From Bacteroidota bacterium (GTDB lineage: Bacteria > Bacteroidota > Bacteroidia > Flavobacteriales_F > PHOS-HE28): a stretch of 37,358 nucleotides of DNA. The notes beneath the pieces are model-generated. The model had not been told where the DNA came from. It saw only the letters and a list, made by a program, of their open reading frames with translations, and searched no databases. A program made the position numbers and the translations under genes. The stretch lies in assembly GCA_023430325.1 (NCBI GenBank), contig JAEZAU010000123.1, forward strand, positions 1 through 37,358. The letters are read 5' to 3'. Positions within the stretch are counted from its first letter, which is position 1; each line of letters begins with the position of its first letter. Shown here one piece after another: positions 1 through 37,358 of the stretch.

Positions 1-2
1 TC

Positions 3-659
3 AGGAGGTTACCCAACGGTGAGTGGAGCATGCCGCTGAACCTTGGTCCCAACGTGAATACCAAGTATGATGAGGATGCGCCATTCATGCACAGTGATGG
101 GACCACGCTCTTCTTCAGTTCCAACGGCCACACCAGCATGGGCGGGTTCGATATCTTCAAAGTAGTGCTCACCGACAGCGACATGAACGGCTGGGGCAAA
201 CCCCAGAATCTCGGTTTCCCTTTGAACACGGTGAACGATGACATCTACTTCTCACTGAGCGATGATGGCACTACAGGATACTTCTCATCTGAAAGGCCGG
301 GCGGCATCGGACTGCAGGACATCTACCAGATCATTTTCCCGGGCAGCCAGTTGGACCATGTCTTTGTGCGTGGCGTGGTGGCGGATGCCGGCGATGAACC
401 GGTGAAGGCACGGATCATTCTCACCGATCCAGGAACGGAGGAGGTCATCGGCGTCTACAACACGAACGAGAACACCGGCCGATTCTTCATTCTGCTCTCG
501 CAGGACCAGCGTTGCCACATGACCGTTGAAGCCCCGGGATTTCTGGTACATGAAAGCGAGATGACCGGCAGACCGAACATTCCTGGATCCCGTGAGATGA
601 CCTTCGATGTGATGCTTACCGCTTCACCCGATCGCGATCGATTGACGCGGACGGAATGA
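3..659 (+). CDS. PD40/TolB-like beta-propeller repeat protein, C-terminal part (5' end lies outside the window)
   Basis: The frame of ORF 30..659 stays open back to nt 3 (RRLPNGEWS-MPLNLGPNVNT), so the listed ATG is probably internal. Repeated pattern NT..DE..PF...DG..L.FSS...S.GG.DI.. / N...DD...S...DG..GYFSS.R.GG.G..DIY is typical of PD40 repeats. The C-terminal stretch VRGVV.D.G.EPV.A.I.L.D looks like a CarboxypepD_reg-like fold. Stop is TGA at 657-659. Confidence 0.65.
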   Translation, partial: RRLPNGEWSMPLNLGPNVNTKYDEDAPFMHSDGTTLFFSSNGHTSMGGFDIFKVVLTDSDMNGWGKPQNLGFPLNTVNDDIYFSLSDDGTTGYFSSERPGGIGLQDIYQIIFPGSQLDHVFVRGVVADAGDEPVKARIILTDPGTEEVIGVYNTNENTGRFFILLSQDQRCHMTVEAPGFLVHESEMTGRPNIPGSREMTFDVMLTASPDRDRLTRTE

Positions 660-661
660 GA

Positions 662-1945
662 TCAGTTCTGGTAGACGCGGCCATTGCGCCAGCTTTCCAC
701 GTTCCGGTACCATGCGCCTTTGAGCATGGGATCGCGCTGCAGCACAAGATCATTATCGGTGAACGTGTTGTTGCGCTTGGTGAAGTTGAACGTGAGGCTC
801 ATCAGGTTGTTCTCTTCTCCATAGATCCAGGTCTCGTTCAGGTCGGTCTTGTAGATGGAAGTAGGCGTGCCGAAAATGATGTGTACCAGGCCGCGGTCGG
901 TACGCCAGCCTTCGGTACGTGAGGTAAAATGCCTGTTCGCATTCTCCACGCGTGAATAGAAGATGCGGATGGCCTCACGTGCACGTTCACGATCGCCAGC
1001 AGCATCGAGCCAGAACTTCTCGATCGCCTTGCGGACATCATCGGCCTTTGAGATGCGATCGAACTCCTGCATGGACGTTATGTACCGCAATGGTTTCAAC
1101 ATATCGGTTCCATCGCTGATGTACGGATAGGCCTCCGACAGCACGAAGATGGAATATCCGGCCGTGGAGGAGGTGTCATTGCGCAGGTGATAGACGCCAG
1201 GTTCGTTCAAAGTGAGCAATGCACGGCCATTCTCGTCGAAGGTCACCGAAAAACTGCTGTCGGCTTTGGTCTCCGATCTTGGATCATTCGTGGTGGTGAA
1301 CACCGGTGCCGGTAATGATACTTCGGATGAATGATGTGTGCCATGCAACGTGCCGCCAGCGAACGCGGTGTTGCGCAATTCCATGACCTTGCCGGTGGAT
1401 AGATGATCGGTGAAGTAGGGAATGTTCGTCGCTGGATCCACCGGAAGAAAATATTGCCTGGTACCGGACGGGTCGCGTTCAACGCGTAGAAAGACCGAAT
1501 TCTCACTATCGCGATTGAGGTCGCGGGCGGTCACTTTCACCACGAACGATCTGTTCTCATTACGCCGCATTTCCATGCTGCCCACCAATTCCATGTCCTC
1601 ATTGGTATCAACGCTCCGATCCTGTATCAGGGTGCTTGAACTGTCCAGCAACGTTCTTGCGGTCCAATCGGTGAAACTTTCATAGGTGATACGCACCGCC
1701 GCCTTGAAAGGCCCGCCGCTGCCATCGCTCTTGTACAGCAGGTCCTTGGTGTTGAGCTTATAATAGATGATGGAGTGATCGGGAGCCGTATTGTGAACAC
1801 GTGCCTGCAACTGGAGCAGGCTTCCCCCCTTACCGTATATGCTGACGAAATTGTTCTTGCGGCTGGTAGGTGTGCTGGTGGCACAGCCCAGCAGTATCAG
1901 CGTTAGAAGGAATGGATAATATCTTTTGAGAAGGACCATGGACAT
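662..1945 (-). CDS. GWxTD domain-containing lipoprotein
   Basis: ORF 662..1975. Contains the motif TEGWRTDRGLVHIIFGTP (GWxTD). The ATG at 1945 gives MSMVLLKRYYPFLLTLILLGC, a signal peptide with a lipobox Cys. The upstream part of the ORF is probably not translated. Confidence 0.75.
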   Translation of the reverse strand: MSMVLLKRYYPFLLTLILLGCATSTPTSRKNNFVSIYGKGGSLLQLQARVHNTAPDHSIIYYKLNTKDLLYKSDGSGGPFKAAVRITYESFTDWTARTLLDSSSTLIQDRSVDTNEDMELVGSMEMRRNENRSFVVKVTARDLNRDSENSVFLRVERDPSGTRQYFLPVDPATNIPYFTDHLSTGKVMELRNTAFAGGTLHGTHHSSEVSLPAPVFTTTNDPRSETKADSSFSVTFDENGRALLTLNEPGVYHLRNDTSSTAGYSIFVLSEAYPYISDGTDMLKPLRYITSMQEFDRISKADDVRKAIEKFWLDAAGDRERAREAIRIFYSRVENANRHFTSRTEGWRTDRGLVHIIFGTPTSIYKTDLNETWIYGEENNLMSLTFNFTKRNNTFTDNDLVLQRDPMLKGAWYRNVESWRNGRVYQN

Positions 1946-1999
1946 CAGGAGCCGAGGATCGTCCGCGACACCCACACGAAGATAAGCCTCTTCAGGCGC

Positions 2000-2629
2000 T
2001 CAATTGTCCAGGATCACGATCGGTGTGCCTTCGGGAACGCGATCGAAAAGTTCGATGATATCACGGTTGAGCATGCGGATGCAGCCGCGGGAAGCCGGTG
2101 TGCCGATGGCCGCTTCGTTGGTCGTTCCATGGATGTAGATGCCGCGCCGCAGGCTATCATGTGCTCCACCACGATTGTGCCCGGGTTCCAGTCCATCGAG
2201 CCGCATTACGCGTGTGGTGATGCGATCGGGATCGGAGTCGTTGGAAGTTATTGTTGCAGCGATCTCCCCGGTGAACCTGCGTTCGCGGAAAACGCCCATC
2301 AAGGGCACTCCAGCACCGATCTTTTCGGTGATGCGATGAAGGCCCGTGGGTGTGCGGAAACTTTCGCGCTCGCTGCCCAGGCCATTCCTGGCGGTGGAGA
2401 TCGGATATTCCCTCAGCAACCGCCCATCGCGCACGTGGAACATGGTCTGCCGGTGCACTGAAACATAGAGCAGATCGCCCCGGTGGAAAGGCGATCCATA
2501 ATGGACTTCGAGATACTCGAGAAGGAGTTCAATGATGCCCTGTTTGGGATGTACGGTACGCGCCGTGTCGGGCGTGGCACTTGCGATCGAAGCGGCCAGC
2601 AGACCGATGCTCAGGAGGAACGCGCGCAT
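2000..2629 (-). CDS. L,D-transpeptidase (YkuD-type catalytic domain)
   Basis: ORF 2000..2746. C-terminal GIYIHGTTNEAAIGTPASRGCIRM matches the YkuD H..G...S.GC[IV]R active-site pattern. The internal ATG at 2629 gives the signal peptide MRAFLLSIGLLAASIASA. Upstream of it lies the repeat element, so the longer ORF is unlikely. Confidence 0.8.
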   Translation of the reverse strand: MRAFLLSIGLLAASIASATPDTARTVHPKQGIIELLLEYLEVHYGSPFHRGDLLYVSVHRQTMFHVRDGRLLREYPISTARNGLGSERESFRTPTGLHRITEKIGAGVPLMGVFRERRFTGEIAATITSNDSDPDRITTRVMRLDGLEPGHNRGGAHDSLRRGIYIHGTTNEAAIGTPASRGCIRMLNRDIIELFDRVPEGTPIVILDN

Positions 2630-2664
2630 TGGTTCAAAGGATGCTCCTTTTACGCGAAGAAGAG

Positions 2665-2804
2665 CCATTAAGTTCTGAACAGCGTAGCGCGTAAGGAACA
2701 TGAGTGAAAAGCCCGGAAGCCTTCTTAGGCTCAGGACTTGCAACATTGGCCCGGCCCCTTTTCGTGCTGGCCCACGCCAGCGCGAAAAGGGGATACGCCC
2801 AAAA
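2665..2804 (+). repeat. Solo arm of the structured intergenic repeat family (copy C)
   Basis: Core 1 gtgaaaagcccggaag is at 2704-2719. A hairpin AGCCT-tctt-AGGCT is at 2718-2731. Core 2 caggacttgcaa is at 2732-2743, followed by ttggcccgg. A 16-bp hairpin pairs 2755-2770 with 2777-2792 (one G.U). The end motif acgcccaa is at 2795-2802. It aligns position by position with 29432-29545. The left boundary is uncertain. Confidence 0.7.
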
Positions 2805-2808
2805 AGAA

Positions 2809-4509
2809 CTAGAACAGACTGATGAACCCGAAATGCACTTTGCCAGCGCGCAATTCAATGGGGTTGTCGAACTGTCTGCCCTGGGCGTACGTGAGGCTGA
2901 ATAGGCCGGCCTTCGTCTCAAAGGTGACGCCTGTGCCGAAACCGATCGGCGTATCGTTGAGGAATTCATCCCGCGCCTGATCTTCCCAATAGGCCTGGTC
3001 CACGAAAACGAAGAAATTGGAATTTTCCTCGAAGACGAAACGATACTCGAACGTGCCGATGGCGTAGGCGGAAGCAGAGATGGATGCTTCATCGGCACCG
3101 CGCAGGGTGCGAAGGCCGCCGATCCGGTACAACTCATTGCTGTACAGATCATCGTTCACCATCCAACCGCCTTGTCCGGAGATCCTGATGGTACTTCGGC
3201 GTGCGATCGGGATGTGTGCGATGGCCATCCCGTTTATCTCATATTGTACGGTACTGATGTCCGGCGGACGTTCCAACTGCGTGAAGACGGCGGTGCTCGT
3301 TCTTTTTTTACCGGCCGATCCTTCAAGCTGGAGGGAATGACCGCTGCGTGGATTGAACCGATAATCGAACCGCTCCCGCTGAATACCCATGCCGTAGGAG
3401 ATGAGACTCACATCGGCCAGGCCCGGCTGCGCGAAAGTGTTGGAGCCTAGCCGATCGCTGGTCTTGCTGTTGACGAAGAGGCTGAGCTTGTCGCCTTGTG
3501 AGAGCAGATATTCCAAGGCGCCGCGGGCATTCACTTCAAGGAACGTGGTGTCTCGTTTGAAGAGTTTCAGGCTGAGATCCGAGCCGAAGGGTGTGCCGAA
3601 GAGGAAAGGAAGATTGAAACGGATCCGAAGATCCTGGGTCTGGTCCTGCAAGCGCCGCCAGTTGAGTTCGATCGCTTCGCCACGGCGCAGGGCATTGCGC
3701 AAGCGCAGGTCCAGATCGCCGGTGAGGGTGACCTTGTTGGTGACGGCGTCGGGTTGAAGACCGAGAATGCCATTGATGGAACTCGCTTTCTTGGCATCGA
3801 GAAATAGGTAAAGCTTGGTCTGGTCCGGTGAAAAGTGCACATACGGCCGCTGGCGTTGTACCACGAAAGGCAGTTCGCGCACCCTACGTTCCACACGCTG
3901 GATCAGAGCTTCATTGTAGACATCGCCAGGGCGGAGGGCTATATAGGAGTAGAGGTAGCGCATATTGGTGCGCGCCGATCCGCGCACCACCACGGAATCA
4001 AGGCGCACGAGAGGCCCGCGCTCCAAATGCAGATCGGCGTGAAGGCCATCATCTTCATGCCTGATATTATCAAGCCATACTTTGGCGAACGGGTAGCCAT
4101 TGTTCTCGCTCTGCGCAAGAAGATCATTATACAGACGGGCGATCTGGCGCGGTGTAACGGGCCTTCCGGTGAAGAGTTTTTCCCGGAAACGTGCAGCGCT
4201 GGCGATCTCTGTGGGGATCGCACTTCCATCGATCCGGGCCCATCGGTACCTATTTCCTGCATGGATATGACAGACCGATGTGTTCTCCGCGGATCGGCAA
4301 CTATCGATCGATGCTTCCAGATAGCCTTGTTGATAGAGGTAGGCGATCTGTTCGGACAAGGCTCCTTCCAGCAGATCCTTTGAAGGAAGATCCAGCGATC
4401 GGATCCATTTGGCAGGCAGCTCGCCATCCTGGGTGAATTCCACACGATGCCTTTGCGCTGGGACGAGCGTCACGTACGGAATGCAGATCAGGAGCAGCAG
4501 ATATTTCAT
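2809..4509 (-). CDS. Omp85/BamA-family outer-membrane protein (surface antigen D15-type beta-barrel)
   Basis: ORF 2809..4689. The ATG at 4509 gives the signal peptide [25 protein letters not shown]-like N-terminal region is followed by a barrel rich in alternating aromatic residues, ending ...[11 protein letters not shown] (terminal Phe, typical of outer-membrane barrels). Its ATG overlaps the ung stop as ATGA (4506-4509). Confidence 0.7.
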
Positions 4510-5204
4510 AGTGCCGCCCAATCGATCGGAGAGTGCCCGTGTTCCACCAACAGCTCGTTCGTTCTTGAAAAATGGCCGCAACCGATGAACCCTTTGTGAG
4601 CGCTCAATGGCGAAGGATGCGGTGCGGTGAGAATGAAATGCCGCTCTGGGTCTATCAGATCGAGCTTCGCCTGAGCATGAGCACCCCATAACAGGAAGAC
4701 GATCCCCGGCCGGCCGTGGCTGCTCAGTGCAGTTATTACGGCATCAGTGAACCGTTCCCAACCGAACTTCTGGTGTGAACCGGCCTTGCCCTGGCGAACG
4801 GTAAGACATGTGTTCAACAAGAGAACGCCCTGTTCTGCCCAGCCGGTAAGATCCCCGAAAAGTGGCACTTCCGATCCAAGGTCCCGCTTCAATTCCTTGA
4901 AGATATTGCGAAGTGAAGGAGGGAAAGGCTGACCTGCCGGAACGGAGAAGGCCAGGCCGTGCGCCTGGCCGGGTCCATGGTAGGGGTCCTGGCCCAGGAT
5001 GACCACGCGGGTGCGATGGAATGGAGTGAGGTGGAATGCGCGAAAAATATCCTCTTTCCCTGGGTACACCGTTCCGCGCTGCCGTTCATTCTCGATGGGG
5101 GTCAGTATTTCGCTCAATTGGCTAATATCCAGATGGTTGACCAACTGTTCGGCCCACTCCTGGCCAATGATCGGACCGAGCTTTGCGTTAGTGATCTGCA
5201 ACAT
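4506..5204 (-). CDS. ung: Uracil-DNA glycosylase (family 1)
   Basis: Motifs [22 protein letters not shown] (water-activating GQDPYH loop), LLLNTCLTV and HPSPLSA (leucine-loop region). Length 232 aa. ATG at 5202-5204. Confidence 0.93.
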
Positions 5205-5275
5205 GACCCTTTGAAGGACGCTTGGTCTGACCGCTCGATGTTGAAACTTTTTTGATCACCATCCGTAGAGACGAT

Positions 5276-5283
5276 TAATTTTG
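5276..5283 (+). promoter_or_regulatory. Bacteroidota -7 type promoter-like motif TAATTTTG
   Basis: Exact match to TAnnTTTG, 50 nt upstream of the ATG at 5333. A TTTG (within ttttttgatc, about 5247-5253) lies about 23 nt upstream and could serve as the -33 element. Confidence 0.45.
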
Positions 5284-5332
5284 GCGGAACCCCATCAAGG
5301 CATCCAAAGAAGGGCTCACAAACGAACGAACG

Positions 5333-5461
5333 ATGAAAAAGGCGCTGATCGTACTGGCAACGGTGGTTTTTTCGAGTGTGATGATGACCTCATGCAGCTC
5401 GACCCACTCTTGTCCGGCATACGGCAAGGTGCATAAGGTGCAGCCCGAAAAGCAGGTCTGA
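5333..5461 (+). CDS. Small putative lipoprotein (42 aa), below the ORF-track cutoff
   Basis: Hand translation gives MKKALIVLATVVFSSVMMTSCSSTHSCPAYGKVHKVQPEKQV*. It has a classic signal peptide and a lipobox-like MMTSC, is preceded by a TAnnTTTG motif and is followed by a hairpin. It competes with the featureless antisense ORF 5316..5543. Confidence 0.5.
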   Translation: MKKALIVLATVVFSSVMMTSCSSTHSCPAYGKVHKVQPEKQV

Positions 5462-5488
5462 CCCAGCCCCTTACCTTTCCCTTCTTGA

Positions 5489-5521
5489 AGCCAACAGGCC
5501 CGGTCACAGCCGGGCTTGGCT
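5489..5521. terminator. Hairpin between convergent small ORF and OsmC-like gene (possible bidirectional terminator)
   Basis: AGCCAA-cag-GCCCGG tcacag CCGGGC-TTGGCT forms 12 bp with a 3-nt bulge. No clear U-tract on either side, so terminator function is uncertain. Confidence 0.35.
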
Positions 5522-5535
5522 GTTCAAGACAGTGC

Positions 5536-5943
5536 CTATCCATATGTGATCGTTATTTGCTGCAATAGATCAGGGTGCAAGCTCAGTGCAACGGGACAAT
5601 CATGGGCCGTGCGTTCGATCAAGGCCTTTTGCGCTGCATCCAGGGCGTCGTCCTTTACCCATAATTGGATCTCCACCTGGCTGACCCGGCGGGGATCGGA
5701 AGCCATATGCTTCACCACACCGGCTCTCATGGCCGGAACCCTGTAACCCTTTGCCTCGAACCGTATGGCAATGGTGGTGATGATACATGTGGCCAGTGCA
5801 GTGGCCAGCAGATCGGTGGGCGAAAAGGCCGAGCCTTTCCCTTTATTGTCCACTGGTGCATCGGTGATGATGACCTGGCCACTGCGTGGATGCAGGGCTT
5901 CAGTGCGCAGTTCGTTCTGGTAGGTGACTCTGGCGGTATCCAT
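5536..5943 (-). CDS. OsmC/Ohr-family protein
   Basis: ORF 5536..5961. The segment GSAFSPTDLLATALATCIITTIAIRFEAKG and the C-terminal ..RTAHDCPVALSL carry the two conserved Cys contexts of OsmC-like proteins. ATG at 5943 (MDTARV) is preferred; the start at 5961 remains possible. Confidence 0.75.
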   Translation of the reverse strand: MDTARVTYQNELRTEALHPRSGQVIITDAPVDNKGKGSAFSPTDLLATALATCIITTIAIRFEAKGYRVPAMRAGVVKHMASDPRRVSQVEIQLWVKDDALDAAQKALIERTAHDCPVALSLHPDLLQQITITYG

Positions 5944-5987
5944 AGGCCCGAAAAGTACCAATTACCCACATCTGCCGTTGCACCTAT

Positions 5988-5995
5988 TAGCTTTG
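5988..5995 (+). promoter_or_regulatory. Bacteroidota -7 type promoter-like motif TAGCTTTG
   Basis: Exact TAnnTTTG match, 14 nt upstream of the ATG at 6009. A TTG at 5978-5980 is a weak -33 candidate. Confidence 0.4.
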
Positions 5996-6008
5996 CATAC
6001 GAAGCGGC

Positions 6009-6761
6009 ATGCGCCTAACATTATTCACGATCGGTCTTCTCCTGCTTGCTTTCCAAGGTGTTGGGCAGCAGACCATCTATGATGAAGCCCGTGTGCTCTA
6101 CCGGAAGGAACTTCTTGGCGGTGCAACGATACATGGTGATGGTTGGGGCGTCAATTTCTTTCACGGGAAACACCGCAATGCAAAAGATCGCCGAATGCTG
6201 GGCGTGGAGATCGTGAGCATGAAGCATCCCAAGGAGATCAAGAGCTTCAATCCCTATTACGAGGATTCACGCGGATACTTCTTCGGCAAGCAGAATTCGT
6301 TCATCATAGTGCGCCCTACTTACGGCCGCAAACACCAGATCACGGACAAGATCCGCCGCAGTGGCGTGGAGGTGAATTATGTATGGGGGATCGGTCCATC
6401 TTTGGGGCTATTGAAACCCGTTTATCTGCAGATCGGCAAACCCGATCAGTTCCCTTATGAATCCATCGCGATAGAGCGGTATGATTTCACCCAGCACAAC
6501 GTTCACAATATCTACGGCCGGGCCACCTGGTTCCGCGGGGTAGGGGAAATGAATTTCGTGGCGGGCGTTTTCGGCAAGTTCGGGTTCAACTTCGAACATA
6601 GCGGCCAGGCCGCGGGCATCAAGGCGATCGAAGTCGGGGCTACAGTAGATGCTTATCCTGAGCCGGTGCCCATCATGGCCCAGATGGAAGGGGTGAAGAA
6701 CAAAGCGCTCTTTTTCGGATTCTACATCTCGGTGCAATTTGGGAAGAAGTTCATTTCATGA
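6009..6761 (+). CDS. Secreted hypothetical protein
   Basis: Signal peptide [21 protein letters not shown]. Aromatic- and Gly-rich, possibly a beta-barrel-like composition. No catalytic motif recognised. Its stop overlaps the lipA start as ATGA (6758-6761). Confidence 0.6.
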
Positions 6762-7630
6762 GTGATAACACCACTGTACTGGAGCAGGAGCGTACGCGCA
6801 AACCTGACTGGCTCCGTGTGAAACTGCCCACGGGCGAGAATTACAGGAAAGTGCGCGAGATCGTGAGTGAGCACAAGCTCCATACGATCTGCCAGAGCGG
6901 CAACTGCCCGAACATGGGTGAATGCTGGGGCGCTGGAACAGCCACGTTCATGATACTCGGCAACATATGTACCCGCAGTTGCGGTTTCTGTTCGGTGGCC
7001 ACTGGAAGACCAGAAGCCGTGGATCCGTTCGAGCCGGCGCGTGTGGCGCGCAGCGTTGAATTGATGGGCGTGAAACATTGCGTGATAACCAGTGTGGATC
7101 GTGATGATCTGAAGGACGGTGGAAGCGACATCTGGGCGCGCACCATCCGTGCGATACGCAGGCGTACACCGAAGACCACCATGGAAACGCTTATCCCCGA
7201 TTTTCAGGGGAAGTGGGAGAATTTGGAAGTGGTGCTCGAAGCCGCTCCCGACATCCTCTCGCATAATCTGGAGACTGTTCGCCGCCTTACGAAACAAGTA
7301 CGCGTTCAGGCTAAGTACGATCGCAGCCTGGAAGTTTTGATGCGCAGCAAACGTGCAGGTCTGCGAACGAAGAGCGGGATCATGCTCGGCCTTGGCGAGA
7401 CCGATCAGGAAGTGGAAGAAAGTATGGACGATCTGCGCAGCGTTGGCGTGGATATTCTTACTCTGGGCCAATACCTGCAACCTACGAAAGCACATCTACC
7501 CGTGGCCGAATTCATTCATCCGGAGCGTTTCGCGCGGTTGAAGATCATTGGCATGGAAAAAGGTTTCCGGTACGTGGAGAGCGGACCGCTGGTGCGCAGC
7601 AGCTACCATGCGGAGAAGCATTTGTTCTAA
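6758..7630 (+). CDS. lipA: Lipoyl synthase (radical SAM)
   Basis: N-terminal cluster [13 protein letters not shown] and radical-SAM motif CTRSCGFC. Length 290 aa. C-terminal [10 protein letters not shown] is typical of LipA. Confidence 0.93.
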
Positions 7631-7649
7631 GGAACATTACTTTTATGGA

Positions 7650-8855
7650 ATGCGAAGCTTAGTATTAATCCTCTCATTATTAATTATTGAAGCCTCAATC
7701 TCCGCTCAATGGGTCTATTGGCCTACAATAGGTGGGCAGGTAGGAAGTTCGAACGTGGATATGGCCAGGATCGATGACCATATCTTCATTGCAGGGAATG
7801 TAAGTATTATCCGATCTGTGGGTGGTACGCAAACATTCGAACCTATTCCAAATGGTTGGACAGGATGGATCAATTCTTTTACAGCCGATGGGTCGAACTT
7901 ACTGATCGGAACATCTACAGGTATTTATATCTCACAAGACTTGGGAGAGACTTGGATCCAAGTGTTCAATTACACTGGATCCTTGAAGATCCATCGGTTC
8001 AAAAGACTCGGCGACCAATTGTACGCAATGGTCATCGATCCCGTGTGGAATGGAACAGATGGAGGGGTCTTGAGGAGTTCCGACAATGGGTTCTCATGGG
8101 AACAGCTAGGTGTCACCTACGGTGTGGAGGACATGGTCCTTCAGAATAATGTCCTTGTTCTTGCATCACAGTATGGCGTCGCCAGATCGCTCAATAATGG
8201 AGAGACTTGGCAGTTTACGACCGACATTGCGTGCTATGCTATGTATGTAAATGATACCATGATCATGATCGGGCAGAACGGTGATCCCACTATAAGGTAC
8301 TCCATGGATCAAGGTTCCACGTGGATGGACGGAGTCACACTCGGCTATTTACCTAGAGGGATAAATTTCTTGGAACATAATGGAGCCATATACTGTCGGT
8401 TTGGCGATTTTGTTCACCGTTCTTCGGATGGAATTACATGGAATCTATTCCATGATGGCTTGCCTTATGAAATCTGGGGGCCTTCAAGTGCGTTCAATGT
8501 TCTTGTGATCCGGTTTTTTAGGGACGAAGAAGATCTTTATGGCATCGGTACTAATGGGCAACAAATCTATCGTTTGGAAAGCGGAACCGGCATTATGGCC
8601 GATTACGAAATGAATTATGACTTCTACATTAATACTGTAACTGGTCGCATTATGTGCAGGGAAGGAATCTGGCCATTGGTCCGACGAGTAGAGATCTTTA
8701 ATGAAATAGGACAAGAACTTGCCATTTTCCAGAATGTCGATCTACGAACTATCGACCTTTCGAAATTCTCCAATAAGCTCATTCATATCCGGTTGGATAT
8801 CAATGGCCAACTCCAGGTCATCAATGGCTGGGTAGGCGATCTTGATCACAGGTGA
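7650..8855 (+). CDS. Secreted BNR/Asp-box repeat protein with possible T9SS C-terminal sorting domain
   Basis: ORF 7548..8855 overlaps lipA, so the ATG at 7650 is preferred (MRSLVLILSLLIIEASISAQ signal peptide). Five S-x-D-x-G-x-T/S-W-like boxes: SQDLGETW, SSDNGFSW, SLNNGETW, SMDQGSTW, SSDGITW. The tail VEIFNEIGQELAIFQNVDLRTIDLSKFSNKLIHIRLDINGQ resembles a T9SS CTD. AT-rich relative to its neighbours. Confidence 0.7.
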   Translation: MRSLVLILSLLIIEASISAQWVYWPTIGGQVGSSNVDMARIDDHIFIAGNVSIIRSVGGTQTFEPIPNGWTGWINSFTADGSNLLIGTSTGIYISQDLGETWIQVFNYTGSLKIHRFKRLGDQLYAMVIDPVWNGTDGGVLRSSDNGFSWEQLGVTYGVEDMVLQNNVLVLASQYGVARSLNNGETWQFTTDIACYAMYVNDTMIMIGQNGDPTIRYSMDQGSTWMDGVTLGYLPRGINFLEHNGAIYCRFGDFVHRSSDGITWNLFHDGLPYEIWGPSSAFNVLVIRFFRDEEDLYGIGTNGQQIYRLESGTGIMADYEMNYDFYINTVTGRIMCREGIWPLVRRVEIFNEIGQELAIFQNVDLRTIDLSKFSNKLIHIRLDINGQLQVINGWVGDLDHR

Positions 8856-8863
8856 CCAGGTAA

Positions 8864-10011
<1,148 letters not shown>

Positions 10012-10024
10012 TGTCGGAGAATGG

Positions 10025-10041
10025 ATCAGGAATTAGGAATT
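10025..10041 (-). repeat. Inverted copy of two heptamer units (hairpin partner of the array)
   Basis: atcaggaattaggaatt at 10025-10041 is the perfect reverse complement of 9967-9983 (aattcctaattcctgat). This gives a 17-bp stem with a 41-nt loop. It contains the lpxH stop codon (TAA, 10033-10035 on the minus strand). Confidence 0.85.
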
Positions 10042-10845
10042 GAGTTCCGTTGCCGGTGCTCCCGTGATCCGTTCATCATCGTTCACGCTACCATCGGTCA
10101 TCCGCTTCATCAATCGGGTCTGATCTCCGTCGAAGATCGCGTAAGTATAGTAGCTGATCCAGTCGCCGAGGTTGATGTAACGGCTGCCGGGTTGCACTTC
10201 CATATCGATCGGGAGGTGGCGGTGGCCGAAGATCAGGTAGTCGAAATGTTCCTTTGCCAGTCGCTCTTTGCTGTATTGCACGAGCCATTCCTTCTGTTCA
10301 CCCAGCCATTTACGATCGTTCTCGTAGCTCTTCTTCCGGCTGCGGCCGCTCCAAAAGTTGCCCATGCCCAGGCCGAAATTCGGATGCAATCTCGCGAAAA
10401 GCCATTGGCAGACCGGGTTGCGGAACACCGACTTGATGAACTTGTATCCGTGATCTCCCGGGCCCAATCCATCTCCATGTCCGATCAGGAAATGCTTGCC
10501 GTTCCATTCGCGAACGATCGGCTCACGGTGCAATTGAACGCCGGTCTCTTTCGGTATGTAATCGAAGATCCACATGTCGTGGTTGCCGATGAAGAGATGG
10601 ACCGGGATGCCGCGATCGCTGAGTTCGGCGAGTTTGCCAAGAAGCCTTACGTGGCCACGAGGAACCGCGTGTTTGTACTCGAACCAAAAATCGAAAAGAT
10701 CGCCAAGCAATAAGATCTCCGCGGCATCCTTTGAGGCTTCTTCGAGGAAGGCTACGATGCGTTTTTCACGCGCGAGACTTGAGGCGGCATCTGGAATGCC
10801 GAGGTGGAAGTCGCTAAGGAAATAGATCTTCTGCCCGGGCCGCAT
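10033..10845 (-). CDS. lpxH: UDP-2,3-diacylglucosamine diphosphatase (LpxH-type metallophosphoesterase)
   Basis: Calcineurin-like motifs in order: IYFLSDFHLG, LLGDLFDFWFEY, GNHDMW, GHGD, FGHRH. The DLFDFW segment and 270-aa size fit LpxH rather than a generic phosphoesterase. Its ATG shares one nucleotide with the upstream stop (TGATG). Confidence 0.75.
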   Translation of the reverse strand: MRPGQKIYFLSDFHLGIPDAASSLAREKRIVAFLEEASKDAAEILLLGDLFDFWFEYKHAVPRGHVRLLGKLAELSDRGIPVHLFIGNHDMWIFDYIPKETGVQLHREPIVREWNGKHFLIGHGDGLGPGDHGYKFIKSVFRNPVCQWLFARLHPNFGLGMGNFWSGRSRKKSYENDRKWLGEQKEWLVQYSKERLAKEHFDYLIFGHRHLPIDMEVQPGSRYINLGDWISYYTYAIFDGDQTRLMKRMTDGSVNDDERITGAPATELNS

Positions 10846-13800
10846 CAGGGGCGCAAGTTGCGAATAAGACGCGTTGGATCGAAGCGTTCAAAGGCGACGA
10901 CGAATCGGATCCGATCGGTGATCTCTGCGTCGCGAAAATCTTCCTGTTCGGCGATCCGTTGGGAAACGATCAAAGGGAACCAGACCTCCACCACATCTTT
11001 CCAAAGTTGCAGACCGATACCGGCTTCCAGATACTGGGTGGTGGTTCGCCGGGTCTGGGTCGGTTCTCCCGGTGCGCTGATCGATAATACCGAGGGCACA
11101 ATTCCCCAACTCCCGAACAGCGAGAACGGCACCGGCAGGGGTAGATCCAATTCAGTGTTGATCGAAGCCATCCAGGAATCCGATCGCGCGGTGAACGGCG
11201 TCTTGAAAGCACCTTGCTGTTTGTAGAACTGCCTGCCGCGGAAAGATGTATCATAAGACCCACGGTCCATGTACACATGATCGAAGAGCATGTCCTGAGG
11301 TCCCCAGCTCAATTGCCAGGTTTCGAGAGGTCCGATGGCATCCTTCGTAAAGAATGTTCCTGCGAACGCACGGATCCGCAGTTGATCTTTCCTCTTGTTG
11401 TAACTGAAGTCTTGTTCAAGCTCCAAAGACGCCCTCAGAAAACGTTCACCCGCTTGAACGATTGGCCTGATACGGCTGGGCAGAAGAGCGGAATGGTTCG
11501 CCGCACTATATGAGATCTCACCATAAAGTACATCTTCTGAAGAGTTCAATTGAAAATTCTCTGTTGTGAGCTGCGCTCGGAACTCCATGTAGATCGCGCG
11601 CATTCCCAATCGATGTTCCCACGGTCTGGAGAGTGGTTCGCGCTTGAAGATGAATTCTGTTGAAGGTGCGAGTTTGAGATATCGCTGTGTGATCTGATCG
11701 GTGTGGAGGGTGGAAGCGCTTCGCACGTTCAGGGCGAACCCGATATTTTGGAAGATCCGGCTTTGCAGGCGATCCAGATGATGTTCGATCCGGCCTCCGC
11801 CAATGAGCGTCCCACTATCCAATGCATACATCGGCGCAATGATCCATTCGTTTCGCTTCGAAGGCAGCCCGTAGTTGTGAAGCCCCAACCCGAAATGCCA
11901 GCCGTCATGCGCATTGCGTGCGATCAACGGCGTCCAGTACAGCGATCGGCGTGCGGGATCTTCAATGCCCATGAGAAAGCGCAGACGGGGAAGACGCAGG
12001 TTCGCGAATGCGCCACCGGTGACCACTTCATTGTTCTTCCGATCGATGTCCAGTGTGCGGTGGTCCACATCGATCACCACGCGATCCACCTTCGGCCACG
12101 GAAGGTTCTCTTCCTCCTTCACTCCTGTGCCTGAAGAACGGAACCAGACCGTTCCGAGACTGTCATTTCCATGGAAGCCGGTCACCGGAAATTGAGCGCT
12201 CTTTAGTCCTTTGGATCGATACACGAGACTTGCTGGACGTGCAGGGGTCTCAGGGTCCATCGGACGGAGCTTCACGGCTTTCACGTCGTATTTATCCGTT
12301 GTCCCTATCGCCCGATCGAAGATCCAACTGAGGTCCTGGCCGCTCTCCCGTTCGAATATCGCACGCATGTCCAATGGCCCCGGATGCCTGAACTTCCATT
12401 CATTGAAATAGGCATGCATGCATCGATCGAAGGTCTCTTCACCGAGATACGCCATCAGATGATCGAAGACCAAGGCCGACTTCATGTAGACCATGGTACC
12501 GTAGTTCATGGTGGTGAAGCAGGTGGAATGGCAGTTGATCGGTTGATCCAGGTTGCGGCGTGCATTCAATAGATAAGCGATCTCCTGTACATCCCGATGA
12601 TCCATCTTCCGTCCGATCAGGAATTCCGGCAGGCCATCGGCGATAACGGATGTGGAATCGGGATAGCGTTCACGCATGTAACGCATCTCCACGAAGCTGT
12701 TGATGCCTTCATCCATCCACGGATGATCGCGTTCGTTGCTGGCGAGAATGCCATAGAACCAGTTGTGGCCGACCTCGTGCGCTATCACATTGTCCAATGC
12801 CTTCTTATCATCCATGTTACCGATTATGGTGATCATTGGATACTCCATGCCACCGCCGGCACTGATGGTGCCGTCCACTGCGGTGCAGGCATCGTACGGA
12901 TATTCACCCACCCACTTGCTGTAAAGCCGGACACTTTCGTTCACGTATTCGATCGAGTTCTCCCATGTGTTCGAATTACGTGGTGTGAACATGGTCCATG
13001 TCTGTACCGATCTGCCAATTTCCAGGGCCACGCTTCCCTTCCGCACGATGAACCGCTTATCCGCGAACCACGCGAAGTCATGCACGTTGTCCTGAACGAA
13101 ACGGATCGTCTTGGTCCCTTGATCGGAAGGCGGAAAAGTGTTGTAGCGTTCGGCTTGAAAGGGAGCTTTTACCCGGATCTTGTCAAATGGAATTGCCGCA
13201 AGCGAATCAAGCCAGAGCTTTTCGTCCTCGTTCTGGAGCATTCCTGTGGCACCAACGATATAATTCTTCGGCAGTGTGATGGAGACATCGTAACTGCCGA
13301 ACTCACTGTAAAATTCACCCTGCGTCAGATACGGCATTGCGTGCCAGCCGTTCCGATCGAACACGGCAGGTTTCGGGAACCATTGCGTGATGTGATAGGC
13401 TTGTTTTGTATGACCCAGGCGGGAGAATCGGCTGTTCGGGATCTTTACTGTGAAAGTGTTCCTGATGGTGGTGCTTCGGCCACTGGCCAGGGGTTCTTTC
13501 AGCCTGATCCATCCGATGTCGATATGCTGCGGATGAAATCCCCATTCCAGGCTGTCGGATCCGGTAATGAACGAAAGACTGTCGATCCATCCGCGATCTT
13601 CTTCCGTAGCGAAATGCAGGGACAGATCACCCATGCCGACCATCTGCTTGTTCAATGCCGTAGTGCGATCCCGGTACGCATTCGGCCATAGATGGATCCA
13701 GATCGTATCCAGCGTCGTTGGACTATTGTTGGTATAGGTGATCTCCTGATCGCCCGAGAGCATGTGCTGCACATCATCCAACTGTACGCGGATCGTATGA

Positions 13801-13892
13801 TCCACCCGTTGCTGGAAATACTCCTGCGCAAAAAGAACGAACGGGCTGAAGATCAGCCCGCCCAACAAGATCAGATGGCAACTGCGGATCAT
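10845..13892 (-). CDS. M1-family zinc metallopeptidase (aminopeptidase N-like) with long C-terminal extension
   Basis: HEVGHNWFY followed by WMDEG (HExxH-x18-E gluzincin signature). Signal peptide MIRSCHLILLGGLIFSPFVLFAQ. Length 1015 aa. Its start overlaps the upstream stop as ATGA (13889-13892). Confidence 0.85.
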   Translation of the reverse strand: MIRSCHLILLGGLIFSPFVLFAQEYFQQRVDHTIRVQLDDVQHMLSGDQEITYTNNSPTTLDTIWIHLWPNAYRDRTTALNKQMVGMGDLSLHFATEEDRGWIDSLSFITGSDSLEWGFHPQHIDIGWIRLKEPLASGRSTTIRNTFTVKIPNSRFSRLGHTKQAYHITQWFPKPAVFDRNGWHAMPYLTQGEFYSEFGSYDVSITLPKNYIVGATGMLQNEDEKLWLDSLAAIPFDKIRVKAPFQAERYNTFPPSDQGTKTIRFVQDNVHDFAWFADKRFIVRKGSVALEIGRSVQTWTMFTPRNSNTWENSIEYVNESVRLYSKWVGEYPYDACTAVDGTISAGGGMEYPMITIIGNMDDKKALDNVIAHEVGHNWFYGILASNERDHPWMDEGINSFVEMRYMRERYPDSTSVIADGLPEFLIGRKMDHRDVQEIAYLLNARRNLDQPINCHSTCFTTMNYGTMVYMKSALVFDHLMAYLGEETFDRCMHAYFNEWKFRHPGPLDMRAIFERESGQDLSWIFDRAIGTTDKYDVKAVKLRPMDPETPARPASLVYRSKGLKSAQFPVTGFHGNDSLGTVWFRSSGTGVKEEENLPWPKVDRVVIDVDHRTLDIDRKNNEVVTGGAFANLRLPRLRFLMGIEDPARRSLYWTPLIARNAHDGWHFGLGLHNYGLPSKRNEWIIAPMYALDSGTLIGGGRIEHHLDRLQSRIFQNIGFALNVRSASTLHTDQITQRYLKLAPSTEFIFKREPLSRPWEHRLGMRAIYMEFRAQLTTENFQLNSSEDVLYGEISYSAANHSALLPSRIRPIVQAGERFLRASLELEQDFSYNKRKDQLRIRAFAGTFFTKDAIGPLETWQLSWGPQDMLFDHVYMDRGSYDTSFRGRQFYKQQGAFKTPFTARSDSWMASINTELDLPLPVPFSLFGSWGIVPSVLSISAPGEPTQTRRTTTQYLEAGIGLQLWKDVVEVWFPLIVSQRIAEQEDFRDAEITDRIRFVVAFERFDPTRLIRNLRP

Positions 13893-15037
13893 GACCCGAA
13901 GATCTGTGCTAATCGCGCATCAAGATCATGTGCCCGCAATCCTTTATCGAGGATCTTTCCCTCTTTATCGACCAGCACGGTGAACGGGATGCTCTGCACG
14001 CCGTATTCCTGGGCCGCGGCGTTCTGCCAGAAGCCCAGGTCGCTCACGTGTTTCCAGCCAATGCCGTCCTGCTTTATGGCGTTCACCCAGGCGTTGTGAT
14101 CGCGATCGAGTGATACGCCGAGGATCTCGAAACCTTTGTTCTTGTACTTGTTGTAGACCTCTTTGACAGCCGGATTCTCGATGCGGCATGGCCGGCACCA
14201 ACTGGCCCAGAAATCGATCAACACCACTTTACCGCGGAGTTGGCTCAATGCGAAAGTGCCGCCTTCCGGTGTCTGCTGGCGGATCTCCGGTGCTTCACCA
14301 CCGATCGGCAACATGCTGCTGAGCCGCTTCATCTCCTCCTCCTGGAGTTTCATCGCGAGCATCTGCTGATCATACTGGTCCACGCGCTGGCGGAATTGCG
14401 CGAAATATCCCGATCGGGACATCAAAGGCCGAAGTTCATCTCGAAGCTTCTTGTACAGATCGAACTCCTGCTGCATGTCCAGCCTGCTGATCGCCGTGAG
14501 CGCTGCAGGACTTTTCGCGTTCTCCTCAACGAATTTCTTCGTTCGATCGTAATGGTCTGCGTTGAGCGCGTTCAATTGGCCGATCGCTTCGGAATTCGTT
14601 GGATCGGCGGTGATCTTCTGACGTAATTCCTCACGTTCCCGATCGAAGTTGCGCGTATTTGAAATGAACTGATGGAGCAGTTCAGTATGGGTGGATCCTT
14701 TCACGTGAATGGCGGAATCCAGCGCACCGGCCCGGGCATGATAGGTCAGGTTCTCCGTACTGTCCATGACCACCACCATCTGCTCATCACCGATCGAGAT
14801 ACGGTAGAAATCCAGTGGCAAAGGAGGAAGGCTCATTGTTCCATGGCCATCGGCATCGAGCTCCACGGAATCCACACGCAACATGCGGTTGTTCTCGCTG
14901 CGATCGAAGTATGCGGTCTTTCCACCAGCCCCGTCGATCTTCAGCTCTATGCTGCTTCCGCCGCGATCGGGCTTACCATTGCACGCGAAGAGGATCATCG
15001 CTGTGATGGCGAAGATGAATTTGTTCATGCTGTTCAT
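13889..15037 (-). CDS. TlpA/AhpC-like thiol:disulfide oxidoreductase lipoprotein
   Basis: C-terminal thioredoxin fold with FWASWCRPCRIENP (CxxC). N-terminal MNSMNKFIFAITAMILFACNG (lipobox-like). Length 382 aa, with a long N-terminal accessory domain. Confidence 0.8.
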   Translation of the reverse strand: MNSMNKFIFAITAMILFACNGKPDRGGSSIELKIDGAGGKTAYFDRSENNRMLRVDSVELDADGHGTMSLPPLPLDFYRISIGDEQMVVVMDSTENLTYHARAGALDSAIHVKGSTHTELLHQFISNTRNFDREREELRQKITADPTNSEAIGQLNALNADHYDRTKKFVEENAKSPAALTAISRLDMQQEFDLYKKLRDELRPLMSRSGYFAQFRQRVDQYDQQMLAMKLQEEEMKRLSSMLPIGGEAPEIRQQTPEGGTFALSQLRGKVVLIDFWASWCRPCRIENPAVKEVYNKYKNKGFEILGVSLDRDHNAWVNAIKQDGIGWKHVSDLGFWQNAAAQEYGVQSIPFTVLVDKEGKILDKGLRAHDLDARLAQIFGS

Positions 15038-15051
15038 ATGCGTTGCAAAGA

Positions 15052-16503
15052 TCAGCCTTCGAGCATCTTCCGTACAACCTCGTTGGCGCGTTTCGGATCG
15101 CTCTTGCCCTTGGTGCCTTTCATCACTTCACCCATGAACAGCCCGAGCAGGCCTTTGTTGCCTTTGCGGTAAGCCTCCACCTTGTCGGGATACTGGGCCA
15201 TCACCTTGCGCATTATCTCCTCGATGAGATCTTCACGTGTCTCTTGGACCAGATCGTGTTTTGTAGCAAGCTCGATCGCGGAAACCTCGGGATGTTGCAG
15301 CATCAGGGGAAAAAGCTTCTGGCTGGCGACCGTATGGCTCACCTTTCGATCGTCGATCAACACAATGAGCTCGGCCAGCTTTTCTGCTTTGATCGGAAAG
15401 CCTTCCATGGGCAGCCCGTTTTCGTTGAGCCATCCACGCACATCGCCCATCACCCAATTGGCGGCGCCTTTGAAATTCTTCGTGCGTGCGATCAGATCTT
15501 CGTAATAAAGCGCGGTGGCCTTGTCGTCAGTAAGGATGTTGGCGTCATATTCGCTCAGGCCAAGCTTTTGCGTGTATTTCTCGCGCAATTCCCGTGGCAA
15601 GGGAGGCATTGCACGGCGGATCGCTTCCTTCTGCTCTTCTGTAACCGTGAGCGGTTGAATGTCGGGCTCGGGGAAATACCTGTAGTCGTGGGCAAGTTCC
15701 TTGCTGCGCATGCCGATGGTGATCCCTTTTGCGGCATCGAACGTGCGCGTTTCCATCTGGATGGTGCCGCCGGCTTCAAGCACTTCGCTCTGGCGTTGTG
15801 CTTCGTATTCGATGGCGCGCATCACGTTGCGAAAGCTGTTCATGTTCTTCACCTCGCAACGCGTCCCGAATTTTTCGGCTCCTTTCGGACGAAGACTGAT
15901 GTTCGCATCACACCGCAGACTTCCTTCTTCCATGTTACCGTCACAGATGTCGAGGTAACGTACCAGGCGGCGGATCTCAACGAGATAATCATACGCCTGC
16001 TGCCCACTGCGGATATCGGGTTCGCTCACGATCTCCACCAGGGGAACACCCGCGCGGTTCAGATCCACCAACGTGTTGAAGGGGTCGACATCGTGGATGC
16101 TTTTTCCGGCATCTTCTTCCATGTGGATGCGCGTGATGCCGATCCGTTCTTCGCCTCCTTCCACGGGTATCATCACATGACCCTTGGTGCAGATCGGCGT
16201 GGTGTCCTGCGTGATCTGGTAACCTTTCGGAAGGTCGGGATAGAAGTAGTTCTTGCGTGCATAGTGCATCCACGGTGCAATGGTGCAATGGGTGGCGAGA
16301 CCCAGCCGGATCGCATGTTCCACCACCTTCTTGTTCACAACCGGCAATGTTCCCGGATGGCCGAGCGTGACCACACTCACATTCGTGTTCGGATGATCGC
16401 CGTACGCGTTCGGATCGCTGCTGTAGGCCTTGCTCTGCGTGATCAACTGCGCGTGAACTTCAAGACCCACAACGAGTTCCCATTTCTCTGACCAATGGCT
16501 CAT
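15052..16503 (-). CDS. gatB: Asp-tRNA(Asn)/Glu-tRNA(Gln) amidotransferase subunit B
   Basis: N-terminus WELVVGLEVHAQL, plus ..GVPLVEIVSEPD.. and RCDANISLRP. A C-terminal YqeY/GatB-like tail ends ..GKSDPKRANEVVRKMLE. Length 483 aa. Confidence 0.93.
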   Translation of the reverse strand: MSHWSEKWELVVGLEVHAQLITQSKAYSSDPNAYGDHPNTNVSVVTLGHPGTLPVVNKKVVEHAIRLGLATHCTIAPWMHYARKNYFYPDLPKGYQITQDTTPICTKGHVMIPVEGGEERIGITRIHMEEDAGKSIHDVDPFNTLVDLNRAGVPLVEIVSEPDIRSGQQAYDYLVEIRRLVRYLDICDGNMEEGSLRCDANISLRPKGAEKFGTRCEVKNMNSFRNVMRAIEYEAQRQSEVLEAGGTIQMETRTFDAAKGITIGMRSKELAHDYRYFPEPDIQPLTVTEEQKEAIRRAMPPLPRELREKYTQKLGLSEYDANILTDDKATALYYEDLIARTKNFKGAANWVMGDVRGWLNENGLPMEGFPIKAEKLAELIVLIDDRKVSHTVASQKLFPLMLQHPEVSAIELATKHDLVQETREDLIEEIMRKVMAQYPDKVEAYRKGNKGLLGLFMGEVMKGTKGKSDPKRANEVVRKMLEG

Positions 16504-17873
16504 CGGAGGGCGGTCTTTACGATCCGTTGTGTTCGAATGCTGTTGCCGCTGGAAACACGGACGATGTAAGTGCCATCGTTGACATCGCTCAGGTCGAGAT
16601 CGATGATCGATGAAGTATGTGAGATCGATCGTACCGTCTTTCCGGTCATGTCGATCACTTCGATCGTGATGTCATCGCCGATCGCGATCAACGGTTGGAT
16701 GGTGATATGACCAGAAGTGATAGTAGGTGAGATCCGCACATCGATCGAAGGGACCTCGTTCTCTTCCACGGAAATGGGCATTGTCAATTCAAGCACCCAA
16801 AGGCCGGTCTGCATATCGCTTACCAGGATGTTGCCTGAAGGCAGGTATGGATAAACGCCCCATGCCCCCTGGTAACTGTCGTTGTTCGGCACCTGGCACA
16901 TGTCATAGTAACCAAGAAGCACAGGTTGCAACGGATCGGTAAGGTCCCATGCCCAATATCCATCATGGTAGTAGGCTACATGCGCAACATTCCCATCGAA
17001 GAACGGGTTGTGAAGAATGGATAGAGGATCGACCCCGGTGGTGACGGTATTGATCACCTGAAGATCGGATAGATCGGTGGGGTCCACGATCTTCAATGGC
17101 GATCCGTGTGTTTCATCAGCCATCACATAAACGGTATTGTCATCGTTCATCCAGCCGCTGTGGTTGTAGCCCTGGCCCGGATAGCTGGTGAGCGATCCCA
17201 GCAGGACCGGAGCCTCAGCATCGGTGAAGTCGATCACATGCATACCGTCCTCATCGTTCGCCCAAACAATGTTGTCACGCACAAAACAATCGTGTACATA
17301 TCCCACAGTACTGCCCCACCAGGGAACGTCTGCTTCCAGGTCATTGAGCAGCACCGGCACTGCAGGGTCGGCGATGGAATAGACACTGAAATGTGTGGAT
17401 CCACCGCAGGTGTAAAGTCTTGCGTTCACGGTGTCCACCTGGATGTTGTGTGCATTCACCAGAAGCTCGTCGCTGTCATAGACCACGTGCACCGAATCCG
17501 GCAGGTATTGAAGATTCATGATCTGCAATGAGCTGGCGCCTTGATCGCAGGTGGCATAGAGATGACCATCGTGCATCTTGTAGTCACGATGGATGACCCC
17601 TTGACCGCTGAAACGGCCCGGCACAAGATCCACTTGGACCGGCGATGCTGGATCGGTGACATCGATCACATGAACCCCAAGAGTGCTTCCCAGGAATGCA
17701 TATTCGCGGCCATCTTGTGCGTAACCCCAGACTTCGTTGAAACGATTGAACAGCCACGGCGAACCAACGGGAACGGAGGGGTCATTCCAGTTGGACAGAT
17801 GCCGTACGTTGAGGCTATCCTGTGCACAAAGTACAATGGGCAGCAAAAGGAGTGGGAAGAGGATCTTGCGCAT
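16500..17873 (-). CDS. LVIVD-repeat / choice-of-anchor-B-like secreted protein with T9SS C-terminal sorting domain
   Basis: Signal peptide MRKILFPLLLLPIVLCAQ. Repeated G..V.DV.DP..P-type beta-propeller blades (LGVHVIDVTDPASPV, MHVIDFTDAEAPV, LKIVDPTDLSDL). C-terminal IEVIDMTGKTVRSI...IDLDLSDVNDGTYIVRVSSG...QRIVK is a typical T9SS CTD. ATGA overlap with gatB (16500-16503). Confidence 0.75.
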   Translation of the reverse strand: MRKILFPLLLLPIVLCAQDSLNVRHLSNWNDPSVPVGSPWLFNRFNEVWGYAQDGREYAFLGSTLGVHVIDVTDPASPVQVDLVPGRFSGQGVIHRDYKMHDGHLYATCDQGASSLQIMNLQYLPDSVHVVYDSDELLVNAHNIQVDTVNARLYTCGGSTHFSVYSIADPAVPVLLNDLEADVPWWGSTVGYVHDCFVRDNIVWANDEDGMHVIDFTDAEAPVLLGSLTSYPGQGYNHSGWMNDDNTVYVMADETHGSPLKIVDPTDLSDLQVINTVTTGVDPLSILHNPFFDGNVAHVAYYHDGYWAWDLTDPLQPVLLGYYDMCQVPNNDSYQGAWGVYPYLPSGNILVSDMQTGLWVLELTMPISVEENEVPSIDVRISPTITSGHITIQPLIAIGDDITIEVIDMTGKTVRSISHTSSIIDLDLSDVNDGTYIVRVSSGNSIRTQRIVKTALR

Positions 17874-18685
17874 CAGCAGCTGGCGATAAGTTCTTTCATG
17901 ATCAACGTGAGCTTCGGTTCGGCCACTTCGGCCACGCGTTGCACCATTTCATGTGTGGTCTCGGCGATCTTTCCGGGTACACCAAGATCGGTGATCACGC
18001 TCATGGCAAAGCACGGGATCTTCATGTGCCTTGCAGCGATGACTTCAGGAACGGTGCTCATGCCCACGGCATCGGCCCCGATGTTGCGGATGTAACGGTA
18101 TTCAGCAGGTGTTTCCAGCGTTGGTCCGGTAAGGCCTGCATATGTACCGGTGCGCACCTTGATCTGGTTGCGTGCTGCGATCTCCTTCGCTTTTTCGATC
18201 AGGCCCCGATCATACGGTTCGCTCATGTCAGGAAAACGGGTGCCGAGCTCCTCCACGTTGGGGCCGATCAACGGATTGTTCGGAAAGAGATTGATATGAT
18301 CATCGAGTATCATCAGATCACCGATCTCCATCGCAGGATCCACGCCGCCACAAGCGTTGCTCACGAAAAGCCTTCGGATGCCCAGGAACTTCATGACCCG
18401 TACAGGTAGTACCACCTCATGCATGTTGTAGCCTTCGTAATAATGAAAGCGCCCTTGCATGGCTACCACGGGCTTGCCACCGAGATGCCCGAAAAGCAAT
18501 CTGCCGGGGTGGCCTTTTACCGTGCTCACAGGGAATTCTGGAATATCAGCATAGGCGATCGCATGCTTCACATCGATCTCATTGCCCAGACCGCTGAGTC
18601 CTGTGCCGAGAATGATCCCTGTTCCGGGTGTGAAGTCCGTTCGCTCCTTAAGCTGTTGCGCGATCCGCTTTATCCTTTCCAACAT
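17873..18685 (-). CDS. punA: Purine nucleoside phosphorylase (trimeric PNP/PunA type)
   Basis: Motifs GHLGGKPVVAMQGRFHYYEGY, LFVSNACGG, TYAGLTGPTLETPAE and GADAVGMSTVPEVIAARH. Length 270 aa. Its stop shares one nucleotide with the downstream ATG. Confidence 0.88.
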   Translation of the reverse strand: MLERIKRIAQQLKERTDFTPGTGIILGTGLSGLGNEIDVKHAIAYADIPEFPVSTVKGHPGRLLFGHLGGKPVVAMQGRFHYYEGYNMHEVVLPVRVMKFLGIRRLFVSNACGGVDPAMEIGDLMILDDHINLFPNNPLIGPNVEELGTRFPDMSEPYDRGLIEKAKEIAARNQIKVRTGTYAGLTGPTLETPAEYRYIRNIGADAVGMSTVPEVIAARHMKIPCFAMSVITDLGVPGKIAETTHEMVQRVAEVAEPKLTLIMKELIASC

Positions 18686-19679
18686 AGGCTTGTATGAGTT
18701 CTCCGAAATGCCGGGGTCTGTCCAAAATGATGGCCCGCATTCCGATCACCTGCAACGGCACTCCTGAAAGAGGACCGTTCTTCATCAAAGGACGCAGGCG
18801 AACGGCATCCTTCCCGGTGGTGACCAGCATTTTCGGGCCGGGGGCGAATTTACCAAATCGACCTGCGATCTGCTGAAGATCACCGGGTGTGAAATCATGA
18901 TGATCGGGGTAGGCCAGGTGTTCCAGTTTCCGGGCACGCGATCGAAGGTGATCCACCAATGGTTGCGGATCGGCAATGCCTGTCACAAGTAGAATGTCCT
19001 TCGATGAAAGATCTTCGATCGGATCGTATTCGATCCCGCTGAAAAATAGTTCCTGTTCGCCCACAAGACCGAGATCCTTCCGCCATTGCTCACGATCGTG
19101 GTCCGAAGGCAGGGAAGGACATTTGGTCACGATCACGATCTGCGCGCGCTTGCGTTGGGCGGGAAGATCGCGAAGCCGGCCTGCGGGGATCAGTAGATCC
19201 CTGTGCCAGGGCCGCTGATACGTGGTGAGCAGAATATTGAGGCCGCCTTGCATCTGTCGATGTTGAAAGGCATCATCCAGTACGATGGCTCTCACGCCCT
19301 GAATTGTACTCTTGATCTTCTCAATTCCAGCGATCCGATCGGCATTCACGAAAACCCGCACGGCCGGGAATTTTCGTTTCAACTGCAAAGGCTCATCCCC
19401 CGTAATTGAAGGATGATCCTCTGTAAGTACTTCACGATGCCCCTTACTTTTTCTGCCATAACCCCGGCTCAGCGTTGCGATCGGCACCCGATCCTGCAAT
19501 TCTCGCAGGATCAGCTCTACGTGCGGTGTTTTCCCGGTCCCACCCAGCGCCAGATTACCTACAACGATGGTGGGCACCGAAGGCTTCACCGACCGGAAGA
19601 TCCCATGGTCATACAGCCAATGCCGCAGCCATAGGATGAGCCGGTAGGGCAGGGTCAATGGCCAGATCAACGTGCGCAT
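18648..19679 (-). CDS. lpxK: Tetraacyldisaccharide 4'-kinase
   Basis: ORF 18648..19781. P-loop VGNLALGGTGKTPHVE, then LSRGYGRKS and VLDDAFQH. The ATG at 19679 gives MRTLIWPLTLPYRLILWLRHWLY, a typical LpxK N-terminal helix. The 3' end overlaps the punA start by 38 nt. Confidence 0.88.
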   Translation of the reverse strand: MRTLIWPLTLPYRLILWLRHWLYDHGIFRSVKPSVPTIVVGNLALGGTGKTPHVELILRELQDRVPIATLSRGYGRKSKGHREVLTEDHPSITGDEPLQLKRKFPAVRVFVNADRIAGIEKIKSTIQGVRAIVLDDAFQHRQMQGGLNILLTTYQRPWHRDLLIPAGRLRDLPAQRKRAQIVIVTKCPSLPSDHDREQWRKDLGLVGEQELFFSGIEYDPIEDLSSKDILLVTGIADPQPLVDHLRSRARKLEHLAYPDHHDFTPGDLQQIAGRFGKFAPGPKMLVTTGKDAVRLRPLMKNGPLSGVPLQVIGMRAIILDRPRHFGELIQAYVGKDKADRATA

Positions 19680-19730
19680 TCGATCGCGAAGGTGCGAAGG
19701 AGAGTCTTGCATTGCGATCTTCGGTGCCGC

Positions 19731-20825
19731 ATGAAGCTTAAAGAGATCATCCATCACCTCGAGTCTTTCGCACCGGGACAACTTCAGGAGGATTACGATA
19801 ACTCTGGCCTGCAGGTCGGCGATCCCGAAAAAGAGATCCGATCGGCGCTCGTATGCCTGGACTGCACCGAGGATGTTGTGGAAGAGGCACGATCAAAAGA
19901 TGCCGACCTGATCATCAGCCATCATCCGGTCATTTTCAAAGGTCTCAGGAGCCTTACCGGCCGCAACTATGTGGAACGCACCATCCTGAAGGCGATCAGG
20001 AACGACATCGCTATTTATTCGATCCACACCAATCTTGACAATGTGCTGTCCGGGGTGAATGGAGAGATGGCCGAACGCCTCGGTCTGAAGCCGATAGGCG
20101 TGCTTGATCCGAAGCCGGCGCAATTGCGCAAACTGGTGGTCTTCGTACCGAAAGATCACGCTGAAAAAGTGCGTTCGGCCATGTTCAAGGCAGGCGCCGG
20201 AGGCATCGGCGATTACAGCGAATGCAGTTTCAATTTGGAAGGTACTGGAACCTTCATGGCCGGTGCGGGTACCGACCCATACGTGGGAGCGATCGGCCAA
20301 CGCCATGAAGAAGCTGAGATCCGTGTGGAAGTCCTGGTGCGGGCCACACAGGAACGCGAGGTGGTCCGTGCCATGATCGAAGCACATCCCTATGAGGAAG
20401 TGGCTCATGATCTTTATCCACTGCTTAACAACGACAGATACACCGGAAGCGGACTTATTGGCGAATGGGAGAAACCGCTGAAAGAAGCAGAATTATTGGA
20501 CCTGTTGAAGAAGGTTTTCCAACTCCAGGCGATCCGCCATACGCGCTTGCTGGACCGGCCGGTGAAAAGGGTGGCCCTGTGTGGCGGATCCGGCTCATTC
20601 TTAATGGGTAAGGCCATTACCTCCGGTGTTGATGTCTTCATTACTGGAGACGTTAAGTACCACCAATTCTTCGATGCTGATGGCCGCATTTTACTGGTCG
20701 ATATCGGACACTTTGGCAGCGAGCAATACACCATGAACCTGATCCAGCGCCTGTTGAACGAAAAATTCCCTACCTTTGCCGTCCGTTTGACGGAGACCGT
20801 CACGGACCCGATCCATCATTACTGA
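19731..20825 (+). CDS. Nif3-like dinuclear metal-centre protein (GTP cyclohydrolase 1 type 2 homologue)
   Basis: ORF 19692..20825. The ATG at 19731 gives MKLKEIIHHLESFAP. Motifs DYDNSGLQVG, ISHHPVIFKGL, IYSIHTNLD and C-terminal DIGHFGSEQ. Confidence 0.88.
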   Translation: MKLKEIIHHLESFAPGQLQEDYDNSGLQVGDPEKEIRSALVCLDCTEDVVEEARSKDADLIISHHPVIFKGLRSLTGRNYVERTILKAIRNDIAIYSIHTNLDNVLSGVNGEMAERLGLKPIGVLDPKPAQLRKLVVFVPKDHAEKVRSAMFKAGAGGIGDYSECSFNLEGTGTFMAGAGTDPYVGAIGQRHEEAEIRVEVLVRATQEREVVRAMIEAHPYEEVAHDLYPLLNNDRYTGSGLIGEWEKPLKEAELLDLLKKVFQLQAIRHTRLLDRPVKRVALCGGSGSFLMGKAITSGVDVFITGDVKYHQFFDADGRILLVDIGHFGSEQYTMNLIQRLLNEKFPTFAVRLTETVTDPIHHY

Positions 20826-20828
20826 ACC

Positions 20829-21665
20829 ATGGCGAAGAGCGACGTTAAGGCGCCTGCAAAAGAAGCTAAGACCAGCACCACCAACGGCAGAGCCACCAAC
20901 GCTGCGGCCAAGGCTGAGATCACGATAGCTGAAAAGCTCGTCGAACTTTTCCGTCTGCAGCATATCGATTCCCAGGTGGACAAGATCCGCACCCAGCGTG
21001 GCGAACTGCCCCTTGAGGTGCAGGACCTGGAAGATGAAGTGGCCGGCCTTGAGACCCGACTTGCGAAGCTCCAGGAAGAGCTTCATGAGATGGAGATGCA
21101 GGTCACTGATAAGCAGAACCTCATCAAGGATGCCAAGGCCCATATAAAGAAGTACGAAGGCCAGCAGAGCAAAGTCCGCAACAACCGCGAATACGATTCG
21201 CTCACCAAGGAGATCGAGTTCCAGAACCTGGAGATCCAGCTGGCCGAGAAGCGTATCAAAGAGGCCAAGTCCGTCATCGATTCCAAGCGCGTGGTGGTGG
21301 AAGAGAGCGGTAAAATGCTCGAGGATCGCAAGAAGGATCTTGAGATCAAGAAGAAGGAGCTCAACGATATAGTGGCCGAGACCGAGAAGGAGGAGAAGGA
21401 ACTGCAGAAGAAGAGTGACGAGGCCTCAAGCCATATCGAAGAGCGTTTGTTGGGCGCCTACCACCGTATCCGCAGCAATGCACGCAACGGCCTGGCCGTT
21501 GTGCCCGTGGAGCGCGGCAGTTGCGGCGGCTGCTTCAACGCCATTCCCCCGCAGCGCCAGCTGGATATCGGCAGCCACAAGAAGATCATTGTTTGTGAGC
21601 ACTGCGGCCGTATCCTCGTAGATGATGAGGTGGTGGAGCGTGTGAAGGGTAAACAGGAGGCATAA
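20829..21665 (+). CDS. C4-type zinc-ribbon coiled-coil protein (COG1579/DUF164-like, usual partner of Nif3)
   Basis: Long Glu/Lys-rich coiled coil, then CGGCFNAIPPQRQ...IIVCEHCGRIL (two CxxC pairs). Positioned 3 nt after the Nif3-like gene. Confidence 0.85.
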   Translation: MAKSDVKAPAKEAKTSTTNGRATNAAAKAEITIAEKLVELFRLQHIDSQVDKIRTQRGELPLEVQDLEDEVAGLETRLAKLQEELHEMEMQVTDKQNLIKDAKAHIKKYEGQQSKVRNNREYDSLTKEIEFQNLEIQLAEKRIKEAKSVIDSKRVVVEESGKMLEDRKKDLEIKKKELNDIVAETEKEEKELQKKSDEASSHIEERLLGAYHRIRSNARNGLAVVPVERGSCGGCFNAIPPQRQLDIGSHKKIIVCEHCGRILVDDEVVERVKGKQEA

Positions 21666-21689
21666 GCCTTTTTACCGATCGAAATAATG

Positions 21690-21720
21690 AAAGGCCCGTG
21701 CATGCGGGCCTTTTTCTTTT
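21690..21720 (+). terminator. Rho-independent terminator of the Nif3/zinc-ribbon operon
   Basis: AAAGGCCCG tgcatg CGGGCCTTT forms a 9-bp stem (21690-21698 with 21705-21713), followed by TTTTCTTTT. It lies 25 nt after the stop codon. Confidence 0.85.
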
Positions 21721-22045
21721 GGACGTGTCCCTCCGCACGCTACGGGTCAGGCTATCCGCTGTACTCCTCCTCCCTACGGTCGTGCGGGGTGCCGCTCCTA
21801 TCCTTCACGCGCGGTGCTGGCCAGGTGATCGGTATCGATCCGTCATTCCAGGTTCCTTCTGGGATCCCGGTATCTCAAACGCGATCACGGGTTCATTGGC
21901 CGGTATGACAGGATCTGCGTAAGTGGCGCAGGCGGAAAGCCCGCAACCTCACTCCAGCCCTCTCCCGTGGAGCGGGAGCGAAGCAGAAAAAGATCATTGT
22001 GAGGACTTGCAGCCGTAGCCACGTCCTGGCAGGAATTCGCCCGAA
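21721..22045. repeat. Composite inverted-arm copy of the structured intergenic repeat family (copy A: arm A2 on minus strand at left, arm A1 on plus strand at right)
   Basis: 21912-21946 is the reverse complement of 29258-29292 with one mismatch in 35 nt. Weaker collinear similarity to the reverse complement of 29198-29545 runs along the whole interval. Shared features include cores gcggaaagcccgcaa (21932-21946) and gaggacttgcag (22001-22012), end motif cgcccgaa (22038-22045) and a left-arm stem pairing 21733-21739 with 21781-21787. The terminator at 21690-21720 may be the diverged outer hairpin of arm A2. Confidence 0.7.
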
Positions 22046-22067
22046 GCGAACGGAGAAGTGCGTTCGA

Positions 22068-22757
22068 TCAATCGTTCTCTCCCGTGAACCTCACCACTTC
22101 TGATTTGGTCCCGAAAAGGACAAGTATGTCGCCTTTAGAAGGCACGAAATCAGGATCCATCACACCCAGGGCGCCCAACTTTATCGATCGGCGGCCCAGG
22201 AAGCTTTTCTCGCTCTCTTTACGCAGAACAGTTACCAGGCCGAGCTGCCTCTGGCGCAATTCCTCGATCTGGCTCAGCGGCTTGCCTACGAACTTATCGG
22301 GCACCACGATCTCGGCGATGATGAAGCCGCCCGGCAGCTCGAACTGGTCCACCAACCTTCGAAGGTTGAGTTTGCGCGCCAGACCTTCGGCAGCTTTTTC
22401 TTCGGGATGCACGATATCGGTGACACCCATGGAATTGAGCACCATCTCGTGCATGGGGTTGATCGCACGGCTGATGACGCGTTTCACCTTCATGTTCACC
22501 AATATGGCGGTGGTCATGATGTTGGCACCTTCATCTTCACCTATGGCCACCACGGCGGCATCCACATCGTTCAGCGGCAGGGTGTTCACCGCCTGGGGGT
22601 CATTGCTTTCGAGGCATACAGCGTAGGACACCTGGTTCTTCACCGCATCCACCTGTGCCATGTTATGATCTATGGCGATCACCTCATGCCCCATCTGCGT
22701 AAGCTTGATGGCCAGATGCCTGCCGAAGTTGCCAAGACCAAAGATCGCGACCTTCAT
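22068..22757 (-). CDS. trkA: TrkA/KtrA-type potassium uptake regulatory protein (RCK N + RCK C domains)
   Basis: Rossmann motif MKVAIFGLGNFGRHLA. The C-terminal RCK_C-like segment reads ..IAEIVVPDKFVGKPLSQIE....VTVLRK. Length 229 aa, 6 nt downstream of trkH. Confidence 0.85.
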   Translation of the reverse strand: MKVAIFGLGNFGRHLAIKLTQMGHEVIAIDHNMAQVDAVKNQVSYAVCLESNDPQAVNTLPLNDVDAAVVAIGEDEGANIMTTAILVNMKVKRVISRAINPMHEMVLNSMGVTDIVHPEEKAAEGLARKLNLRRLVDQFELPGGFIIAEIVVPDKFVGKPLSQIEELRQRQLGLVTVLRKESEKSFLGRRSIKLGALGVMDPDFVPSKGDILVLFGTKSEVVRFTGEND

Positions 22758-22763
22758 GTTCTT

Positions 22764-24524
22764 CTAGTTGATGAGGATATCTTCCTTGGGGTAACGATAC
22801 GGGCTGCTCTGTACTTGCCTGAGCACCGCCACCAGCAGGTTCAAGGCACTCACACGGCCCACGAACATCACCACGCTGAGCACCATGCGTGCCGGATCGG
22901 TGAGTTCGGACGTGATGCCCATGGAAAGCCCGACAGTACTGTAGGCCGAGAAACATTCGAACGCGAGTACCAGCAGATCATGGGCAGGTTCCAGGGATGC
23001 GACGATAGCCACGGAGAGACCAAGGAACACAAGCGAAAGCACGATCTGTGAAAGGGTGCGACGAATGCTGAGCACACTGATCTCACGGCCGCCATATTCC
23101 ACACGATCCCTTCCACGCGCAGTGGCGAATACCGTCAGCGTGGCAATGGCGAAAGTGGTGGTCTTGATGCCACCGGCCGTACTGCCCGGTGAGCCTCCAA
23201 TGTACATGAGCAGCAGAATGATCATGATGGAGGGTATGGCCAGCGAGTGGGTGGGTACTGCGGCGAAACCGCAAGACCGGGGGGTGGCTCCCGTGAAGAA
23301 TGCTGCCGTGAAGCGGCCCCACCAGGTGGTGTGCCCGGCCAGAGCACCGTTCCACTCGAAGACAAGTATGGAGACGGTACCCACTACGAGCAGGATCAGC
23401 GTGGTCTGAAGCACGAGCCGCGAACTGAGATTCACCACCCGGGGATGACGTTGTAAGGGAGTTCCCAAAAACAGTCTTTTCAGACGGCTGATGATCCAAA
23501 GCTTCAACCACCTGCCGAAGTTGAATGTGATACCAAAGCCCAGGCCGCCGGCTATGAAGAGGAGGGCCACCACCCAGAGCAGTGGATAATTGGTACGGAA
23601 CGGCATTTCCTCCATACCGGCACCATGGGTGGAGAAACCTGCATTATTGAAAGCGGAGATGCTGTGGAATACCGAGAAGAAGATCCGATCTGATATGTCC
23701 ATGAACATGTCATCGGGTAGTGAAGCGAAGATGAACACCATGCCGATGGCCTCTATGGTGATGGTGAACAGAATGACCTTGATGATGAACGAGCGGGCAT
23801 TGGAGAGCGATGTCTGCGCAATGTCCCGAATCCTCAATTGCTCTTCAAGCGATGTACGGCCCTTGAAAAAGAACGCGAAAAAGCTCGTGAAGGTCATTAC
23901 ACCGAGACCGCCGAGCTGGAACAAGAGCATCAATACCCACTGGCCCATGGGAGTAAGGTCCGTACCTACATCGATCACGCTGAGACCTGTGACACATACC
24001 GCCGAGGTGGCCGTAAATACGGCATCCACCATGGAGATAGGGCGCGTGGTGGCGTTGGGAAGCAGCAGTAATGCCGAACCGATGGAGATCAGCAGGATGA
24101 AACTTGCGGCAAAGAGCAGGGCGGGGTTGAAGAGCGTGCTGCCCCGGCCGATCTCCAACCTTGAAAGTTCAATGAAGATGAAGAACAATAGGAAGATCAG
24201 ATGAGGCCAATGATATTCATCATCCCATAGCTCAAGCCCCGCAGGCCTCACATAGATGAGCAACAATGCCGCGATGAACCACAGGGCCTCTGCCTTGCGT
24301 ACGGCCAGGCCACGCAGCATGCTGCGGATGATGCTTCCGAGCGTAACCAACGCTGCCGCCACCACAAGACCATAGCTCAGCCGGTTGATCAGTTGTTCTG
24401 TGGAAGTATCGGCCCGGTAACCGAACTCCAACAAAAAGAGAAAGACGGCCAGAATGATGACGATGACCCGGGCCAGGCCTACCACCTCCTTGCGAAGAAC
24501 GGTACGGAGGAGGGTCTGTTTCAT
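22764..24524 (-). CDS. trkH: TrkH/KtrB-family potassium transporter
   Basis: Multi-pass membrane protein with four selectivity-filter-like P-loops: CVTGLSV, FNNAGFS, GGSPGSTAGGIKTTTF and YSTVGLS. Length 586 aa. Confidence 0.88.
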   Translation of the reverse strand: MKQTLLRTVLRKEVVGLARVIVIILAVFLFLLEFGYRADTSTEQLINRLSYGLVVAAALVTLGSIIRSMLRGLAVRKAEALWFIAALLLIYVRPAGLELWDDEYHWPHLIFLLFFIFIELSRLEIGRGSTLFNPALLFAASFILLISIGSALLLLPNATTRPISMVDAVFTATSAVCVTGLSVIDVGTDLTPMGQWVLMLLFQLGGLGVMTFTSFFAFFFKGRTSLEEQLRIRDIAQTSLSNARSFIIKVILFTITIEAIGMVFIFASLPDDMFMDISDRIFFSVFHSISAFNNAGFSTHGAGMEEMPFRTNYPLLWVVALLFIAGGLGFGITFNFGRWLKLWIISRLKRLFLGTPLQRHPRVVNLSSRLVLQTTLILLVVGTVSILVFEWNGALAGHTTWWGRFTAAFFTGATPRSCGFAAVPTHSLAIPSIMIILLLMYIGGSPGSTAGGIKTTTFAIATLTVFATARGRDRVEYGGREISVLSIRRTLSQIVLSLVFLGLSVAIVASLEPAHDLLVLAFECFSAYSTVGLSMGITSELTDPARMVLSVVMFVGRVSALNLLVAVLRQVQSSPYRYPKEDILIN

Positions 24525-24560
24525 CTATGCAGTGGACTGCGGGTCCATGCGGCGAAGGTG

Positions 24561-24568
24561 CAAAACTA
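24561..24568 (-). promoter_or_regulatory. Bacteroidota -7 type promoter-like motif TAGTTTTG (minus strand)
   Basis: Reverse complement of caaaacta, 37 nt upstream of the trkH ATG (24524). No convincing -33 element. Confidence 0.4.
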
Positions 24569-24586
24569 GGCGGTGCCGAAATAGTA

Positions 24587-27205
24587 TCAAGGATCTTCGG
24601 CCAAAGCATGGATACTGTATGCGATCAGTCTTCCATTGCCGTCGGCGGTGATCAATTCGGGTATCTTGTCCAGGTTGAGATCGGCGACTGCAGGTGCTAT
24701 TGTTCCCTTCACCGGTGACCCGGCGGTCTCTTTTCCGAACTCATCGAAGAGAACTATCCTGCCATCCTTGGTGCCAGCGCTCAGAAGCATCCGCTTTCCG
24801 GACCTGTGGTGGCCCACATGTTCGATCGTGCTCCCGGTGAGCGTTCTTACGAATAGTTGCCTCCCATCCCGTGTAACTACCAGACTATCCTTGCTGGCAT
24901 GGACCGATTCGTTCTCACCATCGTTATCGATGTCGATGGATCGTCTTATCGCATCCGCAGGAACTGCTTCAACAACTCCTCTTTCTCCAGCCAAGCTGGC
25001 GGTATTCAAAGTGCCAACGCTCGAAAGCCAGCATATCGTGGTGGCCATGATCTCCGAGCCTGCATCGATACTTTCGATCTGCGGTGAAGGCCCGAGCTCC
25101 AACGAGGTGCGTTCCCGGGGCTGTCCTCTTCGATCGAAGATGTGGACCTTGCCAGTGGCATCTGCGACGATGAGATGATCCTTGTTCTTGATGCGGAAAT
25201 GTTGCACTGCGTGAACGGCGGTCCCCGGCAGCCGGGGTTTCTCCCAGCCGTTCACCTCACCACCGGTCAGATCGAAGTTCAGGATACGCGCATCTTCATC
25301 GGCCAATAGGATCCGGTATTCCTTATCGTTCTCATAGTCGAACACAGCGAGCGGTGCTGTTGCTTTCTTCTTCAAGATCACCGGGAAACCGGTTACGTTC
25401 TTTCCGTTCCGATCGATCAAATGGATCTCCTTTTCCGTATTGAAGAGCAGCTGGAGCTTTCCGTTCTTGAACCTGTCCACCTGATGCACCTGGCCCAACA
25501 CGGCATCGTTCAATTGACGGCTCCATAAGACCTTTCCCGTGCTTCCGATCAAATGAAGCTGGTGCCGGGCATCCTGAACGAGTACTTCCAGCGTGTTGTT
25601 GTTGTGGTTCCTTACCACAAAAGGACCTCGAATGATGGATGCGCCTACCTCTGTTTCCCATAGCACGCCGTTGCCCTGCTGCTGTTGCATTGGAGCGTGC
25701 TGCAGACCGGCGGTGACATGCACGAAGCCTTTGTGACCTGGTGAGATCTGGATGGTGAGACCGCCAAGCTTCTGCCAGAAAGCACTGTTCTCTTTCCAGG
25801 TCTGCTGAGCGGAAGGTCTCAATTCCGGCAGGATCAGTTCTCCACTACGCGCAATATCACACCACCAGGTCCGGGCCGCTTCATTGCTCATGCGTTGGGA
25901 CCATGACGAGGTGCGCGGATCTTCAGCGAGTGAATTCCCGTCAAGCCAGGCATCGATCGAGGTGCGCAGTGTCGCCGGATCGCTGGAAAAAAGGACGATA
26001 TCACCCAATATTATCCACCATGGCTGCGGCATGTCGATCGCAACATGGCCGAAGAGTTCCTTGAATGGTTCGGCCAACGGCAATTGTTGAAGCAATATTC
26101 CCCGGTGTTCCTGTTGGGCACAACCGGAGCCGCAGAGTGATGAGAGCGCACGTGAGGCTTCCTCTTCATCTCCGGCCTCAAGAAAATACCATGTGTACGC
26201 GCTGGCATCCATCATGGCACGCGCATGGCCCACAGGACCGTTCACCCAGGAGAACATCGCGTTCTTCAAGCTGTCCTCCGCGGCGGATCCGATCGCGGCG
26301 AGGTAGGCATCCGGATCTTCCACATGATCCATGTAGAGCATGGAAACGGTTGCCGGCAGAACGCGATGAATGCTGGACCTGCCGCTGCCCTGGATGGCCT
26401 TGTTCTCCGTTCCAAGGAGTCCGCTGAGAAGAAGTGCATCGGGCCTTGAACGAACATCCATGGCAAGCCAGCCATCAGGTATCTGCGATACCTCGGTCTT
26501 TTGCGGTGAGGTCCATAATTCCAGAAGCCGCGCACTTCGTCGTGCGTGCAGAAGCAGGCTGGCGTCGGTCCCTTTTCCCAAGGTCGTGTGCATACGCATG
26601 AACTGATCGTCCTGTGTCAATGAGCGGCCGCTCTGCATCTGGAGCGAAGCCTCTTCCATCACGTAAGCGGAAGAGGACATCAACCAGATGTTCCCTTTCA
26701 ACTGAATGAAGAGCTTTGGCAGAGCGGTGTCTGGCAGGTAGCTGATCACTTCTCCTGTGCGTAACGTGGCGATGGATGCATCGTCCAACCCGAGCAGACC
26801 GGCGAAACTCTCGATCGGTGCTGCTTCTCCGGAACGTGGGATGCCGATGAAAAGTCCACCAAGTCCTTCGCTGCCATCGCGCATGAGGCAGATCATCACT
26901 TCCGCATCCTTTATCGCAGCACCCAATATGGCATCGTTCTGCATCCGTTCCACCGTACGGCCTATGAACGCTCCTGAGGCAGCGAAGGATGGGATCTCCT
27001 TACATGCCTCCCAGATCAACGAGGTGTGCGTGAACCGGTCCCAATTGTTCCAGGCATCGGGAATGGTGATGATGGCTGCGCTCTGCTCCGGTACCAGCGA
27101 CCATGGATCCACCGATCGCAACGGTAGAAGACGATCCTTGTAGATGAAGTAGAGTGCCGCACCGATCGCTGCGAGCAGGAACAGGACCGTGAGAAAGCGC
27201 CGCAT
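24587..27205 (-). CDS. Membrane-anchored hypothetical protein (872 aa) with C-terminal beta-propeller-like repeats
   Basis: N-terminal anchor MRRFLTVLFLLAAIGAALYFIY. The C-terminal half has repeated blade-like segments (..LHLIGSTGKVLW.., ..IHLIDRNGKNVTGFP.., ..ARILNFDLTGGEVNGW.., ..VHIFDRRGQPR.., DIDNDGENE, ADLNLDKIPELITADGNGRLIAY) resembling FG-GAP or PQQ-type propellers. No catalytic motif recognised. Confidence 0.6.
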   Translation of the reverse strand: MRRFLTVLFLLAAIGAALYFIYKDRLLPLRSVDPWSLVPEQSAAIITIPDAWNNWDRFTHTSLIWEACKEIPSFAASGAFIGRTVERMQNDAILGAAIKDAEVMICLMRDGSEGLGGLFIGIPRSGEAAPIESFAGLLGLDDASIATLRTGEVISYLPDTALPKLFIQLKGNIWLMSSSAYVMEEASLQMQSGRSLTQDDQFMRMHTTLGKGTDASLLLHARRSARLLELWTSPQKTEVSQIPDGWLAMDVRSRPDALLLSGLLGTENKAIQGSGRSSIHRVLPATVSMLYMDHVEDPDAYLAAIGSAAEDSLKNAMFSWVNGPVGHARAMMDASAYTWYFLEAGDEEEASRALSSLCGSGCAQQEHRGILLQQLPLAEPFKELFGHVAIDMPQPWWIILGDIVLFSSDPATLRTSIDAWLDGNSLAEDPRTSSWSQRMSNEAARTWWCDIARSGELILPELRPSAQQTWKENSAFWQKLGGLTIQISPGHKGFVHVTAGLQHAPMQQQQGNGVLWETEVGASIIRGPFVVRNHNNNTLEVLVQDARHQLHLIGSTGKVLWSRQLNDAVLGQVHQVDRFKNGKLQLLFNTEKEIHLIDRNGKNVTGFPVILKKKATAPLAVFDYENDKEYRILLADEDARILNFDLTGGEVNGWEKPRLPGTAVHAVQHFRIKNKDHLIVADATGKVHIFDRRGQPRERTSLELGPSPQIESIDAGSEIMATTICWLSSVGTLNTASLAGERGVVEAVPADAIRRSIDIDNDGENESVHASKDSLVVTRDGRQLFVRTLTGSTIEHVGHHRSGKRMLLSAGTKDGRIVLFDEFGKETAGSPVKGTIAPAVADLNLDKIPELITADGNGRLIAYSIHALAEDP

Positions 27206-27215
27206 CTGCAGCGAT

Positions 27216-27223
27216 CAAAAGTA
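27216..27223 (-). promoter_or_regulatory. Bacteroidota -7 type promoter-like motif TACTTTTG (minus strand)
   Basis: Reverse complement of caaaagta, 10 nt upstream of the ATG at 27205, implying a very short leader. No clear -33 element. Confidence 0.35.
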
Positions 27224-27288
27224 TCCCATCATACGGCCGGTCCCCGGATGTGGCACCCACCCTTTGCACACGCGCTTGTGGACAGTGG

Positions 27289-27927
27289 TCAGACCGTTTC
27301 TGTCTCGGTCCCGGCTTCACTCCAGTCCAGGTCCAACTCATCACCCAGGTAGCTCAGGCGGAAACTTTTCCTGTGATGTTCGGTATGCCCGATCCGATCC
27401 AATGTTGCACGATGATCGATGGTGGCGTAGCCCTTATTGCTGATCCAATTGTATTCGGGATGCTGCTCATGAAGCTGCACCATCATGGCATCACGATGTG
27501 TCTTGGCAAGGATGCTCGCAGCCGCAATGCTTCGGAACTTTCCATCGCCTTCAACGATGCAGACATGTGGAATGCCTGAATACGGCGGGAACCGGTTGCC
27601 ATCGATGAGCAGCTGTTGCGGGATCATCTTCAATGCCGAGATGGCGCGGTGCATGGCCAGAAAAGAAGCGTGGTAGATGTTGATCCGATCGATCTCTTCG
27701 GTGGAGGCCGAAGCCACCGACCAGGCCAGTGCACGATCCTCGATCAATAGACGCAGTTCAGAGCGCTGCTCCGCCGTGAGCTTCTTGCTATCATCCAGGC
27801 CGGGCAGCCGCACCCGCGGTGGAAGGATCACTGCGGCCGCGACCACAGGGCCGGCCAGACAACCACGGCCGGCCTCATCGCAGCCTGCTTCCAGCAGACC
27901 CTTGGTGTGTTGCGGCGAAAGAGCCAT
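27289..27927 (-). CDS. rnhB: Ribonuclease HII
   Basis: ORF 27289..27933. GCDEAGRGCLAGPVVAAAVIL (DEAGRG active site), DDSKKL, and ..IVEGDGKFRSIAAASILAK. ATG at 27927 is preferred; the ORF-track start at 27933 is a GTG. Confidence 0.9.
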   Translation of the reverse strand: MALSPQHTKGLLEAGCDEAGRGCLAGPVVAAAVILPPRVRLPGLDDSKKLTAEQRSELRLLIEDRALAWSVASASTEEIDRINIYHASFLAMHRAISALKMIPQQLLIDGNRFPPYSGIPHVCIVEGDGKFRSIAAASILAKTHRDAMMVQLHEQHPEYNWISNKGYATIDHRATLDRIGHTEHHRKSFRLSYLGDELDLDWSEAGTETETV

Positions 27928-27948
27928 CGCCACGAAAGTAGATGCAGC

Positions 27949-29127
27949 TTATCCAGCGGTGGCCGATCGTTGAAAATTCGTGCTGCGCCTTGCGTTGTTC
28001 ACAGTGTTCAACATGCGCTCGAAGCTTTGCCAGAGGTCCTTGGCCGCCTTGTCCCAGGTGAACATCTCCGATCGGTGAAGTCCTGCGGTGCCCAGCCGCT
28101 GGCGCAGATCATCATCCATCGCCAACGTCTCAAGGGCCCGGGCGATATCATTCACGGAGAACGGATCGCAATAGAGCGCTGCATCGCCCGCCACTTCTGG
28201 CATGCTCGTACGATCGCTGGTGATCACGGGCACCCCGCAGCGCATGGCCTCTGCGATCGGGATGCCGAAGCCTTCGAAATAGCTCACGAAGGCAAGTGCT
28301 TCGGCGCCACCGAGCGCATGACAGAGCCTGTCCTGTTGCAGGCGTCCGGTAAAAAGGATCCTCTCCTTGTGCTTCAACTGCGCCCAGGCCTGCTTCATGC
28401 GCTCATCCCACCAGAAGCTTTCGCCCACGATCACCAGCCGGTGCGCAATGGAGGTGCGCTCAAGTACATGATCGAAGGCCAGGAGCAGGCGCGCGATGTT
28501 CTTGCGCGGATGCAGGGAACCTACGCAGATGAAATACGGATCGCCTTGTGCATACTCCCGTCGTGCCTGGTCTTTTGCCTGTGCCTGGAGCGGGGAGAAT
28601 TTTTCGCTCACCCCGTTGTAGACAACATCGATCTTTGATGGATCGATGCCGTAGGTGCTGCTGATGTCCTTCCTGGAATATTCGCTCACCGTGGCTATGC
28701 GCGTGGCATGGCGTGCGAAACGCGGAAAATAATTCAGGTAGTATTTGCTGTATGCCTTGGGCAGATCTTCAGGATGATGTTCGAAATTCAGATCATGGAT
28801 CACCGCCAGTGAAGGCACTTTGCTCTTCAAAGGCAGAAAACCATCCGGACTGATGAACGCATCGGCATCGAGCGCCCGCAGTTTACGCGGAAGCATGAAG
28901 TCGAACCAAAGCCGGTACAGCAGTGGATGGCGGGTCGGTGGGGGCAAGACCACCGCCCGCACGTTCGGGGAATAAATGAATTTGTGATCGAACTGCCGAT
29001 CGAAGATGAAGATGAATTCGTGGTCGGTATGCGCCGCCGTCATGCGCGAGAGGGTTTCATGCGCGAACCAGCCGATACCTTCGAGCTTGCCGCTCAAAAG
29101 CAGACGGGTGTTCACGGCTATGCGCAT
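27949..29127 (-). CDS. Glycosyltransferase, GT4 (group 1) family
   Basis: ORF 27949..29217. The ATG at 29127 gives MRIAVNTRLL. The C-terminal GT-B motif reads ..AFVSYFEGFGIPIAEAMRCGVPVITS (E-x7-E region). The upstream ORF extension runs into the repeat element. Confidence 0.82.
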   Translation of the reverse strand: MRIAVNTRLLLSGKLEGIGWFAHETLSRMTAAHTDHEFIFIFDRQFDHKFIYSPNVRAVVLPPPTRHPLLYRLWFDFMLPRKLRALDADAFISPDGFLPLKSKVPSLAVIHDLNFEHHPEDLPKAYSKYYLNYFPRFARHATRIATVSEYSRKDISSTYGIDPSKIDVVYNGVSEKFSPLQAQAKDQARREYAQGDPYFICVGSLHPRKNIARLLLAFDHVLERTSIAHRLVIVGESFWWDERMKQAWAQLKHKERILFTGRLQQDRLCHALGGAEALAFVSYFEGFGIPIAEAMRCGVPVITSDRTSMPEVAGDAALYCDPFSVNDIARALETLAMDDDLRQRLGTAGLHRSEMFTWDKAAKDLWQSFERMLNTVNNARRSTNFQRSATAG

Positions 29128-29197
29128 GGCCGCAAAGGTGGTGAAATGAAGAATGTGCTCCGGAGGAAAGGTGATGAAGTGGAAATTCTCATCAGTA

Positions 29198-29545
29198 TTA
29201 GGGCGAATTATCGGCAAGGCGTGGCTTCGCCTTCAAGTCCGCGGTCGCTTCGCGCCCTTGCGGGCTTTCCGGCTGCGCCACTTACGCAGATCAGCTGCAG
29301 GCCAGTATGGAACCGGTCCTTGATCCAAAAAGAACATAATATCGACCACTTGTCCTTCATGGATCGATCTGCCGATCCACATGGTCAACGCCGATCGATA
29401 TCACCGGACCTCATGCTCTGGCCATGCGCCAGCGTGTTAGGGACATGAGCGGAAAGCCCGCAAGCGAGGCTTTGCGAGTGCGGACTTGGAGCGTTGGCCC
29501 GACCCGCGCTCGCTGGAATTCCAGCGAACGCGGGTAACGCCCGAA
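29198..29545. repeat. Composite inverted-arm copy of the structured intergenic repeat family (copy B: arm B1 on minus strand 29198-~29390, arm B2 on plus strand ~29432-29545)
   Basis: B1 (minus strand): core 1 at 29257-29272, hairpin at 29243-29256, core 2 at 29231-29242, end ttagggcg at 29198-29205. B2 (plus strand): gcggaaagcccgcaag at 29449-29464, stem pairing 29458-29462 with 29479-29483, gcggacttggag at 29480-29491, hairpin pairing 29503-29516 with 29521-29534, end cgcccgaa at 29538-29545. It fills most of the 456-nt divergent GT4/flippase intergenic region. Confidence 0.75.
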
Positions 29546-29583
29546 CCACCGTTAAGAATGAAGCTGCCATCTTCGCGCCCGGT

Positions 29584-31008
29584 ATGCGGCGAACGTTCCT
29601 GACCAACCTGGCCCTGCTGCTGGTGCTCAACCTGCTGGTGAAACCCTTTTACATATTGGGTATAGATGCGGGTGTACAGGTTGCCGTAGGCGCTGATGAG
29701 TATGGTCTTTACGCGGCGCTGCTGAGCTTGAGCTTTCTGCTGAACATCCTGCTTGATGTAGGGTTGACCAATTTCAACACCCGGCATATAGCCCAGCATA
29801 CGCACCTGATCGGAAAGTATTTCAGCGGCATCATCGGCGTGCGTGTCCTGCTGGCCCTGGTGTACGCGGCAGTGACGATCGTGGCGGGGCTGCTATTGGG
29901 TTATGGTGGCCGGCAGCTCGAGTTATTGGGTGTGCTCGTGCTGAACCAGGTACTTGTGGCCACCATTCTCTATCTGCGGAGCAACATTGCGGGCGCACAG
30001 CGCTACCGGCAGGACAGTTTTTTGAGCGTGGTGGATCGCGTGTTGTTGATCGTTGGTGTCGGCTGGTTGCTCTGGTTCTCAGGTGTGCCGTTCCGGATCG
30101 AATGGTTCATCTGGGCGCAGACGGTCGCTTATTTGGTGACGTTACTTATCGCCCTTGTGCTGGTCTTGAGGTTGAGTGGCAGAGTGAAGCTGCAATGGAG
30201 ACCGGCATTCAACCTGTTGATCCTGCGGCAGAGTTTCCCGTACGCCCTGCTGATACTGTTGATGACCTTCTATTACCGAACGGATACCCTGATGCTGGAA
30301 CGTATGGCGGGTGAGCGCGAAGCGGGGATCTACGCACAGGGTTTCCGCTTCTTCGAGGCTTTGAACATGCTCGGTTATCTGTTCGCCGGATTGTTGTTGC
30401 CCATGTTCAGCCGCATGTTGAAGAACAGGGAGAAGGTGAATGACCTGGTGGCAGTGGCGCTGCGGCTGGTGCTGGCCGGCTCAGTGGCCGTGGCGATCTT
30501 TGGAAGTTGGTATTCCAATGATATCATGGAACTTCGCTACACCGAACATACCGATCGCTCCGCTGGAGCGTTCGCCGTGCTCATGTGGTGCTTCGTAGCG
30601 GTCACTCTCACTTACATCCATGGAACGTTGCTCACGGCTTCAGGCCAACTCTCCACGCTGAATTGGATCGCCGCTGGAGGTGCCTTATTGAATATTGTCC
30701 TGAACCTTGTGCTCATACCCCGTTCTGCATCGGAAGGGGCGGCATGGGCCAGTCTGGCCACCCAATGGCTCACGGCACTGGCGCAGATCTACATTGCATA
30801 TCGCATCTTTGCCCTGAGGGAGCTTTTTCCCGTGATACTGCGGGCGTTGCCTTATTTGGCGGGGCTTGCCGGATGCCTGTTCGGGCTTCAATTCCTGAAG
30901 TTGGACCTGCTTGCAGTGACCATCTTCTATTTCCTATTCTCACTTTTGTGGGCTTTCTTGACAGGCCTGTTGGGCCGCAAATACCTTCTGAATGCATTCC
31001 AAGGATGA
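29584..31008 (+). CDS. Polysaccharide flippase (Wzx-like, MOP superfamily)
   Basis: ORF 29494..31008. The ATG at 29584 gives MRRTFLTNLALLLVLNLLVKPFY. About 12-14 hydrophobic segments, and the pattern RQSFPYALLILLMTFYYRTDTLMLE is typical of polysaccharide biosynthesis (PST) flippases. The upstream part of the ORF lies in repeat arm B2. Confidence 0.8.
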   Translation: MRRTFLTNLALLLVLNLLVKPFYILGIDAGVQVAVGADEYGLYAALLSLSFLLNILLDVGLTNFNTRHIAQHTHLIGKYFSGIIGVRVLLALVYAAVTIVAGLLLGYGGRQLELLGVLVLNQVLVATILYLRSNIAGAQRYRQDSFLSVVDRVLLIVGVGWLLWFSGVPFRIEWFIWAQTVAYLVTLLIALVLVLRLSGRVKLQWRPAFNLLILRQSFPYALLILLMTFYYRTDTLMLERMAGEREAGIYAQGFRFFEALNMLGYLFAGLLLPMFSRMLKNREKVNDLVAVALRLVLAGSVAVAIFGSWYSNDIMELRYTEHTDRSAGAFAVLMWCFVAVTLTYIHGTLLTASGQLSTLNWIAAGGALLNIVLNLVLIPRSASEGAAWASLATQWLTALAQIYIAYRIFALRELFPVILRALPYLAGLAGCLFGLQFLKLDLLAVTIFYFLFSLLWAFLTGLLGRKYLLNAFQG

Positions 31009-32086
31009 TCCGACAGTGATCGAGACCTCGCCACGACATTCCGGTGAAAGCCGCAGGGCAGCACGCTCCGGCACACATGCAACCTCGATCACAGAACCTT
31101 CCACCGGTCTGCTGCTCTCACTGTGGGCATACCGCCGTTTGCTTATCGGAATGGTCCTGCTCGGGGCCGTAGGTGGCGTTATCGCAGCGCTGGTGATACC
31201 CTCCCTGTACAAGAGCGAGGTGGTGATGTTCCCGGCAGTGACGCACTCGCCTTCCAAAGCCTTGTTCAATGATTATCCCAATGGACGTGAAGATATACTG
31301 GGTATCGGTGATGAGGATGACAATGAACGGCTCCTGCAGATCCTGCACAGCGATAAGATCCGCGATCGGGTGGCAGATAAGTTCGATCTGTACACTGCAT
31401 ACGGCATTGAGCCAGATTCGAAGTACCGTCGAGCAGAGCTGATCGGTGCATACGAGCAACATATCTCTTTCGAGAACACCAAATACAACAGCGTACGGAT
31501 CGAAGTGCTTCACAAGGATCCTGTCGTGGCTGCAGATATCGCCAACTATATCGCCGATCAGGTGGATACGGTCTGGAAGGAGATGGCGCATGACAGGGCC
31601 CAGCAGGCATACCAACTGGTGAAGGACAAGCTGGATGGGACACAGGCCGAGATCGCCATGATCAGCGATAGTCTGAGGGTGCTGCGTGAGCAGGGGGTGC
31701 AGGGGTACTATTCGCAGACGGAAAGGATGCACGAATATCTCGGTGCCGCGATCTTGAAGGGCGATAAAAGGGCTGTTGGTGAGATAGAGGACAGGTTCCG
31801 ATCGATAGCCGGGCTTGGCGGACTTTACGTGGTGATGGAGGAACGCCTGAAACAGGAGATGTATCGGCTGGGAACGTTGAGCTTCAAATTATCGCAGGTG
31901 GAAGCCGATCTGAGGAACGAGATGCCCCATAAGTTCGTGGTGAACACGGCACAGGTCTCCGACAAGCGCGCGTATCCGATCCGCTGGCTGGTGGTCACCA
32001 TGAGCACCATCTCGGCCCTGTTGATCGCCCTGCTGATCATCATGGTGCAGGAGAACATCAAGAAATTGCGTGTAGGTCATGCCTGA
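30992..32086 (+). CDS. Wzz-like polysaccharide chain-length determinant (paralog 1)
   Basis: TM1 (LLIGMVLLGAVGGVIAALVIPSLYKSEV, Wzz N-terminal style), a long helix-rich periplasmic region, and C-terminal TM2 (YPIRWLVVTMSTISALLIALLIIMV). Its start overlaps the flippase stop by 17 nt. No kinase domain. Confidence 0.7.
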   Translation: MHSKDDPTVIETSPRHSGESRRAARSGTHATSITEPSTGLLLSLWAYRRLLIGMVLLGAVGGVIAALVIPSLYKSEVVMFPAVTHSPSKALFNDYPNGREDILGIGDEDDNERLLQILHSDKIRDRVADKFDLYTAYGIEPDSKYRRAELIGAYEQHISFENTKYNSVRIEVLHKDPVVAADIANYIADQVDTVWKEMAHDRAQQAYQLVKDKLDGTQAEIAMISDSLRVLREQGVQGYYSQTERMHEYLGAAILKGDKRAVGEIEDRFRSIAGLGGLYVVMEERLKQEMYRLGTLSFKLSQVEADLRNEMPHKFVVNTAQVSDKRAYPIRWLVVTMSTISALLIALLIIMVQENIKKLRVGHA

Positions 32087-33086
32087 TGATGTGATGGTGA
32101 GAAAGGCACCGGAGCGGTACCCGGGCAGATCGCATGCGGAACCCCGCCAGGAGTTGAGCTTCCGCGGATCGCTTCAGATGCTGCTGGCCAACTGGCGCCT
32201 CTTCCTGGGCATAGGGCTTGCTGCCCTCATCTTGTCAGCGATCTTCAGCGGTCCGGCATTCATCAAGCCTCGCTACAGGTCTTCCGCCACGGTCTATCCC
32301 GTAAACCTCAACAGCTATTCCATCGAGACCCGCACAGATCAGCTGCTTCAACTGCTGGAGAGCAACAGCATCCGCGATTCCTTGATCAAGCAGTTCGATC
32401 TGATCACGGTCTATGAAGTGGATACCATGGCCAACGGCGGATACTACGCCCTCTATAATGAATTCGGCGATCGGGCCGAGATCAGCAAGACCAGGTATGA
32501 GTCGGTACAGATCGAAGTGGTGGATGAAGATCCGGTGCGGGCCCGGGACATGGTGAAGGCGATGCTCGATCAGGTGAATCTGCTTGCACGGCGTCTTCAA
32601 CGCGAGAAATCCATGGAGGTGCTGAACATCGCAGAACGCGCCATGGTACATGAACGTGCCAAGCTTGATTCAGTGGAAGCGCGGCTGCACCAGTTGAGAC
32701 AGGGTAGTGGCCTGCTGGCGTATGAAGCACAGGCGCGCGAGCTCACCAAGGGCTACGTGCGCATGCTGGCCGATGCTTCCGTGAGCCGCGAGAAGCGTGA
32801 AGAGGTGCAGGCCATGATCCGCGAAATGGAATTGAAAGGGGGGGAATTCCGCCAACTCACCGAATTGAGCAATCTCTTCCGTGCCAACTATGACCGGCTC
32901 CTTTCCGATTACGAAAAAGCATACAGCGATGTGACCAAGGAACTGACCTACACCAACGTGGTGGTACATCCCGAGGTGAGCGACAAGAAGGTTTATCCCG
33001 TACGCTGGTTGATCGTTTCAACCAGCACGCTATCGGCCTTGCTTCTTTTACTCGTGTTCCTCGCCTGGAAGGAAGGGCGGATCTGA
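32079..33086 (+). CDS. Wzz-like polysaccharide chain-length determinant (paralog 2)
   Basis: Same architecture as 30992..32086, with clear sequence similarity: LLQLLESNSIRDSLIKQFDL vs LLQILHSDKIRDRVADKFDL, and DKKVYPVRWLIVSTSTLSALLLLLVFL vs DKRAYPIRWLVVTMSTISALLIALLII. 8-nt overlap with paralog 1. Confidence 0.7.
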   Translation: MPDDVMVRKAPERYPGRSHAEPRQELSFRGSLQMLLANWRLFLGIGLAALILSAIFSGPAFIKPRYRSSATVYPVNLNSYSIETRTDQLLQLLESNSIRDSLIKQFDLITVYEVDTMANGGYYALYNEFGDRAEISKTRYESVQIEVVDEDPVRARDMVKAMLDQVNLLARRLQREKSMEVLNIAERAMVHERAKLDSVEARLHQLRQGSGLLAYEAQARELTKGYVRMLADASVSREKREEVQAMIREMELKGGEFRQLTELSNLFRANYDRLLSDYEKAYSDVTKELTYTNVVVHPEVSDKKVYPVRWLIVSTSTLSALLLLLVFLAWKEGRI

Positions 33087-33089
33087 AGC

Positions 33090-34553
33090 ATGCTCCAGGC
33101 GTTGCGATCATATTGGATGGTGGCAGGCTGCACGCTCTTCGTGCTGCTGAACATGCTGCTCATGGCCCAGGAGATCTTCTGGCTGAACATGCTGCCGGTT
33201 GTGCTTTTCGTGGTGTGGGCCATGTTCACCGCCGTGGACAAGCTCATGATGTTCATCGCCTTTGCCACACCACTTTCCATAAACCTTGAGGAATTGGAGA
33301 TCGGCGGCATCGGCGTGGCGTTGCCCACCGAGCCGCTCATGGTGGGCCTCATGTTCCTTTTCCTTCTGAAGCTCGGCATGGAAAAGAACGTCATCTCCGA
33401 GCGCGTATGGAAACACCCGATCACCTGGGTGATCAGTGCACAATTGATCTGGATGGTCGTCTGTATCATACCCAGTTCAATGCCCGTCGTTTCCATGAAA
33501 TATGTGCTGGCGCGTTTATGGTTCGTGACCACCATGTTCCTGATCGTCTCCCGGATCTTCGAAGATCCAACGAAGGTCCACAAGTTCATCTGGGCGTATA
33601 TCGCGGGCCTGTGCATCGTGGTGGTGTACACCTTGATCAACCACGCGCAACATCATTTCGAGCATGATCCGGCGCATTGGGTCATGAGCCCGTTCTTCAA
33701 GGACCATACGAGCTACGGTGCCATCATCGCCTTCGTGCTGCCTTACGTCATCATGCAGGTGTTCTCCTCCGGACTTTCCGGCACCAGAAGGACCCTGGCG
33801 ATGGTTGTACTGCTGTTGCTGGCCGTGGGCCTGATCTTTTCCTACACACGTGCCGCATGGATCAGTCTTGCCGGTGCCGCCGCGCTCTGGATATTCGTGA
33901 AGATGAAAGTTCCTTTCTGGGTCCTGGTGCTCTTGCTTCTGGCCGGTGGTGTTGTCTATTGGGTGAACCAGGAGCAGATACAGGTGGCATTGGAAAGGAA
34001 CCAGGAGGAATCTTCGGATGATCTGGGCAAACACGTTCGATCGATATCCAACATTTCCAGCGATGCCTCCAACCTTGAAAGGATCAACCGTTGGAACAGC
34101 GCGATACGCATGTGGCAGGAACGGCCGATCTTCGGTTGGGGGCCGGGCACGTACATGTTCCAATATGCACCGTTCCAGGCGTCGGGAGATCGTACCATCA
34201 TAAGCACCAACTTCGGCGTACAGGGCAACGCGCACAGCGAATACCTTGGGCCATTATCTGAGCAGGGTCTGCTGGGCGCGGTATTGATGATCGTGCTTAT
34301 CGTGCTTACCAGTGTGATCAGTTTCGATCTTTATCGGCGAATGCCGCAGAACCGCGATCGGGCAATGCTTACCGCCGTTTACCTGGGCCTGGTCACGTAC
34401 TATCTGCACGGATCGCTGAACAACTTCCTGGATACCGACAAGGCATCGGTGCTATTCTGGTCGTTCACGGCATTGATCGTATTGCTCGATCTGAAATACC
34501 GGCGATCAACGATAGCTGCAGACCAGCACGGCGATATCGTCCAGGTAGGGTGA
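33090..34553 (+). CDS. O-antigen ligase/polymerase-like membrane protein (Wzy_C-type)
   Basis: Polytopic membrane protein. The loop FSYTRAAWISLAGAAAL....NRWNSAIRMWQERPIFGWGPGT....GNAHSEYLGPLSEQGLLG matches the O-antigen ligase family pattern (conserved R, GxG, H). Confidence 0.78.
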   Translation: MLQALRSYWMVAGCTLFVLLNMLLMAQEIFWLNMLPVVLFVVWAMFTAVDKLMMFIAFATPLSINLEELEIGGIGVALPTEPLMVGLMFLFLLKLGMEKNVISERVWKHPITWVISAQLIWMVVCIIPSSMPVVSMKYVLARLWFVTTMFLIVSRIFEDPTKVHKFIWAYIAGLCIVVVYTLINHAQHHFEHDPAHWVMSPFFKDHTSYGAIIAFVLPYVIMQVFSSGLSGTRRTLAMVVLLLLAVGLIFSYTRAAWISLAGAAALWIFVKMKVPFWVLVLLLLAGGVVYWVNQEQIQVALERNQEESSDDLGKHVRSISNISSDASNLERINRWNSAIRMWQERPIFGWGPGTYMFQYAPFQASGDRTIISTNFGVQGNAHSEYLGPLSEQGLLGAVLMIVLIVLTSVISFDLYRRMPQNRDRAMLTAVYLGLVTYYLHGSLNNFLDTDKASVLFWSFTALIVLLDLKYRRSTIAADQHGDIVQVG

Positions 34554-35732
34554 CCCTGCCCGGTGGTCCTCGAACGCGGTCCTCAATTGGTCCAGCACGG
34601 CTTGCGGCCCTTCATGCGCTCGGTTGCGTAAGGCCATTTCCAATGGCGCCGTATCGAAGGAACGTTCCTCGCGATCCTCCTGTTCCACAAGACCATCGGT
34701 GAAACAGATCAACGTCGCTTTGGGTTCCAGGGAAACGGAGCCTTCCTTCAGGAACGGAAGCGTAGGCATCATGCCCAATGCGATGGACCCTTCATGCAAT
34801 GCAATGATCTTATCATTTTGCAGGAGCAGAGGTGAATTATGGCCGGCATTGATGAATTGCATCTCACCGGAAGGAAGGTCGAGCAGCCCGATGAACAAGG
34901 TGATGAACCGCTCTCCGCGCGCACTGGCATGTACCCGATCGTTCAGTGCTTTAACGAGGACAGGCAGGGTCTCGCTCGAATGCGTGAGCGCAGCGCGCAG
35001 ATGAGCCTGGAAATTGCTCATCAACAAGGAGGCGGCGATCCCTTTACCGCTCACATCGGCCACGCAGATCACCACTTTCTCGGGAGAGATGTGGAACAGA
35101 TCGTAATAATCACCACCCACCTGCCGGTGCGGTTGGTACCAGCCTGCGGCCTGCAGATGCTTTTCCTTCGGCAGATCACGCGGGATCAACATCGCCTGCA
35201 TTTCCGCAGCGAGCTCCAATTCACGCCGATCGCGTTCCTGTTGAAGTTCCTGCCGGGCCATGCGCTTGTTCTCCATCGCCACCACGATCAGATTGGTAAG
35301 CGTCTGTATGAAATTCAGATGCTTTATCGTGGGGCTGATGCGTTGTTCCTCCTCATCAATGTCGCCGATGAGCAGGAATGCGAGCGGCTTTTCACGGTGA
35401 TGGATAGGAACGGCAACATCGAACGCACCGATCCCGGCCGGACTTTCGCCACCGATCACCTGGATGTCCTTGAACCAGTTGGCCGCCTGCTCGATGTCGG
35501 CATCGCTCATTTCACCATCAGTGCCGTAAGACAACACGGTGCGCCACCCGTCGGAATTCACATGCAGCATCAACTTGGTGATGCCGAGCTGGTCCTTTAC
35601 GATCGAATGGTAGAGGCTGACGAGATCATCTTCGAGAACGTTGCTGTTGATCGCCTTGGTAACATCAAGCAGCGAGCGCAGCTGGAACTCCTTCAGCTCA
35701 AGCCGTTCAACGATCCTTTCCAGCCTCGCCAT
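34506..35732 (-). CDS. PP2C-type (SpoIIE/RsbU-like) protein phosphatase with N-terminal GAF-like sensor domain
   Basis: The C-terminal half has GGDYYDLF, VADVSGKGIAASLLMS, NAGHN and FTDGLVE....DDIAVLV (PP2C metal-binding Asp residues). The N-terminal ~170 aa look GAF-like. It starts 3 nt after the lpxD stop. Its 3' end overlaps the convergent gene by 48 nt. Confidence 0.82.
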   Translation of the reverse strand: MARLERIVERLELKEFQLRSLLDVTKAINSNVLEDDLVSLYHSIVKDQLGITKLMLHVNSDGWRTVLSYGTDGEMSDADIEQAANWFKDIQVIGGESPAGIGAFDVAVPIHHREKPLAFLLIGDIDEEEQRISPTIKHLNFIQTLTNLIVVAMENKRMARQELQQERDRRELELAAEMQAMLIPRDLPKEKHLQAAGWYQPHRQVGGDYYDLFHISPEKVVICVADVSGKGIAASLLMSNFQAHLRAALTHSSETLPVLVKALNDRVHASARGERFITLFIGLLDLPSGEMQFINAGHNSPLLLQNDKIIALHEGSIALGMMPTLPFLKEGSVSLEPKATLICFTDGLVEQEDREERSFDTAPLEMALRNRAHEGPQAVLDQLRTAFEDHRAGSPYLDDIAVLVCSYR

Positions 35733-35735
35733 GGA

Positions 35736-36656
35736 TCAATCCTTCAGCTTCTTGAAGAGTTCAGGCAATTTGCCGAGCATTGCTATCTCCCTCATCTTCT
35801 GTTTCCACTCGCCGGCGGGGGAACCAAAATAAGTACGGCCACCTTCCAGCGATCCGATCAATCCGCTTTGGCCGAGCACCACAGCACCCTTGCCGATCGT
35901 AAGCTTGCTCGGTACGCCGACCTGACCCCATAGCGTCACATCATCTTCAATGATCACCGCACCGCTTATACCGACGTGCGCGGCGATGAGGCACCGCTGC
36001 CCGATCAACGTGTCATGGCCCACTTGAACATGGTTGTCGATCTTGGTGCCTTTGCCGATGCGTGTATCTGCGCTCACCCCACGATCGATGGTGCAGAGCG
36101 CCCCGATCTCCACGTCATCTTCGATCACCACGCTGCCGCCGGGCACCATTTTCTCGTAGCCGGAAGAACGTTTCTTGTAATAGAACGGATCACCGCCGAT
36201 CACACTATTGGCATGGATGATCACACGATCACCGATCGTCGTGTTCTCATAGATCACCACACCGGGCATGATCATACAATCCTTTCCGATCGAAACATTC
36301 GCGCCGACGATCACACTGGGATGCACTTCGCTTCCTTCACCGATCGATGCCTTGTTCGCGAAGCCTTTGCGCGGCATGAAATGCTGCATCAGCTTGTTGT
36401 AATCGCCGCATGGATCATCGCTGATGATGAGCGCTTTTCCTGATGGTGGGTCCACCTCCTTGTTGATCAGGATCGTGGTGGCCTTGCTATTGAGCGCTTT
36501 GTCGTAATATTTCTCGTGATCCACAAAGACAAGGTCGCCTTCCGCTACGCGATTGATCTCGTTCAAGCCTGTGACCAGCCTTTGCGTTTCGCCAATGGTA
36601 CGCGCGCCGATCATTTCCGCGATCTGCGCGGCGGTTCTAGCAGGTCTAAGTTCCAA
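35736..36656 (-). CDS. lpxD: UDP-3-O-acylglucosamine N-acyltransferase
   Basis: The N-terminal ..TAAQIAEMIGARTIGE.. resembles the LpxD uridine-binding domain start. It is followed by a long left-handed beta-helix of hexapeptide repeats ([LIV]G..[x]I....I). Length 306 aa. The only in-frame start upstream of the conserved N-terminus is TTG at 36654-36656. Confidence 0.8.
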   Translation of the reverse strand: MELRPARTAAQIAEMIGARTIGETQRLVTGLNEINRVAEGDLVFVDHEKYYDKALNSKATTILINKEVDPPSGKALIISDDPCGDYNKLMQHFMPRKGFANKASIGEGSEVHPSVIVGANVSIGKDCMIMPGVVIYENTTIGDRVIIHANSVIGGDPFYYKKRSSGYEKMVPGGSVVIEDDVEIGALCTIDRGVSADTRIGKGTKIDNHVQVGHDTLIGQRCLIAAHVGISGAVIIEDDVTLWGQVGVPSKLTIGKGAVVLGQSGLIGSLEGGRTYFGSPAGEWKQKMREIAMLGKLPELFKKLKD

Positions 36657-36676
36657 GTTGGTGCAGGCTTTGGCCT

Positions 36677-36684
36677 CAAAGGTA
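36677..36684 (-). promoter_or_regulatory. Bacteroidota -7 type promoter-like motif TACCTTTG (minus strand)
   Basis: Reverse complement of caaaggta, 21 nt upstream of the lpxD TTG start. Confidence 0.4.
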
Positions 36685-36703
36685 GCCGCACATAAGATCG
36701 ATC

Positions 36704-36793
36704 AGATGATCAGAAAATCAGATGATCCCAATGCCTTAGCCTCGACTCTTCGATCGAAGGTTGAGTTCCAATTATCTGATCTTCTGATCATCT
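36704..36793. repeat. Long imperfect inverted repeat (ATCAGA-type units) between tgt and lpxD; probable tgt terminator/structured spacer
   Basis: 36704-36726 pairs with 36771-36793: 23 positions with one mismatch and one G.U. The core agatgatcagaaaatcaga faces tctgatcttctgatcatct. The 44-nt loop contains the perfect palindrome cttcgatcgaag (36748-36759). Confidence 0.7.
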
Positions 36794-36803
36794 CATTAAC
36801 TGA

Positions 36804-37358
36804 TCAGATCCTCGTTTTAAGTTTCGGCAACATCTCGTTCTTCCAGCTTGCGAAGGTTCCTTCCATGATCTTCTCGCGGGCTTCCTGCATCAACGACAGA
36901 TAGAAACCTACGTTGTGCAGGCTGGCGATCTGCTGGCCGAGCATTTCGCCGCTTTGGAAAAGATGGCGTACGAAAGCGCGGGAGTAGAAACTGTCCACCC
37001 AGGTTGTACCGTGCGGATCGAGCGGTCCGTGATCATCGGCCCATTGCTTGTTCTTGATCTGCAGCACGCCTTCGCGGGTGAATAGCATGCCGTTGCGGCC
37101 ATTGCGCGTAGGCATCACACAATCGAACATGTCGATGCCGCGGGCCATGTTCTCCAGCAGGTTCCAAGGTGTTCCAACGCCCATCAGGTAGCGCGGTTTG
37201 TCCTTCGGAAGTATCCCGCAGCACAGCTCGGCCATGGCGTACATCTCCTCTTCGGGCTCACCCACGCTGAGGCCGCCGATCGCGTTGCCATACATGCCTT
37301 TGCTGGCGATGTATTCCGCCGATCGTTCGCGCAGTTCCGGGAAGGTGCTGCCCTGCAC
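36804..37358 (-). CDS. tgt: tRNA-guanine transglycosylase (queuine tRNA-ribosyltransferase), C-terminal part (5' end outside the window)
   Basis: Motifs GGLSVGEP, KPRYLMGVGTP and GIDMFDCVMPTRNGRNG. The ORF is open to the window edge. Confidence 0.92.
   Translation of the reverse strand: MQGSTFPELRERSAEYIASKGMYGNAIGGLSVGEPEEEMYAMAELCCGILPKDKPRYLMGVGTPWNLLENMARGIDMFDCVMPTRNGRNGMLFTREGVLQIKNKQWADDHGPLDPHGTTWVDSFYSRAFVRHLFQSGEMLGQQIASLHNVGFYLSLMQEAREKIMEGTFASWKNEMLPKLKTRI

Follow-up and report, generated by a model that had tools for sequence, protein, structure and literature searches.

Structured intergenic repeats are known from enterobacteria (ERIC) and from the Bacillus cereus group (bcr1). 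For Bacteroidetes, a literature search for a described repeat of the kind reported here found only Flavo-1 (RF01705), listed by Rfam since 2010 as a probable small RNA, to which no function has been assigned. Flavo-1 was rated a probable RNA, not cis-regulatory (Weinberg et al. 2010), and its Rfam type is sRNA. In F. psychrophilum, Flavo-1 matches are sense or antisense to transcripts and many of them are untranscribed; that study, the only transcriptome work to have looked at Flavo-1, could not place it (PMC9723704). REPs of five species from Table S1 of PMC6006769, assigned to Bacteroidetes RAYT subclass 2.6, are unrelated short hairpins, unlike the unit described below. Here we show that the gap of about 350 nt between the convergent zinc-ribbon and trkA genes of a Flavobacteriales-type metagenome scaffold (210 kb) is not a random spacer, as a first-pass annotation made from the letters alone had already held. 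It consists of two inverted copies of a folded repeat of about 110 nt, which is present in many copies across Bacteroidota.

Five copies of one unit in the window

The window, that is the whole stretch of 37,358 nucleotides analysed, carries one unit of about 95-135 nt five times, four times in two head-to-head doublets and once singly (Table 1). Doublet A fills the gap between the stops of the zinc-ribbon gene (21665) and trkA (22068), which are 402 nt apart. The 3' end of unit A2 (CACGTCCAAAA) adjoins the terminator of the zinc-ribbon gene, and this hairpin lies outside the element and marks its left insertion boundary. Doublet B is flanked by a GT4 gene and by a Polysacc_synt gene whose called start follows the end of B2 by 38 nt. 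Unit C lies antisense between an Omp85/POTRA-like gene (stop 2809) and a YkuD gene (start 2626).

Table 1. Positions of the repeat units and adjoining features in the window, with covariance model R1 scores.
Feature	Positions	Strand	Description	R1 score
Unit C	2685-2804	+	single copy	50.7 bits, E 1.3e-12
Terminator-like hairpin and T-run of zinc-ribbon gene	21688-21717	+	basis: sequence; terminator-like sub-threshold Rfam matches
Doublet A	21717-22046		units A2 (-) and A1 (+), head-to-head, 330 nt
Unit A2	21717-21814	-	diverged left arm of doublet A	56.7 bits, E 2.4e-14
Doublet A spacer	21815-21912	.	98 nt, between 5' ends of A2 and A1
Unit A1	21913-22046	+	type-1 right arm of doublet A	37.1 bits, E 1.2e-8
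Doublet B	29197-29546		units B1 (-) and B2 (+), head-to-head
Unit B1	29197-29291	-	type-1 arm of doublet B	52.0 bits, E 5.6e-13
Doublet B spacer	29292-29429	.	138 nt
Unit B2	29430-29546	+	most canonical copy	67.6 bits, E 1.6e-17

The homology of the two doublets, first noticed as a near-identical stretch in opposite orientation, was borne out: positions 21912-21946 match the reverse complement of 29258-29292 over 35 nt (97%), and the similarity is collinear across the whole interval, with 221 identities in 284 aligned columns and many gaps when A is aligned to the reverse complement of B. The spacers of A and B are weakly similar, with a local score of 21 against a shuffle mean of 14.3, a score reached by 3 of 500 shuffles. 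Each arm had been described as containing two cores. Core 1 (CGGAAAGCCCGCAA) is exact three times in the window and core 2 (GGACTTGNAG) also three times, always beside core 1, while in arm A2 both have diverged, to GGCACCCCGCA and GGAGTACAG, respectively. The sequence GGAAAGCCCGCAA, at up to 2 mismatches, has 9 matches in the window against 1.4 expected, and none of 100 shuffles reached 9.

That the five arms form one family was confirmed independently, since a covariance model (R1), built from an alignment of 44 non-redundant copies, all of them from other genomes, picks out these five units and no others when the window is searched with filters off (E 1.6e-17 to 1.2e-8); the next match has 14.9 bits (E 0.04). 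Two structural proposals of the annotation need qualifying. The A2 hairpin CCGCACG...CGTGCGG (21733-21787) is not homologous to the hairpins of the other arms; in this alternative pairing, core 1 is matched with the loop of hairpin 2. The putative long hairpin across the whole element is based on a 7-nt match. The earlier description lacked two elements that each unit has, the closing helix (GCGTG...CACGC) and another variable hairpin.

The first hairpin of A1 (21947-22002) contains a nested insert (CCTCACTCCAGCCCTCTCCCGTGGAGCGGGAG...), and a related insert (GGCCTCACCCCCAGCCCCTCTCCAAAAGAGAGGG) is present in the type-1 unit of a related locus (L122), while B1 is without it. In appearance, the insert resembles a further small palindromic repeat that has entered the loop. 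The first hairpin of B1 includes GCGAAGC. In the 3' tail of B1 (29197-29215), a contig from a second sample differs by two substitutions (gataattcgccctaa against gatgattcgcccgaa; L001 against L002), and its GT4 call is two residues shorter. The deposited GT4 call overlaps the end of B1 (29197-29217), and the YkuD ORF runs 120 nt upstream of the signal-peptide start, into unit C (2627-2746). Both starts are probably mis-called. Annotation is thus affected, because gene callers extend ORFs into the units (here at 2746 and 29217). Two runs of heptamers were also seen in the window: ATTCCTG, in 13.4 tandem copies at 9919-10012, just upstream of an ORF (10021-10713), and a TCTGATC-type run at 36701-36796, of a type also found directly after the elements of two other loci (L006 and L106).

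The family, its fold and Flavo-1

The pattern CGGAAAGCCCGCAA N10-40 GGACTTG, scanned against one genome per species, matched at least 119 loci, several of them from the same genome and nearly all from Bacteroidota, which upholds the expectation of a high copy number. The matches listed come from Flavobacteriales, Chitinophagales, Sphingobacteriales and Cytophagales. Neither plasmids nor 2.9 million viral contigs yielded a copy. Conservation extends to the flanks of the pattern, and the unit reads (T)C-GCGTGA-GGGATTGnAG-CGGAAAGCCCGCAA-[hairpin 1]-GGACTTGnAGCGGAAAGCCCGACC-[hairpin 2]-GGCACGC-CCAAA.

The fold of the unit comprises a closing helix of 5 bp (GCGTG/CACGC), two variable hairpins and a rod interrupted by invariant GNA/GNA loops. 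In the rod, the half-repeats GGATTGnAGCGGAAAGCC and GGACTTGnAGCGGAAAGCC pair with each other; variable hairpin 1 is placed at the rod tip and variable hairpin 2 beside the rod, and the purine-rich strand is the folding strand. When 122 copies were aligned to R1, standard pairs occupied 86.7% of cells as compared to 29-43% with the 3' partners slid, and compensatory (two-sided) changes were present at 27 of 28 pairs. The covariation score was 0.33 against at most 0.05 in the slid controls, and a hand-aligned seed agreed. These data vindicate the earlier suggestion that the fold is kept while the sequence drifts. The internal loops place G-N-A opposite G-N-A twice, in columns conserved at 88-98% (105-118 of about 120 copies), together with an A.G pair and a C.A mismatch that does not vary. 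When the five units were folded thermodynamically, on both strands and with RNA as well as DNA parameters, only B2 and C did better than shuffles; sense and antisense energies were alike, so energy alone does not discriminate.

Could the unit be a structured RNA, for example a protein-binding or nuclease-resistant module that is transcribed alone or within neighbouring transcripts and was multiplied by duplication? The strong, strand-specific covariation, the invariant non-Watson-Crick loops typical of RNA motifs, the conservation of the core sequence throughout the phylum and the original rating of the motif as a probable RNA favour this explanation, the chief competitor of the one preferred below, which we regard as possible though rather doubtful. 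In typical RNA families, G.U is commoner than A.C. The unit has no such excess, with 31 G.U against 39 A.C outside hairpin 1. The loops of its first hairpin are triloops of the GNA type, not GNRA or UNCG: among 85 unique first hairpins there was no UUCG and GNRA was not in excess. In the same set, GCGNAGC occurred in 13 (0.9 in shuffles) and CGAG...CGAG, i.e. tandem G.A, in 20 (0.4 in shuffles). Very stable DNA hairpins are characterised by mini-hairpins of the d(GCGNAGC) type and by tandem sheared G.A pairs.

The annotation had recognised no named RNA family in the element, and this has to be revised. Judged by sequence and model scores, the units of the window are a GC-rich, extended branch of Flavo-1, since units found with R1 score on the Flavo-1 model and have the same half-repeats and loops. 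Three R1 matches are themselves Flavo-1 matches above the gathering threshold (L079:1389-1467, 54.8 bits; L085:5145-5226, 46.6 bits; L105:5853-5927, 43.8 bits), and further copies score 28-41 bits. At gathering level, Rfam had no match in the window. In E-value mode, the best Flavo-1 match in the window was to A2, with 27.9 bits at 21741-21826 against a gathering score of 42, and there was none at E<=10 in 29150-29600. No Rfam family other than Flavo-1 matched these units. The Rfam model misses a much wider GC-rich branch.

Gene context, GC skew and related loci

Copies are intergenic and dispersed, with sharp ends and unrelated flanks, as would be expected of a mobile element. An all-against-all BLAST of 844 flanking ORFs revealed no recurrent neighbour gene, the largest family being present at 6 of the 119 loci listed. 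Genes were called with a caller weighted by codon position, the strands of which agreed with tool gene calls in 76-100%; it replaced an earlier longest-ORF caller, with which the G-rich strand had appeared strangely poor in genes. The unit was placed tandem-sense in 36 cases, tandem-antisense in 36, between convergent genes in 35 and between divergent genes in 22. Among low-GC loci, in which ORF calling is most reliable, tandem sense and antisense were again equal (19:19), and net coding direction did not follow unit orientation (46:44). The Bacteroidetes -7 box TAnnTTTG was found in 2 of 154 upstream regions, with no positional conservation upstream, and a T-run followed 14% of copies. By the equal orientations, the coding direction and the scarcity of both signals, the unit shows no link to transcription. 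An independent sRNA gene with its own promoter and terminator was rejected on the count of promoter boxes and T-runs, and an intrinsic terminator because there is no T-run rule and orientation is independent of genes; at doublet A, the real terminator stands beside the element.

These counts also bear on a structured RNA within neighbouring transcripts. Both B units face the flanking genes and would form 5' leaders if promoters lay in the spacer. Against this stand the equality of sense and antisense in tandem contexts, the want of promoter box and terminator, the position of doublet A between two gene ends, the head-to-head spacers of 6-37 nt, which are too small for two promoters, and the F. 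psychrophilum matches that are often untranscribed or antisense to transcripts (PMC9723704). Taken together, the context data point away from the filing of Flavo-1 as an sRNA in Rfam. The excess of convergent over divergent gaps (35 against 22) argues for a mobile element instead.

The orientation of the unit tracks GC skew, not genes. By raw skew, the folding strand was on the G-rich strand in single-copy loci by 60:30, and with the coding-strand effect removed in 42 of 59 (42:17, p=0.0015). The bias rises with skew strength, reaching 14 of 16 (14:2) in low-GC loci with |skew|>0.03, and with related loci collapsed it was 36:16 (older gene caller). The GC skew of the 8-kb locus is used here as a proxy for replication direction, a proxy that gene orientation did not bear out, as called genes were not enriched on this strand (28 of 59 on the G-rich one). 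It is established that the G-rich strand serves as the template of the lagging strand and is single-stranded for a time. The lagging-strand template is the target of IS200/IS605 elements (PMC6006769). The same bias, seen as a leading-strand bias of the unit, would also suit a highly expressed RNA gene.

A bias of this kind would also be expected if the folded lagging-strand template were a host-recruited signal in replication (priming or primosome loading) or in repair, with copies under selection. The ssi signals of plasmids and phages, which are priming or primosome-loading sites, provide the model. The GCGNAGC mini-hairpins of the first hairpin and the orientation towards the G-rich strand, taken as lagging-strand template, agree with such a signal, and conservation throughout the phylum with retention at an orthologous site suits a conserved partner better than a fast-evolving transposase. 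We nevertheless consider a host signal unlikely. Each doublet puts one unit on each strand, copy density is uneven among relatives (see below), and we know of no such chromosomal system.

Related loci gave evidence of both loss or gain and retention. In one relative (L125), trkA (95% identical at amino acid level) is convergent with the zinc-ribbon gene (89%) across a gap of 88 nt that holds the terminator hairpin only, and doublet A is absent. This single empty site fits a deletion as well as an insertion, the two being inseparable as no second empty site was found. The 26 related trkA loci (124 kb) yielded no copy, and neither did L123 and L124. Thus copy density differs widely among close relatives, from 5 in 37 kb here to 0 in 124 kb. 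Orthologous sites for doublet B were not found.

Unit C has a different history. In a locus of the same metagenome with a YkuD 65% identical (L153), a unit (75.3 bits) sits in the corresponding Omp85/YkuD gap, likewise antisense, and both its hairpins have been replaced as compared to unit C and are still paired. Two other loci (L151 and L152, YkuD 64%) have no unit at this site. Retention of unit C points to host-level selection or to very slow decay; over so deep a divergence, it also favours the structured RNA. In the same locus, L153, a weakly scoring unit (23.6 bits; 5978-6134), its rod interrupted by an insertion of 99 nt, lies between GWxTD and SpoU genes, and the equivalent site of the window has no copy.

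Most copies of the unit are single. Where neighbouring copies are separated by gaps of up to 300 nt, all 8 of 8 pairs are head-to-head, both doublets of the window included. A type-1 unit paired head-to-head with a canonical unit also occurs at other sites in two relatives (L122 and L028). We considered whether doublet B could switch the polysaccharide locus through an invertible promoter, with its inverted 15-nt repeats (CGGAAAGCCCGCAAG) as recombinase sites and a promoter in the spacer. The genome is from Bacteroidota, and perfect inverted 15-mers do flank about 180 nt directly between the GT4 and Polysacc_synt genes. Yet the same doublet at site A lies between two gene ends, the spacers of doublets at other loci measure 6 to 295 nt, single copies are in the majority and the pairs covary as an intramolecular fold, which together render a switch highly improbable.

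A proposed mobile single-stranded DNA element and known repeat systems

Overall, the unit behaves more like a mobile single-stranded DNA element than like an RNA gene. Our best explanation, which we hold at an even balance, is a REPIN-like non-autonomous mobile element that folds as single-stranded DNA. The presence and absence of doublet A, the orientation linked to skew and the lack of a link to transcription support it, as do head-to-head pairs like those of REPINs and the DNA-like hairpin features (GCGNAGC, tandem G.A, no G.U excess). The unit would be a non-autonomous element of the REP/REPIN or IS200/IS605 kind, functional as single-stranded DNA on the lagging-strand template. A trans-acting enzyme would recognise the fold, and excision and insertion would proceed without target duplication. 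In this lineage, the head-to-head pair of a type-1 and a canonical unit with its spacer may have become the copied unit, and both doublets of the window (21.7 kb and 29.2 kb) would then derive from such a pair. The data show the family, its fold and dispersion, the head-to-head rule, presence and absence at one site and the orientation bias; the single-stranded active form and the enzyme are what we infer from this pattern.

A DDE-transposase type MITE was rejected, since there are no flanking direct repeats at A, B and C and the single units have no terminal inverted repeats; on reading the sequence, no target-site duplications were seen at these three sites. The first-pass annotation was therefore right that the element does not look like a recently copied MITE, as the copies also are not near-identical. 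In so far as this implied immobility, it found no support, doublet A being absent in a relative and inverted doublets recurring in other genomes. Its suggestion of a RAYT or IS200/IS605 TnpA partner found no support in 1.14 Mb of loci scanned for HUH/Y1 motifs, which gave one RAYT-like gene and no mobilising enzyme for the unit. This ORF (L091:577-1131) has a palindrome of its own, different from the Flavo-1-type unit. The HUH/Y1 gene (L091:548-1131; DHLH ... YIAENP, 184 aa) carries the palindrome GTCGACCCAnTGGGTCGAC upstream as well as within its coding sequence, and thus represents a REP that has entered its own transposase gene. The Flavo-1-type unit that lies 585 nt downstream has no relation to this palindrome.

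Several points count against a mobile single-stranded DNA element: no enzyme was found among the loci scanned, the RAYT-like gene has its own palindrome, the subclass 2.6 REPs of the five species compared are unlike the unit, core conservation throughout the phylum is unlike that of species-specific REPs, and unit C is retained at its site. More tentatively, and a little short of even, we propose that Flavo-1 as a whole is a phylum-wide family of single-stranded DNA of about 110 nt, with a three-way fold composed of GNA and G.A motifs, rather than an sRNA, preferentially on the lagging-strand template, spreading singly as well as in doublets, with a conserved enzyme partner, either an HUH/Y1 transposase or a replication factor. 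If this is true, a large conserved single-stranded DNA repeat system in Bacteroidota implies an enzyme partner so far unrecognised, and the system would be REP-like with a far larger and more conserved recognition structure than any known.

With REPs and REPINs, the unit shares an extragenic location, many copies, a strand-specific fold, absence of target duplication and a preference for gaps between convergent genes, and its inverted doublets appear to be the spreading unit. REPs are 20-40 nt long, have a 5' GT[AG]G foot and differ between species. In contrast, the unit is a three-way fold of 95-135 nt that starts with GCGTG, has no GTAG foot and keeps its cores throughout the phylum; it is 3-5 times larger and more elaborate, with no cognate RAYT among the loci scanned. 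IS200/IS605 elements are similar in their folded single strand and lack of target duplication, and the orientation bias of the unit, judged from the skew proxy, would be consistent with their use of the lagging-strand template. Unlike in those elements, the copies have no transposase gene between them or at their side, the ends pair mutually rather than forming separate left and right hairpins, and no conserved target tetranucleotide was seen at the 5' flank.

Like ERIC and bcr1, the unit is intergenic, about 100-150 nt long and patchy among relatives, with a conserved predicted fold and compensatory changes. However, ERIC and bcr1 are imperfect palindromes or have terminal inverted repeats and target-site duplications, and they are confined to a family or genus, whereas the unit is a phylum-wide three-way fold. 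Integron attC sites resemble it as recombination-type sites that act as folded single-stranded DNA, with the structure kept and a central part variable in length and sequence, but attC sites form cassette arrays beside an integrase, while the units are scattered singly or head-to-head with no integrase nearby.

Flavo-1 remains the closest relative. It belongs to the same phylum, has many copies per genome and no tie to particular genes, and its half-repeats, GAUUGnAGCGGAAA... and GAyUUGnAGCGGAAAGC, form a rod with symmetric 3x3 purine loops. The units of the window differ in being GC-rich, in scoring at most 27.9 bits against the threshold of 42 and in their arrangement as inverted doublets. 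Four features appear to be new: the extended GC-rich branch, the three-way fold in full, inverted doublets that are mobile, and the replication-strand bias. To the rod shared with Flavo-1, the units of the window add the closing helix GCGTG/CACGC, a second variable hairpin and a CCAAA tail, all of which lie outside the 76 positions of the Rfam model.

Follow-up and report, generated by a model that had tools for sequence, protein, structure and literature searches.

The window, a 37-kb stretch of DNA that was analysed over its whole length, contains a divergent gene pair in which a GT4 glycosyltransferase gene and a Wzx-type flippase gene start 456 nt apart (Table 1). Both start positions and the size of the gap were reproduced from the original prediction, as were the positions of two inverted arms inside the gap: B1, on the minus strand, has its AATTCGCCCTAA end 70 nt from the GT4 ATG, and B2, on the plus strand, ends with the flippase ATG 38 nt further on. 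The arms had been described as one composite repeat of about 348 nt; their inverted arrangement is correct, but the composite separates into two units of 92 and 114 nt, which together occupy 206 of the 456 nt. Between their 5' ends lies a spacer for which a BLAST search inside the window detected no similarity to the spacer of another such pair (pair A, see below) or to any other part of the window. A CTGGCC motif is found in this spacer 12-20 nt upstream of each arm. The spacer also contains five GATC sites, a cluster that we considered as a special feature and rejected, GATC being over-represented 4-fold throughout the window. Gene callers run the GT4 and flippase open reading frames into the arms, and database gene calls start inside them.

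Table 1. Genes, Flavo-1 copies and short motifs of the window, with the scores of covariance model R1
Feature	Position	Strand	Description	R1 score
C	2687-2803	+	Flavo-1 family, type II	57.4 bits (in training set)
A1	21718-21812	-	Flavo-1 family, left arm of pair A	58 bits (not in training set)
A2	21915-22045	+	Flavo-1 family, type I, right arm of pair A	49.7 bits (not in training set)
GT4 glycosyltransferase gene	ATG 29127	-		
CACCTTTG box	29133..29140	-	One mismatch to the Bacteroidota -7 box TAnnTTTG; 5 nt before the GT4 ATG	
B1	29198..29289	-	Flavo-1 family, type I; CTGCGTAAGTGGCGCAGCCGGAAAGCCCGCAAG...GGACTTG...AATTCGCCCTAA	48.5 bits, E 3e-10 (not in training set); model R2, 51.6 bits
Spacer between arm 5' ends	29290..29431	none	142 nt, unique, outside the repeat family	
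B2	29432..29545	+	Flavo-1 family, type II; GCGTGTTAGGGACATGAGCGGAAAGCCCGCAAG-hairpin-GGACTTGGAGCGTTGGCCCGACCC-hairpin-GGGTAACGCCCGAA	82 bits (in training set)
CATCTTCGC block	29568..29576	+	Conserved; downstream of B2, 7 nt before the flippase ATG	
Wzx-type flippase gene	ATG 29584	+		

A covariance model built from 44 sequences (R1; B2 and C were among these sequences, A1, A2 and B1 were not) found five copies of the element in the window, which alternate in strand (+ - + - +); the next best match scored 17 bits. The match among the window copies is far beyond chance. What had been called copy A likewise proved to be two units, A1 and A2, in a head-to-head pair, and copy C is a single copy. 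The spacer of pair A measures 102 nt and is unrelated to that of pair B. A1 is a classical Flavo-1-type copy (GCGTGAAGGATAGGAGCGGCACCCCGC...CAGCGGATAGCCTGACCC...) that lies between convergent genes, its tail abutting the T-run of an intrinsic terminator at 21688-21722. A2 carries a long inserted hairpin, and 22 nt separate its end from the stop codon of trkA. Copy C is antisense to both of its flanking minus-strand genes, a POTRA-domain gene and an L,D-transpeptidase gene.

The multiple alignment distinguishes type I (A2 and B1), which reads GATCTGCGTAAGTGGCGCAGSCGGAAAGCCCGCAA ... GGACTTG ... AATTCGCCCNAA, from type II (B2 and C), which reads GYGTWAGGRACATGAGYGRAAAGCCCGSAAG ... GGACTTG ... TTGGCCCGRCCC, followed by a long hairpin and ACGCCCRAA; the two arms of pair B are thus of different subtypes. 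B1 and A2 have a 35-nt block in common, with 97% identity. The strong hairpin noted earlier in B2 (29503-29534) is present and corresponds to the variable 3' hairpin of the family; copy C does have another long hairpin at the corresponding position, and in B1 the 3' side hairpin is degenerate or lost. The subtype of B2 also occurs at loci L037, L075, L115 and L119. By chance, 0.31 occurrences of the core CGGAAAGCCCGCAA would be expected in the window; there are three. When compared with shuffled sequence, B2 (z = -3.5) and C (z = -4.6) folded better, mainly owing to their long side hairpins; B1, A1 and A2 folded no better than shuffled sequence (z = 0 to -0.7, B1 being at -0.7). One strand spanning both B arms, a 366-nt region, would form a long fold-back (z = -7.5), the two being inverted copies of each other. 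A tRNA/tmRNA search of the window returned none.

We scanned one genome per species, 185,579 species in all, with the pattern CGGAAAGCCCGCAA-N(8-38)-GGACTTG. More than 119 loci were recovered, against about 8 estimated by chance, and nearly all were in Bacteroidota: Pedobacter, Niabella, Foetidibacter, Limnovirga, Flavobacterium, Chryseobacterium, Hymenobacteraceae and many Flavobacteriales metagenome-assembled genomes, with several loci from one genome in some cases. About 28 further copies were present in some 830 kb of flanks around the loci. The unit is a rod-like fold of 90-130 nt that is closed by helix P1 (GCGUG/CACGC) and built of stacked short helices with purine-rich internal loops between them. 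Its core CGGAAAGCCCGCAA...GGACUUG is near-invariant, its apical hairpin and 3' side hairpin are variable, and it finishes in a CCCAAA tail; P1 and the tail give TTTsGCGTG...CACGCCCAAA-like ends. Conservation of the loop sequences extends over four orders of Bacteroidota.

Covariation was evident in the helices. The helix GGG/CCC covaries with GCG/CGC and CGG/CCG, and RNAalifold reported compensatory changes in 9 of 21 pairs. In 129 copies aligned to R1, both-side compensatory changes were seen in 17 of the 21 pairs, and paired cells reached 95.9%, compared with 78.9% in shuffles and 24-48% with slid partners; the alignment having been fitted to R1, these figures lean towards structure, but the margin is still large. 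The strand assigned to the copies is purine-rich, and on it one helix-end pair is G-U in 78 of the 129 copies. Outside this pair, wobbles did not decide between the strands (36 G-U and 40 A-C), and folding energy gave no preference (p = 0.21).

The arms B1 and B2 are two separate copies of the Flavo-1 RNA motif (RF01705). All five window copies align to the Flavo-1 consensus hairpin with its conserved internal loops, ccGAUuGaAGcGG ... AgCGgAaAGCggGA, and the outer sequence and structure that they have in common with it is GCGUGAGGGAUWGNAGCGG ... AGCGGAWAGCCCGACC; the Rfam consensus, ccGAUuGaAGcGGAAauCC...GauUguAgCGgAaAGCggGA, corresponds to the outer portion of the fold outlined earlier. The inner subtype GGAAAGCCC...GAGGACUUG is already held in the original Flavo-1 alignment (PMC2864571), where the F. 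johnsoniae member NC_009441/2016697-2016781 has GCGUGAGGGAUAGAAGUGGAAAGCCCGCAG..GAGGACUUG..AACGGAUAGCCCGACCC, also read as GCGUGAGGGAUAGAAGUGGAAAGCCCGCAG...GUGCGAGGACUUGUAACGGAUAGCCCGACCC. Flavo-1 was described as a structured motif restricted to Bacteroidota, with many copies and no fixed gene partner, and was rated as a likely RNA that is not cis-regulatory (Weinberg et al. 2010, PMC2864571).

The Rfam model itself recovers little of this. At gathering scores it gave nothing in the window, nor at the elements in 16 loci, and at permissive E-values Rfam as a whole returned only chance miRNA-hairpin matches for the arms. RF01705 matched A1 over the full length of the model, with 27.9 bits, below the gathering score of 42; B1, B2, A2 and C were without a match even at E <= 10. 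Two copies in viral contigs that were found by the outer motif, and that R1 also finds, do pass the Rfam threshold (L173, 59.2 bits; L133, 51.6 bits). We attribute the sub-threshold scores to the Rfam seed, which is narrow and AT-rich and hence under-scores GC-rich copies. Moreover, the Rfam model omits P1, the 3' side hairpin and the CCCAAA tail that are present in the copies studied here, whereas our model recovers GC-rich Flavo-1 copies across four orders. Neither head-to-head pairing nor occurrence in Microviridae was found described for Flavo-1 in the literature searched. The GC-rich members, the fuller description of the element, a head-to-head pairing rule and the phage copies are new here.

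The surroundings of the copies were then compared across loci. Genes were called crudely, as longest open reading frames that were blocked from crossing the elements, and with orientation counts that are approximate for this reason, 126 copies lay between two called genes: 44 in convergent regions, where 24.5 were expected by number of regions (1.8-fold), 23 in divergent regions, exactly the 23 expected, and 59 in tandem regions, against 78.5 expected (p = 4e-5 for the departure from expectation). Within the tandem regions Flavo-1 had no sense bias (22 sense and 37 antisense copies, p = 0.07). The 125 neighbouring proteins matched 139 Pfam families, none more than twice, and the 25 families listed included no transposase, Y1_Tnp or HUH gene and no polysaccharide enrichment. 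Neither promoters nor terminators are conserved around the copies, whose upstream flanks are unrelated across genomes; an A-rich extension of the tail was seen in the 3' flanks of 22 of 143 copies. Insertion next to terminators was considered and rejected, the 3' flanks having no extra hairpins (p = 0.12).

Wherever two copies lay within 300 nt of one another, they were head-to-head, 5' end to 5' end (7/7 pairs: A and B of the window and those of L027, L029, L089, L095 and L108). The two arms belonged to different subtypes in all six pairs that were checked (L029 was left out), and the pairs lie mostly between convergent genes. That each arm of pair B points at its flanking gene, as originally observed, is correct as geometry; no special meaning attaches to it, because any head-to-head pair, most of them between convergent genes, has this geometry. 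Several ideas about the pairs were discarded. A type I copy is not always inserted beside an older copy, since only three of five are paired and two from metagenomes stand alone. Nor is pair A an orthologue of the pair in L027, their flanking genes being different. Inspection by eye of wider head-to-head pairs revealed no transposase between them, but open reading frames that resemble a PIN toxin-antitoxin pair and a TPR-like protein, besides unknown ones. Convergent-gene enrichment, the head-to-head rule and the copies in single-stranded DNA phages, to which we return below, are testable leads on the role of Flavo-1.

Orthologous loci were fetched through GT4 homologues, and the identities given here refer to GT4. 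In a strain of 99% identity, metagenome contigs carry both arms and end at or inside them, as is common at repeats; assemblies also break at the arms. The 80% relative (L123/L126) is syntenic over 21 kb, with Wzy, Wzz, Wzz and the flippase on one side of the gap and GT4, RNase HII, DUF3352, TrkH and TrkA on the other. Its syntenic locus contains one element only, the counterpart of B2 (86.6 bits), which has the subtype and orientation of B2 and lies about 40 nt before the flippase ATG. L123/L126 lacks both B1 and the spacer, and the 5' end of its element is about 46 nt from the GT4 ATG. Synteny breaks exactly at pair A, which is absent from L126/L127: there, 3 nt separate trkA from a convergent ABC-transporter gene. 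In the 69% relative (L128), the wzx-side copy is degraded, with intact outer parts and a different inner domain (15.7 bits), and the 72% relative (L124) retains just a 3'-end remnant of it. In another two relatives the neighbouring genes are different and the element is missing. The comparison of relatives that had been proposed as a check thus showed a B2 counterpart at 80% and 69%, with B1 absent at 80%. B2 may accordingly be regarded as a probable old resident upstream of the flippase gene, and B1 with the spacer as a likely later, lineage-specific addition upstream of the GT4 promoter.

The position of the promoters bears directly on the suggestion that both divergent transcripts start inside an arm or carry one. 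No TAnnTTTG box had been found between the arms and the start codons; this holds for exact matches, of which the gap has none, but on the GT4 side there is the one-mismatch box CACCTTTG, outside B1 and downstream of it, between B1 and the ATG. The sequence (C)ACCTTTG directly precedes the ATG in six of seven GT4 orthologue loci, whether or not an element is present. Exact TAnnTTTG boxes lie 10-50 nt before start codons at 6009, 24524, 27205, 36656 and 20829, and the organism therefore appears to use Bacteroidota-type promoters with very short leaders. To judge from this motif, with its one mismatch, and from how it is conserved, transcription of GT4 probably proceeds from the CACCTTTG box, thus from a promoter downstream of B1, and B1 would not be carried in the transcript.

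On the flippase side, the CATCTTC of the CATCTTCGC block (in full, CATCTTCRC) is invariant in the window, L123, L128 and L124, the last of which retains the element remnant only. CATCTTC is a poor match to the -7 box, and no clear promoter box was detected between B2 and the flippase ATG. Since B2 has positional counterparts in relatives and no clear box lies downstream of it, B2 may be carried in the wzx leader or lie just upstream of that leader. For GT4, then, the suggestion that the transcript includes an arm does not agree with the conserved box downstream of B1 and with the absence of B1 at 80% identity, whereas for wzx it is possible. That the position and orientation of B2 are kept at 80% and 69% also fits a local role.

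We favour the view, with a probability of about 60%, that B1 and B2 are independent dispersed Flavo-1 repeats that resemble REP/BIME elements or MITEs and are no dedicated regulators of the genes beside them. The fold would be kept for the spread or upkeep of the element itself as a single strand, of RNA or DNA, and not for the regulation of the GT4 and flippase genes; the repeats are gained or lost between related genomes, and adjacent copies lie 5' end to 5' end. Mobility is here inferred from presence and absence only, because neither a transposase nor a target-site duplication nor a clean empty site turned up; by eye, the copies have no flanking direct repeats that would indicate a target-site duplication. 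Conserved loops and compensatory stem changes resemble the outcome of selection for a cellular function more than is typical of selfish repeats.

One alternative for this locus is that GT4 and wzx derive promoters, 5' leaders or a regulatory fold from the arms, each arm being transcribed in the sense direction within the mRNA of the gene it points at. Both arms are indeed sense to the adjacent gene, in a gap devoid of exact TAnnTTTG; the B2 counterparts at 80% and 69% keep their orientation and their place about 40 nt before the flippase ATG, and a transcript across the 366-nt region would form the long fold-back. Several mapped 5' transcribed regions of F. psychrophilum also coincide with Flavo-1 matches, but in the same map of transcription start sites the matches are sense or antisense to transcribed regions alike and many are untranscribed (PMC9723704). 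At the locus itself, the 80% relative lacks B1 with the GT4-proximal box and ATG context unchanged, and the 72% relative has lost the wzx-side element and kept the proximal CATCTTC. Of the remaining window copies, all three lie antisense to neighbouring genes or downstream of them. Across the family, the sense and antisense counts and the 139 Pfam families offer no support for the element as a regulator of polysaccharide genes, and Flavo-1 does not lie consistently sense upstream of a defined gene class, as a leader or riboswitch does. We therefore consider local regulation unlikely: nothing found ties the arms specifically to the control of polysaccharide genes. The copies could instead be independent small RNA genes of about 100 nt, as which Rfam files the family, each with its own promoter and acting in trans or binding a protein. 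Covariation, purine-rich conserved loops and hairpins of variable length are typical of functional RNAs, the predominance of G-U at one helix-end pair points the same way, and Weinberg et al. 2010 rated the motif as a likely RNA (PMC2864571). Such genes are nevertheless very improbable, given that no promoter or terminator is conserved at the flanks and upstream flanks are unrelated across genomes, that head-to-head spacers of 10-41 nt are too short for two promoters, that G-U and A-C are equally rare outside the one pair while folding energy is strand-neutral, and that many F. psychrophilum matches are untranscribed (PMC9723704).

A role at the level of single-stranded DNA was suggested by copies in phages and beside ardC. 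Nine genomes of Microviridae, which are ssDNA phages, contain one copy each, on the packaged coding strand and about 22 nt upstream of rep; these genomes encode capsid F, pilot and Rep proteins. Compensatory changes occur in 6 of 25 pairs of the phage copies, and on the packaged strand three G-T wobble pairs are found in a single stem. A further group of contigs, seemingly from conjugative elements, has its copy flanked by a KAP NTPase gene and by ardC, which is characteristic of such elements, whose DNA is transferred single-stranded. Because the fold is kept upstream of the Microviridae rep and also beside ardC, Flavo-1 could be a site recognised by the host for priming, origin function, recombination or cleavage by an HUH-type nuclease, used by the host or by mobile elements, with the chromosomal copies as its dispersed form; the lack of a gene-strand bias fits such a role in DNA. 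That an ssDNA phage keeps its copy with compensatory changes suggests a useful fold, a point that sits less easily with a plain repeat. Against a DNA site stand the alternating strands of the window copies, which have no uniform orientation to the replication fork, the absence of an HUH gene beside any copy among the families listed, and the REPs of RAYT subclass 2.6, which are different, short, species-specific hairpins. The phage copies may also be captured host repeats, as is the case for MITEs in viruses (PMC11602168). They suggest a single-strand role and, equally, capture of a host repeat, and we regard the ssDNA site as improbable. A related proposal, to which we give little credence, is that Flavo-1 is the Bacteroidota counterpart of REP/BIME elements endowed with a single-strand function, the mixed-subtype head-to-head pairs being the working unit. 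To return to the dispersed-repeat reading, the element in this promoter region should be treated as generic repeat DNA; reading it as a dedicated switch for capsule or O antigen would first require that transcripts be mapped.

As dispersed repeats, the copies invite comparison with two known classes. Like the REP, BIME and REPIN elements of Proteobacteria, Flavo-1 is high-copy, intergenic and palindromic, and is enriched at gene 3' ends as well as between convergent genes; like REP/BIME, it forms inverted pairs, is gained and lost from strain to strain and is neutral in its orientation to genes. REPs, however, are simple hairpins of 20-40 nt with a GTAG or CGTC foot, whereas Flavo-1 spans 90-130 nt, has several helices and lacks a foot, and its loop sequences are conserved across a phylum, unlike those of the species-specific REPs. 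A REPIN is a self-complementary doublet, which Flavo-1 pairs are not, their arms being of different subtypes. REPs also have a cognate RAYT transposase, and for Flavo-1 neither the 25 listed families of flanking proteins nor the literature gave a RAYT link; the REPs associated in the literature with the Bacteroidota-specific RAYT subclass 2.6 are of another kind. Compared with MITEs, Flavo-1 has no target-site duplication, no parent insertion sequence and, apart from P1 and the tail, no terminal inverted repeats that we could find, and it is conserved across orders, whereas the range of a MITE is typically genus-level. Nevertheless, the MITEs Correia/NEMIS, ERIC, RUP and BOX are, like Flavo-1, intergenic fold-backs of about 100-150 nt, possibly located in 5' or 3' UTRs; structured MITEs sometimes change the expression of neighbouring genes, and MITEs also occur in phage genomes (PMC11602168). 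Flavo-1 further shares with them presence and absence at orthologous sites, B1 and pair A being absent from the syntenic locus at 80% identity and the wzx-side copy being degraded in L128 and L124.

Both Flavo-1 arms in the gap between the GT4 and flippase genes are entered by database gene calls. The GT4 ORF is called at 420 aa versus 392 and the flippase ORF at 514 or 527 aa, with extensions that run into the arms (window 29128-29217 and 29494-29583, respectively); a further location of such an extension lies in the relative with 80% GT4 identity (L126/L127 8358-9941). The extended starts are probably annotation artefacts. In a 99%-identical strain, metagenome contigs terminate within the arms or right beside them, as expected where assembly is interrupted by a repeat.

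At pair A, the head-to-head copies A1 and A2, a break in synteny with the 80% relative coincides exactly with the pair (window 21666-22067 versus L126 17065-17069). In the relative, the next gene after trkA, at a distance of 3 nt, is a convergent one of the ABC type (MlaF-like); the window has zinc-ribbon and NIF3 genes as neighbours instead. An intrinsic terminator stands 3' of the zinc-ribbon gene, and its T-run runs into A1's A-rich tail, which lies on the opposite strand.

Exact TAnnTTTG boxes were found in the window 10-50 nt upstream of start codons, a placement that indicates promoters of the Bacteroidota type whose leaders are very short or absent.

Coordinates of the features discussed
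Feature	Contig	Position	Strand
Flavo-1-type element, Microviridae	L170	1784-1865	-
Equivalent sites	L143, L147, L150, L151, L160, L161, L163, L166		
GGAAAGCCCACAG..GAGGACTTG copy, conserved	L157	4316-4397	-
GGAAAGCCCACAG..GAGGACTTG copy, further contigs	L149, L153, L155, L159, L162, L172, L174		
Exact TAnnTTTG boxes	window	5988, 20771	+
Exact TAnnTTTG boxes	window	24568, 27223, 36684	-
Canonical intrinsic terminator (GGCCCGTGCATGCGGGCC, then T-run)	window	21688-21722	+
Contig ends, 99%-identical strain	L120; L121; L122	1-77; 2-92; 117-208	

A single Flavo-1-type element is present in each of nine contigs of Microviridae, which are ssDNA phages; it lies on the coding strand, with the rep gene ~22 nt downstream of it. 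The stems of these phage copies are maintained through compensatory changes, with three G-T wobble pairs within one stem. Another copy, in eight 'viral' contigs, lies between the genes for a KAP-family NTPase and the anti-restriction protein ArdC; in appearance, these contigs are closer to a conjugative element.

Tetranucleotide bias is extreme across the window (1-37358): GATC occurs 594 times versus 143 expected (4.15-fold) and CTAG 8 times versus 143 (0.06-fold); TTAA and TATA stand at 0.16-fold and 0.21-fold of expectation. The window also holds, between two genes at 9911-10022, 7-nt units (AATTCCT, GATTCCT or GATTTCT) arrayed in tandem, and, upstream of an lpxD-like gene, a ATCAGATGAT-rich 26-nt inverted repeat of 88% complementarity (36701-36726 and 36771-36796).

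In contig L136, a Flavo-1 copy has a GCTAGCC-GCGCGGCGATTGCGCGCC hairpin (about 550-600) ~45 nt on its upstream side, and the hairpin recurs at equivalent sites in L137 and L139; it is like the REPs with a GCTAG foot that are reported for RAYT subclass 2.6 of the Bacteroidota.
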